IMG/VR virus record: IMGVR_UViG_2974778606_000001
Span: 32,001 to 96,000 of that record
Reading direction: 5' to 3' (one strand)
Origin: a virus
Lineage: Duplodnaviria; Caudoviricetes
DNA: 64,000 bases
Of the stretch, positions 1 through 64,000 are shown piece after piece. The translations under genes and the position numbers were made by a program. Under the pieces are notes generated by a model that was not told the origin of the DNA, searched no databases, and saw only the letters and a program-made list of their open reading frames with translations. Positions within the stretch are counted from its first letter, which is position 1, and each line of letters starts with the position of its first letter.

Positions 1-1
1 T

Positions 2-259
2 CTTGGAATTTCCGCAGGTGCTCTTGGTGACGAGCCAACTGAGCGCTCCGTAGCATTTGTCGGTCCTGCTCCACGAGCAGACGCCGGTACAAAGCGTGAG
101 CGTGTATACCACGTACGACGTGCTCTATCAATTGAGTCTTCTTCTCACTCACTGAGAAGGAACGAGGCAACGGTATTCCCAGTCTCCTTCCGACTTCTTC
201 CAGACCCAAGCTTCTCAGGTCAGGAGTACGGTGTGATTAAGGACAGGAACATCGCCTAA
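2..259 (+). CDS. Major tail protein, 3' end (partial)
   Basis: Open frame from window edge (LGISAGALGDEPTERS...FPVSFRLLPDP...IKDRNIA*); followed by terminator, chaperones and tape measure gene. Confidence 0.75.
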   Translation, partial: LGISAGALGDEPTERSVAFVGPAPRADAGTKRERVYHVRRALSIESSSHSLRRNEATVFPVSFRLLPDPSFSGQEYGVIKDRNIA

Positions 260-277
260 TACGATGACTTTAGCGTT

Positions 278-300
278 AGCCCCCGAAAGGGGGCTTTCGC
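278..300 (+). terminator. Intrinsic terminator
   Basis: AGCCCCC-GAAA-GGGGGCT hairpin followed by TTT. Confidence 0.75.
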
Positions 301-355
301 ATTTTGGATTATGATAACCCATTGATATAATCGAGTTAAACACATAGGAGGAAAT

Positions 356-700
356 GTGGCAAACAGTGTATACACAGTCGAGGAGATTGTGCTACAGGAC
401 GGCAATGAGGTGACACTCAAGCCGCTAAACATTAAGGGACTTCGAAAGTTCATGAAGAAGTTCAAGGAGATTGACAAGCTAAAGGATGATGACCAGGTGG
501 TTGACTTCCTTATTGAGGTTGGTCAGCTATGTCTGTCATCTCTGCACCCAGAGTATGCCGACACTGACAAGTACGAGGACGCAGTTGATATGCCAACAGT
601 TCACAAGATTATCGAAATCTGTGGTGGGGTCAAGCTGAATGACCCGGAACTGATGGCCGCAGCAGCGGCAGTGATGGAGCAGCAAGCTGGGACGAGCTGA
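356..700 (+). CDS. Tail assembly chaperone
   Basis: 114 aa, AGGAGG RBS, between tail tube and tape measure genes. Confidence 0.8.
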   Translation: MANSVYTVEEIVLQDGNEVTLKPLNIKGLRKFMKKFKEIDKLKDDDQVVDFLIEVGQLCLSSLHPEYADTDKYEDAVDMPTVHKIIEICGGVKLNDPELMAAAAAVMEQQAGTS

Positions 701-729
701 ACCTAGTTCAGCTCGAAGCAGAACTTTTT

Positions 730-999
730 ATGCTCGGCATTTGGAAGAACTTTGAAGAGATTGAAGAAAATCTGACACTGGCAGAACTGGAAAAGCTACT
801 CGAAGTAAAGAGAGACCAGGACTTCCAGGAGAAGAAATTCGTGGCGGCACTGAAGGGTATAAGTCTTGATGACCCTAATGAAGGTGACGCGCCAAGCTTC
901 GAAGACATCAAGCGTCGTGCAGAGGCCAAGGCCAAGGGGGTTTCAGCCGAGGCGCTGGAATTCGCAGAAATTGGAATTGGTATAGAAGGAGATGACTGA
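730..999 (+). CDS. Tail assembly chaperone second part (probable -1 frameshift extension; frame open from 643)
   Basis: -1 frame relative to upstream chaperone; no clear RBS. Confidence 0.7.
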   Translation: MLGIWKNFEEIEENLTLAELEKLLEVKRDQDFQEKKFVAALKGISLDDPNEGDAPSFEDIKRRAEAKAKGVSAEALEFAEIGIGIEGDD

Positions 1000-1001
1000 C
1001 A

Positions 1002-4000
1002 ATAGAGAACATTAATATCCGCTTTAGTGCTACAGCGGACTTCCGTGCGGCAGCTCGTGAAATCGAGGCCATTAACGCTCAGCTTGCAGCAATGCAGGCT
1101 AATTTGGCGCGCGGTATGACGCCAGCAGCCCTTGCAACAAATCAGGCGGCATTCAGGAATCAGGTACGCAGTCTCGGTAGTATGACTACTGAGACTATGC
1201 GTGTTGCTTCTGCGTCTGAGATGTATACAAAGGCGCTATTGAAGGAGGATATTACTCTTCGTCAGGCACTTCGAAATCGTCAGACATTCAATCAGGTTCT
1301 AAGAGAGCAGTATCAGCTAAGCAGAGCTGCCTCAATGCAGTGGAGCACAAACAGTCGTGGTGGCTCCACCATGGACCTTATCGTTCCTAGAGACGCCCCA
1401 GAGCGTCTAGGTCGATTCAGACAAACACTCGGTGCAGTCCGAGCCGGAACCATTTCTACCAATGTAGCACTGGGAGAAATGGCCATCAAGATGGGTCTTG
1501 TTAGCCAGGTAGCAAGTTCAGCCGGTGCTAACATGATTAAGTGGGGTAAGAACACCCAGTGGGCCGGTAGACAGCTTATGGTTGGTCTCACAATGCCTGT
1601 TCTTGCGGCCGGTGCTGCAATGGGTAAGCTTGCATACGATGTCGAAAAGGAAATGACTCGTATCAACAAGGTCTACGACTTCTCTGCGACTCGTGACGAA
1701 AATGCTGCAAAGCATGCACAGGAAACCGCAACACTACGTGCTAATTCTATGAGAGCTGCACGAACGGCTGCGGAACAGTATGGTGCCTCAATGCAGGACA
1801 CTCTAAAGGTAGAGGCTAACCTTGCAGCGACAGGTGAGCGTGGAAACGAGCTTATCTCAAAGACAACTGAAGTAATGCGTCTCGCAACTCTTGGTGAAAT
1901 GGATTACCAGGAGGCAATGGAAGCTACCATTACATTGCAGTCTGTTTACAAGATGAGCGCTGACCAGCTTTCCGAGAGCTTCAACTACATGAACTCTGTT
2001 GAGAACGCAACTTCACTCAGCATCGAGGACTTCGCAAAGGCTATTCCAAAGGTAGCTGGACCTATGAATCAGCTTGGTGGTTCATTGCAGGATGTTGGTA
2101 CCCTATTGACTGCTATGCGTGCACGTGGTATCCAGGCGGTCGAAGGTGCTAACGCAATTAAGTCATCATTCACCCGAATCCTGAATGCAACTGGCCCGGC
2201 AAAGAAGATGTTCGAGGTTTATACAGGACAGACTCTAGAGGAGCTAGTACAGAAGACCAAGGGTGAGGTAATTCCTACCTTTATGGAACTGTACAAGGCA
2301 ACCGCTGGTCTTGAGCCACTAGCACGCCAGAGAATCTTCTCAAAGCTATTCGGTACTCAGCAGAACACCCGACTACAGGCAATCACCGACGAAATGGCCA
2401 ACCTGAATGATGAAACCACTCAGGTAGGTAAGGCTTACGCAATTGCCAAACAGAACGGCACCGAATGGGCCGACAGTGCTAGCCGAGAGATGGAAGCATT
2501 GCAGAAGTCTGCTTCTGGACGTCTAAAGATTGCTATCGAGAGTCTAAAGGTAGAGCTGGCAGAAGCCGGTAAGCCATTCCTTGAGATTGCTGGATACATC
2601 GTCAAGGGTGTTACCTGGATTGTCAAGGCATTCAATGAACTGCCAGGACCAGTAAAGTCATTCGCTACCATTGCAATTATTGCCGGTGCGATTGCAGGTC
2701 CAGTCATTATGCTTGTCGGTCTGTTCGCTAACCTAGCAGGACAGGCAGTCAAGATGGGTGCAGGTCTTCTTGGACTCGTATTCCGATTCCGTGCACTTCT
2801 ACCAGAGCAGGTAGCATCACGACTTGCCTCAATGCAGCAGACGGCAGCAATGCAGACTCAGCAGGGGCAGACTCAGGCCCTTATCGCAACGGTAAATGAA
2901 CTTACCGCAGCACTTGGACGAGCAACCGCAGCACAGCAGGGATTGACCCAGGCCCAGAGAACTGGACAGGCTGTTAGCGGAATTCGACCAGGTGTAGTTT
3001 CTGGTGCCCCACTTCCACCTCAGACAGCTCCACAGCCAACAATTACCGGGCCAATCACAATGACTGGTGCCGGATATCGTGATGCCGCTGGACGTGCTCT
3101 GACTCAGCAGGAAGTAAGAAACTGGCAGGCAGCTCAGGCAGCTTCTACAAGCATTAACAACAACTCTGCTGCGACACGTCGTAACTGGCAGCAGATGGGA
3201 AGCAGTTTTCAGAACCTTGCTCTAGGTGCAGCGTTTGTTGGAACAATGGCCACTGAGTCAGGCTCAATGGCAAACAACATTGCTCAGATGATGATTCCTC
3301 TGGCTCTGTTTGGACCAATGCTTATTGGGCCTGTGGTCAGATTCGCTGGCGCTATTAGAACAATTGCTATGCCAGCTCTCAGTGCCCTAGGAACGGCCGC
3401 CAGCTCTGTATTCGGAAGCATTGCAACTCGTGGTAGAACTGCCATGGGTTCAGTTCGTACGTCAATTGGTGGCGCGGTAACAGCATTGGGTGGTCTTAGC
3501 GCAGTAATGGGAACCGTCCTTGCAGCAGCCCTTGCAATCGGTGCAGCCTGGTATATCATCAATAAGAATGTAGCGGCTTCTCGAAAGGAACAGGAAAACA
3601 TCGAGAAGTCTTCCGAGGCATGGGCTAAGACTCTAGGATTCACTTACACCGAGCAGCAGAAGATTGTTGCTCAGGGAACTCACAATGTTTCTTCTCTGAA
3701 TGACAAGATGAACGAATTCAAGAAGAACAACAAGGACGCTTACCAGGATATTCAGAAGTTCTACGACTCAAGCGAGGCCGAGAAGTGGGGTCGTGCAATT
3801 GAAGAGGGTGTAAAGGTTCGTCTTCATGGAGGAACTGTAAGCGCGGCACAGGAAGCCGTTCGCACCTCTCTTGCAATTATGGGTCAGAAGTATTCCACTG
3901 CTGAATTCCAGTACAAGCTAAAGGCGCAGATTGACTTTGACGATGTTTCTCAGGTTGTTGAGAGGCGTCTAAAGGACGCTGCTCAGGATATGCGTGACGC

Positions 4001-7000
4001 GACCAATCTGAAGTTTGACCAGTCTAACTCTGAAAGCTTTGCACGATTCTTCGCTAACCCAGGAACCATCCAGCAGAAGGCCGGTGAGGCAATTAAGCAG
4101 AACGCCAAGGATTTGTGGGACATCTACGACAACACTCAGGAAACAGAAAAGAAGAAGGTATTCGATAAGATTGCCGAGTCTGTAAACGCTGAGTCTGTCA
4201 AGCTATTCGAGACCTATAAGAAGAAGTACTCCAAGGAATTCAAGGAGATGGGAATCGAGACCTTCAAGGACTGGACTGACTACCTGAACAAGGACCAGAA
4301 CATCGAGTCCGGTGTTGCTGACATTGCCCTTGGAGAAAAGCTTGGTCTTTCTGATGGTGAAATTCATAAGGTCCAGCGAGCTGGTGACGCAGTAAAGGGA
4401 TTCTCTAAGGAATTCGCTGACATGCAGGGTATTCCAAAGGGCAAGGCAGGAGTAAACTTCAATGACTTGACCAAGGAATTGCCTGAACTACAGAAGGTAA
4501 AGCAGGAGCTTATTTCCGTAAAGCAGGCCGAGGACGGATATTACTCAATGCTTCGCGAGCGTGCGCGTGCTGGAGCAAAGACAACTGACGCTGACAGACT
4601 AGCAATTCTTAACATGCAGCGTAGAGCGGCCGGTCTGGAAGAGGCAACCTCTCTTGAGCAGATGTTCCAGAAGGAAATCGACAAGAGCACCAATTCTCTA
4701 GACGAGAACATGAATTCATGGGCTGCAAACGCAGATAATATCGATGACTTCATTGGTGCCTACAAGGGTGTAATGTCCAATACTCGCGACGAGGCAATGG
4801 GTCGCGCGGAAGAAATCTTGAACGAGCAGATGCAGGGAGAAATCGACGGCATCAATGCTCGCTCTGAGGCGCGCTCAAAGGCACTGGACGCTGCACAGGA
4901 AAAGGCAGATGACAGATTCGATGCCCGACAGGAGCGTACAGAAAAGCGTTTCGAAGCCAAGCAGGAATCCCTTGACAAGAAGTTCGAGAACAAGCAGAAG
5001 GCGTTCGACAAGAAGTGGGATAACATCATGGAGAACCACGACAAGAAGTGGGAAAACCGAACTGATGCTATCAACAAGGCTTACGACGCCAAGGTCAAGA
5101 AGATTGAAGACGCAATCAAGGCCGAGCAGGATGCTGAGCAGAAGCGTCAGGAAATCTTCGAGAAGGAAAAGACTCGAATTCAGAGAATGGCCTCTCTTGC
5201 CAATCAGAATATCGACTTCAACATGGCTATCAATTCAGGTAACCTTGATGAAGCTGCCAAGATTGGTAACAACATCCAGGCCGACCTTGATTCTTGGGCA
5301 ACTGAAGATGCTGCGGCATCTAGCCAGTCAGCTTCCGACAAGAAGATTGCTGGTCTTGAGAACCAGAAGACAACTGTTGAGGCTGAAAGAGACCGTCGTC
5401 TCAAGGTCATTCAGCAGATGGAAGAGGCTGAGAAGAAGCAGCTAGAGGCTCGAAAGGAAAGAGAGCAGGAGGCTCTTAATGCCCAGCGAGACGCTGCAAA
5501 CAAGGCATTGCAGATTGCCCGTGAGACAGCTCTCAAGAAGATTCAGATTGAGCGTGAAGCCTACAACAAGGGAATTCAGGCTCAGCGTGAGGCATTGCAG
5601 AAGGAAACGCAGGACAAGATTAAGGCCACGCAGAGAAAGTACGAAGCTGCGAAGAAGGCAATTGAGCAGGAGCTTGCGACCCTGAAGGCATTCGTTCCAC
5701 GTAACAAGAAGGAACTTGACGAACAAATCAAGAAGATTGAAGAGGCTTACAGGAAGTACGGTGTAAACCTAAAGGGCAAGGGTAACGACTGGTCAAAGTA
5801 CATCAAGGACAGCCTTAATAAGAACATCAAGGTTGCTGCGGCTGACCTCAAGAACAAGATTGCTTGGGACAAGATTGCTAAGGACGTTGCAAACGAGATT
5901 TCTGAGGGTGCGTTCGGTCTAACCATTGGACAGTTCTCCACATGGGTATCTAAGGGTACCCTACCTAAGTCTGGCCTCAATGAGAAGTCTGGAAAGAACA
6001 AGTCTCTAGATTCTCACCACGAGGGTGGTCTTATTGGAGGAAAGGCCGGTGGCTCAGGTAGAACCGGTTACTCTGGTGGACGTGCTCACTCCGAGCTAGA
6101 TATTCGTGCCAAGAAGGGCGAATTCATGATGAAGGACAAGGCCGTAAAGAAGTATGGTCTTGACTTCATGGAGAACGTCAACAAGGGAAATGTCGACCCT
6201 TATGCAATCGGTGGTTATGGCGACAGCATGGGCCTTGCAGGTCTTCTTGGTGCTGGAATGGCCGGTATGATGCAGGCTGTAATCCAGGAAGGTATTAAGA
6301 CTGGTGCCAATCAGGCCCTAATGCTCGGAATGGATGGAACTGCAATTGCTGGTGCTGCTGGTACTTATGCAGGAGTTGGACTTAATGCAACTCAGATGCA
6401 GAACGCTGCAACCATTATCGGAACTGGTAAGGGTCTAGGAGCAAGTCAGCGAGACCTCATCATTGCGATTATGACAGCGATGCAGGAGTCCACCCTTCGT
6501 AACCTGAATTACGGTGACCGTGACTCTCTTGGTCTGTTCCAGCAGCGTGCTGCATGGGGTCCTGCCTCAGCTCGTACCAACCCAGCGGAAGCAACTCGAA
6601 TGTTCTTCCACGGTGGTGCTCAGGGACAGAGAGGTCTATTCGACTTCCCTAACCGAGACAAGATGTCATTGGGTCAGGCTGCACAGGCCGTTCAGGTTTC
6701 TGCATTCCCTCACGCTTACGCAAAGTGGGAAGACATGGCCCGAGCCGTTGTTGCTGCGACGACATTCCAGGCATTGGCAGGAAACTCTGGATTCAGACGA
6801 CCAATCAATGCTCCGGTTTCTCGACCATACTCACAGCACACCAACCTTCCACGAGCAACTGACTTTGCGGCCCCATCTGGAACCCCAGTTATGTCAGCAA
6901 TGAATGGTACAGTCGTAACCTCTTCCGACCTTCATGGAAGTGGAAATGGTGGATACCGTTCATACGGTCGATACGTTGTCGTTAGAAACGGTATGGACAG

Positions 7001-7424
7001 CACGCTTTATGCTCACCTTAGCAGAAGAAGTGCAAGTGTTGGGCAGACTGTTCGACCAGGACAGCTAATTGGTTACTCTGGTAACACAGGTAATTCAACC
7101 GGTCCTCACCTTCACTTCGAGACATGGCGTGGAGGACAGACAATTCCACCGGGTGCATTTGGTATTCCAGGTCTGCTAACTGGTGGAAAGGTCAAGTACG
7201 ATAACACCATTGCTAACCTTCACAAGAATGAGGCAGTTCTTACAGCTCCACTCACAGCAAAGCTTGAGAGTGGAATTGACAAGATTGACTCAGGAAGCGG
7301 TAACACGTACAATTTCACTATTAATGCAGAAGGTATCAATACCGAGATTGATTTTGAAAAGGTAGTTACCAGAGCACTCGATAAGATTGAGAGCAAGAAG
7401 GGAAGGAGTAGGGTAGTAAGATAA
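1002..7424 (+). CDS. Tape measure protein with C-terminal lysozyme/transglycosylase-like and M23 peptidase domains (first ATG 1092; probable non-canonical start near 996-1002)
   Basis: >2100 aa helical/coiled-coil; QES...RDSLGLFQQR motif; GNTGNSTGPHLHFE motif. Confidence 0.93.
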   Translation: MENINIRFSATADFRAAAREIEAINAQLAAMQANLARGMTPAALATNQAAFRNQVRSLGSMTTETMRVASASEMYTKALLKEDITLRQALRNRQTFNQVLREQYQLSRAASMQWSTNSRGGSTMDLIVPRDAPERLGRFRQTLGAVRAGTISTNVALGEMAIKMGLVSQVASSAGANMIKWGKNTQWAGRQLMVGLTMPVLAAGAAMGKLAYDVEKEMTRINKVYDFSATRDENAAKHAQETATLRANSMRAARTAAEQYGASMQDTLKVEANLAATGERGNELISKTTEVMRLATLGEMDYQEAMEATITLQSVYKMSADQLSESFNYMNSVENATSLSIEDFAKAIPKVAGPMNQLGGSLQDVGTLLTAMRARGIQAVEGANAIKSSFTRILNATGPAKKMFEVYTGQTLEELVQKTKGEVIPTFMELYKATAGLEPLARQRIFSKLFGTQQNTRLQAITDEMANLNDETTQVGKAYAIAKQNGTEWADSASREMEALQKSASGRLKIAIESLKVELAEAGKPFLEIAGYIVKGVTWIVKAFNELPGPVKSFATIAIIAGAIAGPVIMLVGLFANLAGQAVKMGAGLLGLVFRFRALLPEQVASRLASMQQTAAMQTQQGQTQALIATVNELTAALGRATAAQQGLTQAQRTGQAVSGIRPGVVSGAPLPPQTAPQPTITGPITMTGAGYRDAAGRALTQQEVRNWQAAQAASTSINNNSAATRRNWQQMGSSFQNLALGAAFVGTMATESGSMANNIAQMMIPLALFGPMLIGPVVRFAGAIRTIAMPALSALGTAASSVFGSIATRGRTAMGSVRTSIGGAVTALGGLSAVMGTVLAAALAIGAAWYIINKNVAASRKEQENIEKSSEAWAKTLGFTYTEQQKIVAQGTHNVSSLNDKMNEFKKNNKDAYQDIQKFYDSSEAEKWGRAIEEGVKVRLHGGTVSAAQEAVRTSLAIMGQKYSTAEFQYKLKAQIDFDDVSQVVERRLKDAAQDMRDATNLKFDQSNSESFARFFANPGTIQQKAGEAIKQNAKDLWDIYDNTQETEKKKVFDKIAESVNAESVKLFETYKKKYSKEFKEMGIETFKDWTDYLNKDQNIESGVADIALGEKLGLSDGEIHKVQRAGDAVKGFSKEFADMQGIPKGKAGVNFNDLTKELPELQKVKQELISVKQAEDGYYSMLRERARAGAKTTDADRLAILNMQRRAAGLEEATSLEQMFQKEIDKSTNSLDENMNSWAANADNIDDFIGAYKGVMSNTRDEAMGRAEEILNEQMQGEIDGINARSEARSKALDAAQEKADDRFDARQERTEKRFEAKQESLDKKFENKQKAFDKKWDNIMENHDKKWENRTDAINKAYDAKVKKIEDAIKAEQDAEQKRQEIFEKEKTRIQRMASLANQNIDFNMAINSGNLDEAAKIGNNIQADLDSWATEDAAASSQSASDKKIAGLENQKTTVEAERDRRLKVIQQMEEAEKKQLEARKEREQEALNAQRDAANKALQIARETALKKIQIEREAYNKGIQAQREALQKETQDKIKATQRKYEAAKKAIEQELATLKAFVPRNKKELDEQIKKIEEAYRKYGVNLKGKGNDWSKYIKDSLNKNIKVAAADLKNKIAWDKIAKDVANEISEGAFGLTIGQFSTWVSKGTLPKSGLNEKSGKNKSLDSHHEGGLIGGKAGGSGRTGYSGGRAHSELDIRAKKGEFMMKDKAVKKYGLDFMENVNKGNVDPYAIGGYGDSMGLAGLLGAGMAGMMQAVIQEGIKTGANQALMLGMDGTAIAGAAGTYAGVGLNATQMQNAATIIGTGKGLGASQRDLIIAIMTAMQESTLRNLNYGDRDSLGLFQQRAAWGPASARTNPAEATRMFFHGGAQGQRGLFDFPNRDKMSLGQAAQAVQVSAFPHAYAKWEDMARAVVAATTFQALAGNSGFRRPINAPVSRPYSQHTNLPRATDFAAPSGTPVMSAMNGTVVTSSDLHGSGNGGYRSYGRYVVVRNGMDSTLYAHLSRRSASVGQTVRPGQLIGYSGNTGNSTGPHLHFETWRGGQTIPPGAFGIPGLLTGGKVKYDNTIANLHKNEAVLTAPLTAKLESGIDKIDSGSGNTYNFTINAEGINTEIDFEKVVTRALDKIESKKGRSRVVR

Positions 7425-7825
7425 TGGCTATGACATTTATTAAGCCTCGTCTTATGCGATGGAATGGTAATGCCATCACTGACCACAATCGTGGTGAGCT
7501 GTCAGTAGACGTAGAGCGAATTGAAAAGAAGCAGCGCATGGCAAATGGAACTATGCGTAAGTACATTGTCGCAGATAAGCGCACCTTTGGTGTGCAGTGG
7601 CAAAATCTACCGCATTCTTCCTCCTATACGGTAGATGGTTTCTGGGGTGCGCGTCAAATTGAAGACTTTTTTGACGCCACCCCAGGAGCCTTCACATTGG
7701 AATTGACGTATGGAGATGGAACTGTGGAGACGTTTCAGGTGATGTTTTCAGACTTCAACATCAACCTTAGCAAGCGAGGTCATTTCGACTTCCATGAAGT
7801 CTCAGTAACATTGGAACAGGTATAA
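7424..7825 (+). CDS. Minor tail protein (distal-tail-like)
   Basis: 133 aa directly after tape measure gene. Confidence 0.7.
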   Translation: MAMTFIKPRLMRWNGNAITDHNRGELSVDVERIEKKQRMANGTMRKYIVADKRTFGVQWQNLPHSSSYTVDGFWGARQIEDFFDATPGAFTLELTYGDGTVETFQVMFSDFNINLSKRGHFDFHEVSVTLEQV

Positions 7826-10800
7826 ATGCAGACAACGACTTTTGAGGTAAATAAGCTACTGAAGGAGGGGTACGCCGTCAAGGCAGTACCTCAGCTTATT
7901 GCTGAATGGAATCAGAATCGTTATGCGGGCATTCAGACGGTAGACAGCACCCCATCAGAATATGATGAGGGTGACCCAGAATACTACCCAATTGAATCAA
8001 TCGCTGACCCTCTGCGCCCTTCCAAGAAGGGAATTGTAAAGGCACGAGCGAGCGTTCAGGGAATTGTTTCTGAATACACAGACAGGCCCGGTGGAGTAAG
8101 GTACTACCTTGCTGGCCTTGATGACCCATATAAGTACTGGACCTCTCCAGTAGCCAGCTCTCTTATCGGTGGAGTCAATGGATTTTCAAAGACTGTCCGA
8201 CCTTACATCATCTACAAGACATCCTGCTGGACCAACAAGCTGTATTTCCTTTTCGAAACCACAGCAGCCTGGCCTGTAGATTATGACATTGATATCACGA
8301 CAGACGGCACGACGTGGACAACAGTTTCCGGAGACATCATTCCTGACTCAAATGGTCGAGTAACCATTTACAGGCAGGCCAATGGAACTTGGGGAACAAC
8401 CGTTTATCGAAGCAATCCAATGCTCATCAAGGGAATCCGTCTCAAGGTGAACACCATCTCAGCTCTTGGAAAGTACCTTGAGCTTATCGAGATGTCAGCA
8501 AGGCTTGAGCAGGACTTGACAGACACTTTGATTTCAAGTGATTCACAGTTCGATATGGGAACCACTTCATTCATTACGCCTCTCGGCGCTGCCTCTTCAA
8601 ATACTGCCAGCATTCAGCTATCCAATATTGATGGACGTTACAACAATACAAATGACGAATCCCTCTTTAAGGGACTCATCGATAAGAATGTAAAGTTCAC
8701 TTACAATATTGGTTATGACACAACGCCGGTAGGCGGAAGTGGCATGGTCTACATTAGAGAATACACAATGTATTCAGATAGCTGGGCTGGACAGGGTGAA
8801 GAAATCGCCACCGTTTCCTTGAAGGACGCATCTAAGTTCTTGCAGGAAATCAAGCCTCCAAAGATGTTCTTTGAGAAGATGACAATCGGAAGAATTGTTT
8901 GGCAGCTCTGTGACATCATTGGATTCAGCGACTATTTCTACGACAAGATTGACGATGACAAGGCAACTGTCATTCCTTATTTCTGGACCGATGGCGAGAA
9001 GACCGTATGGGAAATATTCTCAAGCCTGGCAGTTACGACTCAGAGTGCAATCTATTTTGACGAATTCGGAATTCTTCAGATTCTTACCAGAGATAAAGCT
9101 TACAATCTGGGCAATCCAATTGCCTGGCAGCTTGATGGCGTCCAGAATGGAACAAAGCTACCTGACATTATTGACCTCTCCCAGAAGTACGATTACGAGG
9201 CGAACAATGTAACGGTTCGATATGCCAAGACAGCAATGTCAGAAACGAAGGCCGGTAGCAGAACACCAGTAATGGACATTGTTTGGCAGCCAGAAGGCGA
9301 TGTAGTTCTTCGTTCAAGTCAGCTAAGAGAGTCAATGACTGATTCTCAGATGTTCATCAGAATGACCGGTAGCGAAGCGGCTGTATGGCCATACTCAGGA
9401 ATCATTGAGTGTGAGGGAGAACTCATGCGATATGACGCCAAGGGATATTGGTACTACAACAAGTCAAAGGTTCTGACCTTCAAGGCAATCACCTCTTCAG
9501 ATGAGAAGAAGCAGATTGACGAGGAGCTTTCAGACCCAGAGCTGGCATTCAAGAATTACTTCTCTGGATGGTTCAGAATCACCGAAAGAGGTCTTTGGAA
9601 CACTTATCCAGCAGTTCACAAGAATGACGCTGCCGGGTATTATGTCAAGGTTGCCAATTACAAGGGCGACTACAAGACGTGGACCGGAGGCTTTGTCCAC
9701 AACAAGGACCAGTCAACCATCAGCTTGAAGGCCACCAAGAATACCAACATCAATACATGTTATGTTGCCTCACGTGGTAGCAGTCTTGATAAGAGCATTT
9801 GGTACGTGGGCACCAGGCTTCGTTTCAGGGACTCTGGATACAACAACGGCATGGCAGGAATTGCCTTCAATCTGGGCGATAAGGACAAGGGTTACTACCT
9901 TGAGCTTTGTAGAACAGACAGGCTTCCTGGCGGTCGAAAGTATCAGAATGAAGTCAACTTCTACATTCGTAGAAGCAATGGAAAGCTGGAGCGATTCGGC
10001 CCTAATAAGGGCAAGGGCGTTGCTATGGCTATTTCAAAGAACGTCTGGTACGACATTGACATTGCCATCCGAATGGAGAACGGTGTTTATGGAGACCCTG
10101 GTGCATTCGTTGGTCACGTAATTGAAGTTGCGATTAATGGTGTCCACAAGATGACCTTCACCATTCCTGTATCAAAGAAGGAGCCTCTGACCGGACGATT
10201 CGGTTGTTTCACTCGTGGATTTACTCACGCTGACTTTGAGTACCTTTACGGAAATGGAACGACAGAGAACTTGCATATCGATAAGACTGGATTCTTCGAT
10301 AGAATTCGAGGCGGTATTGTAAGTAGCCAGGCGTACACGGAATGGCTTTACAAGTGGCACTTCACGAGTCACATCGTAAAGAAAAAGAAGAAGTATCTAT
10401 GGGCACGATATGCGCAGAGATTCTTTGACGACTTCGGTCCAATCTGTCATGAAGTAAGAGAGTTTGATGTGACATTCGATAAGGCACCTGCGGTGCACTC
10501 GAACATCTATTTCTCAAATACAACACAGATTGTGTGTCCAGAGTATTCAGCCGACCCATTCGGTGCGAAGTTCATTCTCACCAATGCCTATCGAAGCAAT
10601 GCCATTGTAAATGGCGAAGACACCCTCACATATGGTGCTGATAATCCAGTTGAGCAGAAGCTGATGATTTATGGTCGAACTGTCACAAAGGAAGACGAAA
10701 AAACAATCGTCTCCAAGAACGACGATGCAATTCGTCGTCGTGGTCAGGTCGATACAGAATTGCAGCCAGAATGGATTCAGTCAGAGAGTGGTGCAAAGGC

Positions 10801-11023
10801 ATTGTCTGATTGGATTACTCATCACTGGGCAGAAGGATGCGATGAGGTGGAGGCTGAAATCTTTGGTAATCCATTGATTCAGCTAGGAGACATCGTGTCT
10901 GTCAATTATCCGCAGAAGGATTTTGACCCGGTACATCACAGGTACTTCGTGGTAAGCATTGGTCGTAGCTATGACCAGGGTTACGAGAATACGAAGCTCA
11001 CCCTGCGACGTGTCAAGATTTAA
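7826..11023 (+). CDS. Minor tail / baseplate hub protein
   Basis: 1065 aa; C-terminal GNPLIQLGDIV typical of tail hub proteins; synteny. Confidence 0.75.
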   Translation: MQTTTFEVNKLLKEGYAVKAVPQLIAEWNQNRYAGIQTVDSTPSEYDEGDPEYYPIESIADPLRPSKKGIVKARASVQGIVSEYTDRPGGVRYYLAGLDDPYKYWTSPVASSLIGGVNGFSKTVRPYIIYKTSCWTNKLYFLFETTAAWPVDYDIDITTDGTTWTTVSGDIIPDSNGRVTIYRQANGTWGTTVYRSNPMLIKGIRLKVNTISALGKYLELIEMSARLEQDLTDTLISSDSQFDMGTTSFITPLGAASSNTASIQLSNIDGRYNNTNDESLFKGLIDKNVKFTYNIGYDTTPVGGSGMVYIREYTMYSDSWAGQGEEIATVSLKDASKFLQEIKPPKMFFEKMTIGRIVWQLCDIIGFSDYFYDKIDDDKATVIPYFWTDGEKTVWEIFSSLAVTTQSAIYFDEFGILQILTRDKAYNLGNPIAWQLDGVQNGTKLPDIIDLSQKYDYEANNVTVRYAKTAMSETKAGSRTPVMDIVWQPEGDVVLRSSQLRESMTDSQMFIRMTGSEAAVWPYSGIIECEGELMRYDAKGYWYYNKSKVLTFKAITSSDEKKQIDEELSDPELAFKNYFSGWFRITERGLWNTYPAVHKNDAAGYYVKVANYKGDYKTWTGGFVHNKDQSTISLKATKNTNINTCYVASRGSSLDKSIWYVGTRLRFRDSGYNNGMAGIAFNLGDKDKGYYLELCRTDRLPGGRKYQNEVNFYIRRSNGKLERFGPNKGKGVAMAISKNVWYDIDIAIRMENGVYGDPGAFVGHVIEVAINGVHKMTFTIPVSKKEPLTGRFGCFTRGFTHADFEYLYGNGTTENLHIDKTGFFDRIRGGIVSSQAYTEWLYKWHFTSHIVKKKKKYLWARYAQRFFDDFGPICHEVREFDVTFDKAPAVHSNIYFSNTTQIVCPEYSADPFGAKFILTNAYRSNAIVNGEDTLTYGADNPVEQKLMIYGRTVTKEDEKTIVSKNDDAIRRRGQVDTELQPEWIQSESGAKALSDWITHHWAEGCDEVEAEIFGNPLIQLGDIVSVNYPQKDFDPVHHRYFVVSIGRSYDQGYENTKLTLRRVKI

Positions 11024-11059
11024 TTTTGCTTTGAGTAACAGCTCAGATATAATTGCTTC

Positions 11060-11425
11060 ATGACCATCAATAGCAATCAAATCATCAAGAAGCCTGATGT
11101 CGTTATCGACCCCAATTTCTTTCTTCCACCTGGGGTCGTTGACGCTCGTTATCCAAACGAGATTGAAGTCACCACGGAAGAGGTCACGGATGTAGTCGAT
11201 ACAGACGATATTCTTGACGTAGAAAGTGATGATGTAATTCTTGACGAATCAGAAGAGACTGGTGAAGACAATGACCCAGTTGTTCTATATCCACCTGATA
11301 CCGCAATCGTTGTCAGTCAGACAATCAGATTCGACGGTACAGGAAAGCAGGTAGTAGACGTAATTCTGGAAGTACCAGACGTAGATGATTCAATTCAGGT
11401 AGACGTTAGGATGACCAAGGCATGA
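11060..11425 (+). CDS. Acidic tail-region protein, probably leaderless
   Basis: TATAAT at 11048-11053, 6 nt before ATG. Confidence 0.65.
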   Translation: MTINSNQIIKKPDVVIDPNFFLPPGVVDARYPNEIEVTTEEVTDVVDTDDILDVESDDVILDESEETGEDNDPVVLYPPDTAIVVSQTIRFDGTGKQVVDVILEVPDVDDSIQVDVRMTKA

Positions 11426-12219
11426 TAACAACTCAGGGAAAGTCAGTAATCTTCAGGTATCTAGCAGGAAACCTCCCTCGAATTGCAGAGTCAATCGCAC
11501 TCGGAATTGGTTCAACAGCCGAGAACGTCAGCGACACGGCTTTGAAGTTTGAGGTCGACAGGGTTCCTGTTGCTTTGGTGTCTGCGGATATTCTCAACGA
11601 CAAGATTATTTTCAAGGGCACTATTCCACAGGAATACGTGGGAACCATCTACGAGGTTGGACTATGGTATGGAACGCCACCACAGACCTCTGGAGGCAGC
11701 ACAGTAATTGTGTCTTTTGATTCGGAGACTGAGGAGTGGACCCCAGCAACATGGAATACCGCATTGGCCAGAATCGGCACAGACGCTCTACAGGTTGCTG
11801 GTGGAAGTAGTTCCACCCTGTCAGATATCGCCCTTGACTTGTCTGTATATTCAGACGCTGACTTTATGTCATTGGCTTACAACGCAGATGCTGCAATCAA
11901 CAACATCGTAATCAGGTTCAGCACAGATACAACCAATTACTACGAGTACAGTTTTGCAGCGGCAACCGGATATGAAGTCAAGACAATGGGCAAGACACTA
12001 TTTACAGCAACTGGAACTCCTGACTGGAGCAATATCACTTCAATCACTGTTTCAGCGACCGGCACAGGAAATGCAGTCTTCGATGGTATTAGAGCAGAAG
12101 ATGCAGACACCATCAGCACAGACTACGCGCTTGTAGCAAGGTCAGTCCTTCCAGTACCAAAGGTAAAAACTGCTGATACTGAGATGGACATTGAGTACGC
12201 ATTGGAAATCACTATATGA
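11422..12219 (+). CDS. Minor tail protein
   Basis: 265 aa; N-terminus resembles tail-collar domains; overlaps neighbours. Confidence 0.65.
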   Translation: MITTQGKSVIFRYLAGNLPRIAESIALGIGSTAENVSDTALKFEVDRVPVALVSADILNDKIIFKGTIPQEYVGTIYEVGLWYGTPPQTSGGSTVIVSFDSETEEWTPATWNTALARIGTDALQVAGGSSSTLSDIALDLSVYSDADFMSLAYNADAAINNIVIRFSTDTTNYYEYSFAAATGYEVKTMGKTLFTATGTPDWSNITSITVSATGTGNAVFDGIRAEDADTISTDYALVARSVLPVPKVKTADTEMDIEYALEITI

Positions 12220-15200
12220 GAATTCTTCTAAGAGACCTGACACCAGGAACAGATTACAACATTCAGCTTCGTGCGAATGACGGAACCAACGTCTCCGACT
12301 GGAGCCGTATTTTTCCACTTACCACCATTCAGGACACGCTAGCTCCAGCAGCCCCAACGGGGCTTACTTGGGTTGTCAACAGAACCGCATTTTCCGCCAA
12401 ATGGAACGCGGTTACTCAGAATGAGGATGCGAGCCCACTGGAAGACTTCTCTCACTATCTTGTGAAGATTCAGATTCCTGGCGGCTCATATGTCACTGTC
12501 AAGACGACCAACACTTTCTATGACCTGTCATTTGAGACCAATAAGGCTCTGTTCGGAACTCCACAGCCTTCTCTGGAATGCACGGTTTATGCTGTAGACC
12601 TCACTGGAAATGTCTCAGTTCCATCAAGCACCATTACTGCTACCAATCCACCACCACCTGACCCAACTGGAGTAGTTGCGGCCGGTATTGTGGGTGGCGT
12701 CAGCATGCGTTGGGATGTACAGACAATTGATGACCTGGCAGCATACGACGTGTACATGAGCACATCTGGTTCAGGGTTCACTCCAACTACTGCAAATAGA
12801 ATTTACAGCGGAACGGGTAACACGGTTGTCTACGACTCATCCTCTCTTGGTGTGACTCATTACTTCAAGATTCGCTCACGTGACGTATTCGATAGCATTT
12901 CAAATTACGTCACTGTATCAGCGACTCCAATTTCACCAACTGATGTAGACACAACTCCACCAGGCGTTCCAACTGGCCTAGCAGCAACGATGGCTGTAGA
13001 CACCAATGACTCTGCCTTTGCAACGGCAGCGGTTTCATGGACTGCTCCATCAGACACCGACCTTGCTGGATATGTTGTTAGATACAAGCAGAATGCAAGT
13101 AGCACCTACGACTACGTAAACGTCCCTGTAGGCACGACCTCAATTACTATTGGAGGTCTAGTTGTTGGTGTCCAGTACAATTTTTCAGTGCAGGCATTCG
13201 ACCGAAGCACAAACAGAAGTGCGTTCAGTTCAGCAGTAAATGCGACGGCAGCGAACACCGCTCCGTCTACTCCTGCTGCCCCAACTGCATCAGTCAACAC
13301 ATTGCAGATTCAGGTAAATCACGCAATGCAGAAGGCGACTTCTGGACGACTCGAAGCAGACGTTTCCTACCTTGAAGTACACGTAGGAACCACGTCTACA
13401 TTCACCGCAAGCGACTCTACGATGATTGGGCAATTGCAGGTCGAGCCAGGTAGCACCTTCGTTTCTGAAGTTTTCCCTATGGCTGTTACAGACACGACTC
13501 AGGCCCGTTGGGTTCGAGTCATTGCTGTTGACCGAGGTGGATTGAAGTCTTCTCAGTCTGCCGCTGCTGCTGTGACTGTTGGATTGATTTCTGACACGAA
13601 CATTGCCAACGCTACCATCACGTCTGCCAAGATTGCCAGCCTTGAGGCGAACAAGATTACAGCCGGTACTGGTATCATCAACGCATTGCTTATCAAGAAC
13701 TCTCTTACCGTCGATACTGGCGGTACCATCAAGAGCACCAACTATGCGGCCGGTAGCACTGGATACCAGCTATCCAACAATACCCTTGAAATCAATCAGG
13801 GTACAATTCGTGCTGCCGCCCTTCTATTGCAGGATGCTCCTAACATTGTTCTTCCTCAGTATGCAGATTTCGAATTCCAGTCAACCTGGTACACAGGAAA
13901 GACTGTCACATTCAATGATGGAGGAACGACCACTTGGGCAATCGCCACTGCTCCAGAAGTCACGCCAAAGTTTGGTACTCAGTGCCTTAAGCACACCTGG
14001 ACCGGTGGAGGAACATTCTCCCGAGTTTATCAGGGTTCAAGTTACACAGACTACAATGTCATTGTAGAGCCAAACACAGATTACATTGCATCAGTTTGGG
14101 TATTCAACCCAACTGGCTCCGGTGACAAGATGGTCGGCTTTGGTGTAAAGATGGGTGATGGTACAACTTATCCACAGCCTGGTGGAACTCCAATTGTTGT
14201 TGCTAATGGAACGTGGACTAGAATTTCCGGTACATTCAACACTGGTGCAAACAGCACTCTGATGACTTACATGAGCCTTTACAACGCTGGCTCTGTGTAC
14301 TTTGATGGAATTCAGATTGAACGCAAGCTAACCAGTGCAACGACAGCCTCTCCATGGAGAGCCCCAAGCACAACTTCCATTGATGGTGGAATTATCCGTA
14401 CTGGTGAAATTCGTTCCACCGCTTTGGCAAATGGCCTTTCAGGGCAGCCAGCATGGTCAATTAACATGACTGGTGGGGCCCAGTTTGGTGATGCCACAGT
14501 TCGAGGACGCATTGTAGTTGGTGACCCAACCAATCCAACTGCCGATGGTGTGAACAGCCGAATTCACTCAGCTAATTATGTGGCCGGTACGAGTGGATGG
14601 ATTATCCGTAATGATGGATATGCTGAATTCCGTAACCTTGCTGTCAACTCAATCAAGGTAACAGCCCTTGACGCTCCAATGCAGAACAACACCTATGCGA
14701 AGCTATTTGACTACATGCAGGATGGCAATCTATGGCTTTCTCATGGTGCAGTTATTCAGAAGACTGACCCTGGTGCTTACTCTGCTGAATCTCTATTCGA
14801 ATTCACCGGTTCAGGTTTGGTTCTTCGTAATGCTGTTGGTGTTACCAAGGTTGCTTATGACCCAACAATTCTATACCGTATTTCTGCTCGTATTCGTGCA
14901 TTCTCTGTAGGAACACTTAACAGCAATAGCACATTCGAAGCTGGCAATACAACAGGATGGACGACTGATGCAAGCGGAGTGACGCTTGCAGCAAGCACGG
15001 ATTACGCATCCAGTGGAACTTATTCCATGAAGATGACATCAAATGCAACGGGTACGCCTTATCGTGCCTGGACTCTGGTAAATGTTAAGGAAGGATACTC
15101 TTACGCAATCAATGCCAGAATTAAGGCAATGATTCAGGCAGCTTACTACAATGCATCAAACGCAGGAAACATTGAACTTCGAGTTACATGGCTATCTGGT

Positions 15201-18200
15201 GGCTCATATATGAGTGAAGAAGTTCAACTTCTTTCTCCACCAACTGACAGTAATGGAACAATGCTCACAGCGCCTACTGATTGGTTCTCTGTTGGTGGCA
15301 CCTTTGTTGCCCCTGCTGGTGCTACTCAGGCAAACTTCTTTATTCGTCTAGCGCGTTATGACAGCGTTGCTGCTGGTACTGTTATTGGATATATAGATGA
15401 TGTAACAGTAACTACTCCACCACGTATTAAGGTTGGTCTGTTTGGATTCGACAATTCCAATAACATCATCGACTGGGATTATGTCGATGACGCAACCACG
15501 CCTACAAAGAAGCATCCGATGCCAACCGATTACAGTCTTCTTTCTGGATATGCAGCCAATCAGTACATGATGGTTCAGAACAATTCAGAAGTTCAGATTG
15601 CAACCGGTAGCTCTGGCACGACTGCTGACTGGATTACTGTAACTGGATATGTTCGTGGTCGAGGTGGAGCCGGTGCAACGGGTGTCCTTGGTACTCAAGG
15701 AGAGCGTCAAGACCCATACAACCCAGCTTCTCTGAATCAGTCTGTACGCTATCTGGTTCCTTATGTGGAATGGGATGTAGCAACTGGTTCAAAGGCCCAA
15801 CTTGACCAGTTTTCCATCGAGGCTTATGAGAATGGTGCTCCTGCAAAGGTTGCAACCACTGACATCAATGGTCAGAAGGCGGTTTCTGTTGAGAATATTC
15901 AGGGTTCCATATTTGACCACGCAATCAGATTCTACACTGGCGAGCCAGATGAACAGTACCCTGGAATGATTGGTCACGTAATGGACGGAGACTGGAATGA
16001 CGCTTCTCATATCAGAATCTCTCCTCCTCTCATCAACAAGGACTCTGACTACGGTGGTGTATACATTGGCGTCTACGACCGCAATCCGAACTACATCTAC
16101 GATGCCACATTCGAAGATGGTATTACTGGATGGACCGGAATGGCAAATACCACCCTGTCTCATGAAACCACAGTTGGTAGAGAAGATACGAACTCACTGA
16201 AGATTCTTGCGACTGGTACAATCTCAAACCCAGCAACCACAGAACTTCTCGGTAAGTATTCAGTATCAACTCTGACCAACCAGGAACTCGTTGGTCAGAA
16301 GGTATCTGTTAGTGGTTATGCAATGATGGGAACCGCGACCGGTAGAAACGTGCGCCTTGTCGTCAAGTTCATGGATGAAGCAGGAGCAATGATTACTGGA
16401 TACTTCGTCGAGAAGGCAGTAACAAACACTGCTTGGACAAGCTACTCATTCGTCTCTCCAATCGTCATCCCAGACACCTGTTACTCTGTTGAATTCTCAT
16501 TCTCATGGTTCAATGGTGCAACTGGCGACATTGTATATGTCGACGACGTTCAGCTTGAGATGGGAACCAAGAGTGAATTCCGTACCGCGTCTGCAAGCAA
16601 GATTATGCTTCAGTCCGATTACGTAAAGAGCAATGGTGGAATCATCATTTCAAGTTCCGAGCTTGATTTGCCAGATAACGTCTGGGGAGCAACTGTTGGT
16701 GGTCGTCGTGATATGCCATTCTATCCTGGTGTAATCCTTCAGTCTGAAGGTGGAACCAGTGCATTCCGTTATGTAAACTACACAGATTCATCTGGTAACA
16801 GAGCGTCTACACAGGTCACTAACTTCTCTCCTTCAGGAACAGAAGAACACGGAATCAGATTCTATGGAATGAACGATTCAACGTATCCTGGTCGTTGGGT
16901 TCTAACAAATACTACTGGACAGTTTGTTATGTCTAGCTATGCTGACACTGGCGAAGACATGACGACTGCAAGGAATGTTCGTGTCTACGGCCATCTCGAT
17001 GTTGAGGGTGCCCCACCTTGGTCAGCACTGACTCTTGCATCTGGTACTCAGGCCGGTAGCACATATGACGTTTCTTGGTACTTGAACAATGAAACTGTTT
17101 ACCTACGTGGTGTTATCCAGTCCTATGCCGCACGAACGACTCTGTTCACGCTTCCTTCTGGAGGAAGGCCAGTCACCCCAGTTTGGCTATCTACCAACAC
17201 ATGGGACACTGCTGCTTCTACCAGCGTCTCTCCAGCGGTTCTTCGTGTAAACACAGATGGTACTGTTCAGGTTTATCAGGTTTCAACAGTTCGACCTTAC
17301 ATTACACTGGACGGACTAAGCTTCTCTGTAGCTCCAGAAGCAACAGCGCCACCTTCAAGCGGTGATACGACGGCTCCTGGAACTCCTACCGGATTCAAGA
17401 TTACACCATTGTCATCAAGTACCACAACTGGTACTTATCGTCTGAACTGGACTAACCCTTCAGCATCAGACACGGCCGGTGTCAAGATTATCTGGAGAAG
17501 CGACAGATATCCTACTGTAACCATTGCAGCAAGTGGTACCAAGACTCTGACCACAGATGGAAAAATCATTACCGTAACAGGTGCTGCAAGCGCTGCAAAG
17601 CAGTATGACCACTCAGGTCTACCAGTGAACAAGACCATCTATTACCGAGTTGTTTCCTACGATACAAGTGGAAACCACTCAACTTATGTGTCTGCTTCAC
17701 GATACCTGCTAGCTTCACCAATTACAGTGACTGCGAATTCATCAGACTCATACCGTCTTGGATATGGCGGTATGTGGAGAAACGACGGTGACGAAGTTTA
17801 TCAGGGTGACTGGTCAGGTAATGACAATCACAGAGGTATTTACTTGTACGGAACCAAGATTTACGACGCTCTGTCTGCTGGTGGTGTGGTAAGAACTCCG
17901 ACAAAGGCAACTATCTACCTCAAGAGACTGAGCACAGCTCATGGTAACAATACTGGAGTAGGAATCAACCTAAGAGGTCATGTCTACCAGACTAAGCCAT
18001 CTGGTGACCCTGTTGGTGGTATGACTAATGAAGGTTCAGACGGAGATGACATTGTATTCCTATCAAGAGGAGAAGCAGCTACAGTAACAATTCCATCAAG
18101 CTGGTATAACAATATTGTAGATTCAACTGCTGTGAATCGAATTGAAGGATTCGGTGTTTATGGAAGTGCTACAGGTGACTATGCAGTAATGTACGGAGTA

Positions 18201-18248
18201 AGTTCCGGTTCTTCTTACGGAAAGCTTACGCTCTACCACAAGGGCTGA
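12216..18248 (+). CDS. Large tail fibre/adhesin with fibronectin-III repeats and carbohydrate-binding-like modules
   Basis: 2010 aa; repeated DTTPPGVPTGL/W..P..DLAGY FN3 motifs; FE.G.TGW...YIDDV modules. Confidence 0.85.
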   Translation: MRILLRDLTPGTDYNIQLRANDGTNVSDWSRIFPLTTIQDTLAPAAPTGLTWVVNRTAFSAKWNAVTQNEDASPLEDFSHYLVKIQIPGGSYVTVKTTNTFYDLSFETNKALFGTPQPSLECTVYAVDLTGNVSVPSSTITATNPPPPDPTGVVAAGIVGGVSMRWDVQTIDDLAAYDVYMSTSGSGFTPTTANRIYSGTGNTVVYDSSSLGVTHYFKIRSRDVFDSISNYVTVSATPISPTDVDTTPPGVPTGLAATMAVDTNDSAFATAAVSWTAPSDTDLAGYVVRYKQNASSTYDYVNVPVGTTSITIGGLVVGVQYNFSVQAFDRSTNRSAFSSAVNATAANTAPSTPAAPTASVNTLQIQVNHAMQKATSGRLEADVSYLEVHVGTTSTFTASDSTMIGQLQVEPGSTFVSEVFPMAVTDTTQARWVRVIAVDRGGLKSSQSAAAAVTVGLISDTNIANATITSAKIASLEANKITAGTGIINALLIKNSLTVDTGGTIKSTNYAAGSTGYQLSNNTLEINQGTIRAAALLLQDAPNIVLPQYADFEFQSTWYTGKTVTFNDGGTTTWAIATAPEVTPKFGTQCLKHTWTGGGTFSRVYQGSSYTDYNVIVEPNTDYIASVWVFNPTGSGDKMVGFGVKMGDGTTYPQPGGTPIVVANGTWTRISGTFNTGANSTLMTYMSLYNAGSVYFDGIQIERKLTSATTASPWRAPSTTSIDGGIIRTGEIRSTALANGLSGQPAWSINMTGGAQFGDATVRGRIVVGDPTNPTADGVNSRIHSANYVAGTSGWIIRNDGYAEFRNLAVNSIKVTALDAPMQNNTYAKLFDYMQDGNLWLSHGAVIQKTDPGAYSAESLFEFTGSGLVLRNAVGVTKVAYDPTILYRISARIRAFSVGTLNSNSTFEAGNTTGWTTDASGVTLAASTDYASSGTYSMKMTSNATGTPYRAWTLVNVKEGYSYAINARIKAMIQAAYYNASNAGNIELRVTWLSGGSYMSEEVQLLSPPTDSNGTMLTAPTDWFSVGGTFVAPAGATQANFFIRLARYDSVAAGTVIGYIDDVTVTTPPRIKVGLFGFDNSNNIIDWDYVDDATTPTKKHPMPTDYSLLSGYAANQYMMVQNNSEVQIATGSSGTTADWITVTGYVRGRGGAGATGVLGTQGERQDPYNPASLNQSVRYLVPYVEWDVATGSKAQLDQFSIEAYENGAPAKVATTDINGQKAVSVENIQGSIFDHAIRFYTGEPDEQYPGMIGHVMDGDWNDASHIRISPPLINKDSDYGGVYIGVYDRNPNYIYDATFEDGITGWTGMANTTLSHETTVGREDTNSLKILATGTISNPATTELLGKYSVSTLTNQELVGQKVSVSGYAMMGTATGRNVRLVVKFMDEAGAMITGYFVEKAVTNTAWTSYSFVSPIVIPDTCYSVEFSFSWFNGATGDIVYVDDVQLEMGTKSEFRTASASKIMLQSDYVKSNGGIIISSSELDLPDNVWGATVGGRRDMPFYPGVILQSEGGTSAFRYVNYTDSSGNRASTQVTNFSPSGTEEHGIRFYGMNDSTYPGRWVLTNTTGQFVMSSYADTGEDMTTARNVRVYGHLDVEGAPPWSALTLASGTQAGSTYDVSWYLNNETVYLRGVIQSYAARTTLFTLPSGGRPVTPVWLSTNTWDTAASTSVSPAVLRVNTDGTVQVYQVSTVRPYITLDGLSFSVAPEATAPPSSGDTTAPGTPTGFKITPLSSSTTTGTYRLNWTNPSASDTAGVKIIWRSDRYPTVTIAASGTKTLTTDGKIITVTGAASAAKQYDHSGLPVNKTIYYRVVSYDTSGNHSTYVSASRYLLASPITVTANSSDSYRLGYGGMWRNDGDEVYQGDWSGNDNHRGIYLYGTKIYDALSAGGVVRTPTKATIYLKRLSTAHGNNTGVGINLRGHVYQTKPSGDPVGGMTNEGSDGDDIVFLSRGEAATVTIPSSWYNNIVDSTAVNRIEGFGVYGSATGDYAVMYGVSSGSSYGKLTLYHKG

Positions 18249-18255
18249 CCTGAGC

Positions 18256-18285
18256 TTGACAGGTCAGCTCGGTATGAGCTAGAGT
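18256..18285 (+). promoter_or_regulatory. Sigma70/HrdB-type promoter overlapping a hairpin
   Basis: TTGACA-N18-TAGAGT; GCTGACCTG/CAGGTCAGC inverted repeat around the -35. Confidence 0.7.
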
Positions 18286-18323
18286 AGGATTACACTAGAG
18301 AAAAGAAAGAGAAAAATATATAA

Positions 18324-18551
18324 ATGAATCACAAAGATACTCTAAAAGTAATGGCTCTTAGAGAGAGAATTGCTGAGATTACTGCTGGATATGAAGATAA
18401 GATTGCAGACATCCGTGCAGACTTCACCCTTGCAGTAGAAGACCTTCAGTCTCAGATTAATAAGCTTGAAGAAGAGAAGAAGCTTCTGGAAGATGCTAAC
18501 GCTAGCTACCTTGAAAGGCTTGAGGGCAATGTGGTGGCGAAGGAGGGCTAA
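18324..18551 (+). CDS. Hypothetical coiled-coil protein
   Basis: 75 aa downstream of promoter and A-rich leader. Confidence 0.7.
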   Translation: MNHKDTLKVMALRERIAEITAGYEDKIADIRADFTLAVEDLQSQINKLEEEKKLLEDANASYLERLEGNVVAKEG

Positions 18552-18969
18552 GCTGCCTCCAGTACCGACAGTCCCTGTAGATTACCCTACAGGGACTTGC
18601 GTACAGACGGAGAAGGGAGTATTCTTCATCAAGGGCAAGTTCAGGTTCAGAGTCACATCTGAGAGAATCCTGTCTAGCTGGCGCTACCCCTTTGTGATTC
18701 GTTCATCAGAGGCGGCTTGCGCCCGGTATCAGGTTGCTGGTAAGCTTGGATTCCGTCAAGGAACTTTGGTTAAGGATATGTCCAATGGTAAAATGTATCT
18801 GATATCAGAGAACCTTAGACGACAGATTGTTTCGCCAGACTTCTTTGATGTCATGCTATTTCCTCGTGAAGCGATGATTGAAGCTTCACCAGAAGAGATA
18901 GCCCTACATAAGGAAGGAGCGAACATAACTTGGCAATCACCCCCTACAAGCCTACAAGCTGGTCTCTAG
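18529..18969 (+). CDS. Hypothetical protein with two internal repeats
   Basis: Start MWWRRR after GAGGG; repeated GT.V.....G..Y.I....R module. Confidence 0.65.
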   Translation: MWWRRRAKLPPVPTVPVDYPTGTCVQTEKGVFFIKGKFRFRVTSERILSSWRYPFVIRSSEAACARYQVAGKLGFRQGTLVKDMSNGKMYLISENLRRQIVSPDFFDVMLFPREAMIEASPEEIALHKEGANITWQSPPTSLQAGL

Positions 18970-19370
18970 GCGAACAGATTACTCGTGAGAAGCTGAATCA
19001 GATGACAGCCAATGACCAGTGGATTTTTGAGAATCAGCCTAACGCATTCTACAATGCGCATGGAATCAAGAAGACATCTGGTCTGAAGATTATGGCTGGC
19101 TATGTTTACATCAAGGGCGGAAAGGCCCGGCACTACGAGAAGGCTGTATACTTTGGTAACTTCTTCTCAGTAGGATGTAAGCCAGTCATCGTCACAGGAC
19201 AGGTCATTCAGAAGCAGTCTCGAATCCACTGTATCATCAGAGGACTCACAGGAGAATACTGGCCTGACCACAGAGGATTTACCGCTGTGGTAGACTCAGA
19301 CGAGCTAAGCTCAAAGTCTAACTATTTCCACTATGGCGTGAACGTTCAGTTCATTGCTGTTGGATACTGA
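18930..19370 (+). CDS. Hypothetical, possibly minor tail protein
   Basis: 146 aa ending FIAVGY like tail-fibre C-termini. Confidence 0.6.
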   Translation: MAITPYKPTSWSLGEQITREKLNQMTANDQWIFENQPNAFYNAHGIKKTSGLKIMAGYVYIKGGKARHYEKAVYFGNFFSVGCKPVIVTGQVIQKQSRIHCIIRGLTGEYWPDHRGFTAVVDSDELSSKSNYFHYGVNVQFIAVGY

Positions 19371-19666
19371 TGTATCGACCAATTCGAAATTGGCACAACC
19401 GAAAGAGAATGCTCTCAGAAGATGGTTATGTACTGGTGTTTGCACCAGAGCACCCAAAGAGCTTCAATGGCGGCTGGTACTACGAACATCGAATGGTATT
19501 CGAAGCGAAGCTAGGAAGACTACTCAAGAGTGACGAGACTGTTCATCATATTGGAATAAAGACAGACAACTCTCAGAGAAACTTGTTCCTCTGTTCGTGG
19601 GCAGAGCATGAGCGCCTGAATCGACAAGAGCACATGGCCTTGACACGTCGTCAGCGCCTGTGTTAG
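19370..19666 (+). CDS. HNH endonuclease-like protein
   Basis: YEHRMV...ETVHH...DNSQRNL...EH motif. Confidence 0.75.
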   Translation: MYRPIRNWHNRKRMLSEDGYVLVFAPEHPKSFNGGWYYEHRMVFEAKLGRLLKSDETVHHIGIKTDNSQRNLFLCSWAEHERLNRQEHMALTRRQRLC

Positions 19667-19669
19667 GCT
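19640..19669 (+). promoter_or_regulatory. Sigma70/HrdB-type promoter
   Basis: TTGACA-N18-TAGGCT. Confidence 0.65.
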
Positions 19670-19697
19670 TGTCCGTACAACAACGAAAGGAACAAGC

Positions 19698-20453
19698 ATG
19701 TCCGATATGACATGGCTGTTTGTGTCTGACGTCCATTTCCCGAACCATGACAGGCGAATGCTTGACCTGTGGTTCGACGTGATGGATTATCTTAAGCCGG
19801 GAGCTATCGACCTGCTTGGAGATATTGACGACGCAGACGGCACGGGCCGGTGGGCAGAAGGAACTTCCCGAGAAGGCTTCTCCCAGAACGACCCTGGTGT
19901 CACAGGAACACGAGATTTCCTAGCGGAAATCCATGCCAAGGCACCTGATGCTGACAAGCATTTCTTCGATGGTAACCATGGTTGGCATCGGCACGTGAAA
20001 TGGCTGGACAAAAACAATCCTCAGTCTCTTGTGGACGGACTGTATACTCCAGAGAGCATCTACGGTGTTGCGGCCAACGGCTTCGTGTGGCACAATTACC
20101 TGGAACGACCAACTAAGCGATATGGTGACATTTATGCGCACCATGGAGTGAGCATTTCTCAGTACTCTGCTGAGTCTGTTCGCAACGATGTCAAGAAGTT
20201 CGAAGTCTCATTGATTCGTGGACATTCACATCGTCAGGGCTATTATGCTCACACAGCTCCACTGGAAGACCGCACTGTGCGTGGTTGGGAAATCGGCCAC
20301 ATGTGCGTACCTACTGGTCAGGACTATGACCTTTCTCCTGACTGGCAGGCAGGCTTCGCATATGGTGTAGTCTCTGGCGACGAGGTCTTTATTGACCTTG
20401 TGCCTGTAATCAACTACCGATGTAATATCGGTACGAAGGTATTCAACGGATAA
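19698..20453 (+). CDS. Calcineurin-like metallophosphoesterase
   Basis: SDVH, GDIDD, GNH, HHG, GHSH motifs. Confidence 0.88.
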   Translation: MSDMTWLFVSDVHFPNHDRRMLDLWFDVMDYLKPGAIDLLGDIDDADGTGRWAEGTSREGFSQNDPGVTGTRDFLAEIHAKAPDADKHFFDGNHGWHRHVKWLDKNNPQSLVDGLYTPESIYGVAANGFVWHNYLERPTKRYGDIYAHHGVSISQYSAESVRNDVKKFEVSLIRGHSHRQGYYAHTAPLEDRTVRGWEIGHMCVPTGQDYDLSPDWQAGFAYGVVSGDEVFIDLVPVINYRCNIGTKVFNG

Positions 20454-20504
20454 AGATAAGACCTCCCATGCTATAATGAAAGAAAAAGCAAGGGAGGTTT
20501 AATC

Positions 20505-20756
20505 TTGAAGACCAGTAAGTTCTGGAAGGATGCTTTCGAGCGTGCTCTGAAGACTTTTGCTCAGGCAGCAGTCGCAGTTCTCGCTGTGGCAACTGGTGTG
20601 CTCGATGCTAATTGGGCACAGGCCATTTCTGTTGCTGGACTAGCAGGTGTCGTTTCTCTTCTCACATCCATAGCTTCTGCGGGTGTTGGTGATAAGGAGA
20701 GCGCATCCCTTGTTGTCGCAACAAAGGATAAGGTGCCAACAGTTGACACATACTAA
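20505..20756 (+). CDS. Holin (r1t-like)
   Basis: FWKDAFERALKTFAQ...SLLTSI; two hydrophobic segments; GGAGG RBS. Confidence 0.85.
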   Translation: MKTSKFWKDAFERALKTFAQAAVAVLAVATGVLDANWAQAISVAGLAGVVSLLTSIASAGVGDKESASLVVATKDKVPTVDTY

Positions 20757-20922
20757 GTGTGGCGGAAGAGTGTTCATCGACAGAGTCTTTTCAGATAAGA
20801 CTCATCTAGAATTGGCCTGCATTGAGTGCGGGTCTCGATGGATGCTTGACAAAGCCAAGAACAAGCTTGCCAAGTGGCTAGTGCAGAGAGAAAAGAATCA
20901 CTCGGCACAGTTTGCTAGGTGA
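20743..20922 (+). CDS. Small Zn-ribbon protein
   Basis: HTKCGG...CIECG. Confidence 0.6.
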   Translation: MTHTKCGGRVFIDRVFSDKTHLELACIECGSRWMLDKAKNKLAKWLVQREKNHSAQFAR

Positions 20923-20998
20923 AAGACAGGATGCTATACTCGACATAGCGCTCCCCTGCGTACGCAAGTGCGCAGGGGACATTATTGTTTGGAGACCA

Positions 20999-21520
20999 AT
21001 GGGAAAAGAAAAGAAGCCAAAGCAGAGAAAGCGACCGGCAGACAAGTATTTCTTTCTCGATGATGTCCCTCACAAGAAACTGCAAATTAATCGTGGGGCA
21101 GATACTCTGCTCGCATGGAATTACATTGAGCGCAAGAGAGTTCAATATGTCTGGTCGATTGTAAAGAGAAATATGACCAGGGCCTTTTATGGTTCTGAGG
21201 TTCAGAAAATGCTCGGCAGGCATAGAAACAGTCTGTACCTCTATACAAAAGAAGAGCAAATCAGGAAGCCATTCAGAACTTACACTCTGGATGGAGAGTT
21301 CCGACCAGGAATCTATCTCTGGTCAGAGAAGAACATTCTTGAATTGCACGAGCTTCTTGTGCAAAGAGGGTACGGAGCGAAGCGCAAAGATGGATTGCCA
21401 ACTGCGACACGCTTGCCTTCCAGAACCGAACTACTTGCCATGATGCGCAACGATGTGGTTCTATACACGAAGACCAGAGATGGCAACTTCACGCCAGTCT
21501 GGCAAGAAAATGATTGGTAG
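20999..21520 (+). CDS. Putative DNA-binding protein
   Basis: Basic; HTH-like SEVQKMLGRHRNSL; GGAG RBS; TGCTATACT upstream. Confidence 0.55.
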   Translation: MGKEKKPKQRKRPADKYFFLDDVPHKKLQINRGADTLLAWNYIERKRVQYVWSIVKRNMTRAFYGSEVQKMLGRHRNSLYLYTKEEQIRKPFRTYTLDGEFRPGIYLWSEKNILELHELLVQRGYGAKRKDGLPTATRLPSRTELLAMMRNDVVLYTKTRDGNFTPVWQENDW

Positions 21521-21525
21521 GTCAG

Positions 21526-21825
21526 ATGGCTACAGCTAAATATACTCCATTTGGAGACACACTTAATCCAGCAGTTGCAATTATTCAGGCTGCGAACGCT
21601 CTTGATGTCGCTGCTCGATTTGCGGTGGAGACCAAAGACTCTAGGGCTCTTACAGAGATTGCCAGGTCATGGGTTGAAATCAGTGGTCGGCTGGGGTACG
21701 ATGACGAAGAAGAGGGCGACGATGAACCAGAAGATGTTGAGCGTCGCTCATTTGGTTTCTCAGTAACGAGTGATATCGAAGAAAAGGATGAGGAGGAAGA
21801 AATTGTCTCAGTCAGTGAGTGCTGA
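21526..21825 (+). CDS. Hypothetical acidic protein
   Basis: ORF tightly packed in operon. Confidence 0.6.
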   Translation: MATAKYTPFGDTLNPAVAIIQAANALDVAARFAVETKDSRALTEIARSWVEISGRLGYDDEEEGDDEPEDVERRSFGFSVTSDIEEKDEEEEIVSVSEC

Positions 21826-22021
21826 AATCGGAATTACAAAGAATCTAGGTAATTTCGAAAACGTAAGGGTCACCATTGGACTTGAGGACTATGTTCGAAA
21901 TGGTGAGACATTCGACCAGGCGTATGCCAGGGTGTTTGCTAAGGTAGAAGACAAGCTGGCCGACGAGATTGCCCGAGTCGTAAAGGAACTTACGGGTAAG
22001 GAGATTTCAGAGCTAGGATGA
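21803..22021 (+). CDS. Hypothetical protein
   Basis: GGAGG RBS, TTG start. Confidence 0.7.
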   Translation: MSQSVSAEIGITKNLGNFENVRVTIGLEDYVRNGETFDQAYARVFAKVEDKLADEIARVVKELTGKEISELG

Positions 22022-22383
22022 CCAGGAAGCAGAAGAGTCCAAGGGCGAAGGCATTCGAGCTTATTGGCGTCTACAAAAAGCTCTATCGTGAGAAGTACGG
22101 CAGACTCCCCCTGATGAATAGCAATGCTCTACAGTGGGGTTTCATGGCTGCTATTGATGACTTGGAGTACGGTAACGCAAGGAAAGCGCTCGAATACTTC
22201 TTCACTTGTGAGTCTCCTGGTCATGATGTTCAGGTGTTCCTGAACAAGTATGATAAGCTTCACGAAAACAGGCTCAGGGTAGAAGAGGACGCCCGGAAGC
22301 GAGTAGAACGTCTACGCAAGACAGCAGCTCTAGTAGCTGCACTAGACAAAAAGAATGAGGAGGCAGTAAGTGGCGAGCACTGA
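22018..22383 (+). CDS. Hypothetical replication-associated protein
   Basis: Overlaps both neighbours; directly upstream of helicase. Confidence 0.65.
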   Translation: MTRKQKSPRAKAFELIGVYKKLYREKYGRLPLMNSNALQWGFMAAIDDLEYGNARKALEYFFTCESPGHDVQVFLNKYDKLHENRLRVEEDARKRVERLRKTAALVAALDKKNEEAVSGEH

Positions 22384-23590
22384 GGCAAAGCTCATCAACT
22401 CCATTTGCCGTTCAAAGCAAGTGGGAACCCTGCTCGCTGATAATGTCGATGACCTCTTTGTAGTGTACAAGGACATCTGGATTGGACTGCGTAAGTATTA
22501 CATGCAGTTCAAGGCAATTCCAGATGTCTCTGTGCTTCAGGAGCGATATGCTCTACTGGAGGACATTGATGTTAAGGGCGAACCTGAGTTCTACCTAGAC
22601 GAACTCAAGGGGGAATATCTTCGAAGCCGTATGGTTAGCATCATGGGCAAGGCAGACGAATTTCTCGAAAGGGAAGCGCCTGCTAGGGTTCTGGCAAAGC
22701 TAACGGCTGAGCTTGGTAAGCTGAACAAGTTCACCAACAACGTACGAGACCTGAACCTGACAGATATCGAATCTGCCGAAAGGCACTTTGAGTCTGTTCG
22801 AGAGCGCGCGGCAGCAAATGGTTCACCTGGTATTCCTACAGGTATTAAGGCTATTGACGCTGCATATCCTACTGGTATGGCTCCTGGTCACCTAATCGTG
22901 GCTATCGGCTGGCCTGGTAAGGGTAAGACTTGGTTCACATCCTACCTTGCTTGCAAGGCTTGGGAGCGGGGATTCAAGCCAATGATTGTCTCTCTTGAGA
23001 TGAGTCCTGAGAACATGCGTGACCGAATCTATACTCTTATGGGTTCTGGTCTGTTCTCTGCAACGGACTTTGCTCGTGGTCAGGTCGACATTGACAACTT
23101 CCGTGCCTGGGGACAGAAGAAGCTGGTCAACAAGCCAGACTTTGTTATCGTCTCAAATGAGGGCGTTGGCGATGTGACTCCTAACACTGTTCAGGCTAAG
23201 ATTGAGCAGCATCGTCCAGACATTGTAATCTGTGACTATCATCAGCTATTCACGAACAACAACCGAAGCAACTCTCCTGTAGAGCGAGCAATGGGCGTCT
23301 CTCGTGAATTCAAGCAGCTTGCAATCACGAATAACATTCCTCTGATTGACATCACTGCCGCAACGGCTGACGACACGAACAGCACCAAGACTGCTCCGAT
23401 GCTGAACCAGGTTGCCTGGTCAAAGGCTATCGAGTATGATGCTGACATGGCCTTTGCAGTTCACCGTGACCCTGACAGTGGCCTCATGCAGGTCATTTGC
23501 AGGAAGAATCGTCATGGCTCAGACTTCGAGTTTGAGATTGACGCAGACCTCGACAAGGGTGTCTGGAAGGAATCCTACGGCGGTTTCTGA
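22370..23590 (+). CDS. dnaB: DnaB-like replicative helicase
   Basis: GWPGKGKT, SLEMS, DYHQL, IEYDAD, KNRHG motifs. Confidence 0.93.
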   Translation: MASTEAKLINSICRSKQVGTLLADNVDDLFVVYKDIWIGLRKYYMQFKAIPDVSVLQERYALLEDIDVKGEPEFYLDELKGEYLRSRMVSIMGKADEFLEREAPARVLAKLTAELGKLNKFTNNVRDLNLTDIESAERHFESVRERAAANGSPGIPTGIKAIDAAYPTGMAPGHLIVAIGWPGKGKTWFTSYLACKAWERGFKPMIVSLEMSPENMRDRIYTLMGSGLFSATDFARGQVDIDNFRAWGQKKLVNKPDFVIVSNEGVGDVTPNTVQAKIEQHRPDIVICDYHQLFTNNNRSNSPVERAMGVSREFKQLAITNNIPLIDITAATADDTNSTKTAPMLNQVAWSKAIEYDADMAFAVHRDPDSGLMQVICRKNRHGSDFEFEIDADLDKGVWKESYGGF

Positions 23591-23886
23591 TGCACAGCAA
23601 TGTCAAAAGGTTTCAGGTGGACGGTATCATCAATGATGATGCTGATTTTCCACGGCTGAGGACACACTACGAACATTTGCTGGTTAAAGAAATGCGCGGT
23701 ACTGGATATGTACCAGTCCTTGATTTGGGTCCATACTTCTCAACTGAATATAGGGAAGACAATAAATATAATTTCGTAGTAACCGCTTATGGGATATATG
23801 TTGGGAGGAGAAAGTCTTGGGAAATTCATGGGATAGTGAATGGTCAAATGGTCTTAATGACTACACAGCAGAACAAATCGAAGTAG
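23590..23886 (+). CDS. Hypothetical protein
   Basis: 98 aa coupled to helicase stop. Confidence 0.65.
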   Translation: MHSNVKRFQVDGIINDDADFPRLRTHYEHLLVKEMRGTGYVPVLDLGPYFSTEYREDNKYNFVVTAYGIYVGRRKSWEIHGIVNGQMVLMTTQQNKSK

Positions 23887-24881
23887 TCATTCAGGGCATT
23901 GGTGTAGAGGTGGAAGGCGAGACGGGAAACGACTTTTTGTGCTACTGCCCATTTCACGGTAACACGGATACCCCAAGCTTCTCCGTCTCAAAGCGTAATG
24001 GTACGTATATCTGCTTCAATGCTGCCTGCGCAGAACAGGGTAATCTGACTGGTCTGGTGCAGCGTATGAGAAAGTGCAATGTGATGGAGGCACTGCGCTT
24101 CATCACTAAGCACAAGGAAAGCAAGCACGTTACGCTTGCTGAGCGTCGGAAGAAGAGGGCTCTGAGTGCAGGAGATTTCACAATCTTTCCTGACGAGCCA
24201 TTCAACCGAATGTATGAAGATTTCTGGAAGTATCCAGAGGCTGTAAGGTACATGGTGGAGGACAGAGGATTCGAAGAGGAAACTCTCGAACACTTCCGAA
24301 TTGGTTATTCTGTAAAGAACGACATGGTAATTGTTCCCATGCATTCTCCTGATGGAAAGCACGTGGGTCTGATTGGTCGTTCAATTGAGGGTAAGCGATT
24401 CAAGAATTCACCAGGTCTTCCTGTTTCACGAACCATGTGGAATCTGAACAGGGCAAGGGCGGCCGGTGATGCAGTAGTAGTTACTGAAGCATCGTTCGAC
24501 AGTATGAGAGTCCATCAAGCTGGTTATCCCTGTACGGTAGCTTTGCTAGGTGGTCACCTCAGTACAATCCATATTGAGCTGTTCAACAGGTACTTCAACA
24601 CTATCATCATCATGACTGATTTTGATAATAAGGAAGACCACATTTCTCCAGTATGTAAGAAATGTCGTGGTAAGTGTACAGGTCACAATCCAGGACGAGA
24701 CCTTGGAAAGGCCATTGCAGAGGCGCTTCCTCGAAAGAGGATTAAGTGGGCCTCGTATGGCTACAAAGAGGTTTATCCTAATGCAGCAAAGGATGCTGGC
24801 GCTCTGGATGACAAGGAAATCAAAGCCTGTATTCAGGGTGCAGTCTCCAACTTTGAGTACCGCAGGTGGGGCTTGTACTAA
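23817..24881 (+). CDS. dnaG: DNA primase
   Basis: CPFH...TPSF...C zinc finger; TOPRIM E..FD and DFD motifs. Confidence 0.92.
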   Translation: MGNSWDSEWSNGLNDYTAEQIEVVIQGIGVEVEGETGNDFLCYCPFHGNTDTPSFSVSKRNGTYICFNAACAEQGNLTGLVQRMRKCNVMEALRFITKHKESKHVTLAERRKKRALSAGDFTIFPDEPFNRMYEDFWKYPEAVRYMVEDRGFEEETLEHFRIGYSVKNDMVIVPMHSPDGKHVGLIGRSIEGKRFKNSPGLPVSRTMWNLNRARAAGDAVVVTEASFDSMRVHQAGYPCTVALLGGHLSTIHIELFNRYFNTIIIMTDFDNKEDHISPVCKKCRGKCTGHNPGRDLGKAIAEALPRKRIKWASYGYKEVYPNAAKDAGALDDKEIKACIQGAVSNFEYRRWGLY

Positions 24882-24954
24882 AGCCTCTATGCTGCTACAA
24901 TAGACATTAGCAGGCTCTGAGTAGCCTCAAATTACACAGGAGATTATAAACTAA

Positions 24955-25725
24955 ATGGGAACTCTAAAAGGACTAGCTGCAATTCGTGCCTACACTGAGA
25001 AGCAGGCGCAGGCGGCAAAGGAACGTGAAGACCGTCTTAATGCACCAAAGGTTGAGTATCTGAACCTGAGCGATGGTCAGAGCGTCCGGGTACGTTTCCT
25101 TCAGGAAATGGACCCGGAATCAGAGAACTACGACAAGACTCGTGGAACCGGTACCCTTGCCGTTGAGCACGTAGTCTTCGTAAAGTCTCTACGAAGGATG
25201 TACCGAGCAACTTGCACCATTGAGGACGAAGGCCGTTGCTACGGCTGTGAGCGTGCTCGTGCTGGTGACAAGGAATTCGCACAGAAGCGCAACTACTACA
25301 TCAATGCACTTGTTGACTTCATGGACGGCGAAGCACCAAAGACCATGATTGTTTCCCGAGGAATGGGTTCAACATTCTTCGCTCAGCTATTCGAAGAGGC
25401 TGAGGAGGGCACTATCACGGAGTCCAATTACAAGATTACTCGTAAGGGTTCTGGTACGGACACCAAGTGGCTTCTAAAGGTTCTTCCAAAGGATGAGCCT
25501 CTGGATGACAGTGAGGCTGTCGTTCACGACATTGACGACGAGAAGAACGGTATCATCAGGAGCTTCCCTTACGAGGCAACCAATGAGAAGGCTTCTCAGG
25601 AGCAGTACTTCAATGGCGAGACCTACAATGACACAAAGAGTGAAGACTCTGAGTCAAGGGAAGTAAACTCAAAGGCAGCTTCAACGTCTGGTGGCGCAAG
25701 CTACGACATGAATCAGTCCTGGTAA
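24955..25725 (+). CDS. Single-stranded DNA-binding protein (gp32-like)
   Basis: VRFL, H..C..C..C zinc ligands, ITRKGSG.DT, acidic tail. Confidence 0.8.
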   Translation: MGTLKGLAAIRAYTEKQAQAAKEREDRLNAPKVEYLNLSDGQSVRVRFLQEMDPESENYDKTRGTGTLAVEHVVFVKSLRRMYRATCTIEDEGRCYGCERARAGDKEFAQKRNYYINALVDFMDGEAPKTMIVSRGMGSTFFAQLFEEAEEGTITESNYKITRKGSGTDTKWLLKVLPKDEPLDDSEAVVHDIDDEKNGIIRSFPYEATNEKASQEQYFNGETYNDTKSEDSESREVNSKAASTSGGASYDMNQSW

Positions 25726-25736
25726 CACAACTTGTG

Positions 25737-25770
25737 AGACGCCCCGCTTCGGCGGGGCTTCTTGCGTCTC
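25737..25770 (+). terminator. Hairpin/terminator after SSB
   Basis: GCCCCGC-TTCG-GCGGGGC followed by TTCTT. Confidence 0.7.
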
Positions 25771-25818
25771 TGACCTTGGTCTGCTAGGATGGACCTACAA
25801 CAACAAGGAAGGTAATCA

Positions 25819-28800
25819 ATGAAGCAGCCTGTTGAACTTCACCTTCACGATGATTATTCATCCATGGACGGAACCAATACCGCAGCAGAGTATATGGTCC
25901 GAGCCAAGGAACTAGGGATGACGCATCTTGCCCAAACAAATCACGGTACCCTTGGTGGTCACCGCGCGTTTCAGCAAGCTGCACGTGAGGCTGGTATTGT
26001 TCCAATTCTGGGAGTAGAGGCTTACATTTCTCCCACTGACCGTTTTGACAAGCGCTCCAAGGCGTCTCGTTCAGACGGCACCAATGCGTATAACCACCTT
26101 ATCGTTCTGGCTCAGAACGAGACTGGTCTACAGACTCTCAACCGAATCAACCGTATTGCATGGACCGAAGGCTTTTACTCAAAGCCTCGTATCGATATGG
26201 AGGTTCTGGAGAACGACAATGAGGGTCTGATTGTTCTGTCAGGTTGTCTGAATGGACTTATCTGTAAGGCAATTGAGCGAGGCGAGCTTGAAGAGGCTAT
26301 GGCTATTGCCGACCGATTCAAGGGAATCCTTGGCGACCGATTCTTCATTGAGGTTCAAGGTCACAATCCTGTCGAGATGAATGAGGCACTGTTCCACATT
26401 GCTGACACCAAGGGCATCAAGCCTGTTGTCACAAGTGACTGCCACTACGCTCGTAAGGAAGACCTGTGGATTCAGGAAGCAATGCTTATCCTGAGCACGA
26501 ATCCTAAGAAGAACAAGGACGCTGAGCTTTCCAAGTCACAGAAGATGGATATGCTTGAGCGGTTCAACTATCTGTACCCTGACCGCAAGATGACCTTTGA
26601 GCAGATTGAGATTTACCTCCACTCTGCTGAGGAGCACCGTGCGGCATTCAAGGCACAGGGATTTGACCGTGAGGACATTATCGACAACACGCACGTAGTT
26701 GCGAGCATGATTGGCGATTATCCATTTCATCAGGGGCTAGACCTTCTGCCTAGGCCGAAGGAAGGCACTCCTGATGAGCTTCTGGAGAAGAAGGCCCGGC
26801 AGGGATTGAAGGACCGTGGCTTTGGTGATAACAAGCAGTACATTGAGCGTCTTGAAGAAGAACTCGAAATCATCAAGTCAAAGGACTTCTCTACCTACTT
26901 CCTCATCGTTGAGGACATGATTTCTTGGGCGAAGTCTCAGGGAATTCTGGTCGGTCCTGGTCGTGGTTCTGGTGCTGGCTCCCTTGTGAACTATGCACTT
27001 GGAATTACTGAGGTTGACCCAATTGTGGACAACCTGCTGTTTTTCCGATTCATCAACCCTGAGCGTAATGACTTCCCTGATATCGACACTGACTTTGAGG
27101 ACGTTCGTCGTGGTGAGGTCAAGGAATACCTTCGAAAGAAGTATGGTCACGTTGCATCCATTGCGACGTTTGGTTACTTCAAGGACAAGGTGGTTGTAAA
27201 GGACGCTGCACGTGTCTTCTGCATCCCTATTGGTGAAGTGAACCGTGCCCTGAAGTATGTGGAGACGTGGGAGCAATTCCTTACCTCTCCTACTACTGAG
27301 GACTTCCGTAAGAAGTATCCTGAAGTCATTAAGCTGGGAGAGCGTCTTCGTGGTCGTATTCGTCAGACGGGTATGCACGCGGCCGGTGTGGTAATTGCGA
27401 ATCAGCCTCTGGCCAACTTCGCACCCATCGAAACCGCAAAGGACCCTAACGACCCTGACGGCCCTCGCATCCCTCTTGTGGCCATGGACATGGACCAGGC
27501 AGCAGACCTCGGTCTGGTAAAGCTTGATGCTCTTGGCCTTAAGACTCTCAGCATCATCAGGGACTCTCTTGAGATGATTAAGGAGCGTCACGGAAAGGAA
27601 ATCGACCTAAACAGCATTCCCCTGACTGACAGCCGTGTGTACGCAATGCTTTCAGAGGGATACACCAAGGGTGTGTTCCAGTGTGAAGCCCAGGCATACA
27701 CAAAGCTGATTATCAAGATGGGCGGTATCAAGAACTTCGATGAGCTGGCAGCGTCTAACGCTCTTGTTCGTCCTGGTGCAATGAATACCATTGGTGCTGA
27801 GTACATCGCTCGAAAGAACGGAAAGTCTCCTGTAAAGTATCACCACTTTGAGATGAAGCCATTCACCTCAGAGACTTATGGTGAGATTCTGTATCAGGAG
27901 CAGGTCATGCTTACCATGACGGAATTGGCCGGTATGAAGATGGCCACTGCCGACAAGGTACGTAAGATTATTGGTAAGAAGAAGGATGCACGAGAGTTCG
28001 ACCAGTACAGGGAAGAATTCCTTGAAGGCGCGAGTAAGAAGGTTCATCCTGCCGTTGCTGAAAAGCTTTGGCACGACTTCGAGGCTCACGCTGGATACTC
28101 CTTCAACAAGTCTCACGCCATTGCATATAGTCGCCTCAGCTACTACACTGCATGGCTGAAGAAGCACTATCCTCTGGAGTTCATGTGTGCTACGCTCAGG
28201 AATGAAGGAGACAAGGATGCTCTGACTGAGTACCTGATTGAGGCAAAGCGTATGGGAATCAAGATGTTGCTCCCTCACGTCAATGTCTCAGGAGTCAACT
28301 TTGAAATTGAAGGTGACGCCATTCGATTCGGTCTGACGAACATCAAGTTCATTCGTGAGCCTGGTGCTCTGAGGCTGATGGAATATCGCCCATTCACCTC
28401 GTATGCTGACCTGTATGCCAAGGTTACAGAAAAGGGGAATGGACTCAGCACAAGGACGCTTACAGGTCTTAATGCAATTGGAGCAGCCGCATTCGAGGAC
28501 CATCCTCGTACAGGTGAGGAGCGAGAGAACTTCTATGAGTATCTTCGCATCCCTGCCTTCGAGCTTAAGTTCATTCCTCCAAAGGTCAGGGCTCAGTTCA
28601 CTGACCTTGAAGACTACAAGGACAAGGGCGCTTTCTGTGTCCTTGCCATGGTCAGGGGAATTAAGCGCGGCGAAGGGTGGGCTCGTGTAGACCTGATTGA
28701 CGAGACTGGAACTGCTGGAGTGTTCACCAATCCAGAGACTCCTATCGAGTCTGGTCAGATGTATGCTATCCTGGTATCTGACAACAGGGTTGCGAGGTTT

Positions 28801-29103
28801 GCAACCATGGACGAGCTGATTAACAGGATTCCTAACGGCTTCGTTGACTATCTGTATGCGAGTGAGTACGGTGATATTCCTGACGGAATGTACAAGGTGC
28901 TTGCTTTCCAGCGGTACATCACGAAGGCGAAGAAGACCATGGCATACACGACCATCTGCGATTCAGAAAAGAATCTGTATCCTGTTATGGCCTTCCCTAC
29001 CATGTTCCACAAGGCATATGGTAAGTGCAAGGATGGCGCAGTGATTGATGCTATTCTGAAGCAGACGCAGGAAGGTAGCTGGTTCTACGACAACATCCTG
29101 TAA
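25819..29103 (+). CDS. dnaE: DNA polymerase III alpha subunit
   Basis: PHP domain, GPGRGSGAGSL, PDIDTD, GMHAAG, YSFNKSH. Confidence 0.97.
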   Translation: MKQPVELHLHDDYSSMDGTNTAAEYMVRAKELGMTHLAQTNHGTLGGHRAFQQAAREAGIVPILGVEAYISPTDRFDKRSKASRSDGTNAYNHLIVLAQNETGLQTLNRINRIAWTEGFYSKPRIDMEVLENDNEGLIVLSGCLNGLICKAIERGELEEAMAIADRFKGILGDRFFIEVQGHNPVEMNEALFHIADTKGIKPVVTSDCHYARKEDLWIQEAMLILSTNPKKNKDAELSKSQKMDMLERFNYLYPDRKMTFEQIEIYLHSAEEHRAAFKAQGFDREDIIDNTHVVASMIGDYPFHQGLDLLPRPKEGTPDELLEKKARQGLKDRGFGDNKQYIERLEEELEIIKSKDFSTYFLIVEDMISWAKSQGILVGPGRGSGAGSLVNYALGITEVDPIVDNLLFFRFINPERNDFPDIDTDFEDVRRGEVKEYLRKKYGHVASIATFGYFKDKVVVKDAARVFCIPIGEVNRALKYVETWEQFLTSPTTEDFRKKYPEVIKLGERLRGRIRQTGMHAAGVVIANQPLANFAPIETAKDPNDPDGPRIPLVAMDMDQAADLGLVKLDALGLKTLSIIRDSLEMIKERHGKEIDLNSIPLTDSRVYAMLSEGYTKGVFQCEAQAYTKLIIKMGGIKNFDELAASNALVRPGAMNTIGAEYIARKNGKSPVKYHHFEMKPFTSETYGEILYQEQVMLTMTELAGMKMATADKVRKIIGKKKDAREFDQYREEFLEGASKKVHPAVAEKLWHDFEAHAGYSFNKSHAIAYSRLSYYTAWLKKHYPLEFMCATLRNEGDKDALTEYLIEAKRMGIKMLLPHVNVSGVNFEIEGDAIRFGLTNIKFIREPGALRLMEYRPFTSYADLYAKVTEKGNGLSTRTLTGLNAIGAAAFEDHPRTGEERENFYEYLRIPAFELKFIPPKVRAQFTDLEDYKDKGAFCVLAMVRGIKRGEGWARVDLIDETGTAGVFTNPETPIESGQMYAILVSDNRVARFATMDELINRIPNGFVDYLYASEYGDIPDGMYKVLAFQRYITKAKKTMAYTTICDSEKNLYPVMAFPTMFHKAYGKCKDGAVIDAILKQTQEGSWFYDNIL

Positions 29104-29111
29104 GGAGTAAA

Positions 29112-29294
29112 ATGAATGAGGCAGTAACTCCAGAAGACATTCTGAGATTGCTGCTCATCGCTAACGGCCCTGTCACTATCTCTGCTGAGGAGATGGACAG
29201 GGCCCTACGTGATGACACGCATTATCAAGTGGCCGTAAGCTACGAGCCATTCAAAGAAGAGTTTACAATACACCTGACTACGGAGAATGAATGA
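29112..29294 (+). CDS. Hypothetical protein
   Basis: AGGAG RBS, 60 aa. Confidence 0.6.
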   Translation: MNEAVTPEDILRLLLIANGPVTISAEEMDRALRDDTHYQVAVSYEPFKEEFTIHLTTENE

Positions 29295-29641
29295 ACGACC
29301 TGTCAATGACTGATTACCAGATGGCTGCCGCTGAGACTGGCATCTATCCTGGTCATGGCGAAGCTACCACTGAGGCAATTGGATACACTGTTCTTGGCCT
29401 GGTGGGAGAAGCTGGTGAAATCGCCAATGGATTCAAGAAGTCAATCCGAGATGAGAATGGCGTAGTGACGGCTGAAAAGGCACAGGCACTGGCTGCTGAG
29501 CTGGGAGATGTGCTTTGGTATGTTGCCAATCTTGCCAATGAGCTTGGATACCCGCTTGAGCTAATCGCCAAGCAGAATCTCCAAAAGCTAAAGTCTCGAC
29601 AGGCACGAGGTGTGATTCAGGGTAGCGGAGACAACCGCTAA
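29291..29641 (+). CDS. mazG: MazG-like nucleotide pyrophosphohydrolase
   Basis: GLVGEAGE...ELGDVLWY...GSGDNR. Confidence 0.9.
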   Translation: MNDLSMTDYQMAAAETGIYPGHGEATTEAIGYTVLGLVGEAGEIANGFKKSIRDENGVVTAEKAQALAAELGDVLWYVANLANELGYPLELIAKQNLQKLKSRQARGVIQGSGDNR

Positions 29642-29657
29642 CTGATATACTGGGCCT

Positions 29658-29858
29658 ATGAGCACAGAAGCATATTTCCTCCAAGGGGTAGAAGACGAAC
29701 ATCTACTGGTGTTTCGTGGAAACTCTGCGGAGGAAATTTTGTTTATCATTAAGCGGTTGGCCGCCTGCCGCGATAAAGAAATAAAGGCAATGGCAAGAAA
29801 ACTTGAAGAAGAATGGAATCGAAGAGAATATGGAAATAGAAGAGGAGATTCTAGCTAA
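29658..29858 (+). CDS. Hypothetical protein, leaderless
   Basis: TGATATACT ends 6 nt before ATG. Confidence 0.6.
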   Translation: MSTEAYFLQGVEDEHLLVFRGNSAEEILFIIKRLAACRDKEIKAMARKLEEEWNRREYGNRRGDSS

Positions 29859-30834
29859 GCTAAGCCCAAAGGTTCTGTCACGAGCTAAGATGGCACACGA
29901 AGTGCAATTGATGAAGCAGCCCACTCCAAGTACAGGGCTGAATTCTGCATTGCGTGGTGGCATTGGATATGGTCGTCAGACTCTGATTTGGGGAAGCAAG
30001 TCAGCAGGAAAGTCAACATTCTGTCTAGGCACCCTAGGACTTGCACAGGCGGCCGGTAAGAGAGCGGCCTTCATTGATGCAGAACAGTCCTTTGACCCCT
30101 CCTGGGCAGAACGTCTAGGAGTAGACACAAGAAAGCTTATCTATACTGACGTAAAGACAATCGAAGACATGGTAAGTGCAGGAGTGGAGTTCATGAAGGC
30201 TGGCATTGATATTGTCACTGTTGACTCAATCTCAGCGCTACTGTCTTCAGCGTACTTTGAAAAGGATAAGAAGAACGACGAACTTAAGGAGCTTTCTGGC
30301 ACAAAGCAGATTGGTTCCGAGGCTCGTGAGCTAGCTAATGGCGTAAAGATGCTGAACTACGCCAACAAGAATACTGCTCTGATTCTCATTTCTCAGGTTC
30401 GTAACAAGATTACGACCTATGGAGCGATGCATCAGGCGACTGGTGGCCATGCGGTAGACTTCTTCAGTTCTACTGTCATCAAGCTATGGAGTTCTGCCAG
30501 AGATGATGACCAGATTAAGGGCGAAGTCTACAACGGAGACCTTGTTCTCAAGCAGCCAATCGGCCGAAAGGTCATCTGGAACATTGACAAGAACAAGCTC
30601 GGTCCACCTAACAGGTCTGGCGAATACGGTCTGTTCTACGATGGAGATTTCATTGGAATTGACCAGGTTGGTGAAGCGGTTGACCTAGGAGTAGCCCTTG
30701 GCATCGTGAACAAGTCAGGAAACTGGCTTACCTATGGTGACCTCAAGGTAAACGGCAAGGACAGCTTTACCATCCAGCTCAGACAGCAGCCAGAATTGGC
30801 AGAAAAGTTGGTCGGTGAGGTAGAGGCTTCATGA
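29830..30834 (+). CDS. recA: RecA-like recombinase
   Basis: GSKSAGKST, FIDAEQ, VDSISAL, SQVR, TGG, KNK. Confidence 0.93.
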   Translation: MEIEEEILAKLSPKVLSRAKMAHEVQLMKQPTPSTGLNSALRGGIGYGRQTLIWGSKSAGKSTFCLGTLGLAQAAGKRAAFIDAEQSFDPSWAERLGVDTRKLIYTDVKTIEDMVSAGVEFMKAGIDIVTVDSISALLSSAYFEKDKKNDELKELSGTKQIGSEARELANGVKMLNYANKNTALILISQVRNKITTYGAMHQATGGHAVDFFSSTVIKLWSSARDDDQIKGEVYNGDLVLKQPIGRKVIWNIDKNKLGPPNRSGEYGLFYDGDFIGIDQVGEAVDLGVALGIVNKSGNWLTYGDLKVNGKDSFTIQLRQQPELAEKLVGEVEAS

Positions 30835-31031
30835 TTAATCCATTCCATCAGCCAGCAGAGAAGCCCGTCGATGACATTCCACAGGGTATCGTCATCGACG
30901 GCACCTTTGTCTGTATGACATGTGGCGAGACTTGTGATGAGGCAGAATACTTCCCTGTGGAAAAGATTTTGGTATGGCTGTGTTCAGACGAACACAAGTC
31001 AGCTATCGAAGGGTTCAATCTAGGTGTCTGA
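30831..31031 (+). CDS. Small Zn-binding protein
   Basis: CMTC...C...H. Confidence 0.6.
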   Translation: MINPFHQPAEKPVDDIPQGIVIDGTFVCMTCGETCDEAEYFPVEKILVWLCSDEHKSAIEGFNLGV

Positions 31032-31344
31032 AGAAAACGAAATCAGAAGAGACGGTGGAAAGGCTCAAAAGAATTCGGGCCGTGGTCAATACCAGAAGGG
31101 CGACGCCAAGCTTGGCCCATTCTGTTATGACATCAAGGAGTATGCCAATTCTTTCAGTGTCAGCAAAACGTCCTGGGGCAAGGTTTGCACTGATGCCTTC
31201 AAGTCTGGTAGGATGATACCTGCACTTAAGCTGGTCCTAGGGGCCGGTAATCAGAAGGTGCGTCTCTGGGTTATTGGAGACGACATGTTCAAGGAAATGC
31301 TAGAAGCATGGGAGGAAAAGTATGGCGAAGCTAGTGAGGGTTGA
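31024..31344 (+). CDS. PD-(D/E)xK nuclease, Holliday junction resolvase-like
   Basis: NSGRG..KGD...DIK motif. Confidence 0.65.
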   Translation: MSEENEIRRDGGKAQKNSGRGQYQKGDAKLGPFCYDIKEYANSFSVSKTSWGKVCTDAFKSGRMIPALKLVLGAGNQKVRLWVIGDDMFKEMLEAWEEKYGEASEG

Positions 31345-31480
31345 GTTTATCCGCAGCCCGAAGGATGGCCAGTGGATGGTCTTTGAAAAGTTTGACGATG
31401 GCAATGAGCAGGGTGGCCGTCGCAGCTACGAAGACATGCAGAAGATTTTCGAAGACATGTTCAGGGACGAAGATGAGTGA
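31322..31480 (+). CDS. Hypothetical 52-aa protein (not in ORF track)
   Basis: GGAGG RBS; MAKLVRVEFIRSPKDGQW...DEDE*. Confidence 0.6.
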   Translation: MAKLVRVEFIRSPKDGQWMVFEKFDDGNEQGGRRSYEDMQKIFEDMFRDEDE

Positions 31481-31808
31481 GCCAACACCACTAGAAATCA
31501 TTTCAAAGATTGGTGAGTTCCAGGAGCTTCATGAGTTCATGGACGACCCGGAACTAGATGAGGCTCTTGCCATTCTTGTTCAGGTAATGGTTAATCCAAA
31601 TCTGAAGCCAGAAACCAATCAGCGACTCATTGTCCAGCTACAGGCATACGCAGCTAAGTTCAGCATGCTTGCAGCGATGTATACGACAATCAAGAAGGCT
31701 CCTGCTGGAAGCCCAAACAACTTCAAAAAGAATATCTACTACACAACAGCAGAGTCATTGGACAAGTTGGTACAGGCATTGAAGTACACTTTCAAACTGC
31801 CCTACTGA
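31473..31808 (+). CDS. Hypothetical protein
   Basis: Start MSEPTPL overlapping upstream small ORF. Confidence 0.65.
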   Translation: MSEPTPLEIISKIGEFQELHEFMDDPELDEALAILVQVMVNPNLKPETNQRLIVQLQAYAAKFSMLAAMYTTIKKAPAGSPNNFKKNIYYTTAESLDKLVQALKYTFKLPY

Positions 31809-31853
31809 TGTGATACAATAATAATCACTAAGAGAAACGGAAACCAACAAAAA

Positions 31854-32627
31854 ATGTCTGATGGACTACTGAAGATTGGTCGGCTGGGAAATAAGGCTGA
31901 CTTCGATATCAAGAAGCTTGTAGCAGTTCTTGAGGATGCGTATGTCAATTCCCGCCCCAAGGAAAGATATTCCAAGAAGGTCTCATTCAGTCCGTCCTCT
32001 CTTGGCTATGGTGCCGGTACCTGTCCTAGGTACTGGTATCTGGCTTTTGAGGGCGGAACGTTTGTCGATACCTTTGATGGACTAAGTGTCGCCAATATGG
32101 CAAACGGAACAGCAGCACACGCACGTATCGAAAAGCTATTCGGTGATGCTGGTGTGCTTGATGCAGCAGAAAAGGAAATCACCTATCAGAATCCCCCAAT
32201 CAGGGGATTCGTTGATGTTATCGTAGATTTCGAGGGACGAAAGATTGTTGGTGAATTCAAGACTACTCGCCAGGAATCATACATCCACCGAGAGGCGAAC
32301 GGCACGCCAATTGATTACCATAAGGTGCAGGTGCTCATTTACATGCGCGTGCTCGGTATCGATGATGGGTTCGTTCTCTACGAAAACAAGAACACTCAGG
32401 AACTCTTCCTCGTCCCTATCAAGATGGACGACGCAAACGCGGAATATACGGACTACATTTTCCAGTGGATGCGAGATGTTCGTGAGAATTGGGAAAACCA
32501 GACTCTGCCGACCCGACCATTTACAAAGAAGAATAAGGCGTGCAAGTCATGCGCGCTATTCAATGTGTGTTGGAACGAATCTCCAGATGGCGACATTACT
32601 ATAGCACCACTGGAGGTGAAGAAGTAA
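31854..32627 (+). CDS. Cas4-family / RecB-like exonuclease
   Basis: CPR, GTAAH, G.VD, EFKT, Q...Y, C-terminal CxxC...C. Confidence 0.88.
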   Translation: MSDGLLKIGRLGNKADFDIKKLVAVLEDAYVNSRPKERYSKKVSFSPSSLGYGAGTCPRYWYLAFEGGTFVDTFDGLSVANMANGTAAHARIEKLFGDAGVLDAAEKEITYQNPPIRGFVDVIVDFEGRKIVGEFKTTRQESYIHREANGTPIDYHKVQVLIYMRVLGIDDGFVLYENKNTQELFLVPIKMDDANAEYTDYIFQWMRDVRENWENQTLPTRPFTKKNKACKSCALFNVCWNESPDGDITIAPLEVKK

Positions 32628-32909
32628 TTGATTTGCGCCTACGGAGAATGCGGTAACATGTTTGAGCCCAAGACTCATAATCAGAAGTTTTGCAGCTCAG
32701 CATGTTGCCGTAAGGCGACCAACGCAAGAATCATGGAGAAGTACTACGCTCGTCGAGCACGTCAAAAGGGAATTGCAAGAACGTGTTCAAGCTGCCCCAC
32801 AGTCCTCTCCAGATACAACAGCTCAGACAAATGCGAGGGCTGTAAAGCGGAGCAGCGCCGGAAGGAACGAGTGCAACTATTGGAGTTGATTGACAGTGTC
32901 TCTGTCTGA
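32628..32909 (+). CDS. Cys-rich Zn-finger protein
   Basis: Several CxxC pairs, QKFCS..C. Confidence 0.7.
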   Translation: MICAYGECGNMFEPKTHNQKFCSSACCRKATNARIMEKYYARRARQKGIARTCSSCPTVLSRYNSSDKCEGCKAEQRRKERVQLLELIDSVSV

Positions 32910-33462
32910 CCTACATAAGACAAAGGCTCAAAGGGTCATGGGAATTGACTGCTCAACCAAATCCATAGCATTCACTATTTTTGATGGAGAGAATTTCCTC
33001 AAGTGTGGAGAGGTTTTCTTCCATGGAGATACAGTTTTCGAAAGAGTGCATGATGCGAACGTGAAGACTTTGGCACTCTTCGAAAGTTTCTCTCCAGATT
33101 TTGTTGCAATTGAAGCAGCCATTATGGTTCGAAGCACATCAGTTGCTATTAAGATGGCTTATGTGTTTGGTGCCGTGATTGCTGCTCTCTTGAAAAAGGG
33201 AGCAAGGGTAATTGAAGTATCACCTATCTCATGGCAGTCTTTCATTGGTAACAAGAATCTAACTCTGGCAGAGAAGAATGCTATAAAGAAGGAATTTCCT
33301 GGTAAGTCTGTAAGCTGGTATCAGAACAAGGGCAGGCAAATCAGGAAGCAGCGAACCATCGACTTTGCCAAGAATCAGTTTGGCATTGAGCTTGAAAGCG
33401 ATAACGTAGCTGACTCATTGGGTATTGCCTGGTGGGCAGTGCAGAATAAGACTAGGAGATAA
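32890..33462 (+). CDS. RuvC-like resolvase
   Basis: MGID, VAIE, DNVADS acidic residues. Confidence 0.85.
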   Translation: MTVSLSDLHKTKAQRVMGIDCSTKSIAFTIFDGENFLKCGEVFFHGDTVFERVHDANVKTLALFESFSPDFVAIEAAIMVRSTSVAIKMAYVFGAVIAALLKKGARVIEVSPISWQSFIGNKNLTLAEKNAIKKEFPGKSVSWYQNKGRQIRKQRTIDFAKNQFGIELESDNVADSLGIAWWAVQNKTRR

Positions 33463-33464
33463 GC

Positions 33465-33926
33465 ATGATTGTTGCGGGAACAGGTCATCGAGAGCTGAGG
33501 GACCGTGACTGGATTGCTGCTCAAACTGAGAGGGCCCTCATCGATATGGGGGCCTCTTTGGTTTATACGGGCATGGCATCTGGTTTCGACCTGCTATTGG
33601 CTAAAACGGCCTGGGGTCTAGGGATTCCTTTTATTGCTGCAAAGCCATGGAGGGGTCATACGCCTCGTGTGGCAGACCAGTACGACTACTACAGGGCGCT
33701 TGAGCTGGCTCAGGATGTCGTCAACGTATTGCCAAATGATGACTACCCTGGAGCATGGGCTTACCAAAAGCGCAATGAGTACATGGTCGATAACGCAGAA
33801 AGTGTGCTCGCCCTGCTTGAGGCCGGTAAAAAGGGTGGCACATATAACTGCTTGAAGTACGCCTCTGGTAAAATGCCTATTAAGGTAATTGACCCATTGA
33901 TGAAGGAGGTGTGGGATGTCGAATAG
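33465..33926 (+). CDS. SLOG-family protein (YspA/DprA-like)
   Basis: TGHR, TGMASGFD, KRNEYMVD, GGT. Confidence 0.85.
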   Translation: MIVAGTGHRELRDRDWIAAQTERALIDMGASLVYTGMASGFDLLLAKTAWGLGIPFIAAKPWRGHTPRVADQYDYYRALELAQDVVNVLPNDDYPGAWAYQKRNEYMVDNAESVLALLEAGKKGGTYNCLKYASGKMPIKVIDPLMKEVWDVE

Positions 33927-34068
33927 TCTGTATAAGAGCAAGGCTTGGTTGCAATCTCGATATCGTACCAAGACTGCTGCTCAAATCGCTGAGGAATGCG
34001 GCGTGTCAGAGATGACCATCACTCGCTACCTTGAGCTATATCAAATCAAAAGAAGGAGAAGCAGGTGA
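33916..34068 (+). CDS. Small HTH protein, 50 aa (not in ORF track)
   Basis: GGAGG RBS; TAAQIAEECGVSEMTITRYL. Confidence 0.75.
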   Translation: MSNSLYKSKAWLQSRYRTKTAAQIAEECGVSEMTITRYLELYQIKRRRSR

Positions 34069-34835
34069 AGTATTTCTCACGTGAAGATGTTGAGAATATA
34101 GGTAAGGCAGGAGCCATGTTCGAAGAGGATGAGCATGGTATAAGGTTCAGAATGCTCAGCAGTTTCTGGATGTATGCAGAAGATGATGATGAGGCAATGA
34201 CTCCTCATTTCAAGAACGGACTTTGTTTCTGGGAAAGCTGGGTGACAAAGTACATCAGTGAACGAGTTCCGGCAGGAGCATACTTCGTTGATGTCGGTGC
34301 AAACGTAGGCTACTATTCATTGTGGGCAGCAGCTCATGGATGTAATGTCATTGCCTATGAGCCAAACAAGCACCTGGTGCAAATGCTGGAAAACTCTGCC
34401 AAGGCCAATGGGATGTATATTGAGGTATTCCCTTGGGCGCTTTCTGACAAGAATGGCAAGATGAATCTGTATGTTCCAGAACATCATTCTGGAGCTGGCA
34501 GCCTGCACCACAAGCTTGGTAAGAAGACTGCTGTCAATGTCCAGAAGTTCGATGATTCATATCAGTTCGAGCCTGGTGCAGATGTCTATATGAAGATTGA
34601 TGCTGAGGGTGCTGAGCCATTTATTTGGGCCGGTATGCAGAAGGCATGGGAAACCTACAACATGGTAGTCTTCATGGAATGGTCCAGCGCTCGGTACTCA
34701 GAAGCCTTTGGAAAGCGTCTGCTTGACGCAGCCAAGGTCAGTCTGATACAGTACGATGGAACTGCAACAGAGGTGTCTGAGAAAGAACTACTCGACATCA
34801 ACGACATCAGAATGATTGTTTTGGAGCGCAAGTGA
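34065..34835 (+). CDS. FkbM-family SAM methyltransferase
   Basis: VDVGANVGYYS, YEPN, MKIDAEGAE. Confidence 0.88.
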   Translation: MKYFSREDVENIGKAGAMFEEDEHGIRFRMLSSFWMYAEDDDEAMTPHFKNGLCFWESWVTKYISERVPAGAYFVDVGANVGYYSLWAAAHGCNVIAYEPNKHLVQMLENSAKANGMYIEVFPWALSDKNGKMNLYVPEHHSGAGSLHHKLGKKTAVNVQKFDDSYQFEPGADVYMKIDAEGAEPFIWAGMQKAWETYNMVVFMEWSSARYSEAFGKRLLDAAKVSLIQYDGTATEVSEKELLDINDIRMIVLERK

Positions 34836-35452
34836 TTAAGATTGGCATGATGGGCTCTCAAGGAACAGGAAAGACTTCGATGGCAGAGGCTATGAAAAAT
34901 AGCCCTGCCTTCAGTCTTTTCAGGACAGTTCCGTCAACGGCCCGGCAGATAAAGGCGTATGGCTATCCTATCAATAGAGAAGCTACAGAGCTAAGTCAGA
35001 TTCTCGTTCCCCTTCTTCGAATTATCGATGAAGCAGAGGCGATGACTGATACTCACAATAGAATGTATAAGCAGGGACTAATTTCTGACCGAACGCTGGT
35101 CGACTCCCTTGCATACACAATGTATCAGTCTGCTAATGTGTGGGACAATGGAGAATTCATTGGGCATGTCACGTATCGTCTGACACAGATGTACATGAGG
35201 ACATACTCTCTTCTACTCTACTTCCCCATCTATTGGGCTAATGTGGATGATGGAGTTCGAGACCCTGACGAGAAGTACCGACGAGAAATCGACAACAACA
35301 TAAAGACAGTCCTGGAAATGTTGGATGTTCCCTATTTCACAGTTCCGAACGTCTCTCCTCAAATGCGTGTGAACTGGCTTGTTGACAAGCTAGATATTCA
35401 GCGTGAGGAAGAGGCTCGGAAGTGGATGGAAATCTTTCAGGGCATGCTATAA
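34832..35452 (+). CDS. P-loop nucleotide kinase (NadR/AAA_28-like)
   Basis: GSQGTGKTS, SDRTLVD, DDGVR. Confidence 0.8.
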   Translation: MIKIGMMGSQGTGKTSMAEAMKNSPAFSLFRTVPSTARQIKAYGYPINREATELSQILVPLLRIIDEAEAMTDTHNRMYKQGLISDRTLVDSLAYTMYQSANVWDNGEFIGHVTYRLTQMYMRTYSLLLYFPIYWANVDDGVRDPDEKYRREIDNNIKTVLEMLDVPYFTVPNVSPQMRVNWLVDKLDIQREEEARKWMEIFQGML

Positions 35453-35476
35453 TTATCTTGAAAGTGAGGAGATACT

Positions 35477-35797
35477 ATGGGAACACCGACACGAAGGCGC
35501 TCTAAGGAAAAGAATCCAGATAGCTGGTGGCAAGGAGCGTATGCCGGAATCCCACACATCATCGCTTCATATGAATTTGAACTAAATGGTGACAGCATTA
35601 CGCCAAAGGCTCTCATCAAGTTCAAGAATACGCGAGGCTCTTACAAATTCCGATGTGTGGCAACCAATACAAGGACTGGCAAAACCTGGATTGACTGCAT
35701 CAATGCAGACACAGGCGAATGGAAGTCTTTCTATGTGGAGAAGCTTAAGGGACTTGTAAAGCCAAGGCGTCCACGTAGAAGGAGAAGGGTTGCCTAA
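35477..35797 (+). CDS. Hypothetical basic protein
   Basis: GAGGAG RBS; TGCTATAAT upstream. Confidence 0.7.
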   Translation: MGTPTRRRSKEKNPDSWWQGAYAGIPHIIASYEFELNGDSITPKALIKFKNTRGSYKFRCVATNTRTGKTWIDCINADTGEWKSFYVEKLKGLVKPRRPRRRRRVA

Positions 35798-36317
35798 AGA
35801 ACTAGACCAGCTAGACAGAATTGAACAGATGAATTCTGTTGTGGCTGCTCATCTGAAGGGCGACAATCCGACCGCAATTGCCCGGAATACGGGAATGAAG
35901 CGTGCCCAAGTACTCGAATATATAGACGAGTGGAAGGCACTGGCTGCAAACAATAAGACAATTCAGGCTCGTGCAACAGAGGCCCTTACAGGCATGGACG
36001 AGCACTTCTCAATGATTATCAGAGAACTCTGGGGAGTCCTGGAGGAAGCTGATATGAATAATGACCTCAAGACCAAGACAACCGTCTTGAAGAATCTTGC
36101 TGATGTTGAGGGAAAGAGAGTTGACCTTCTTCAGAAGGCTGGCCTGCTTGACAATCAGCAGATTGGAGATGAGGTTATTGAGATGGAGAGGAAGCATGAA
36201 ATTCTTATTAGCATTCTCCGTGAAGTGACCTCAGAATGTCCTCACTGTAAGGTGGAAGTAGCACGCAGACTGAGCCGAGTGACCGATAAAGCCGAAACGA
36301 TTGTCGTCCCGAATTGA
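35790..36317 (+). CDS. HTH protein, probable terminase small subunit
   Basis: N-terminal HTH, helical body, directly upstream of large terminase. Confidence 0.6.
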   Translation: MPKELDQLDRIEQMNSVVAAHLKGDNPTAIARNTGMKRAQVLEYIDEWKALAANNKTIQARATEALTGMDEHFSMIIRELWGVLEEADMNNDLKTKTTVLKNLADVEGKRVDLLQKAGLLDNQQIGDEVIEMERKHEILISILREVTSECPHCKVEVARRLSRVTDKAETIVVPN

Positions 36318-36362
36318 TTAAACCCCTTCATGATATACTTTTATCAATGAAGGGGTTTAATT

Positions 36363-38183
36363 TTGTCAACTGATTTTGCTGAGTTCTTCAATGCGTTGTC
36401 TGACGATGACTTTGAAGAAATTCCGGTAGATATTGAGGTCTTCGTACAGAGCGAAGACTATCTTGGCATGCCTCATTTGTCTGAGTATCAGTACCAGCTT
36501 ATCAGGGCATCCAGCCAGATTTACAAGCACAGCACTCTGCACAATCTATATGACGCAGAGAGGGCGGAACGAAGATGGAAAGAAACATGCAATGAGGTAA
36601 TCGCCTGTCTGGGTAAGGGTAGCGGAAAGGACTTTACGTCCACCATTGCCTGTGCCTACATTGTTTATTTGCTTCTGTGTCTCCGTAATCCAGCCAAGTA
36701 TTTTGGAAAGCCTGTAGGCGACTCCATCGACATCCTGAACATTGCTATCAACGCAGCTCAGGCCAACAACGTATTCTTCAAGGGTTTCAAGAGTCGTATT
36801 GAGGGCTCTCCTTGGTTTGTAGGAAAGTACACGACCAAGGCTGGTCACATTGCTTTCGACAAAAACATCAATGTGTATTCAGGCCACTCAGAGCGAGAGG
36901 CTTGGGAGGGCTACAATCTCATCTATTGCGTACTTGACGAGATTTCCGGTTTTGCACTAGACTCCACGTCAGGAAACGAGCAGGCCAAGACTGCTGACGC
37001 TGTCTATAAGATGTATCGAGCATCTGTGGACTCTCGATTCCCGCAGGAAGGAAAGGTAGTTCTACTATCATTCCCTCGATTTAAGAACGACTTTATCTCA
37101 CAGAGATATGACGCGGTAGTTGCGGAAAAGGAAGTCATAGAACGTAGTCACACATTCAAGCTAGACCCTGAACTACCTGATGAGATTGAAGAGAACAAGT
37201 TCACCATCAAGTGGGAAGAGGACCACATTGTTTCCTACAATGTGCCTCGTGTCTATGCATTGAAGCGTCCTACATGGGATGTCAATCCTACTCGTAAGAT
37301 TGAAGACTTTACGACTGCATTCTTTACCGACCCAATTGACGCACTTTCTCGATTCGCCTGTATGCCACCTGACGCAATCGACGCTTTCTTCAAGGACAGA
37401 GAGAAGGTAGAAGCTGTCTTTGTAAGACCTAATGGCGTTGATGAAGACGGCACATATCGTGCAGACTTTACACCAAAGGAAGGTGTGCGCTACTATGTAC
37501 ATGTAGACCTTGCGCAGAAGCACGACCACTGTGCTGTAGCACTTGCGCATGTTGAAAAGTTTGTACAGAAAAAGATTGGTGGTCAACTGAATGAGGTGCT
37601 TCCTTATGTAGTTGTTGACGCTGTCCGATGGTGGACACCAAAGCCTGGCAAGGATATTGACTTTGCCGATGTAAGAGACTATATTACAGGACTGAAGCGA
37701 AGAGGTTTCGACCTCAAGCTAGTTACATTTGACCGTTGGAATTCCAACGACCAAATCAAATATCTGCGTGGTGCAGGCATCAGTTCAGAAGTCTTGTCTG
37801 TTGCAAAGAAGCATTACGAAGACTTGAGCTGGGTTATCTATGACCAGAGAATTATGGGTCCAGATATCCCATTGCTCAGGAAAGAATTGCTTCAGCTACG
37901 TATCATGCCAAATGACAAAATTGACCACCCTAGAACGGGGTCAAAGGACTTGGCGGATGCTACGTGTGGAGCAGTTCACAATGCAATCACATATACGCCA
38001 CGTGATGACTATGGTACCATCGAGGTACAGACATACGAGTCAATTCGACGTGCTGAGATTGAGGCACGCAAGGAGGCCCTTGACATCGAGCGTGAACGTG
38101 ATAATGTGATTGAAGCACCTCGTGAGAAGAGGGTTATGCCAGATGAGCTGGCTGACTATCTCACGAAACTTGAAATCATATGA
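36363..38183 (+). CDS. Terminase large subunit
   Basis: GKGSGKD, VLDE, HVDLA...D, FDRWNS, KDLADA. Confidence 0.9.
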   Translation: MSTDFAEFFNALSDDDFEEIPVDIEVFVQSEDYLGMPHLSEYQYQLIRASSQIYKHSTLHNLYDAERAERRWKETCNEVIACLGKGSGKDFTSTIACAYIVYLLLCLRNPAKYFGKPVGDSIDILNIAINAAQANNVFFKGFKSRIEGSPWFVGKYTTKAGHIAFDKNINVYSGHSEREAWEGYNLIYCVLDEISGFALDSTSGNEQAKTADAVYKMYRASVDSRFPQEGKVVLLSFPRFKNDFISQRYDAVVAEKEVIERSHTFKLDPELPDEIEENKFTIKWEEDHIVSYNVPRVYALKRPTWDVNPTRKIEDFTTAFFTDPIDALSRFACMPPDAIDAFFKDREKVEAVFVRPNGVDEDGTYRADFTPKEGVRYYVHVDLAQKHDHCAVALAHVEKFVQKKIGGQLNEVLPYVVVDAVRWWTPKPGKDIDFADVRDYITGLKRRGFDLKLVTFDRWNSNDQIKYLRGAGISSEVLSVAKKHYEDLSWVIYDQRIMGPDIPLLRKELLQLRIMPNDKIDHPRTGSKDLADATCGAVHNAITYTPRDDYGTIEVQTYESIRRAEIEARKEALDIERERDNVIEAPREKRVMPDELADYLTKLEII

Positions 38184-38196
38184 CCGGAGGTATGCC

Positions 38197-38733
38197 ATGC
38201 CTGATTTAAAGCGTAAGCCGAAGGGAATCTCACGCGCTGAGATTTCTGAGATACTGGCAAAGCGCGACGGTTTCATATGTCAATACCCAGGCTGTGACCT
38301 TCCATTTACGAAGGATAACGGACCTACCATCGACCACTGGATTCCTTTGAGCGGTGGAGGTACATGGGATATGGACAACTTGAAGCTGATGCACAAGAAG
38401 TGCAACTCTGCAAAGGGTGACCGACTACCACTTGACGACGGTACGTTGCCTGTGATAGAAAGGAAGCCTAGGGTCAGCCGAGCCATCAAGCGAAGCGAAC
38501 GACCTGAAGTCTGTGAGCGCTGCCAGTCTGGTAGGTCGCTCGGCCCGGAAGAGGAATGTGACCAATGCGGTAGCGGTCCGATGCCCCCAAGGTATCCTCA
38601 ATGGGCTAAGGTGAAGCCAAACGAATGTACGCACGAAGGCATCTGGTGGTGCTGGTGCTGTATGAGCGGTGTGGTTGACAGAGTGCCAGCCAGTAAGATA
38701 GTTTTTGATGGAGGAGAGCCGGGGATAGACTAG
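38197..38733 (+). CDS. HNH endonuclease
   Basis: RDGFICQY...TIDHWIP...GG...NL...CN..K; GGAGG RBS. Confidence 0.85.
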   Translation: MPDLKRKPKGISRAEISEILAKRDGFICQYPGCDLPFTKDNGPTIDHWIPLSGGGTWDMDNLKLMHKKCNSAKGDRLPLDDGTLPVIERKPRVSRAIKRSERPEVCERCQSGRSLGPEEECDQCGSGPMPPRYPQWAKVKPNECTHEGIWWCWCCMSGVVDRVPASKIVFDGGEPGID

Positions 38734-38760
38734 TCCCCGGCACCTCTAAAAAGGAGAGTA

Positions 38761-39363
38761 ATGACTGATGTAGATATTGTACTGATTGTAGACCGTTCTG
38801 GTAGCATGGCTACTATCCAGATGGAAGCAGAAACGGCCATCAATCAGTTTCTCAAGGACCAGAAGGAACTTGAGGGTGACGTGTTCGTTACTTTCGTGCA
38901 ATTCGACAACAAGTATGAGCAGGTTTTTGAGAAGGTGAATCTTCCCAATGTTCCTCGTGTGGAGATTACTCCTCGCGGCATGACTGCCCTGCTTGACGCA
39001 ATCGGTCGAACCGTAGTGAACTATGTTCCACGAACTGAGAAGACTATCTACGTCATCATGACTGATGGCCTGGAGAATGCTTCTCAGGAGTGGACAAATG
39101 ATGCGGTCAAGAATCTGATTGAAGAAGAAAAGCAGCACGGAAGTGAGTTTGTCTATCTTGGTGCAAATCAAGATGCTGTATCTGTAGGTGCTAAGATGGG
39201 AATTCCCGTTGCAAGCAGCCTAACATTTGCGGCAGACAAGCAGGGGCTTGACGCAGTATCTCGAAGTATGACAAGCTACGTATCAGCGACTCGCTCTGGA
39301 CTCGCATATGAGTTCACCGATGAGGACCGCAAGAACGCTACTGGCTTGACAGACGAAGAGTGA
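38761..39363 (+). CDS. vWA domain protein
   Basis: DRSGSM MIDAS, TALLDA, MTDGLENAS. Confidence 0.9.
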   Translation: MTDVDIVLIVDRSGSMATIQMEAETAINQFLKDQKELEGDVFVTFVQFDNKYEQVFEKVNLPNVPRVEITPRGMTALLDAIGRTVVNYVPRTEKTIYVIMTDGLENASQEWTNDAVKNLIEEEKQHGSEFVYLGANQDAVSVGAKMGIPVASSLTFAADKQGLDAVSRSMTSYVSATRSGLAYEFTDEDRKNATGLTDEE

Positions 39364-39374
39364 GCTGCTAAAGT
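39346..39374 (+). promoter_or_regulatory. Promoter heading the RNA gene region
   Basis: TTGACA-N17-TAAAGT; predicted start near 39381 matches the Y-like RNA 5' end. Confidence 0.75.
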
Positions 39375-39380
39375 AGTAAA

Positions 39381-39470
39381 TGTGGGTCGAACGAGATTCG
39401 GTTATCTCAAACAATTGGTGATTGAATCGCCCCGTGCAGGGGCTCTCCGAAGCTCAAATATTTATCCACA
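39381..39470 (+). ncRNA. Y-RNA-like RNA 1
   Basis: TGTGGGT/ATCCACA terminal stem, GTCGAACG motif, GAGATTCGG/CCGAAGCTC stem, TTATCT. Confidence 0.7.
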
Positions 39471-39474
39471 CAAT

Positions 39475-39545
39475 GCATCGGTAGTTTAATGGTAGAACGC
39501 CTGACTTCCAATCAGACAGCGCGGGTTCGATTCCCGCTCGGTGCT
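39475..39545 (+). tRNA. tRNA-Gly(TCC)
   Basis: Cloverleaf, loop CTTCCAA, U73. Confidence 0.92.
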
Positions 39546-39667
39546 CTGACTGTTCTCTTGAAGTGCCAGCATTAGCAGAGAGAATGCCGTTGGCGTCTGG
39601 CAACGCACGAATGGCGTCCGCTAGGTAGCACCTAGCAGGGAGAGGGCAATGTTTATCTCCCATACAT

Positions 39668-39738
39668 TCCCCTTTGGTGTAACGGCAACACAACAGACTC
39701 TGAATCTGTAGTTCCTAGTTCGAATCTAGGTTGGGGAG
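39668..39738 (+). tRNA. tRNA-Gln(CTG)
   Basis: ACAGA-CTCTGAA-TCTGT. Confidence 0.9.
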
Positions 39739-39945
39739 CTGGTCCGACTTCGTGATATCGGCGGAAATAACGGAACCGGAACTCACATAATAACCATGGT
39801 AAAAGTGAGGAATGGCGAAGGGAAATATGCGGGAAGCGTAGGGTAAAACCACCTCGGACCGACAACTTGAAGGTGAGCAGGTTGCATACTAGTTAGCGTA
39901 ATCGAACCTCCTGCATTAACATTGGCGTACTAACACCTTCAACAT

Positions 39946-40016
39946 ATGTCCTAAGTGTTACGGTAGCACGGAAGGCTCCAACCCTTCAAGCGTGGGTTCG
40001 ACTCCTACAGGACATG
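39946..40016 (+). tRNA. tRNA-Trp(CCA)
   Basis: GAAGG-CTCCAAC-CCTTC. Confidence 0.92.
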
Positions 40017-40063
40017 CTTAAAAGCCCCGACTTCGGTCGGGGCAAAACCATTTAGGAGGAAAG

Positions 40064-40573
40064 TTGGGATACTACACAGATTTCAGACTGAGTGTTGAAG
40101 GTTCTGGCCCGGTGTATGATAAGCTGATGGAGCAGAAGGATAAGGTCATCATCTCTCCTGGCGACTACGATTGGAATTTCGGCCGGTGGGTAAGTGACCA
40201 CTATACCGAAAATGCAAAGTGGTACGACTGGGAAAGTGACATGAAATCATTCTCTCTCGAATGGCCAAACGTTCTGTTCATCCTTGAGGGAAGTGGCGAG
40301 GAGCCTGGCGACATGTGGAAGGCATGGTTCAGAAATGGTGCCATGCGTAAGATTGAAGCCAAGATAGTCTTTGAGACTATCGACCCAGAGCTTGACAAGT
40401 ACCTTCCATACGACTATGATTTGGAGAAGAGGTTGGCCAAGAAGTACATGGACGACCTCAAGGAACGCAAGAAGTCTCTAGAAGCTGAGCTACACAGACT
40501 TCAGTCAATGCTTGACAACAGCGTCTCAGACGATGTAAGCTTCAAGAAGACGGGCGGCAAGGACAAGAGTTGA
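40064..40573 (+). CDS. Hypothetical protein
   Basis: AGGAGG RBS; 169 aa. Confidence 0.75.
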   Translation: MGYYTDFRLSVEGSGPVYDKLMEQKDKVIISPGDYDWNFGRWVSDHYTENAKWYDWESDMKSFSLEWPNVLFILEGSGEEPGDMWKAWFRNGAMRKIEAKIVFETIDPELDKYLPYDYDLEKRLAKKYMDDLKERKKSLEAELHRLQSMLDNSVSDDVSFKKTGGKDKS

Positions 40574-40598
40574 CACCGCCGAGAGCGTCTGCTAAGAT
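40570..40598 (+). promoter_or_regulatory. Sigma70/HrdB-type promoter
   Basis: TTGACA-N17-TAAGAT. Confidence 0.7.
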
Positions 40599-40629
40599 TA
40601 AGTACAACGCAGCAAGCGATTGCTGCTAT

Positions 40630-40701
40630 CAGGCACGGGGAAGATGGTAATCCGTTGGCTTTGGAAGCCTAAGACACTCGGTTCGATTCCGAGGTGCCTG
40701 A
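40630..40701 (+). tRNA. tRNA-Pro(TGG), atypical A37
   Basis: CAGGCAC/GTGCCTG acceptor; loop TTTGGAA. Confidence 0.82.
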
Positions 40702-40836
40702 CCGAATGTAGCTCCTAGGGGCTACACGTCCTGCGAGGGTGAGTGGTGGAGCGCCTGAATCTTGCGAGGTTCGGGACCGAGTTCGAGTCTCGGCACACTG
40801 CGTACTGGGGCTGATACGATAACTCAGCAAATACTT

Positions 40837-40910
40837 CGGGATGTGGCGCAGTTTGGTAGCGCGGTGCGTTTGGGGCGCAATGGTCGCAGGTTCGAATCCT
40901 GTCATCCCGA
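40837..40910 (+). tRNA. tRNA-Pro(TGG)
   Basis: CGGGATG/CATCCCG acceptor; loop TTTGGGG. Confidence 0.93.
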
Positions 40911-40913
40911 CAA

Positions 40914-41063
40914 TTTGGGTCGAAAGAAAACGGTTATCTTACACAATGGATAATAGGTTCGATTCCTATCTGTGCCGTAACAAGCACTGGTAAAGCCATC
41001 CGAGATGTGCGTGGTAGGATGGCATAAGGACTACGCTCTCTCCGTTCTCATCACTTACCTAAA
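40914..41063 (+). ncRNA. Y-RNA-like RNA 2 with T-arm
   Basis: TTTGGGT/ACCTAAA stem, GTCGAAAG, CGGTTATCT, ATAGG-TTCGATT-CCTAT T-arm, CTCCGTTCTCA. Confidence 0.72.
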
Positions 41064-41072
41064 GGATTTACT

Positions 41073-41594
41073 ATGACAGTACTTCTAAGGACAATCCACG
41101 GAAGCCATCTGTATGGCCTCGCTCACGCAGGGTCCGATAAGGATATCTACGAAGTCATTGCGACTAAGCGGACTGCGCGTAAGCGAAACATTAAGCAAAC
41201 CATCGTGGATGGAGTTGACAAAACGGTCGTAGACCTGTCAACATTCATGCATATGGTTGACGAATGCGTACCTCAAGCACTTGAAGCGCTATGGACGCCG
41301 GTCGCTGAGATTGATGAAATCCACGAATTCCGGACACAATATCGAGTGAATCGCGCCAAGATGAAGGAAGTATACATTCGAACCGCTCTGAACTTTGCCA
41401 AGCAAAATGATGTTAAGCGTAGGCGTCACGCCATCCGCTTGCTTCTGAACCTTGGTGCAGCATTGGAATACGGGAAGTTTAATCCCAGACTCTCCAATAT
41501 GGATAAGTTCATTCTCCGTTCATCACTCGGAGAATCTGGAGCATATGAGGACGTTTTTCTAGGCGTCCTTGATGAAGTACAAAAGTGGGTCTGA
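41073..41594 (+). CDS. Pol-beta-superfamily nucleotidyltransferase (RlaP-like)
   Basis: HGSHLYG.....SDKD motif. Confidence 0.82.
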   Translation: MTVLLRTIHGSHLYGLAHAGSDKDIYEVIATKRTARKRNIKQTIVDGVDKTVVDLSTFMHMVDECVPQALEALWTPVAEIDEIHEFRTQYRVNRAKMKEVYIRTALNFAKQNDVKRRRHAIRLLLNLGAALEYGKFNPRLSNMDKFILRSSLGESGAYEDVFLGVLDEVQKWV

Positions 41595-41611
41595 AAGACG
41601 GCTCACGCCAC

Positions 41612-41684
41612 TGGGCGGTGGCGAACCGGTGAACGCACCTCTCTGATAAGGAGGCATTGGAGGGTTCAACTCCCTCTCGCCCAA
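41612..41684 (+). tRNA. tRNA-Ile(GAT)
   Basis: CCTCT-CTGATAA-GGAGG. Confidence 0.88.
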
Positions 41685-41723
41685 CTGGTCTCAATGGTGA
41701 GACACTAACGAAATAACAATACA

Positions 41724-43541
41724 ATGGTAGATTTCGACAAGAGACATTCCAAGGAACTTGTGAAACGCCCTGACACAGACCTGGTTGATACCAGGTCTTT
41801 TCGGTCTTCCGGTCAGGGTGTATTTTCGCATGTCCGAAAAGGAATGAAAGTTACCACTAAGGCCATTCTGGATTGGGTCTACCTGAATGACTATAAGGAA
41901 GAGATTGCTAAGGCGAAGATTGATGGCAATTTGGAAAAGGCCCGAAAACTTAAGATTGAACAGGAAAAGCGCAGTGAGCCAAGGCGGAAGAGATTCTATT
42001 CTATTCTTGCTTTCCTGGCTGCCCTGACAGGATGGGCATACGTGACATGGAGCATCGTACCGATTCTCTTTGTTGCAGGTGCCGCGCTGGTTGTGATGTG
42101 GTTCGTAGGAAGTGGCTTCAAGCCATCTGAAGCCTTCTCTGCCATTACAGGAAGCATGGACGAGAAGGACGACCCTATGGAGCCTTTCCCAATTGCTGAC
42201 GCTCGCAACAGAGACGAGGCTCAGGAATGCTTGAGGAGAGCGCTTCTTGCTGAGGGAATCACTCCCAGGGTTATCTTGGAACCAACTCGTTACAATTGGG
42301 GATGGGAAATTCCGGTAGTTCTGAGAAAGGGTACTCCTGACGATGTAATGGCTAAGGCCAAGAAGATGGAAACTCTTATGAGACTTCCATCTGATGGAAT
42401 GCTGGTAGCAGCTACTAGATTCCGGGCCGAAGTAATTATCAGACTTATGCAGACTGACCCATTTGCTGATATGACATCAGAGCCTAGAGCAGAACCATTG
42501 TCTCGTTCTATCAAGAACAAGTACAAGATTGCTCAGCGAATGGACGGTACGCCTCTTGAAATCTCTTTGCTGAGAAACCACGCAGTTGTTATTGCTGCGC
42601 CTGGTGGTGGTAAGTCAATGTTCATGCGTAAGCTGGCAGACATCACCACTAGCTGTAGAGACTGTGTAACTTGGGACATTGACCCTGGTGGTAATGGACT
42701 TGAGGTCTTCGGAAGGGCTATCGCACGACGTGGTAGGACGGAAGAGGAAATTGAGGAAATGCTTACCGAGGCTCTGGAGTACACCAAGATTCGTGCAAAG
42801 AAGCTGACGAAGCTGGGAATGGGTGACAACTGGCAGCCAACCAAGGAGCATCCTGCCCTCATCATCTTCATTGATGAGTTTATTCAGCTAAACAAGAAGT
42901 GCAAGGATTTGGCCATTCAGATTATCCGCAATGGACGTAAGTCTGCTATTACTGTCGTACTGGCTGCACAGCAGGCTACAAAGGACACTCTTGGTGCCGC
43001 CATTGCAGATGCGGTGTCTATCAAGGTTATGTTTGCTTCTCGTCATGCTGACGTACCTCTCGTGTTTGGTGAGGGCATGTTGTCGCAGGGCTGGAGACCT
43101 GATAAGCTACATCCAGCATCAGGTGAGGATGTGGAAGACGCTGGTAAGTGCTACATTTTGGGCGGTGGCTCAAGAGAGCCTTACTTGTACAAGGTCTTCC
43201 CAATCGAACCAGATGAGGCAATCGAGATGGGTGATGAACGTGAAGCAGAGGGCATGCCCGAGCTTGACAAGGATACCTACCTAGATGTTACAGTGACAGA
43301 CACAACCGACAAGCGACTGCTTGAGGACGTGCTTGACATCTTTGAGAACTTCGACGAGAATGATTGGCTACCGGCCAGCATCTTGGTCAAGGAACTCAAG
43401 GGTTACGGTCACACCTTGACAGCCCGTCAGTTGCATGAGATTCTAGGGGATACCGGCCGAGAGAGCCGTATTTGGGAAGGGTCCAAGTACAAGGTGGCTG
43501 GTTACTTCCGAAAGAACATCGAGAAGCAATTGGAGAAGTAA
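41724..43541 (+). CDS. FtsK/SpoIIIE-family DNA translocase, Streptomyces TraB-like
   Basis: Two N-terminal TM helices, APGGGKS, IFIDE, GRK..I....A.Q, short C-terminal wHTH-like domain. Confidence 0.85.
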   Translation: MVDFDKRHSKELVKRPDTDLVDTRSFRSSGQGVFSHVRKGMKVTTKAILDWVYLNDYKEEIAKAKIDGNLEKARKLKIEQEKRSEPRRKRFYSILAFLAALTGWAYVTWSIVPILFVAGAALVVMWFVGSGFKPSEAFSAITGSMDEKDDPMEPFPIADARNRDEAQECLRRALLAEGITPRVILEPTRYNWGWEIPVVLRKGTPDDVMAKAKKMETLMRLPSDGMLVAATRFRAEVIIRLMQTDPFADMTSEPRAEPLSRSIKNKYKIAQRMDGTPLEISLLRNHAVVIAAPGGGKSMFMRKLADITTSCRDCVTWDIDPGGNGLEVFGRAIARRGRTEEEIEEMLTEALEYTKIRAKKLTKLGMGDNWQPTKEHPALIIFIDEFIQLNKKCKDLAIQIIRNGRKSAITVVLAAQQATKDTLGAAIADAVSIKVMFASRHADVPLVFGEGMLSQGWRPDKLHPASGEDVEDAGKCYILGGGSREPYLYKVFPIEPDEAIEMGDEREAEGMPELDKDTYLDVTVTDTTDKRLLEDVLDIFENFDENDWLPASILVKELKGYGHTLTARQLHEILGDTGRESRIWEGSKYKVAGYFRKNIEKQLEK

Positions 43542-43542
43542 C

Positions 43543-43758
43543 ATGTGGACAGCGGGTGTAATCTTTTACCTCGCAGTCTGTGCTTACCTTTGTAAGAAGA
43601 AGGGTTGGCAGATTCATTACATTGCCTGGGGCATGGTTGGTGGACTGATTCTCGCCACCATCGTTCCGACCCTTCCAGCACAGACGAAGCAGACAATGGA
43701 AAACGCTGCTCAGGCAGTTGTTTCTATCTTCGAAAGTTCCGGCATCGGGCAGGGTTGA
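43543..43758 (+). CDS. Small membrane protein
   Basis: Two hydrophobic segments; follows translocase gene by 1 nt. Confidence 0.7.
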   Translation: MWTAGVIFYLAVCAYLCKKKGWQIHYIAWGMVGGLILATIVPTLPAQTKQTMENAAQAVVSIFESSGIGQG

Positions 43759-43783
43759 CAGCAACTCTGCCTCGCTGTAGGAT
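43755..43783 (+). promoter_or_regulatory. Sigma70/HrdB-type promoter
   Basis: TTGACA-N17-TAGGAT. Confidence 0.7.
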
Positions 43784-43816
43784 AGACTTAAACCTAGTCC
43801 TTGTGGGGCTAGCGGA

Positions 43817-43889
43817 GCGCCTGTAGCATAACGGTCGATGCATCTGTCTTATAAGCAGACGATAGGTGGTTCAATTCCACCCAGGCGCA
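43817..43889 (+). tRNA. tRNA-Ile(TAT)
   Basis: TCTGT-CTTATAA-GCAGA. Confidence 0.88.
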
Positions 43890-43916
43890 CTTCATAACTA
43901 CAATCTAGGGGCAAGA

Positions 43917-44081
43917 ATGGCTCTTACGCATTCCCACGGTACACGGGTTGTTGTGCTCAAGGGAAGTCACCGAAATCAAGTTGGCACTGTTACTGTCAAG
44001 GTCAGAATGAAGGTCATCATCCTTGACAAGGACAACGTCGAGCTGATGGGTGCCTCTGACGAAATGGTCAGGAAGCTGTGA
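43917..44081 (+). CDS. KOW-like microprotein
   Basis: GTRVVVLKGSHRNQVGTV. Confidence 0.65.
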   Translation: MALTHSHGTRVVVLKGSHRNQVGTVTVKVRMKVIILDKDNVELMGASDEMVRKL

Positions 44082-44260
44082 AGTGCAAGAAGTGTGGGGA
44101 ATCTGAGAAGGAAGTGCGTGTTGCTCCCATCGTAGGTGACCCACTATGTGAGAGATGCTGGAACGACGTTCAGAATGATATGCGTCGGAAAGGTGCAAAC
44201 TCTAAGAGCGAGTACGAAGAGTACGTCCGAACGCAATACAAGAGATGGCTGAGGAGCTGA
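44078..44260 (+). CDS. Small Zn-finger protein
   Basis: CKKC...CERC. Confidence 0.65.
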   Translation: MKCKKCGESEKEVRVAPIVGDPLCERCWNDVQNDMRRKGANSKSEYEEYVRTQYKRWLRS

Positions 44261-44262
44261 TT

Positions 44263-44436
44263 ATGGAAAGTAAGAAGCACCTTGAGGTCGGAGACACCGT
44301 TTACGTTCTTCATGCACGGGCGGAAGTCTGGGACCTTGTTCCTTCCAACACTGCTATGATTAAGGTGTTGATGAAGGAAGGCCCTTCTGAGGGCCAGGTT
44401 TTCCCTGTAGTCCTTAAGCAAGTTGAGCGCGGCTGA
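44263..44436 (+). CDS. SH3-like microprotein
   Basis: GAGGAG RBS; LEVGDTVYV. Confidence 0.6.
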   Translation: MESKKHLEVGDTVYVLHARAEVWDLVPSNTAMIKVLMKEGPSEGQVFPVVLKQVERG

Positions 44437-44639
44437 TGTTTCAAAAAGGGGACATCATTCGTGTAAAGCCAGGTAATACCAAAATGCCTAGAAAGTATTG
44501 GGGATTGACTGGTGTTATTTCTGGGCGAGAATCCTTTCTTGCTCGAAAGGTATTCCGGACAGATTACCTTATAGTTATGCATGGTAGTCTGGAACCTGCA
44601 ACCTTTAAGGAAAGCGACATAGAGCTTTACCGCCCCTGA
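44436..44639 (+). CDS. KOW/SH3-like microprotein
   Basis: FQKGDIIRV...GLTGVI...FKESDIE. Confidence 0.65.
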   Translation: MFQKGDIIRVKPGNTKMPRKYWGLTGVISGRESFLARKVFRTDYLIVMHGSLEPATFKESDIELYRP

Positions 44640-44649
44640 TGGGGCACAT

Positions 44650-44734
44650 GGAATGTAAGCGATTGGCTAGCAGGTATCTTGGAACGGTACTAAGGGTTTT
44701 ACAGCCCGGCTGGGTTCGATTCCCAGGCATTCCG
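44650..44734 (+). tRNA. tRNA-Ser(GGA)
   Basis: GTATC-TTGGAAC-GGTAC, long variable arm, G73. Confidence 0.85.
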
Positions 44735-44747
44735 CAGGAGGTGTGAT

Positions 44748-44966
44748 ATGATAATCTGTGGCGACACAGTGAAAGTAAAGCACGACCGTCCTAACGTGGA
44801 CCCTGCTTATTACGGTAAGCGTGGTAGGATTCATAAGAGGACTCGTATGCTTGGTGTTCTTGGTGCTGGGCAATACGAAATTATGTTCTTCGAAAGTGAC
44901 CTGAATCATCCAATTATGGGTGTCATGGGTGGCTTCAATGAAGATGACTTGGAAGTTGAACGCTGA
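44748..44966 (+). CDS. KOW/SH3-like microprotein
   Basis: GGAGG RBS; GDTVKV...GKRGRI...FNEDDLE. Confidence 0.7.
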   Translation: MIICGDTVKVKHDRPNVDPAYYGKRGRIHKRTRMLGVLGAGQYEIMFFESDLNHPIMGVMGGFNEDDLEVER

Positions 44967-44975
44967 CTTCCCTAT

Positions 44976-45061
44976 GGAGGCACGCATTGGTGGGCTTATC
45001 GGTCTTGAAAACCGTGATGGCGTAGTGATATGCCGTGGGGGTTCGATTCCCTCTGTCTCCG
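44976..45061 (+). tRNA. tRNA-Ser(TGA)
   Basis: Loop CTTGAAA, long variable arm, G73. Confidence 0.87.
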
Positions 45062-45065
45062 CTTC

Positions 45066-45094
45066 GCCCGGTACATAATGTACCGGGCATTTTT
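45066..45094 (+). terminator. Intrinsic terminator
   Basis: GCCCGGTACA-TAA-TGTACCGGGC then ATTTTT. Confidence 0.85.
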
Positions 45095-45105
45095 GTAGGA
45101 GCATA

Positions 45106-45258
45106 ATGCTAGGAAAAGGAAAGAAGCAGAAGGACTGCTATCATGCCAGAGTAAGAGAAATATATGGTGACGAAATCATCGCCTCTGGCTATAAGCGCGC
45201 CTACTGCTACGATTGCAAAAGATACCTGCCCGAACTACCTCCAGAGAGAAGAAAGTAA
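45106..45258 (+). CDS. 50-aa Zn-binding microprotein (not in ORF track)
   Basis: AGGAG RBS; CYH...CYDC. Confidence 0.6.
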   Translation: MLGKGKKQKDCYHARVREIYGDEIIASGYKRAYCYDCKRYLPELPPERRK

Positions 45259-45444
45259 ATGGCCAAGGAGTTCCCCAAGGGGAATAACAAGAGGGACTTC
45301 ATCGAGTTCCTTGAGAAGAACAGAATTGAATTCTGGTGCTCCATCTGCAATACCGAAAACCCTCGCAAGTGTCAGTGCTGGACAGACATTCAGCGATGGG
45401 AGCAGGTTGAGCTGTGGCAGGGTGAGGAGAGGCGCAAGAAGTGA
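45259..45444 (+). CDS. Small Cys-rich protein
   Basis: CSIC...CQC. Confidence 0.6.
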   Translation: MAKEFPKGNNKRDFIEFLEKNRIEFWCSICNTENPRKCQCWTDIQRWEQVELWQGEERRKK

Positions 45445-45833
45445 CAGCCGTTCTCATCGGTGTCCTGCTCCATTTCATTGGTGATTATCTCATTCAGACA
45501 GACTGGATGGCACAGCTAAAGACAAAGCGCTGGCTACCGGCCATTGTCCACGGTGTCACCTATGGTGTCCCATTCATGTTTGTCACGATGTCACCAATAG
45601 CTTTGGCTGTCATCATTGTCACTCACATTGTCATCGACCATTATCGACTGGCAAGACATGTTGTCTGGGCAAAGAACCAGCTAGCACCAAAAGAATGGCG
45701 GTATTCATGGGCTGAGGGTAACCTCACTGGATATCGCAATGACGCACCACCATGGTTGACAACCTGGTTGATGATTATCGCGGACAACACTCTGCATGTC
45801 ATCATCAACACTCTAGCCATCCTCTATCTATGA
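45441..45833 (+). CDS. DUF3307-like membrane protein
   Basis: HFIGDY..QT.WMA..K, H...DH, DNTLH. Confidence 0.8.
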   Translation: MTAVLIGVLLHFIGDYLIQTDWMAQLKTKRWLPAIVHGVTYGVPFMFVTMSPIALAVIIVTHIVIDHYRLARHVVWAKNQLAPKEWRYSWAEGNLTGYRNDAPPWLTTWLMIIADNTLHVIINTLAILYL

Positions 45834-45843
45834 GGATGGCTTT

Positions 45844-45940
45844 TGTCATTCTCAGGACAGTCTGTCACTTGTCCCGTGACATGTCCTGTGACACGATGAC
45901 ATGTCCAGTGACATCCATGTGACATGTCCTACGGCTGTCC
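45844..45940. repeat. Dense array of TGACATGTCC / TGTCA repeats
   Basis: Three TGACATGTCC copies plus several partial copies in 100 bp of non-coding DNA. Confidence 0.8.
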
Positions 45941-46084
45941 TCGCAATTTGAGAAAGAGGCGGCGGCTCCGGAGGTCGCATTCGTTTTGTTCAATCCTCAG
46001 AGCGCGGCCCGGCGGCCTTGAGGACGGAAGAATGTCTTAGAGACCAGATACAAGAGAGAAGACCTAATAGGTTCAAGGAGGGAG

Positions 46085-46114
46085 TTGACAGGATTCTCAG
46101 AGGTCTGCTAAGGT
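46085..46114 (+). promoter_or_regulatory. Promoter followed by AT-rich tract (to 46197)
   Basis: TTGACA-N18-TAAGGT. Confidence 0.65.
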
Positions 46115-46197
46115 GTAGTTACACTAGAAAAGAATAAAGAAAAATATCTAGAAAGAATCTAAACCGGTTCTAAATAATATAGAATAGATTAGAGAAT

Positions 46198-46476
46198 ATG
46201 AGACTATTTGAACTTCATAGAGATATAGACTCCTCTGGAGTCTCTGGCACAGGCGTTGTTGCTCAAGGTGTTGAGTTTGACAATCGTCAGTGTTGTATGA
46301 CATGGTTGACGGAGTGGAACTCAGTGGCTGTCTATCCCGACATCCAGACCCTTGAAGCTATCCATGGACACGGTGGCAACACTCGTGTAGTATGGGTGGA
46401 AGGCCCGGCGACACAGAAGTATGTAAGAGTTGCTGGTAAAGACAGACCAATTCAGAGAGTTGACAAGCTCTCTTGA
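46198..46476 (+). CDS. Hypothetical protein
   Basis: 92 aa downstream of promoter. Confidence 0.75.
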   Translation: MRLFELHRDIDSSGVSGTGVVAQGVEFDNRQCCMTWLTEWNSVAVYPDIQTLEAIHGHGGNTRVVWVEGPATQKYVRVAGKDRPIQRVDKLS

Positions 46477-46562
46477 GTCATGTAGAGTAAAACGTAGATG
46501 GTCGGCAAGCAGGTAAGAGAGGAACACAGGAGCTTGAGCGACAACCCCTCCACCATCACCTT

Positions 46563-46638
46563 GCCTCTGTAGTATAGTCTGGTCTAATGCACCTGATTGT
46601 CAATCAGGAAATCGCCGGTTCAAATCCGGTCAGGGGCG
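46563..46638 (+). tRNA. tRNA-Asp(GTC)
   Basis: CCTGA-TTGTCAA-TCAGG, G73. Confidence 0.92.
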
Positions 46639-46641
46639 CAT

Positions 46642-46842
46642 ATGAAATGGGATATAGAGCTGGTATTGGAGCATCAACCGACAGGGTTTGCTCGACAGAT
46701 AATGATGATAGGTCATCCAGCAGAATCCATGTTTGATATAGTAAGAACCCTGATAGAAAACTCAGCAGAACTAGCTGACGATGTCAGGGTCACTCACCTT
46801 GAAATAAGGGAGAATAATGGCAGCGATTCGATACTGCCCTAA
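46642..46842 (+). CDS. Hypothetical protein
   Basis: ATG 3 nt after tRNA-Asp. Confidence 0.55.
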   Translation: MKWDIELVLEHQPTGFARQIMMIGHPAESMFDIVRTLIENSAELADDVRVTHLEIRENNGSDSILP

Positions 46843-46996
46843 CTGCTTCAAGAATGTTCTCACACAGCCCTTGAAGCAGAGTTGCAGTGAGTGTGGACGA
46901 AAGCACACACTTCCTGTTGACAGAAGTCTTCCAATTCCGGAAGATAGAGGTAAGCACGATAGGTTTGTTGACTACCGAGAATACCGTGAGGATTAA
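46817..46996 (+). CDS. 59-aa Zn-ribbon protein (not in ORF track)
   Basis: GGGAG RBS; CPNC...CSEC. Confidence 0.65.
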   Translation: MAAIRYCPNCFKNVLTQPLKQSCSECGRKHTLPVDRSLPIPEDRGKHDRFVDYREYRED

Positions 46997-47238
46997 TGGC
47001 TGACAAGCAGTGGCTCGTAAAGGGTCATTACACCAAGGACGGAAAGCGAAAGCCTTTCGATAACGTTTATTCCGCTTCAAATAAGTCCGGTGCTGAACGG
47101 GCTGCCAAGGCTGACTATGATAGTTATGTCAATGGTGGATATGAGAAGGGGACCTTTGGCAAGCTCAATGTAACCCAGGTTAGTGAATGGACTGAGAAGG
47201 ACCGCAAGGCTTTTCTCAAGTCTAAGGGTATTAAGTGA
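46996..47238 (+). CDS. Hypothetical protein
   Basis: GAGGA RBS, 80 aa. Confidence 0.7.
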   Translation: MADKQWLVKGHYTKDGKRKPFDNVYSASNKSGAERAAKADYDSYVNGGYEKGTFGKLNVTQVSEWTEKDRKAFLKSKGIK

Positions 47239-47258
47239 AGAAGGCCCGGAAGGGCTGA

Positions 47259-47329
47259 CCCGGCATAGTGTAGTGGAAACACGATACATTGTCAGTGTAT
47301 TATCGAGGGTTCAATTCCCTCTGCCGGGA
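47259..47329 (+). tRNA. tRNA-Asp(GTC), atypical A73
   Basis: ATACA-TTGTCAG-TGTAT. Confidence 0.85.
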
Positions 47330-47333
47330 CTTT

Positions 47334-47443
47334 GCGGGTCGAAAGAGTAATCGGTTATCTTCCCAATTGAAATGAGAAACGGCAGGTTCGAATCCTGCAA
47401 GGGCCAAGGAACGGCCAACTCCGATTCTCACCAATATATCCGC
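47334..47443 (+). ncRNA. Y-RNA-like RNA 3 with T-arm
   Basis: GCGGGT/ATCCGC stem, GTCGAAAG, GAGTAATCGG/CCGATTCTC, TTATCT, GCAGG-TTCGAAT-CCTGC. Confidence 0.75.
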
Positions 47444-47449
47444 TACAGT

Positions 47450-47773
47450 ATGAATACTGAAGAAAGAATTGCAAAGTTCAAGGAACTCTGGAAGGAACAT
47501 ACATATTTCGAGGATGCCATGGGCTGGCTCGAAGATGAAATTCCAGAAGGAGAATTCAAGCCTAAGTGGGTTACCACTGTTGAAGAGGATGAGTCTCGCT
47601 GGATGATTCACACCCTTGAGGTGATGGAGATTGACGAAGGCGTATACGTTGGTGTACGCTGGGAGCGAGGCAAGACAGAGATGCAGGAAAACCTGTACGA
47701 AGACGACGATGTCTACCTTCTTGACAAGAAGATTGTTGAGAGAGTAGAGTGGGAGACTAAGAAGAGGCTATGA
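47450..47773 (+). CDS. Hypothetical acidic protein
   Basis: Start MNTEERI just after the Y-like RNA. Confidence 0.7.
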   Translation: MNTEERIAKFKELWKEHTYFEDAMGWLEDEIPEGEFKPKWVTTVEEDESRWMIHTLEVMEIDEGVYVGVRWERGKTEMQENLYEDDDVYLLDKKIVERVEWETKKRL

Positions 47774-48192
47774 AGAACTGGCTTGGACATGATATTGTCG
47801 TAGGCGCAGTTGTCTTTCGCGGTGGAAGGCAGGGAGACAGTTCCTCCTTCCGCGTCGGCGAAGTCGATGCAATCGACGAGACAAAGCGCACGGCTCGTGT
47901 AATCTGGCATTGGGTTCCTTGTCAACGGCCGGTGTGGGATAGTGACCAATATGAGTATTGGCATCAGGACGACAATCGGTATTACGTAGAGGGCCCAAGT
48001 GAGGCCCATACCCAGAAAACTCGATATAACATCAACGACCTTGTTCGTCTTGATGATGAAACTCTTGAGCGCCTGAATAAGCGTCATAAGCTTATCAAGG
48101 CAGCCATTCACTACAAGATTCGCAAGGAAGACTTTGCTCAGTTTGAGCACGATTTTGAAATGGGACTAATTCCCGAATACTCTATGCCTTAG
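47770..48192 (+). CDS. Hypothetical protein
   Basis: 140 aa, coupled to upstream gene. Confidence 0.7.
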   Translation: MKNWLGHDIVVGAVVFRGGRQGDSSSFRVGEVDAIDETKRTARVIWHWVPCQRPVWDSDQYEYWHQDDNRYYVEGPSEAHTQKTRYNINDLVRLDDETLERLNKRHKLIKAAIHYKIRKEDFAQFEHDFEMGLIPEYSMP

Positions 48193-48210
48193 AAAGGGCC
48201 GGTAAGAAAA

Positions 48211-49857
48211 ATGTCAAACGCACTTAATAACGCTGCCAAGAGTCTTAACAAGACTGCACAGACTCAGCGTGCTCGCAAGGACCAGGTCAAGAACAACGCT
48301 GGTGGATTCGTCTTCCAGGTTTCTGACCAGGCCAGGCTTGAGCGATTTCTGATTCTGGGTGTTGATGGTGGCACCTATTACGTATCTGAAGTTGACCACG
48401 CAAAGCATAACGTCGACTTCCTCAATGAGATGATTGAGCGAGACGAATCCTCTGTACTTAACACCATTGTGGACGTGTCTGTCAATGGTCGTGCGTACAA
48501 GCAGTCTCCTGCTCTGTTCGCTCTAGCCTCTGTTATTGCCCATGGCAAGGACAAGCAGGCGGTCAAGGCAGTATTCAATCGTGTCGTTCGTACAGGTACT
48601 CACCTGTATGAGTTGATGAACTACCTTACTTCACTCAATGTGGGTTGGGGTCGTTCAAAGCGAGAGATTGTTGCTTCTTGGTTTGACCGAGATGCTGACA
48701 AGCTGGCTTACCAGGCGGTCAAGTACCGTTCTCGTAAGTTTGGCGAGCAGACTTGGACGCTCCGAGATGTAATGCGTCTTTCCCACCCACGAGATGTGAA
48801 CACGTCTGTTGCAGACTTTGTTCTGGGCAAGCCTCATGACGCTATAGATGACCTTCGGGTTATCGAGGGCTTCAAGAAGATGCAGAAGGCTCAGTCAGTG
48901 GACGATGTTCACAGCGTTCTCCGTGAGTACGAGATGCTTTCATGGGAGGCAATCCCAACTCAGTTCCTCAAGGATGTGAGTGTATGGAAGCGAATCTTCG
49001 CTAACGGACAGCTTCGTGGCCAGGCTCTAGTCCGAAACATTACTCGCCTCGCGCGAATTGGTGCTTTCCAGGACATGCGCTTTGCTGCTGCTTATGCAGG
49101 ACAGCTCACGAATCAGGAGATGATTGTACAGACTCGTCTGCACCCAATCAACTTCCTGAACGCGACTGTTGTGTATAATGAAGGCCAGATGAAGACCGTA
49201 AGGGACCGATTTGGCTGGGAGCGTGAGGAGCGTGTCAAGGACTGGACGACTGAGAGTGTTATCGTAGATGCCCTCAATGAGGGATTCCACAAGGCATTCA
49301 AGGCTGTCGAGCCTGCTGGTAAGCGAACGATGCTAGCCATCGATGTTTCAGGTTCTATGAGTGCAAAGGCTAATGGTCTCGACCTTAGCTGTGCTCAGGT
49401 ATCTGCTGCAATGGCAATGACCATCGCTCGTACCGAGCCTGCTCACATCATCCGTGGCTTCACGTGTGACGGTTACAGCTATAGGAACAGTGGTCTTACT
49501 GACCTGGGTATTTCTGCCAGGACCGACCTTGCTACGGCAATGCGTAAGGTTCAGCGAAGTAACTTTGGTGGCACAGACTGTTCTCTTCCTATGGTCTGGG
49601 CAAAGCAGAATGATGTAGAGGTTGACACATTCGTCGTTATCACTGATAACGAGACGTATGCTGGCAACATTCACCCATTCCAAGCGCTGAAGGACTACCG
49701 TAAGGCAACTGGTATTGACGCAAGGCTCGCTGTTCTAGGAGTCGCATCAACTCCATTCACCATTGCGGACCCATCAGACGCAGGCATGATGGACTTCGTA
49801 GGATTTGACAGCAATGCGCCTCGTGTGCTGGCTGACTTCTCCGCAGGTCGCATCTGA
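48211..49857 (+). CDS. Ro60/Rsr-like TROVE + vWA RNA-binding protein
   Basis: NNAGGFVF, RFLILG..GGTYY, KYRSR, LHP, DVSGSM, GGTDCSLP, TDNET, GFD. Confidence 0.95.
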   Translation: MSNALNNAAKSLNKTAQTQRARKDQVKNNAGGFVFQVSDQARLERFLILGVDGGTYYVSEVDHAKHNVDFLNEMIERDESSVLNTIVDVSVNGRAYKQSPALFALASVIAHGKDKQAVKAVFNRVVRTGTHLYELMNYLTSLNVGWGRSKREIVASWFDRDADKLAYQAVKYRSRKFGEQTWTLRDVMRLSHPRDVNTSVADFVLGKPHDAIDDLRVIEGFKKMQKAQSVDDVHSVLREYEMLSWEAIPTQFLKDVSVWKRIFANGQLRGQALVRNITRLARIGAFQDMRFAAAYAGQLTNQEMIVQTRLHPINFLNATVVYNEGQMKTVRDRFGWEREERVKDWTTESVIVDALNEGFHKAFKAVEPAGKRTMLAIDVSGSMSAKANGLDLSCAQVSAAMAMTIARTEPAHIIRGFTCDGYSYRNSGLTDLGISARTDLATAMRKVQRSNFGGTDCSLPMVWAKQNDVEVDTFVVITDNETYAGNIHPFQALKDYRKATGIDARLAVLGVASTPFTIADPSDAGMMDFVGFDSNAPRVLADFSAGRI

Positions 49858-49860
49858 GCG

Positions 49861-49885
49861 AATCCCCTCTTCGGAGGGGATTTTT
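49861..49885 (+). terminator. Intrinsic terminator
   Basis: AATCCCCTC-TTCG-GAGGGGATT-TTT. Confidence 0.88.
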
Positions 49886-49899
49886 GCTATACTGGATAG

Positions 49900-50040
49900 A
49901 TGATAAGCAAAGAAGAAAGAAAAGAACTAAAGCTCGCAAGGTCAAAGGCAGAACTAGTAAGAACTGTGACTAGCATCTTCCAGATGATTATTGCTTCTGC
50001 GACTCTCATCATCCTGGTCTACGTCAACTTCATGCGTTGA
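49900..50040 (+). CDS. 46-aa leaderless membrane microprotein (not in ORF track)
   Basis: TGCTATACT 6 nt before ATG; hydrophobic C-terminus. Confidence 0.65.
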   Translation: MISKEERKELKLARSKAELVRTVTSIFQMIIASATLIILVYVNFMR

Positions 50041-50072
50041 CAGGCTGCGCGTCGTGGTGTAGAGTCTTACTC

Positions 50073-50459
50073 ATGGGAACGAAGATTTCTATCCAAGAGC
50101 TGTACGAGCGTGACAAGGGAATCTGTGGACTCTGTGGTAAGCGCGTGACGCGCAAGCAGCTCCTTGCAGGACTTGCTAATCGAGACCACATTGTTCCGGC
50201 CTCTAAGGGAGGAACTAATCGAGCTGATAACCTGCGCCTGACTCACTACGGCTGCAACATTCGTCGTGGCAATGGTGAGGACAATGGTGAAAAGGGCCGC
50301 TTGGTCATCGAGAACAAGCGCAGGGAAATTTTCGAAAAGCAGGATGGCTTGTGCTACCATTGCACCAATCCAATCTCTGACGACAAGGAAACGGTCGCTC
50401 TGATTCGTGGAAGCTACCTCGCCCATCGGGAATGTATTCGTCGTGATAGGCAGAAGTAG
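50073..50459 (+). CDS. HNH endonuclease, leaderless
   Basis: RDKGICGLC...DHIVP.SKGG...NL; TTGACA-N17-TAGAGT ends 7 nt before ATG. Confidence 0.82.
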   Translation: MGTKISIQELYERDKGICGLCGKRVTRKQLLAGLANRDHIVPASKGGTNRADNLRLTHYGCNIRRGNGEDNGEKGRLVIENKRREIFEKQDGLCYHCTNPISDDKETVALIRGSYLAHRECIRRDRQK

Positions 50460-50641
50460 TGGATAAGAACGAACCAGGCGTATCAATCCTCAGTCTATTG
50501 AGGATGCTCAAGCGCGCAAAGAAAATTCGGCCGGTAGTGGAAATGTCTACCTGTGGCCATTGTAAGACACAGTACGATATCCATAAGGGACATATGTGCC
50601 CTTACATCAGAGAACTCTATAAGAACATGGAGAATTCATGA
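50459..50641 (+). CDS. Small Zn-binding protein
   Basis: CGHC...HMC. Confidence 0.55.
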   Translation: MDKNEPGVSILSLLRMLKRAKKIRPVVEMSTCGHCKTQYDIHKGHMCPYIRELYKNMENS

Positions 50642-50853
50642 GTGGCTACGAGACTCGTTACTACACCTTCAAGGGAAGTAACAAGCTGGCTGATGAGATT
50701 GCCTATCTTGCAGTCAAGAATCATTGTCGGGTTGCCAACCGTACGTGCACTGGCATTTTCAACAAGGAGCATCGCTTTGAGGTTTTTGGTGATGTCAGCG
50801 GCATGAACCGATTTGAAGTTGAAATGGCTGACGCTAAGCGGAGGCTTTCTTGA
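50638..50853 (+). CDS. Hypothetical protein
   Basis: GGAG RBS, coupled. Confidence 0.6.
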   Translation: MSGYETRYYTFKGSNKLADEIAYLAVKNHCRVANRTCTGIFNKEHRFEVFGDVSGMNRFEVEMADAKRRLS

Positions 50854-51233
50854 GCAACAGTTTTTACCATGCTCGCAGCTCTGCCCGGAAGTGGGGAGGT
50901 GAGCCAGAGGACTATATCGCCATTCATGAATGGATTGATGCATCCAAGGCTCATTTCGGAGACGCCCGGCACAGAGCATTGCGTCATCACACAGAAGGAT
51001 GCTGGGAGGCCGAACGAGTATTTGGCCTCACCATCACAGTAAAGAAGAGAAGGTCTGGCGTAGAAGTGCGTGTACCTGTTCGTGAAATTGCTGAACAGCA
51101 CGTCTTTGAAGACCTGGGCTACATTCCAAGCCTTGCTGACTGGTTGAAAAACATGCAGCTAAAGGAATGGATGGGCGGCAAGGTAAAGACTGTCGTCTCG
51201 CGTTCTGATGTATTGAAGGGAAACAATGACTAA
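50850..51233 (+). CDS. Conserved hypothetical (DUF6915-like)
   Basis: HA.SSARKWGG...IH.W.D.SK...RHRALRHH...EQHV.ED. Confidence 0.75.
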   Translation: MSNSFYHARSSARKWGGEPEDYIAIHEWIDASKAHFGDARHRALRHHTEGCWEAERVFGLTITVKKRRSGVEVRVPVREIAEQHVFEDLGYIPSLADWLKNMQLKEWMGGKVKTVVSRSDVLKGNND

Positions 51234-51732
51234 TCTATATGGCCGTAATCTTCGTGGCGAGCCACAGGACAATGATTCATGGCCGGAACAGGATGACACG
51301 AAGGTATTGATTGATGCAATCGATGCTTTGCTTGACCTGGACCATGTGAAGGCAGTAAGCTGGACCCAGCACACACCAAGCTTCAACGATGGAGAGCCTT
51401 GCCGATTTGGCGTAGGAACTGTGTCTGTTAGCCTTGAGGGTGTTCAGCGCGAAGAAGACAGTGACTGGTATGACGATGAGCACGGATACTTCCTGTCTGA
51501 GTACGACCTGTACAGCTACAAGGACAATGAAGACGGAAGCACCAATTGGGATGAAAAGGTGTGGGAAGTCTCTGGGGTGCCAACGAAGGAAATCTATGAT
51601 AAGCTCAACGAGCTAGAGAAGATTCTCGACAATGGCGCTCACTATGCGTGGCTCATGACCTCTTTCGGAGACCCGGCAGAAGTAGTGGCTACAGAAGAAG
51701 ACTTCATTGTCGAAAGATATGAAGGCGAGTAA
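51226..51732 (+). CDS. Hypothetical acidic protein
   Basis: 168 aa; WTQHTPSFNDGEPC. Confidence 0.75.
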   Translation: MTNLYGRNLRGEPQDNDSWPEQDDTKVLIDAIDALLDLDHVKAVSWTQHTPSFNDGEPCRFGVGTVSVSLEGVQREEDSDWYDDEHGYFLSEYDLYSYKDNEDGSTNWDEKVWEVSGVPTKEIYDKLNELEKILDNGAHYAWLMTSFGDPAEVVATEEDFIVERYEGE

Positions 51733-51740
51733 GGAGCAAC

Positions 51741-51926
51741 ATGTCTTTGGAGCATATTGATGCAGAAGGAGTCCTTGACCTTATTTCAGGTACCATTGAT
51801 GGTGGCTGGAATGATGGAATCAATGCTTTCGTTGGTGCATCAAATGATGGTGAATTCCTGAACGTCGAAGTTGAGGACGAGCACGGGAACAAGAAGACCT
51901 TCACTCTGACGATTGAAGAAAGCTGA
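51741..51926 (+). CDS. Hypothetical protein
   Basis: AAGGAG RBS. Confidence 0.65.
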   Translation: MSLEHIDAEGVLDLISGTIDGGWNDGINAFVGASNDGEFLNVEVEDEHGNKKTFTLTIEES

Positions 51927-51978
51927 CAATTCATAACATCATCTATAGTACAATGTGACTATAAGGAGGTGTTATACA

Positions 51979-52287
51979 TTGGCATACATCGAAATCAATA
52001 GCTTTCATTTCGATACCGAAACTGGAAACATCATTGTTCAGTTTTCTCGTCCAGTAAATGTTTCATATGAGCACGACGAAATGGCTTCTGCCTATGAAGT
52101 GCTCGAAGGAGAGCTATTCCTTGACGCTAACAGTACTGTGATTGGAAACTGGTGGCCAGCGTCCCTTGACGGAAACATCGAGCAGGGGTACTCTGGAAGA
52201 CAGCAGGGAGAGACCAGGAACGTCATTCCTGAAACCCCACTGCATGATGTTCCAACTTCTGACCAAGTCCCTCAGCCTGAAGAGTGA
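51979..52287 (+). CDS. Hypothetical protein
   Basis: AGGAGG RBS then TTG (MAYIEINSF). Confidence 0.65.
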   Translation: MAYIEINSFHFDTETGNIIVQFSRPVNVSYEHDEMASAYEVLEGELFLDANSTVIGNWWPASLDGNIEQGYSGRQQGETRNVIPETPLHDVPTSDQVPQPEE

Positions 52288-52288
52288 C

Positions 52289-52317
52289 TTGACAGGCCAA
52301 GCAAGACACGTTAGACT
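52289..52317 (+). promoter_or_regulatory. Promoter of second tRNA cluster
   Basis: TTGACA-N17-TAGACT. Confidence 0.7.
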
Positions 52318-52361
52318 AGTAACACAGCGCAGGACGGAGCGCAGCAACTAAATCCGTTCAT

Positions 52362-52432
52362 GCCCCTATAGTCTAAGGGTAGGATACAAGATTCTCAATC
52401 TTGTGGTCGGAGTTCAACTCTCCGTAGGGGTA
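52362..52432 (+). tRNA. tRNA-Glu(CTC)
   Basis: CAAGA-TTCTCAA-TCTTG. Confidence 0.9.
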
Positions 52433-52433
52433 C

Positions 52434-52694
52434 GTGGCACCACCAAAGATACCAACTCAAATAGAAGCGAAATTAGTAGTGGCTATACTCTGTGGAGTGA
52501 TTGGCTCACTACTAGCAAGCTTTCTCATGATGGGTTGTATCGCAGAGACAAATGAAACTAGCAAGATGAAGGCATGTGTCTCTAAGGGTTATGAGTGGGT
52601 AGCAGCGCCCGGTGGTCCTGAGTGCAAGAAGCCGGTTGACATAGTGTTTCAACCAAGCTACGATAGTAACAACGAAACAGACAAGCCCCGTTAG
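52434..52694 (+). CDS. Small membrane protein
   Basis: One TM helix; GTG 1 nt after tRNA. Confidence 0.55.
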   Translation: MAPPKIPTQIEAKLVVAILCGVIGSLLASFLMMGCIAETNETSKMKACVSKGYEWVAAPGGPECKKPVDIVFQPSYDSNNETDKPR

Positions 52695-52759
52695 TCTAGC
52701 GGCCTAGGATTCCAGACTTTCAATCTGCGAGAACGTCGGTTCGAATCCGACACGGGGTA
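52685..52759 (+). tRNA. tRNA-Glu(TTC)
   Basis: Loop CTTTCAA. Confidence 0.9.
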
Positions 52760-52835
52760 CGTACAAAGTGGTCCTGTCTGATGCGCAGGTTAAATACTAT
52801 CAAGACGTTACTAGTGCGTCTGAAAGTGCCATTAT

Positions 52836-52908
52836 GCGGGTGTCGTCTAGCGGCTAAGGCCCCATCCTTACAAGATGGTCATCGGAGGTTCGAGTCCTCT
52901 CACCCGTA
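52836..52908 (+). tRNA. tRNA-Val(TAC)
   Basis: CCATC-CTTACAA-GATGG. Confidence 0.9.
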
Positions 52909-52995
52909 CGAGTCCCCGTCAGAGGCTAGAGGATGACGACCTACATTCTGACAGCAGTTGGGCACACCATAGTTAGGATAGCCACGAACTGCATT

Positions 52996-53072
52996 GGGTT
53001 TGATTGGTATGACGTTAGTGAAAGCCGACAATGGACCGCTAACCGCAGAGGGTTCGAATCCCTCCAAATCCA
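52996..53072 (+). ncRNA. Mini tmRNA-like RNA (tRNA-like domain only)
   Basis: GGGTTTG/CAAATCC acceptor with G3:U70 and A73; stemless D region; 7-bp helix; canonical T-arm. Confidence 0.6.
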
Positions 53073-53252
53073 CGTTGGAAGGTGTTGAGGTGAGAGAAAA
53101 GTTGGTCACTCAGTATCTCTGCTCATTGTGTAAGGTCTAACCAACCATCACACCAGGCACGAATCTGGCCCTTCCGTAGACTTGATGATAAAGACCCCTA
53201 AGCTGATATTCCATATCAGCCGGACACTTGGCGGTGACGCCTTTCATCATAT

Positions 53253-53327
53253 GCTCCCATAGACCAATTGGCAGGAGTCGCACGGCTTAGACCCGTGAAT
53301 GTGTCGGTTCGAATCCGACTGGGAGTA
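53253..53327 (+). tRNA. tRNA-Leu(TAG) with short variable arm
   Basis: CACGG-CTTAGAC-CCGTG; 5-nt variable loop. Confidence 0.85.
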
Positions 53328-53355
53328 CTCCATAACTACAAAGACAAGGATACAG

Positions 53356-53457
53356 GTGGCAGCCTGCCCCAAGGGTGGAAAGCACGATTGGAAGATATGG
53401 TCTGGAAAGTATCGCTGTCGTAAGTGTGGTGAAACAAGTAAGATACAGCCTGCTTAG
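53356..53457 (+). CDS. 33-aa Zn-finger microprotein (not in ORF track)
   Basis: AAGGA RBS; MAACPKGGKHDW...RCRKCG. Confidence 0.6.
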   Translation: MAACPKGGKHDWKIWSGKYRCRKCGETSKIQPA

Positions 53458-53466
53458 GTTGTTTAT

Positions 53467-53545
53467 GCGTCTGTGGTGGAATGGTAGACACGCTGGTCTT
53501 AGGAACCAGTTCTTCGGAGTGCAGGTTCGAGTCCTGTCAGACGTA
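53467..53545 (+). tRNA. tRNA-Leu(TAG)
   Basis: CTGGT-CTTAGGA-ACCAG with variable arm. Confidence 0.92.
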
Positions 53546-53598
53546 CTTTGACTGTCATCCGGAGTCAGTCAAATGCATATAGGGTCGCTCCCTATATG

Positions 53599-53726
53599 AG
53601 GAACATAGTTTAAATGGGAGAACGGCGAAATGCGCTGTCGAACGGGAGATGCTGCCGAGCTAAAGGTGGGTTCTTTGCTAGTAGATAACAGAGTAGTCAG
53701 TGTCGGTTCGAATCCGGCTGTTCCGC
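53599..53726 (+). ncRNA. tRNA-like RNA with about 55 extra nt in place of the anticodon arm
   Basis: GGAACA/TGTTCC acceptor, D-arm, GTCGG-TTCGAAT-CCGGC T-arm. Confidence 0.6.
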
Positions 53727-53865
53727 TAGCCTGCGACGACGTTTCGATGTAGGTCCCCTAGGGTTTGCGCAGACCCGAAGGGCATTCGAGAAAGGTGCCT
53801 AGCTAGGTCCGTCTATCAATAGGGTGAGAGTTTTTCGCGGTTTTCCTCATAATTAAACCGTGCTT

Positions 53866-53937
53866 GGTCCTTTAGCTGAGATAGATTAGCGATAGCCTGA
53901 AAAGCTTTAGAGGTCGGTGCGATACCGTCAGGGACCA
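53866..53937 (+). tRNA. tRNA-Phe(GAA), T-loop TGCGATA
   Basis: Loop CTGAAAA; GGTCCTT/AGGGACC. Confidence 0.82.
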
Positions 53938-54067
53938 CAATGAATGGATGACTCATCTGATTTCGAATAGGATGTTGAATCCATGCAGGAGGCCCGGTAT
54001 GCTAGCTAGGGTAACGGATGTTGCATGACGGCTTCGGACATCCAAAAACAAACAGGAAACCGTCCCC

Positions 54068-54138
54068 TCCGTAGTGGTGTAACGGTAACATACCTCCTTG
54101 CCAAGGAGGCGTCGCGGGTTCGATTCCCGTCTACGGGA
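54068..54138 (+). tRNA. tRNA-Gly(GCC), atypical A73
   Basis: CCTCC-TTGCCAA-GGAGG. Confidence 0.88.
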
Positions 54139-54143
54139 CTCTT

Positions 54144-54218
54144 GCCCCAGTATTGGCCCGGCCTTCTAAGCCAGAGGCGCATAATGGAAAGATGCAGGTT
54201 CGAATCCTGTCTGGGGTG
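54144..54218 (+). tRNA. D-armless tRNA-Arg(TCT)-like RNA
   Basis: GCCCCAG/CTGGGGT acceptor, loop CTTCTAA, intact T-arm, no D-arm. Confidence 0.55.
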
Positions 54219-54219
54219 C

Positions 54220-54390
54220 GTGAAGGTGAGAAAAATGGTCGTATATTACGACGGTGTCAGCGAAGAAGAGGAAGACAAGCTTATGGAAGCTGTAGAAAAT
54301 ATCCTCTGTCCGAATGCTGAAGAAGAGAATCATGAATGCAGAATGCATCTGATGACCTGGCAGACCGTTGACGACTACAACGATGAATGA
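54220..54390 (+). CDS. Hypothetical acidic microprotein
   Basis: GTG 1 nt after tRNA-like RNA, or ATG 54235. Confidence 0.55.
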   Translation: MKVRKMVVYYDGVSEEEEDKLMEAVENILCPNAEEENHECRMHLMTWQTVDDYNDE

Positions 54391-54498
54391 AAATGCTCGG
54401 TAGAAAAGTCTGGAGAGGCCAGACGTTCGAGGACTCTCCGCTTAAAAACAAAATTTGGAGGCGTCGTGAACGAAGAGACTGGCAGCGAGAATGGAGTC

Positions 54499-54657
54499 AT
54501 GACAGACTTGGTTCTGGCAGGAATTCTTCAGATTGAAGAGATAGAAGAAAATGGTGACATTCTACTATCTCTTGACTGGGAAAAGCTTTACGAATACGAT
54601 TCAAACATCTACTACTACCTCAGAGAAGCTGAGCTAAACGGTGAGATGATACAATAG
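54499..54657 (+). CDS. Hypothetical protein
   Basis: GGAG before ATG (MTDLVLAG). Confidence 0.55.
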   Translation: MTDLVLAGILQIEEIEENGDILLSLDWEKLYEYDSNIYYYLREAELNGEMIQ

Positions 54658-54661
54658 GGAC

Positions 54662-54817
54662 ATGAAGACCTATGAAATCGCAGTTAGCCTGTTGCTGTCA
54701 GTAGAAGCTCCTGACAAATCAGACGCACTTGAAGCAGTCAAGGACACGTTTGGTGAAGGTGAAATCTGCGGAATAGATATCAAGGACATCGAGGTTGAAG
54801 TTGTCGATGAACTTTGA
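54662..54817 (+). CDS. 51-aa hypothetical protein (not in ORF track)
   Basis: MKTYEIAVSL...VEVVDEL* fills gap. Confidence 0.6.
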   Translation: MKTYEIAVSLLLSVEAPDKSDALEAVKDTFGEGEICGIDIKDIEVEVVDEL

Positions 54818-54818
54818 T

Positions 54819-54995
54819 ATGCTGTCTAACGTACCAGGTGTTGAGTTCTTCCTTAAGTGCACATTTTGCCCGGAAGAGTCAGACGGTAACTTGACAGTAG
54901 AGCTTGAACCTGGTATGTTTGTACCAATGCCAATCTGTGAAGATTGCTTGGAGCAGCAAGCCAAGAACTTCAATATGATTGAAAGTCCTGAATAA
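54819..54995 (+). CDS. Small Zn-binding protein
   Basis: CTFC...CEDC. Confidence 0.6.
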   Translation: MLSNVPGVEFFLKCTFCPEESDGNLTVELEPGMFVPMPICEDCLEQQAKNFNMIESPE

Positions 54996-55002
54996 GGACT
55001 AT

Positions 55003-55077
55003 GGGCGGTTAGTGTTAATGGTAGCACGAGTGCTTTGCACGCATTAAGCAGGGGTTCGAATCCCCTACTGTCCACCA
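55003..55077 (+). tRNA. tRNA-Ala(TGC), CCA encoded
   Basis: G3:U70; loop TTTGCAC. Confidence 0.93.
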
Positions 55078-55157
55078 GAACTGGGTTTGATTCAACAAAG
55101 GCTTAGGCTTAGAGGTGTACCACTCGGTTCTTAACTTCCTGCGCAGGGAGGTGCAAA

Positions 55158-55232
55158 ATGACACCAGAAAGAGCATTGGCAATTGGAATTCTAGCACTAG
55201 TGCTACTTGCAATTTTGTTTGCCGTTCTGTAA
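55158..55232 (+). CDS. 24-aa hydrophobic peptide (not in ORF track)
   Basis: GGAGG RBS; MTPERALAIGILALVLLAILFAVL*. Confidence 0.65.
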   Translation: MTPERALAIGILALVLLAILFAVL

Positions 55233-55347
55233 AAATATTGGCTGGCCGATACGAACCCCATCGTATCCTTGCCCGAGGGTTAGGGACCAGCATTTATTAT
55301 GCCCGAGCTAGGTACTTAGGAGTCGGGAGAATGTAACCCTAGCGTAT

Positions 55348-55422
55348 GCTCCAGTCGCACAGTCTGGTAGTGCAACGGACTCTTAATCCGTGTGGACGTC
55401 GGTTCAAATCCGACCTGGAGTA
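55348..55422 (+). tRNA. tRNA-Lys(CTT)
   Basis: ACGGA-CTCTTAA-TCCGT. Confidence 0.92.
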
Positions 55423-55430
55423 CATAAACC

Positions 55431-55458
55431 ACCCAATCCCTAGTGGATTGGGTTTTTT
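55431..55458 (+). terminator. Intrinsic terminator
   Basis: ACCCAATCC-CTAGT-GGATTGGGT-TTTTT. Confidence 0.85.
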
Positions 55459-55476
55459 CATGCTACAATAATTAGT

Positions 55477-56025
55477 ATGACTACACCAAAGAAGTACACC
55501 CCAAGACCAGGTGACATTGGACTGACCCGAATCGGTGGCCTTACAGGCGTTCTAGTGGGCCTAGGGCAATTCATCTTGAGGGATGCGAGCAGATACACCC
55601 ACGTCTTTGTTGTTTTGGACAACGAGGAAGTCATAGAGGCGATGCCAGCTGGAGCAATCATCAGCCCGCTGGACAAGTATGCTGGAACTACTAAGTATGG
55701 AAGTCCACTGGCAGCTTACCTAGACATCAAGTTGACACAGGAGCAGCGAGACGCTATCGTAAGAGAAGCCCGGCAGCTAGAGGGAGTTCCATATAGCTTC
55801 CTTGACTACGTTGCCTTGGCACTAGAACGTGTTGGCTTGCACTGGAAGTGGATTGAGAATAGAGTCACTTCTAGCAAGCATCTAATCTGTTCCCAATTGG
55901 CCGATGAAGCCTATAAGCGTGCAGGTGTTCATCTGTTCGAAGATGGTAGGCTATCTCAAAAGGTCACTCCTGGGGACTTGACGTACGTAGGATTTGACCA
56001 GAGGTACGATGAAGAAGTGCTCTGA
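55477..56025 (+). CDS. Permuted NlpC/P60 (YiiX/YebB-like) hydrolase, leaderless
   Basis: PGDI, YTH, IEA, G.PY, ICSQL, TPGDL; TGCTACAAT 7 nt before ATG. Confidence 0.82.
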   Translation: MTTPKKYTPRPGDIGLTRIGGLTGVLVGLGQFILRDASRYTHVFVVLDNEEVIEAMPAGAIISPLDKYAGTTKYGSPLAAYLDIKLTQEQRDAIVREARQLEGVPYSFLDYVALALERVGLHWKWIENRVTSSKHLICSQLADEAYKRAGVHLFEDGRLSQKVTPGDLTYVGFDQRYDEEVL

Positions 56026-56512
56026 TTGTAAAAGAGACAAGGCAGAGAGCGAGTTTTACAAGACCTCCAAAACTGGAGGTCTTCGCTCTTACTGCAAGGA
56101 ATGTAGTAAGGTACGTAGTAGAAAATACCTGAAAGAAAACCCGGAACGAGAAAAACAGCATCAGCAAACCTATAGAGATAAGCACAGAGAACAACTCAAT
56201 GCATGGTTTGTTGAGTGGAGAAGGAAAAACAATTCAAGAGCTAAAGAAATTTCTGCAAAGGCGAGGGCCAAAAGAAAGGAAGCTCTAGGAGATTTTGAAC
56301 TTCCTGTTGGGTTCTGGGACGTACTGCTTGACTTCTACGAGGGAGCTTGCCTCTCATGTGGAACTGATGGTAAGCTAGAGCTAGACCACGTTGTTCCACT
56401 AGCAAAAGGTGGGACTCATTCCGTAGACAACTTTCAGATTCTTTGTCGCTCATGTAATGCTAGGAAGGCTACAAAGTCTACTGATTACAGGAAGGGAAGA
56501 ATCTTCAAGTGA
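56009..56512 (+). CDS. HNH endonuclease
   Basis: CLSCG...DHVVPLAKGG.H...N....CRSCN. Confidence 0.88.
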   Translation: MKKCSDCKRDKAESEFYKTSKTGGLRSYCKECSKVRSRKYLKENPEREKQHQQTYRDKHREQLNAWFVEWRRKNNSRAKEISAKARAKRKEALGDFELPVGFWDVLLDFYEGACLSCGTDGKLELDHVVPLAKGGTHSVDNFQILCRSCNARKATKSTDYRKGRIFK

Positions 56513-56706
56513 GTACGATGAAGTGCCTGGGCTGTAAGAAAGAAAAGCCCAGAAGTGATTTTGGAACGACCGGTACGGCGAAGGGCTTGTGCAAGTCCTG
56601 TCGCTCTGGTAGAGTGAGTAGCACAGGCAAGGGAAAGAGGTCAGGAAGCTGGCTCGATGGCGTTGGAGATGCTATCGGTGACTTCATCGAGGCGATTCTA
56701 CCTTGA
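56509..56706 (+). CDS. Small Zn-finger protein
   Basis: CLGC...CKSC. Confidence 0.6.
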   Translation: MSTMKCLGCKKEKPRSDFGTTGTAKGLCKSCRSGRVSSTGKGKRSGSWLDGVGDAIGDFIEAILP

Positions 56707-56993
56707 CTAGAACTCAACTACTTGCTATCCTAGACAGGAAGGCAAAGCTAGCGAAGAGAAACATGTCAGCCGCTAATCAGCGAGATGACCGAGTTGAGAC
56801 TCGTGCATATGCTGTTGAGCTGACTGAGACAAATGCATTCATTCAGGCACTGAAAAGACTCAAGAGCCTAGATTAGGAAGTAATGTATATTTACTACAAG
56901 TCCAGGGAACTGGCTTCTAAGTTGGGATGGTTCTTTCTCGGAAAGTACCGTGAGCTGAAGATGCGAAACATGTAAAATGCCCGAAAGGGCTAT

Positions 56994-57070
56994 TCCCACG
57001 ATACACCTGTGTGGCTCGGTGTAGCAGACTGTTAATCTGCCGGTCGTTGGTTCGACTCCAACCGTGGGAG
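56994..57070 (+). tRNA. tRNA-Asn(GTT), unusual 5-bp D-stem
   Basis: GCAGA-CTGTTAA-TCTGC; ACACC/GGTGT. Confidence 0.85.
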
Positions 57071-57413
57071 CTGGCCGCCAAAGCTTAGGGAGATAGCTAC
57101 CCTAGGCAAGGATAAACCGGATGATAGCTTGTGATATTCTAGACAGGTCATAAGTGAAGACAAGGTGGAAACCCAGAGGCAAACTGGGGCACGGCCAACC
57201 ACTTATAGCTTTACTAACAGCACGTAGATTGTCTGTGTACCTTTGGTTTTACGGCTTTTTAAATCTTAGGAGCAGGCATGAAGAAGGGTTTAGCGGCCCT
57301 ACCCAATCAAGAGGAAGCCGTTGAGATTGGTCGTGCTAGAGTAAATAAGCGGCTGTTGGGACCGCTTCAAGCAAGAGACACCGCTCAAAGGTGGAGTGCT
57401 GCATCCCTTCCTA

Positions 57414-57485
57414 TGGCCTATAGCTTAACGGCAGAGCGATTGACTGTTAATCAATTAGGTGCTGGTTCGAATCCAGCTAGGTCAG
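57414..57485 (+). tRNA. tRNA-Asn(GTT)
   Basis: ATTGA-CTGTTAA-TCAAT. Confidence 0.92.
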
Positions 57486-57519
57486 CTCGCACAGAGATTG
57501 TATCAACGTGCTCTCGTCA

Positions 57520-57544
57520 GACCCCGGCACTAGTCGGGGTTTTT
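57520..57544 (+). terminator. Intrinsic terminator
   Basis: ACCCCGGC-ACTA-GTCGGGGT-TTTT. Confidence 0.82.
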
Positions 57545-57578
57545 GGCGTATGGTATCCTTGCATAGAAGGAGGATACT

Positions 57579-57746
57579 ATGATAAAGTTCGTTTCCGGAC
57601 TGAAGCCCGGTGATGTTACAGGGTTTGGCACTGTTGTTGCCTCGCAACGAGGTCTTGACGGCAGAACCTACACCTTGGTACTATCAGAGGGTAGAGAAGT
57701 TCAACTCAACCGATTCAGACTAGTTAGGACTAGACGTGAGTTTTAA
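57579..57746 (+). CDS. 55-aa SH3-like microprotein (not in ORF track)
   Basis: AGGAGG RBS; LKPGDV...GTVV. Confidence 0.65.
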   Translation: MIKFVSGLKPGDVTGFGTVVASQRGLDGRTYTLVLSEGREVQLNRFRLVRTRREF

Positions 57747-58098
57747 GGAAACCATCAGGGCCAAGGGTTCCGAGTACGCCAAGAAGGGCGTCAAGGCTGC
57801 TGGTTCTGGTGCAAAGAGCGTTGCTCTTTCCGGCATCATGGCGAGCGGTAAGGGAATCAAGGCTGGCTGGGAGCTTGGCAAGAACTATGCTCAGACAAAG
57901 AAGTATGCTGACCTCAAGGTTGGCGACTTCATTGAGCAGGGCCAGGTCGTGCAGAACATGCAGAATTTTTCAGACCGTAGGATGCGTGAAATCACTGTGA
58001 CTGGTGAGCATACCGAAACCCTTACCGTAAAGGGTGGAGACCGAGTAAAGGTCATCACTGCTGTTCAGTGTGGTAAGCTTGCTGTAGACTTCGAGTAA
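57736..58098 (+). CDS. Hypothetical protein
   Basis: 120 aa; DLKVGDFI. Confidence 0.7.
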   Translation: MSFKETIRAKGSEYAKKGVKAAGSGAKSVALSGIMASGKGIKAGWELGKNYAQTKKYADLKVGDFIEQGQVVQNMQNFSDRRMREITVTGEHTETLTVKGGDRVKVITAVQCGKLAVDFE

Positions 58099-58119
58099 TC
58101 GAAGGGCCTTCGGGCCAAT

Positions 58120-58191
58120 GTCCCTATAGTTTAGAGGATAGAACGTCACTCTCCTAAAGTGAAGACGCAGGTTCGAGTCCTGCTGGGGATA
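58120..58191 (+). tRNA. tRNA-Arg(CCT)
   Basis: TCACT-CTCCTAA-AGTGA. Confidence 0.92.
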
Positions 58192-58192
58192 C

Positions 58193-58441
58193 ATGGACGA
58201 TAAAGTATATCTAGTTTTTCAATGGACAGACAACGATGACCCCGATTACGAAACGGATATCGAATATCTGGGGGTCGCAATGTCAGAGAAGCGAGCGAAG
58301 GAAGTCATCGACGCCTTTAATCCTGGTCCTGATTGGGAAAAGAATGGCGAATATGAATGGCGCTGGACCGAAAAGCAGTCCAATGGCTGGACACGTTGGG
58401 CCGAGACTGGTGTGACATACACCCCTCTTGACATCCTGTGA
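58193..58441 (+). CDS. Hypothetical protein
   Basis: ATG 1 nt after tRNA; resembles 58526 ORF (KVYLV...G...SEKRAKE). Confidence 0.7.
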   Translation: MDDKVYLVFQWTDNDDPDYETDIEYLGVAMSEKRAKEVIDAFNPGPDWEKNGEYEWRWTEKQSNGWTRWAETGVTYTPLDIL

Positions 58442-58525
58442 GTTGACAAGAGGCCCAGCGCAGAGTAGAGTAGTCAACAGATGGACACCTCCTAGTGTCT
58501 AGAGTACACATCAATAGGAGGAAAA

Positions 58526-58681
58526 ATGAAGGTATGGCTCATCGTTGACGGTTGCGGATGCGGCTGGTACGATGGAGAAGTAATCAAGGGCGCTTACACT
58601 TCTGAGAAGAAGGCAAAGGAAGCACTTGATAACATTGAAGATGGCTACTACCTTGACATCAAGGAGCTGGTAGTCGAATAA
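58526..58681 (+). CDS. 51-aa hypothetical protein (not in ORF track)
   Basis: AGGAGG RBS; MKVWLIV...GAYTSEKKAKE; TTGACA-N17-TAGAGT at 58443-58471. Confidence 0.7.
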   Translation: MKVWLIVDGCGCGWYDGEVIKGAYTSEKKAKEALDNIEDGYYLDIKELVVE

Positions 58682-58695
58682 AGCCGAAAGGCTAT

Positions 58696-58768
58696 GGGGA
58701 TGTAGCTCAATTGGAAGAGCAGTTCAATGGCATTGAACAGGTTGTGGGTTCGAATCCCATCTTCTCCA
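58696..58768 (+). tRNA. tRNA-Ala(GGC)
   Basis: G3:U70; GTTCA-ATGGCAT-TGAAC. Confidence 0.9.
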
Positions 58769-58939
58769 CGCAGTTTTATCAGTTTCTGGCACAACATGAA
58801 ACTGAACGAGGCAGGTTCTAGCAGACCTAATTGGTAGCAAGGTGTAGCCCGTACACCCCTTGCAGCGTACAGACCACATGTGCTAGCATGGTACGTATAT
58901 TAGGGAATGTGCGGCTGGTCCCCAATCATTCCCAACCAA

Positions 58940-59012
58940 GCTCCGGTAGCTCAGTTGGTAGAGCAGGCGGCTCTTAACCGTCGTGTCGCTGGTTCAAGTC
59001 CAGTTCGGAGTA
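58940..59012 (+). tRNA. tRNA-Lys(CTT)
   Basis: GGCGG-CTCTTAA-CCGTC. Confidence 0.92.
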
Positions 59013-59139
59013 CAAAACGAGGTTGCAAACTCGTTCAATCATGTTGGGGTTCGATTCCCTCTGGTGAAACAACATGGTGTAATTGAGAGGAAAAGGCGGG
59101 GGCACATAATAAAGCCCTGCTGTCTAGCCACTCTTTTAT

Positions 59140-59214
59140 GGTCCGGTCGCACAGTCTGGTAGTGCAATTGACTTTTAATCTTTGAGGACGTGGGTTCGAA
59201 TCCCACCCGGACCA
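59140..59214 (+). tRNA. tRNA-Lys(TTT), weak anticodon stem
   Basis: Loop CTTTTAA; two U-U mismatches in stem. Confidence 0.82.
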
Positions 59215-59215
59215 C

Positions 59216-59374
59216 ATGGGTAATAAGGTATGGAATAAGGGTGATAAGGTCATCCGAAACAATAACACTGATGCTGGTACTGTTGAGAAGCAAGACGGCC
59301 GGTGGGTGATAGTTACCCTTGACACTGGTGGCCAGAAGCGTCTTGGTGCCAACGATTTGAAGCGAAGGCGTTGA
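59216..59374 (+). CDS. 52-aa SH3-like microprotein (not in ORF track)
   Basis: WNKGDKVI...GTVE...V.V.LDTG; ATG 1 nt after tRNA. Confidence 0.65.
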   Translation: MGNKVWNKGDKVIRNNNTDAGTVEKQDGRWVIVTLDTGGQKRLGANDLKRRR

Positions 59375-59526
59375 TGGCATTCAAAGTACATGATAAGGTA
59401 AAAGTAGTCAGTGGTCCTCACGCTGGCAAGACTGGTAAGGTCTTGGCAGTCACAGGAAAGACCTGTACAGTGAAGACAAAGGAAGGTACTTATCACATCC
59501 ATGAGAACGACCTCAGAGGGAACTGA
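59374..59526 (+). CDS. 50-aa KOW microprotein (not in ORF track)
   Basis: FKVHDKVKVVSGPHAGKTGKV. Confidence 0.75.
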   Translation: MAFKVHDKVKVVSGPHAGKTGKVLAVTGKTCTVKTKEGTYHIHENDLRGN

Positions 59527-59534
59527 GGTTTTAT

Positions 59535-59607
59535 CTCCTCTTAGCTCAATGGATAGAGCGACAGGCTTCGAACCTGTGCGTAGGGAGTTCGATTCTCTCA
59601 GGGGAGG
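59535..59607 (+). tRNA. tRNA-Arg(TCG)
   Basis: ACAGG-CTTCGAA-CCTGT. Confidence 0.9.
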
Positions 59608-59665
59608 CTTGACATAGCCAACATGGCATGTCAGACTAAAGGCAGGCAGACGGACAAGGAGAACA

Positions 59666-60031
59666 GTGGTTCAAGGTCCATGCATTCTGTGGACCGGCAA
59701 TACTATTGAAACACATGGCAATACCTACGGGATTTTGCCCGGTAAGAAGATAGTCCTTGCCCACAGAGTTGCTTATGAGAAGAAGCATGGGAAGATTCCT
59801 GACGGTCTAGTAATTGACCACTTGTGCAGGAACGGACTGTGTGTTAACGTTAAGCATCTAGAGGCAGTCACCAATGTAGAAAATGTAATGCGTGGTGAAG
59901 GTGCTCCAGCAAAGAATGCTAGAAAGACTCATTGTCTGAGGGGCCACGCGCTTACTCCAGACAATATTTACAATCGCAGAAACGGTCGAAGAGACTGTAA
60001 ACTCTGCAACAAAATAAGGCGTGACAAGTAA
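59666..60031 (+). CDS. HNH endonuclease
   Basis: CILWTG...AHRVAY...IDHLCRN..CVN..HLE.VT..EN. Confidence 0.88.
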   Translation: MVQGPCILWTGNTIETHGNTYGILPGKKIVLAHRVAYEKKHGKIPDGLVIDHLCRNGLCVNVKHLEAVTNVENVMRGEGAPAKNARKTHCLRGHALTPDNIYNRRNGRRDCKLCNKIRRDK

Positions 60032-60241
60032 GCGGTCGGACAAGGCTATGGAGTGTGAGAGTAGTTCAAGCGGTGGTAACTTAAATGCCCACTTAATGAT
60101 GCTCAACAAAACTGTGGGATGCGAGTGGACCAGCCTTACTTGACACAAGCGGGGAACATGAGTATGCTAACCTCTAAGAGGAACGACGACTACAAGTTCC
60201 CCGCTTTTCAATAAACAAATCTAGTAACTAGGAGTTACATA

Positions 60242-61030
60242 ATGAGTTTTCTGCGTAAGATGAAGAACTTCACGCCTGCCGCTCACCTGTCTCCCAAGAA
60301 GACAGTTGCGCTGACGCGAATCAATTCTGGTCAGCCTGCTGCAAACGTGAGTCTCATCAAGCAGAACGGCGTCTCCTTCGAGAAGAAGGTTGCTAGCGCT
60401 GTGTCTCTTCAGAAGAGCATGGGCGTTGAGAATCGATTTGATGTCATTGCTCTGATTGACGAGTCTGGCTCAATGGGCGGACTTTTCCGCGATGGAACTG
60501 TTCAGTCTCTTGCAGAGCGTGCTCTAGCATGGACAGCCGGTGTGGATGCGGATGGCATGGCCCCTGTTGGTGGCTTTGCTTCTGGCTTCAAGTGGCACGG
60601 AGAAATCAGTCTGTCCAACGTTATGGGATGCGCTGCAAATTGGCGTACCTGGGGCAGCACTGACCTGACTGCTGGCCTGAAGGCGGCTCTGGAAGTTGCA
60701 AAGGGTGCTGACAATCCTGTCTACCTCTTTGTTATCACTGATGGCTCTCCTGATGACCGAGGCTCTGCCGTTAAGCTTATCAAGGAGATGTCTCAGTATC
60801 CTATCTTCATCAAGTTCTTGCTAGTTGGGAATGACCGATGGGGCAAGGAGTTCCTTGAGTACGTGGACGACCTTGAGCAGCACGAGCCTGGTGGTCGACT
60901 GTTTGACAACGTCGACACTCAGCACATCGTGAACGTCTCTCGCGTCAGCGACGACGATTTCAACAAGGCGATGACTGAGGAAGTTGCATCATCCGTTGCT
61001 GCAATGAAGCAGGTTGGCCTGGTTCGTTGA
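60242..61030 (+). CDS. vWA protein (TerF-like)
   Basis: DESGSM..LF.DG.VQ.L.ER, ITDG, RLFDN. Confidence 0.85.
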   Translation: MSFLRKMKNFTPAAHLSPKKTVALTRINSGQPAANVSLIKQNGVSFEKKVASAVSLQKSMGVENRFDVIALIDESGSMGGLFRDGTVQSLAERALAWTAGVDADGMAPVGGFASGFKWHGEISLSNVMGCAANWRTWGSTDLTAGLKAALEVAKGADNPVYLFVITDGSPDDRGSAVKLIKEMSQYPIFIKFLLVGNDRWGKEFLEYVDDLEQHEPGGRLFDNVDTQHIVNVSRVSDDDFNKAMTEEVASSVAAMKQVGLVR

Positions 61031-61263
61031 GTTGACACAACTCACTACATGATGTAGAGTAGTACTCATAACCAGCTCAAGCTTGGCCGAAAGGCCCGGC
61101 GGCGTTCAGGGAAGCTGGGATGTGTGATAGAGTGAACGTACTCACACAAAGGCCACAGTAGAAAGTCCCCGAACTGGTCTTGACACATTGCAGGGCAAGC
61201 GCTACAGTCGAAGAGGTGGAGCGAAAGCAGAGAAGCCGATGACTCGACCAAAAGCGCTTATAT

Positions 61264-61333
61264 GGCAGCAGGGCGCTGGTGTGCCAATAGCTCTCATAAG
61301 GCTAAGGGGAAGGTTCGAAACCTTCTGTTGCTA
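61264..61333 (+). tRNA. tRNA(CAT), Met or Ile2
   Basis: TAGCT-CTCATAA-GGCTA. Confidence 0.8.
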
Positions 61334-61336
61334 CAA

Positions 61337-61405
61337 AGCGGATTAGTGAAACGGTATCACGCGAGGCTCATAATCTCGTATTCCTGTTCGAATCAGGGTC
61401 CGCCC
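61337..61405 (+). tRNA. tRNA(CAT), initiator-like 1:72 mismatch, atypical
   Basis: CGAGG-CTCATAA-TCTCG; short T-stem. Confidence 0.7.
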
Positions 61406-61444
61406 CCACTTATAATAAGCAGTACAACCAACAAGGAGAATAAA

Positions 61445-61576
61445 ATGCCTGGTCCCCTCTCTACCCCGAACGCTTCCAAGCCGATGACGCAGAAGGAGCT
61501 TCGCGAGCGGGTTGAGAACCTGATGCGCGGTAAGGTCCCTACGACTGGCAAGACTGCCAAGGTTAAGGGCCACTGA
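61445..61576 (+). CDS. Small basic protein
   Basis: AAGGAG RBS. Confidence 0.6.
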   Translation: MPGPLSTPNASKPMTQKELRERVENLMRGKVPTTGKTAKVKGH

Positions 61577-61591
61577 CCTCAAGGAGGTTAA

Positions 61592-61774
61592 ATGGCTGAC
61601 AAGTACCGAATCAAGGAACATCTCGAAACGGTATACGATAAGGACAAGGTTCAAGAGAGAATCGATGCTCTGCAAAGCATAGTTGACAACCGCAAGCGCG
61701 GTGGTAAGATTATCGCAGAGCACAAGCAGACGGGACGGAAGCACCAGTGGCTTCTATGGTACGTCAAGCAGTGA
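61592..61774 (+). CDS. Hypothetical protein
   Basis: AAGGAGGT RBS. Confidence 0.7.
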   Translation: MADKYRIKEHLETVYDKDKVQERIDALQSIVDNRKRGGKIIAEHKQTGRKHQWLLWYVKQ

Positions 61775-61790
61775 GGCCCTTCGGGGTCAA

Positions 61791-61872
61791 GCATGAGCGG
61801 CGAAGTTGGAGAGTCGCGGTGGTCTGTAAAACCATTTCTTCGGGTGAGTCAGTTCGAATCTGGCCTCATGCA
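61791..61872 (+). tRNA. tRNA-Tyr(GTA)
   Basis: GTGGT-CTGTAAA-ACCAT with variable arm. Confidence 0.9.
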
Positions 61873-62061
61873 CGCAACAGGCAAAGTCATACCTTAACTA
61901 GCTAGGGGTCCTGGAGAAAAGTGACTGGCTGAGCGGGAAGCGATTCCCCTTCTGGGCTGACAACCGCGACTGTCAATCCGTGCGCGGCACACGGAAAAGC
62001 TATCGAGTTTACCCATCAGGGCGACGGTCCAAAATGCGTAATCAGATAGCATGCCCCATCT

Positions 62062-62133
62062 GCATGTAAGCCAGGGATAAGCTAGGCGGGCCTGTAAAGC
62101 CCTACCTCGATGGTTCGAATCCGTCTACATGCA
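62062..62133 (+). tRNA. tRNA-Tyr(GTA), short variable arm
   Basis: GGGC-CTGTAAA-GCCC; GCATGTA/TACATGC. Confidence 0.75.
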
Positions 62134-62136
62134 CTT

Positions 62137-62218
62137 GCAGGTGATAGGCCAATGGATGGCTCAAACGCTTAAGCGTGGATATCTGAGAAAGCACGGTTCG
62201 ATTCCGGCATCATCTGCT
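62137..62218 (+). ncRNA. tRNA-like RNA with 9-bp acceptor stem and no normal anticodon loop
   Basis: GCAGGTGAT/ATCATCTGC; GCCA/TGGC D-arm; CGG-TTCGATT-CCG. Confidence 0.55.
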
Positions 62219-62221
62219 CTT

Positions 62222-62293
62222 GGTGGCTATAGCATAAAAGTAATGTTCAAGGCTGTGAACCTTGAGAAGAGGGGGCGGTACCCTCTAGTCACC
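62222..62293 (+). tRNA. tRNA-His(GTG), G-1:C73, aberrant T-loop
   Basis: CAAGG-CTGTGAA-CCTTG; T-loop GGCGGTA. Confidence 0.8.
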
Positions 62294-62494
62294 CTTTGCA
62301 GGCTAGAATCTACTCTATGGTTAGACTAAGGTAGACTATGAAAAGGAGTCGTACGCTCCTAGCACCCCTCTCCAGTAGGTGTCTGCAAGAACTGGAAAAC
62401 TTAAGCTGCCGTAGCTCAAGCACCTGCCTATAAGCGGGAAAGAGCGTCTATTCGTGGAGAATAGAAGATGCTGAATTAACGGCCGGTGGCGCAT

Positions 62495-62570
62495 GGGGTT
62501 GGTAGCTCAATTGGACAAGAGCGCTGCGTTGTGGTCGCAGTGGTTGCGGGTTCGAGTCCCGTCCTTCCCA
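62495..62570 (+). tRNA. tRNA-His(GTG), A73
   Basis: CTGCG-TTGTGGT-CGCAG. Confidence 0.85.
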
Positions 62571-62571
62571 C

Positions 62572-62901
62572 ATGAATAGAATGAGAAAGGCGGTCGGTGT
62601 TGCTAGCCTTCTTCTCGTTCTTGTTGGATGCGGTAGCGATAACAAGGATAGTCTTACAACTAGAGACAAAGCGTATGTAAATACTCTGAGAGAAGAAATC
62701 ACTGGCGTCAAAGATATGAGCGACACCAAGCTAGTAGCCCTAGGCAGAGAAGCTTGTGCAAGCTCAGACAATGGTGATAACTTCAATGAGACCGTTCGCA
62801 AAGTAAGCAACTATGGTTTGACAGAAAGTGATTCTGCTTATCTGACAGGAGCTGCATTCGCTGCTTATTGTCCAAGCAACGTCCCAAAAATCGGAAGCTG
62901 A
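62572..62901 (+). CDS. Lipoprotein (DUF732-like)
   Basis: Lipobox LVGC; D..LV.LG..AC...AA..AYCP. Confidence 0.8.
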   Translation: MNRMRKAVGVASLLLVLVGCGSDNKDSLTTRDKAYVNTLREEITGVKDMSDTKLVALGREACASSDNGDNFNETVRKVSNYGLTESDSAYLTGAAFAAYCPSNVPKIGS

Positions 62902-62902
62902 C

Positions 62903-63142
62903 ATGATGCAAATAGACATTAGATATTCATTTGGCAATGGCCCCTACACTGTAGGTGGAGAGATTGACAACATCCCATTTGAAATGACATATTTCTATGG
63001 GGAAGCATATCTGATTGTCTTGACAGAGGATTTCGTTCTTCGAACTGGATGCATGTACAATCCGATTGCTGGCAAGCTGGACAACATTATGACAGGTCAG
63101 TTGATATTCAATCTGGCCAGGCAGCTTGACAGCGAGCTGTAA
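62903..63142 (+). CDS. Hypothetical protein
   Basis: 79 aa, 1 nt after lipoprotein stop. Confidence 0.6.
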   Translation: MMQIDIRYSFGNGPYTVGGEIDNIPFEMTYFYGEAYLIVLTEDFVLRTGCMYNPIAGKLDNIMTGQLIFNLARQLDSEL

Positions 63143-63161
63143 GTAATGTAATGTAGTTAAT

Positions 63162-63235
63162 GAGGTAGAAGCAGCGGGTGCTGCCGACAGTCTGCAAAAC
63201 TGTTTGTATTTGGAGTTCGACTCTCCTCTATCTCT
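63162..63235 (+). tRNA. tRNA-Cys(GCA) with 8/4 fold
   Basis: GAGGTAGA/TCTATCTC; ACAGT-CTGCAAA-ACTGT; U73; promoter TTGACA-N17-TAATGT at 63126-63154. Confidence 0.8.
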
Positions 63236-63252
63236 CTGGTATAATTACCAAT

Positions 63253-63327
63253 GCCACGTTAGCTCATTTGGTGTAGAGCGACGCTCTTGTAAAGCGTAGG
63301 TGGTCGGTTCGAAACCGACACGTGGCT
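63253..63327 (+). tRNA. tRNA-Thr(TGT)
   Basis: ACGCT-CTTGTAA-AGCGT. Confidence 0.93.
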
Positions 63328-63420
63328 CAATGAGGCGTCATGCTGGGGAGAATGCAACCGAACTAGCCTCTGGCAAATCAGGACGGTCTAGTAGCTAGTT
63401 GCAGGCGAACGGCCTTTAAT

Positions 63421-63492
63421 GCCCCCATAGTGCTAGTGGTAACACATATCCTTGGTACGGATATATCGTCAGTTCGATTCTGACTGGGGGAT
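63421..63492 (+). tRNA. tRNA-Thr(GGT)
   Basis: TATCC-TTGGTAC-GGATA; 1:72 mismatch. Confidence 0.88.
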
Positions 63493-63617
63493 TCGAAATA
63501 AACCGAAAGGTGTGTTTTAATGAGTACTCTAGGACTCAGGCTAAAGGCGCTATTCCTTAAGGCCAAGCCTTACCTTCCACTAGCTCTTGTCTGGTGGAAA
63601 AATCGTAAGAGGAAGTA

Positions 63618-63998
63618 ATGCCAACAATAAATTACCAAGGGCGCAATGGTGAACTAACCATTGAGTCAGAATCTCATTCGGTTTACGGATATGAAACTTC
63701 GTGGGATAAGAATTGGAAAATTAAGGACAGCGCAGGGCATTGGCATTTCTATGGTTCTGATGATGACCCGTTTCCAACTCTTTACAGTAAGCCGTGGAAG
63801 GTTTATGACGAAGACAATCCCGACGATGAATGGGAAGAGACAAAGTATTTCTGCAAAGAATGTCATGTAGAGGTCACTCCAAAGCAAACAAGACAACAGG
63901 TTTTCAAGGAAATCAAGGGTGACACTCGTTACATTTTGACTCGTGAAGTGTCAGAAGAAGAGGCAATGGCATGGCTTCAAGAGCAACAAATAGGGTAA
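63618..63998 (+). CDS. Hypothetical protein
   Basis: GAGGA RBS; 126 aa. Confidence 0.7.
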   Translation: MPTINYQGRNGELTIESESHSVYGYETSWDKNWKIKDSAGHWHFYGSDDDPFPTLYSKPWKVYDEDNPDDEWEETKYFCKECHVEVTPKQTRQQVFKEIKGDTRYILTREVSEEEAMAWLQEQQIG

Positions 63999-64000
63999 TT

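What the first reader, a model, noticed from the sequence alone, without database searches (positions are those of the whole stretch)
52996..53072. 77-nt mini-tmRNA: alanine-identity tRNA-like domain with no mRNA domain
Seen: acceptor GGGTTTG/CAAATCC with G3:U70 and A73; a stemless D region ATTGGTATGAC; a 7-bp helix GTTAGTG/CGCTAAC closed by a 16-nt loop; a perfect T-arm. Known: this is the layout of the tmRNA tRNA-like domain that binds SmpB, and tagless tmRNAs occur in some mitochondria. Inference: it could titrate SmpB, rescue ribosomes without tagging, or block degradation of phage proteins.
Basis: partly seen in the sequence, partly recalled or inferred. Interest (0 to 1): 0.85.

Follow-up and report, generated by a model that had tools for sequence, protein, structure and literature searches.

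The report
Tag-less mini-tmRNA gene in phage
This 77-base stretch is a real, conserved, unannotated RNA gene of a Streptomyces phage that keeps only the alanine-accepting tRNA-like end of the bacterial ribosome-rescue RNA (tmRNA); the type is already known from mycobacteriophage DS6A, and it probably interferes with or short-circuits ribosome rescue and protein tagging in the infected cell.

Summary
52996-53072(+) folds into a 7-bp acceptor with G3.U70 and A73, a stemless GG-bearing D-loop, a long helix abutting a perfect T-arm, and no tag frame. Two corrections: the helix is 11 bp, not 7, and the "16-nt loop" is a structured cap (AAAG bulge, 3-bp stem, ACAA tetraloop).

It is under selection. 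About 80 related Streptomyces phage genomes carry it unannotated. 12 of 23 pairs covary. G3.U70 and A73 are invariant in 25 distinct copies with nine different acceptor stems.

It belongs to a large phage family of TLD-only mini-tmRNAs: at least 120 viral contigs, which ARAGORN did not call. The one published example is mycobacteriophage DS6A, and a similar molecule inhibited tmRNA in E. coli. This scan has already found the same element in sister phages, and the family elsewhere.

Three points are specific to this copy. The phage also encodes a full tmRNA (tag ANSKFAFALAA) 12 kb downstream. It has no SmpB. In this lineage the nucleotides that SmpB grips on a canonical TLD have become covarying Watson-Crick pairs, so SmpB binding is uncertain.

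Verdict: a new member of a known kind. Its function (competitor or tag-less rescuer in trans-translation) is inferred, not shown.

The parts
52996..53002 (+). Acceptor stem, 5' strand GGGUUUG (nt 1-7); G3 at 52998 forms the G3.U70 wobble
   Evidence: sequence; pairs 1-7 with 71-77 are 100% paired in 12 copies, pairs 4 and 5 covary, and G3.U70 is 12/12; 25 distinct copies are all 7/7 paired with G.U at 3:70.
53003..53009 (+). Stemless D-loop analogue AUUGGUA (nt 8-14) with invariant GG (53006-53007)
   Evidence: GG is invariant and the rest is variable. One search aligns it to the tmRNA D-loop GGaUUCGAC with one deletion.
53010..53020 (+). Long helix (P2a-like), 5' strand UGACGUUAGUG (nt 15-25)
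   Evidence: helix 2 has 11 pairs, 9 of them with changes on both sides. A17.G50 is a conserved non-standard pair, and C18/C49 is a mismatch in this copy.
53021..53024 (+). AAAG bulge on the 5' side of the cap (nt 26-29)
   Evidence: Invariant in the window's sub-family. The commonest form in the loop-independent family is AAAG or AAAA.
53025..53034 (+). Cap hairpin: CCG (30-32), tetraloop ACAA (33-36), UGG (37-39)
   Evidence: The MFE pairs 30-31 with 38-39; the family shows CCG-CACG-CGG, CCA-CAAG-UGG, CCG-UAUA-CGG and CCC-GCAA-GGG, so the third pair covaries.
53035..53036 (+). Unpaired AC on the 3' side of the cap (nt 40-41)
   Evidence: A is invariant and the second base is A, C or G.
53037..53047 (+). 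Long helix, 3' strand CGCUAACCGCA (nt 42-52), directly abutting the T stem
   Evidence: C51 and A52 take the place of the tmRNA 'GGAC' A334/C335 positions (alignment).
53048..53064 (+). T-arm GAGGG-UUCGAAU-CCCUC (nt 53-69)
   Evidence: helix 3 is 100% paired, and pair 55:69 changes A-U to U-A in two copies.
53065..53071 (+). Acceptor stem, 3' strand CAAAUCC (nt 70-76); U70 at 53069
53072..53073 (+). Discriminator A73 and C74; CCA is not encoded
   Evidence: A73 is present in all 25 copies and C74 in 24; 31 of 33 tRNAs in the window also have C after the base that my register search took as discriminator, and by that count only 3 encode CCA (the register is off in a few tRNAs).

Best explanation
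The stretch is a gene for a tag-less, 'TLD-only' derivative of tmRNA, of the kind first seen in mycobacteriophage DS6A.

Shown: it has the tmRNA tRNA-like-domain architecture, it is conserved with compensatory changes, it keeps the alanine identity set, and it has no reading frame.

Inferred: it is transcribed with the surrounding tRNA array. It is cut out by RNase P and 3' trimming and completed with CCA like its neighbours. Host AlaRS charges it with alanine through G3.U70/A73, and EF-Tu binds it through its acceptor/T helix. It then acts on the host trans-translation system in one of two ways. It may compete with tmRNA for SmpB, EF-Tu or stalled ribosomes. Or it may donate its alanine to a stalled nascent chain without supplying a tag message, so that ribosomes are engaged without the proteolysis tag being added.
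For: Architecture and family: the tmRNA model RF00023 is the best Rfam match, global, at 21.6/30.1 bits. DS6A's published TLD-only tmRNA scores 43.2 bits, also below the cut-off.

Covariation: 12/23 pairs change on both sides and 0/500 shuffles reach the observed values.

Alanine identity: G3.U70 + A73 is invariant in 25 distinct copies with 9 different acceptor sequences, and in nearly all of 87 loop-independent relatives.

Gradation to textbook TLDs: relatives with the same cap carry GGUUUCGAC...GGAC.

Family link: model R1, built only from the window's sub-family, hits DS6A at 38.0 bits. It hits 75 of the 79 loop-independent mini-TLDs end to end at 30.8-59.6 bits and a 76th at 27.2; the 7 other hits in the same 688 kb, at places outside those I extracted, reach at most 29.4 bits.

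Conservation: about 80 phage records hold it, with no feature annotated on it.

No tag frame: the frame from GCC at nt 29 has no stop (sequence).

Shared 3' context with true tRNAs.

Precedent for function: a similar TLD-only molecule strongly inhibited tmRNA in E. coli (Mao et al. 2009, as cited in PMC4131195 and PMC11915505).

In several divergent phages it lies among the tRNA-Ala genes.
Against: There are no expression, processing or charging data.

Scores on the curated tmRNA model are below the gathering threshold, and ordinary tRNAs reach 17-21 bits on it.

In this lineage the SmpB contact positions are remodelled. The G19 equivalent (G16) pairs with C51 and is A16-U51 in sister phages, and the U17 equivalent (U15) pairs with A52. 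G19C abolishes SmpB binding in E. coli (PMC8363625). The phage's own full tmRNA keeps the canonical GGUUUCGAC...GGAC.

The phage carries a full, tag-encoding tmRNA, which sits oddly with a simple 'block trans-translation' role.

Mao et al. reportedly saw inhibition whether or not the RNA was chargeable, so a pure SmpB sponge would not explain the strict conservation of G3.U70.
Confidence: 0.6

Rival explanations
1. SmpB-independent alanyl-RNA. In this tRNA-array-borne actinophage lineage the mini-tmRNA has lost the canonical SmpB pocket. It works through its invariant cap (AAAG-CCG-ACAA-UGG-A) with another phage or host partner. It might be an alanine-charged decoy for AlaRS or EF-Tu, or an alanine donor outside normal decoding.
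For: Positions equivalent to G19/A334 and U17/C335 are covarying Watson-Crick pairs, and some copies are fully paired there (AGUC/GACU in L024 and L036). The cap is invariant in this sub-family while it varies in the wider family. The full tmRNA of the same phage keeps the SmpB motif. G3.U70 is strictly kept.
Against: Sub-family members with the same cap still have the canonical GAC...GGAC (L048, L050, L053, L054; Karimacvirus copies keep GAC...GGA). This argues for one shared function. A17.G50, the A20.G333 equivalent, is retained in 10 of 12 copies. No candidate partner gene is linked to the element. The cap's invariance among the divergent copies is partly an artefact of using it as search bait.
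Confidence: 0.2
2. Processing punctuation. It is a tRNA-like fold kept only as an RNase P / 3'-end cleavage signal that releases the neighbouring tRNAs or the small ORF downstream from a polycistronic transcript.
For: It lies within a dense tRNA array with no terminator nearby. It shares the discriminator+C context of the tRNAs. A conserved 16-codon ORF with a Shine-Dalgarno-like GGAAGGUG starts 18 nt downstream.
Against: A cleavage signal needs neither G3.U70 nor A73, nor an invariant cap, yet these are the most conserved features. In NootNoot the small-ORF module precedes the element, so the two are not a fixed unit. Most members of the wider family stand alone, without tRNAs.
Confidence: 0.07
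3. Decoy for a host tRNA-targeting defence. It is a tRNA-shaped RNA that soaks up a host nuclease or sensor aimed at tRNAs or tmRNA.
For: Phage tRNA arrays are often discussed as counter-measures to tRNA-cleaving defences (general knowledge). The window holds several other non-canonical tRNA-like RNAs (earlier notes; not tested here).
Against: It has no anticodon loop, the usual target of such nucleases. No specific evidence was found here.
Confidence: 0.05
4. Decaying relic of a tmRNA or tRNA-Ala gene, with no function.
For: It is not detected by the standard finders, and the single-sequence folding z-score is only -1.7.
Against: It is conserved in about 80 genomes across two genera and in distant metagenomic phages, with compensatory changes in all three helices. 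The neighbouring tRNA-Ala genes are ordinary cloverleaves with no similarity in the D or anticodon arms.
Confidence: 0.03

Closest known systems
'TLD only' (CDS-less) tmRNA of Mycobacterium phage DS6A (tmRNA Website tmID 11587; Mao et al. 2009 as cited in PMC4131195 and PMC11915505); located here at JN698994 28478-28560
   Same: It is phage-encoded, about 80 nt, with an acceptor carrying G3.U70 and A73, a stemless D-loop, a helix abutting the T-arm, and no tag frame. It has the same cap plan (GAAAA-CCG-CACG-CGG-UAC against AAAG-CCG-ACAA-UGG-AC). It also scores below the Rfam tmRNA threshold (43.2 bits). It is the best non-family hit of my model (38.0 bits).
   Different: DS6A keeps a near-canonical UCGAC...GCAC core and stands alone, with no tRNA annotated in the part of the record I read. 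The window copy sits in a tRNA array of 33 or more genes, coexists with a full-length tmRNA, and has Watson-Crick pairs where the SmpB-contact nucleotides lie.
Standard one-piece tmRNA (SsrA, Rfam RF00023), tRNA-like domain
   Same: G1-C72, G2-C71, G3.U70 and A73; a D-loop with GG; the T-loop UUCGAAU; and P2a next to the T stem with an A.G pair (A17.G50 = A20.G333).
   Different: It has no pseudoknots, no resume codon, no tag frame and no stop. The D-loop is 3 nt shorter. G19.A334 is replaced by G16-C51. The score is 21.6-30.1 bits against a cut-off of 47.
Mitochondrial tmRNAs without a tag frame (jakobids, oomycetes; Rfam RF02544) and the ~65-bp plastid forms of Mallomonadaceae (PMC11915505)
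   Same: They are natural tmRNA derivatives reduced to the tRNA-like part.
   Different: They are organellar, usually permuted two-piece genes that co-occur with a dedicated SmpB. Here the gene is in the standard order, lies in a virus, and the virus has no SmpB.
tRNA-Ala
   Same: It has the alanine identity set and the T-arm, and in several divergent phages the gene lies among tRNA-Ala genes.
   Different: It has no D stem, no anticodon stem-loop and no anticodon. The tRNA-Ala genes of the same phages are normal cloverleaves.

Membership tests
tmRNA tRNA-like domain (TLD) | 7-bp acceptor stem with G3.U70 wobble and discriminator A73 (AlaRS identity) | tested here: met
   sequence. 12/12, 25/25 distinct copies, and nearly all of 87 relatives.
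tmRNA tRNA-like domain (TLD) | T-arm with tRNA-like T-loop, and D-loop without a stem but with the GG that meets the T-loop | tested here: met
   GAGGG-UUCGAAU-CCCUC and AUUGGUA, with GG invariant.
tmRNA tRNA-like domain (TLD) | Conserved core UUCGAC...GGAC (G19.A334 and A20.G333 pairs; SmpB contacts at G19, and the pocket of A15/U17/A334) | tested here: not met
   The window has UAUGAC...CGCA, giving G16-C51 Watson-Crick, U15-A52 Watson-Crick and only A17.G50 retained. Sister phages have A16-U51. The motif is met in other members of the same sub-family (L048, L050, L053, L054). Contacts are taken from PMC8363625.
tmRNA tRNA-like domain (TLD) | Helix P2a adjoining the T stem in place of the anticodon/variable region | tested here: met
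   An 11-bp helix with 0-nt spacer; 9 of 11 pairs change on both sides.
Standard tmRNA (RF00023), full function | mRNA-like domain: resume codon, tag reading frame ending in a stop, and pseudoknots | tested here: not met
   Only 16 nt lie between the helix strands. Neither of the two frames examined (from GCC at nt 29 and from AUG at nt 36) is a conserved tag frame. The Rfam alignment deletes 306 model positions.
Standard tmRNA (RF00023), full function | Score at or above Rfam's gathering threshold (47 bits) | tested here: not met
   21.6 bits and 30.1 bits. The phage's real tmRNA scores 90.8 bits.
TLD-only (CDS-less) phage tmRNA, DS6A type | Complete TLD plus a short capped P2 helix, about 75-85 nt, in standard gene order, phage-borne | tested here: met
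   DS6A; R1 hits DS6A at 38.0 bits; the large family with the same plan.
TLD-only (CDS-less) phage tmRNA, DS6A type | Binds SmpB / inhibits trans-translation | not testable with these tools
   Reported only for an E. coli TLD-like construct (Mao et al. 2009, via PMC4131195). That paper is not held.
tRNA (RF00005) | Cloverleaf with D stem, anticodon stem and 7-nt anticodon loop | tested here: not met
   No call by ARAGORN with default, intron or mitochondrial settings. The forced call at -ps80, tRNA-His(atg), has a poor fold. In Rfam clan competition tmRNA outscores the other clan models.

The most novel reading that the evidence does not exclude
In the tRNA-array-borne actinophage lineage to which this window belongs, the mini-tmRNA has given up the canonical SmpB grip while keeping alanine charging and freezing its cap sequence. 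On this reading it no longer works as an SmpB sponge. It works through a different partner, as an alanine-charged effector that the phage runs in parallel with its own full, SmpB-dependent tmRNA.
Probability: 0.15. Interest if true: 0.75.

Novelty: new member of a known kind. Interest (0 to 1): 0.45.

Why it matters
Trans-translation is the main ribosome-rescue and quality-control pathway of bacteria and a drug target. A natural RNA of under 80 nt that engages it without tagging would show how phages tune the fate of stalled ribosomes and truncated proteins. That is especially relevant for a 50% G+C phage translating in a host that the literature puts above 70% G+C (PMC12509530).

Practically, the gene is missing from the annotation of about 80 deposited Streptomyces phage genomes, and ARAGORN did not call it. 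The held literature names one phage example (DS6A), and the 2025 tmRNA database lists only 9 'standard, no CDS' sequences. Yet a simple pattern finds at least 120 in viral contigs.

The window copy adds a natural experiment. One genome holds a full tmRNA with the SmpB motif and a mini version without it.

Tried and rejected
- ARAGORN with default, intron (-i), mitochondrial (-mt) and relaxed tmRNA settings found nothing. At -ps80 it gave tRNA-His(atg) with a poor fold, which I rejected.
- Expression: no RNA holder is listed among public runs, and the laid metagenome contigs only show related phages.
- I looked for a pairing target of the cap. There is no complement in the phage genome beyond chance, and pairing to the phage tmRNA is weaker than for shuffled loops.
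- A host (Streptomyces) tmRNA could not be fetched, because a virus record has no relatives or handle.
- Mao et al. 2009 is not held. The supplements of PMC11915505 that are held as text list no phage entries.
- Bacterial genomes: the cap+T-arm pattern hit one MAG locus without a T-arm or acceptor. That matches my rough chance estimate of about one hit, so I treat it as chance.
- attP/integrase origin for the wider family: recurrent neighbours are capsid, portal, helicase-like and endonuclease VII genes, with no integrase.
- Tag or mini-ORF readings of the cap: the frame from GCC (nt 29) has no stop. AUG(36-38)-GAC-CGC-UAA has an in-frame stop in the Streptomyces-phage copies and some others, but not in six other distinct copies, so I judge it coincidental.
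- Phage-encoded SmpB or a CCA-adding enzyme: no Pfam match in six frames.
- A MAFFT alignment of the wide family was too scrambled at the 5' end to model, so I used the structure-guided search instead.

Full report
WHAT IS THERE. The window is bases 32001-96000 of a 132,885-bp Streptomyces phage with direct terminal repeats. It belongs to the tRNA-rich group whose deposited relatives are classed in Stanwilliamsviridae, genera Samistivirus and Karimacvirus. ARAGORN finds 33 tRNA genes in the window and Rfam a few more, but neither calls anything at 52996-53072.

The acceptor is GGGUUUG/CAAAUCC with G3.U70, followed by A73 and then C. Eleven bases follow the acceptor without a D stem. The helix is GUUAGUG/CGCUAAC. 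The T-arm is a perfect GAGGG-UUCGAAU-CCCUC.

IS IT REAL? The folding energy of the single sequence is unremarkable (z = -1.7). The case rests on comparison.

- The element is present in about 80 deposited Streptomyces phage genomes, and no feature is annotated on the element itself. It lies between tRNA-Val(tac) and tRNA-Leu(tag).
- Searching viral and metagenome contigs for its cap plus the T-arm gave further, much more divergent copies.
- On 12 distinct copies the proposed structure is 94.6% paired, against 54% or less for slid partners. 12 of 23 pairs change on both sides, and no shuffle out of 500 reaches any observed measure.
It has 11 pairs (nt 15-25 with 42-52) and runs right up to the T stem.

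WHAT IS IT? The best Rfam family is tmRNA (RF00023). The match is global with the central 306 positions deleted, at 21.6 bits in one search and 30.1 in another, below the 47-bit cut-off. Ordinary tRNAs of the array reach 17-21 bits on the same model, so this score alone is weak. Three further results make the assignment firm.

1. Members of the same sub-family, with the identical cap, carry the textbook tmRNA core GG(U/C)UUCGAC...GGAC next to the T-arm (L048, L050, L053, L054). The Karimacvirus copies keep GAC...GGA.
2. The literature already describes one such RNA. [quoted passage not shown] 2009; also PMC11915505, which lists only 9 'standard, no CDS' sequences in 97,179). I located it at JN698994 28478-28560. 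It also scores below the threshold (43.2 bits). It is the best hit of my covariance model R1 outside the family (38.0 bits, aligned end to end, against 30.7 or less for tRNAs).
They hold 87 distinct sequences of about 75-82 nt, nearly all with a 7/7 acceptor, G3.U70 and A73. R1 was built only from the window's sub-family. It recovers 75 of the 79 sequences tested end to end at 30.8-59.6 bits and a 76th at 27.2. The 7 remaining hits in those 688 kb lie outside the places I had extracted and reach at most 29.4 bits.

So the element is a member of a large phage family of mini-tmRNAs. ARAGORN calls none of them as such. 61 of the 79 loci have no tRNA in the fetched stretch. Their recurrent neighbours are capsid, portal, helicase-like and endonuclease VII genes, not integrases.

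THE '16-nt LOOP'. Across the wide family the region between the helix strands follows one plan: an A-rich bulge, a 3-bp stem, a tetraloop, and one or two unpaired bases. The commonest form is AAAG-CCG-CACG-CGG-AA, with variants such as CCA-CAAG-UGG and CCC-GCAA-GGG in which the third pair covaries. DS6A has GAAAA-CCG-CACG-CGG-UAC. The window has AAAG-CCG-ACAA-UGG-AC. The cap is therefore structured and homologous. Its near-invariance in the window's sub-family is real among the isolate phages, but among the metagenomic copies it was partly imposed by my search bait. I found no pairing target for it in the phage.

WHAT IS SPECIAL HERE.

(a) The phage also has a genuine 271-nt tmRNA about 12 kb downstream, at genome 96972-97242, just outside the window. 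It scores 90.8 bits and ARAGORN reads the tag as ANSKFAFALAA*. A 340-kb metagenomic phage likewise has both a mini and a full tmRNA.

(b) The phage has no SmpB, so any SmpB-dependent step would use the host protein.

(c) Cryo-EM work shows that SmpB Trp122 inserts into a pocket made by A15, U17 and A334, and that G19 packs on SmpB, with G19C abolishing binding (PMC8363625). In the window copy the equivalents are U15, G16, C51 and A52. These form Watson-Crick pairs that covary: U-A/A-U/G-C at 15:52 and G-C/A-U at 16:51. Only A17.G50, the A20.G333 equivalent, is retained. The full tmRNA of the same phage keeps GGUUUCGAC...GGAC. This is an internal control showing that the mini RNA is under different constraints at exactly the SmpB interface.

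(d) In several divergent phages the gene sits among the tRNA-Ala genes of arrays ordered by amino acid. That fits alanine acceptance. Those tRNA-Ala genes are ordinary cloverleaves and are not its source.

HOW IT PROBABLY WORKS. Shown: the architecture, the conservation, the alanine identity set, and the absence of a message.

Inferred: the element is co-transcribed with the array. Promoter-like sites lie upstream and no terminator lies nearby. It is matured like its neighbours, since it shares their discriminator+C ends and CCA is mostly not encoded. AlaRS then charges it and EF-Tu binds it.

The strict retention of G3.U70 argues that charging matters. This points beyond a passive SmpB sponge, towards an RNA that reaches the ribosome or at least competes as alanyl-RNA. 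My preferred reading is a competitor or tag-less participant in trans-translation (confidence about 0.6, including the identity claim).

The main rival is an SmpB-independent role through the cap, suggested by the remodelled core (0.2). A pure processing signal, a nuclease decoy and a dead relic are less likely, and the last is contradicted by the covariation.

NOVELTY AND EARLIER NOTES. The kind has been known since 2009 (DS6A). This scan has already followed up the same 77-nt element in sister phages (e1-5865311, e1-4047455) and the wider family elsewhere (e1-5844304, e1-3265722), with the same conclusion. I reached that conclusion independently before reading them.

I therefore class it as a new member of a known kind. 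What this report adds is threefold: the refined structure of the cap, the co-residence with a full tmRNA that retains the SmpB motif, and the covarying Watson-Crick replacement of the SmpB-contact nucleotides in this lineage.

Noticed in passing
window 53077-53170: A conserved 16-codon ORF (GTG 53090 to TAA 53140, giving V/M-REKLVTQYLCSLCKV) follows a Shine-Dalgarno-like GGAAGGTG. Sister phages start it with ATG and show a synonymous change and an S-to-L change. A hairpin (CCAGG...CTGG) follows it, and its stem changes compensatorily in relatives. This module follows the mini-tmRNA here and in Anedea, but in NootNoot it sits directly after tRNA-Val, before the element.
   Followed up: partly
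genome 96972-97242 (+), about 970 bases beyond the window's end; L004:1501-1771: A full-length phage tmRNA (90.8 bits; ARAGORN reads the tag as ANSKFAFALAA*) with the canonical GGUUUCGAC...GGAC core. It is presumably the 'one tmRNA' reported for this phage cluster.
   Followed up: partly
window 53866-53937, 54144-54218, 62223-62293: Rfam calls three further tRNA-like genes that ARAGORN misses.
   Followed up: no
L053:150-566(-) and L056:623-978(+): ARAGORN makes spurious tmRNA calls here, with nonsense tags. Each spans several tRNA genes and overlaps the mini-tmRNA, and the L056 call ends exactly at the mini-tmRNA's 3' end. This is a possible source of wrong 'tmRNA' annotations in phage arrays.
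   Followed up: partly
L045:3292-3366(+); L024:8207-8353(-); L049:9376-9454(+): The divergent phage tRNA arrays contain a tRNA with a stop-codon anticodon (tta), and several tRNA-like genes for which ARAGORN reports 2- or 4-base anticodons.
   Followed up: no
window 53031-53042: AUG-GAC-CGC-UAA lies across the cap and the 3' strand of the helix. The in-frame stop (UAA/UGA/UAG) recurs in the Streptomyces phage copies and some others, but is absent in six other distinct copies. It is probably a by-product of the pairing constraints.
   Followed up: partly
window 39475-63492: 31 of 33 tRNA genes have a C straight after the base that my register search took as discriminator, and by that count only 3 encode CCA (the register is off in a few tRNAs). 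No CCA-adding enzyme (Pfam PolyA_pol) was found in the phage, so 3' completion would depend on the host.
   Followed up: partly
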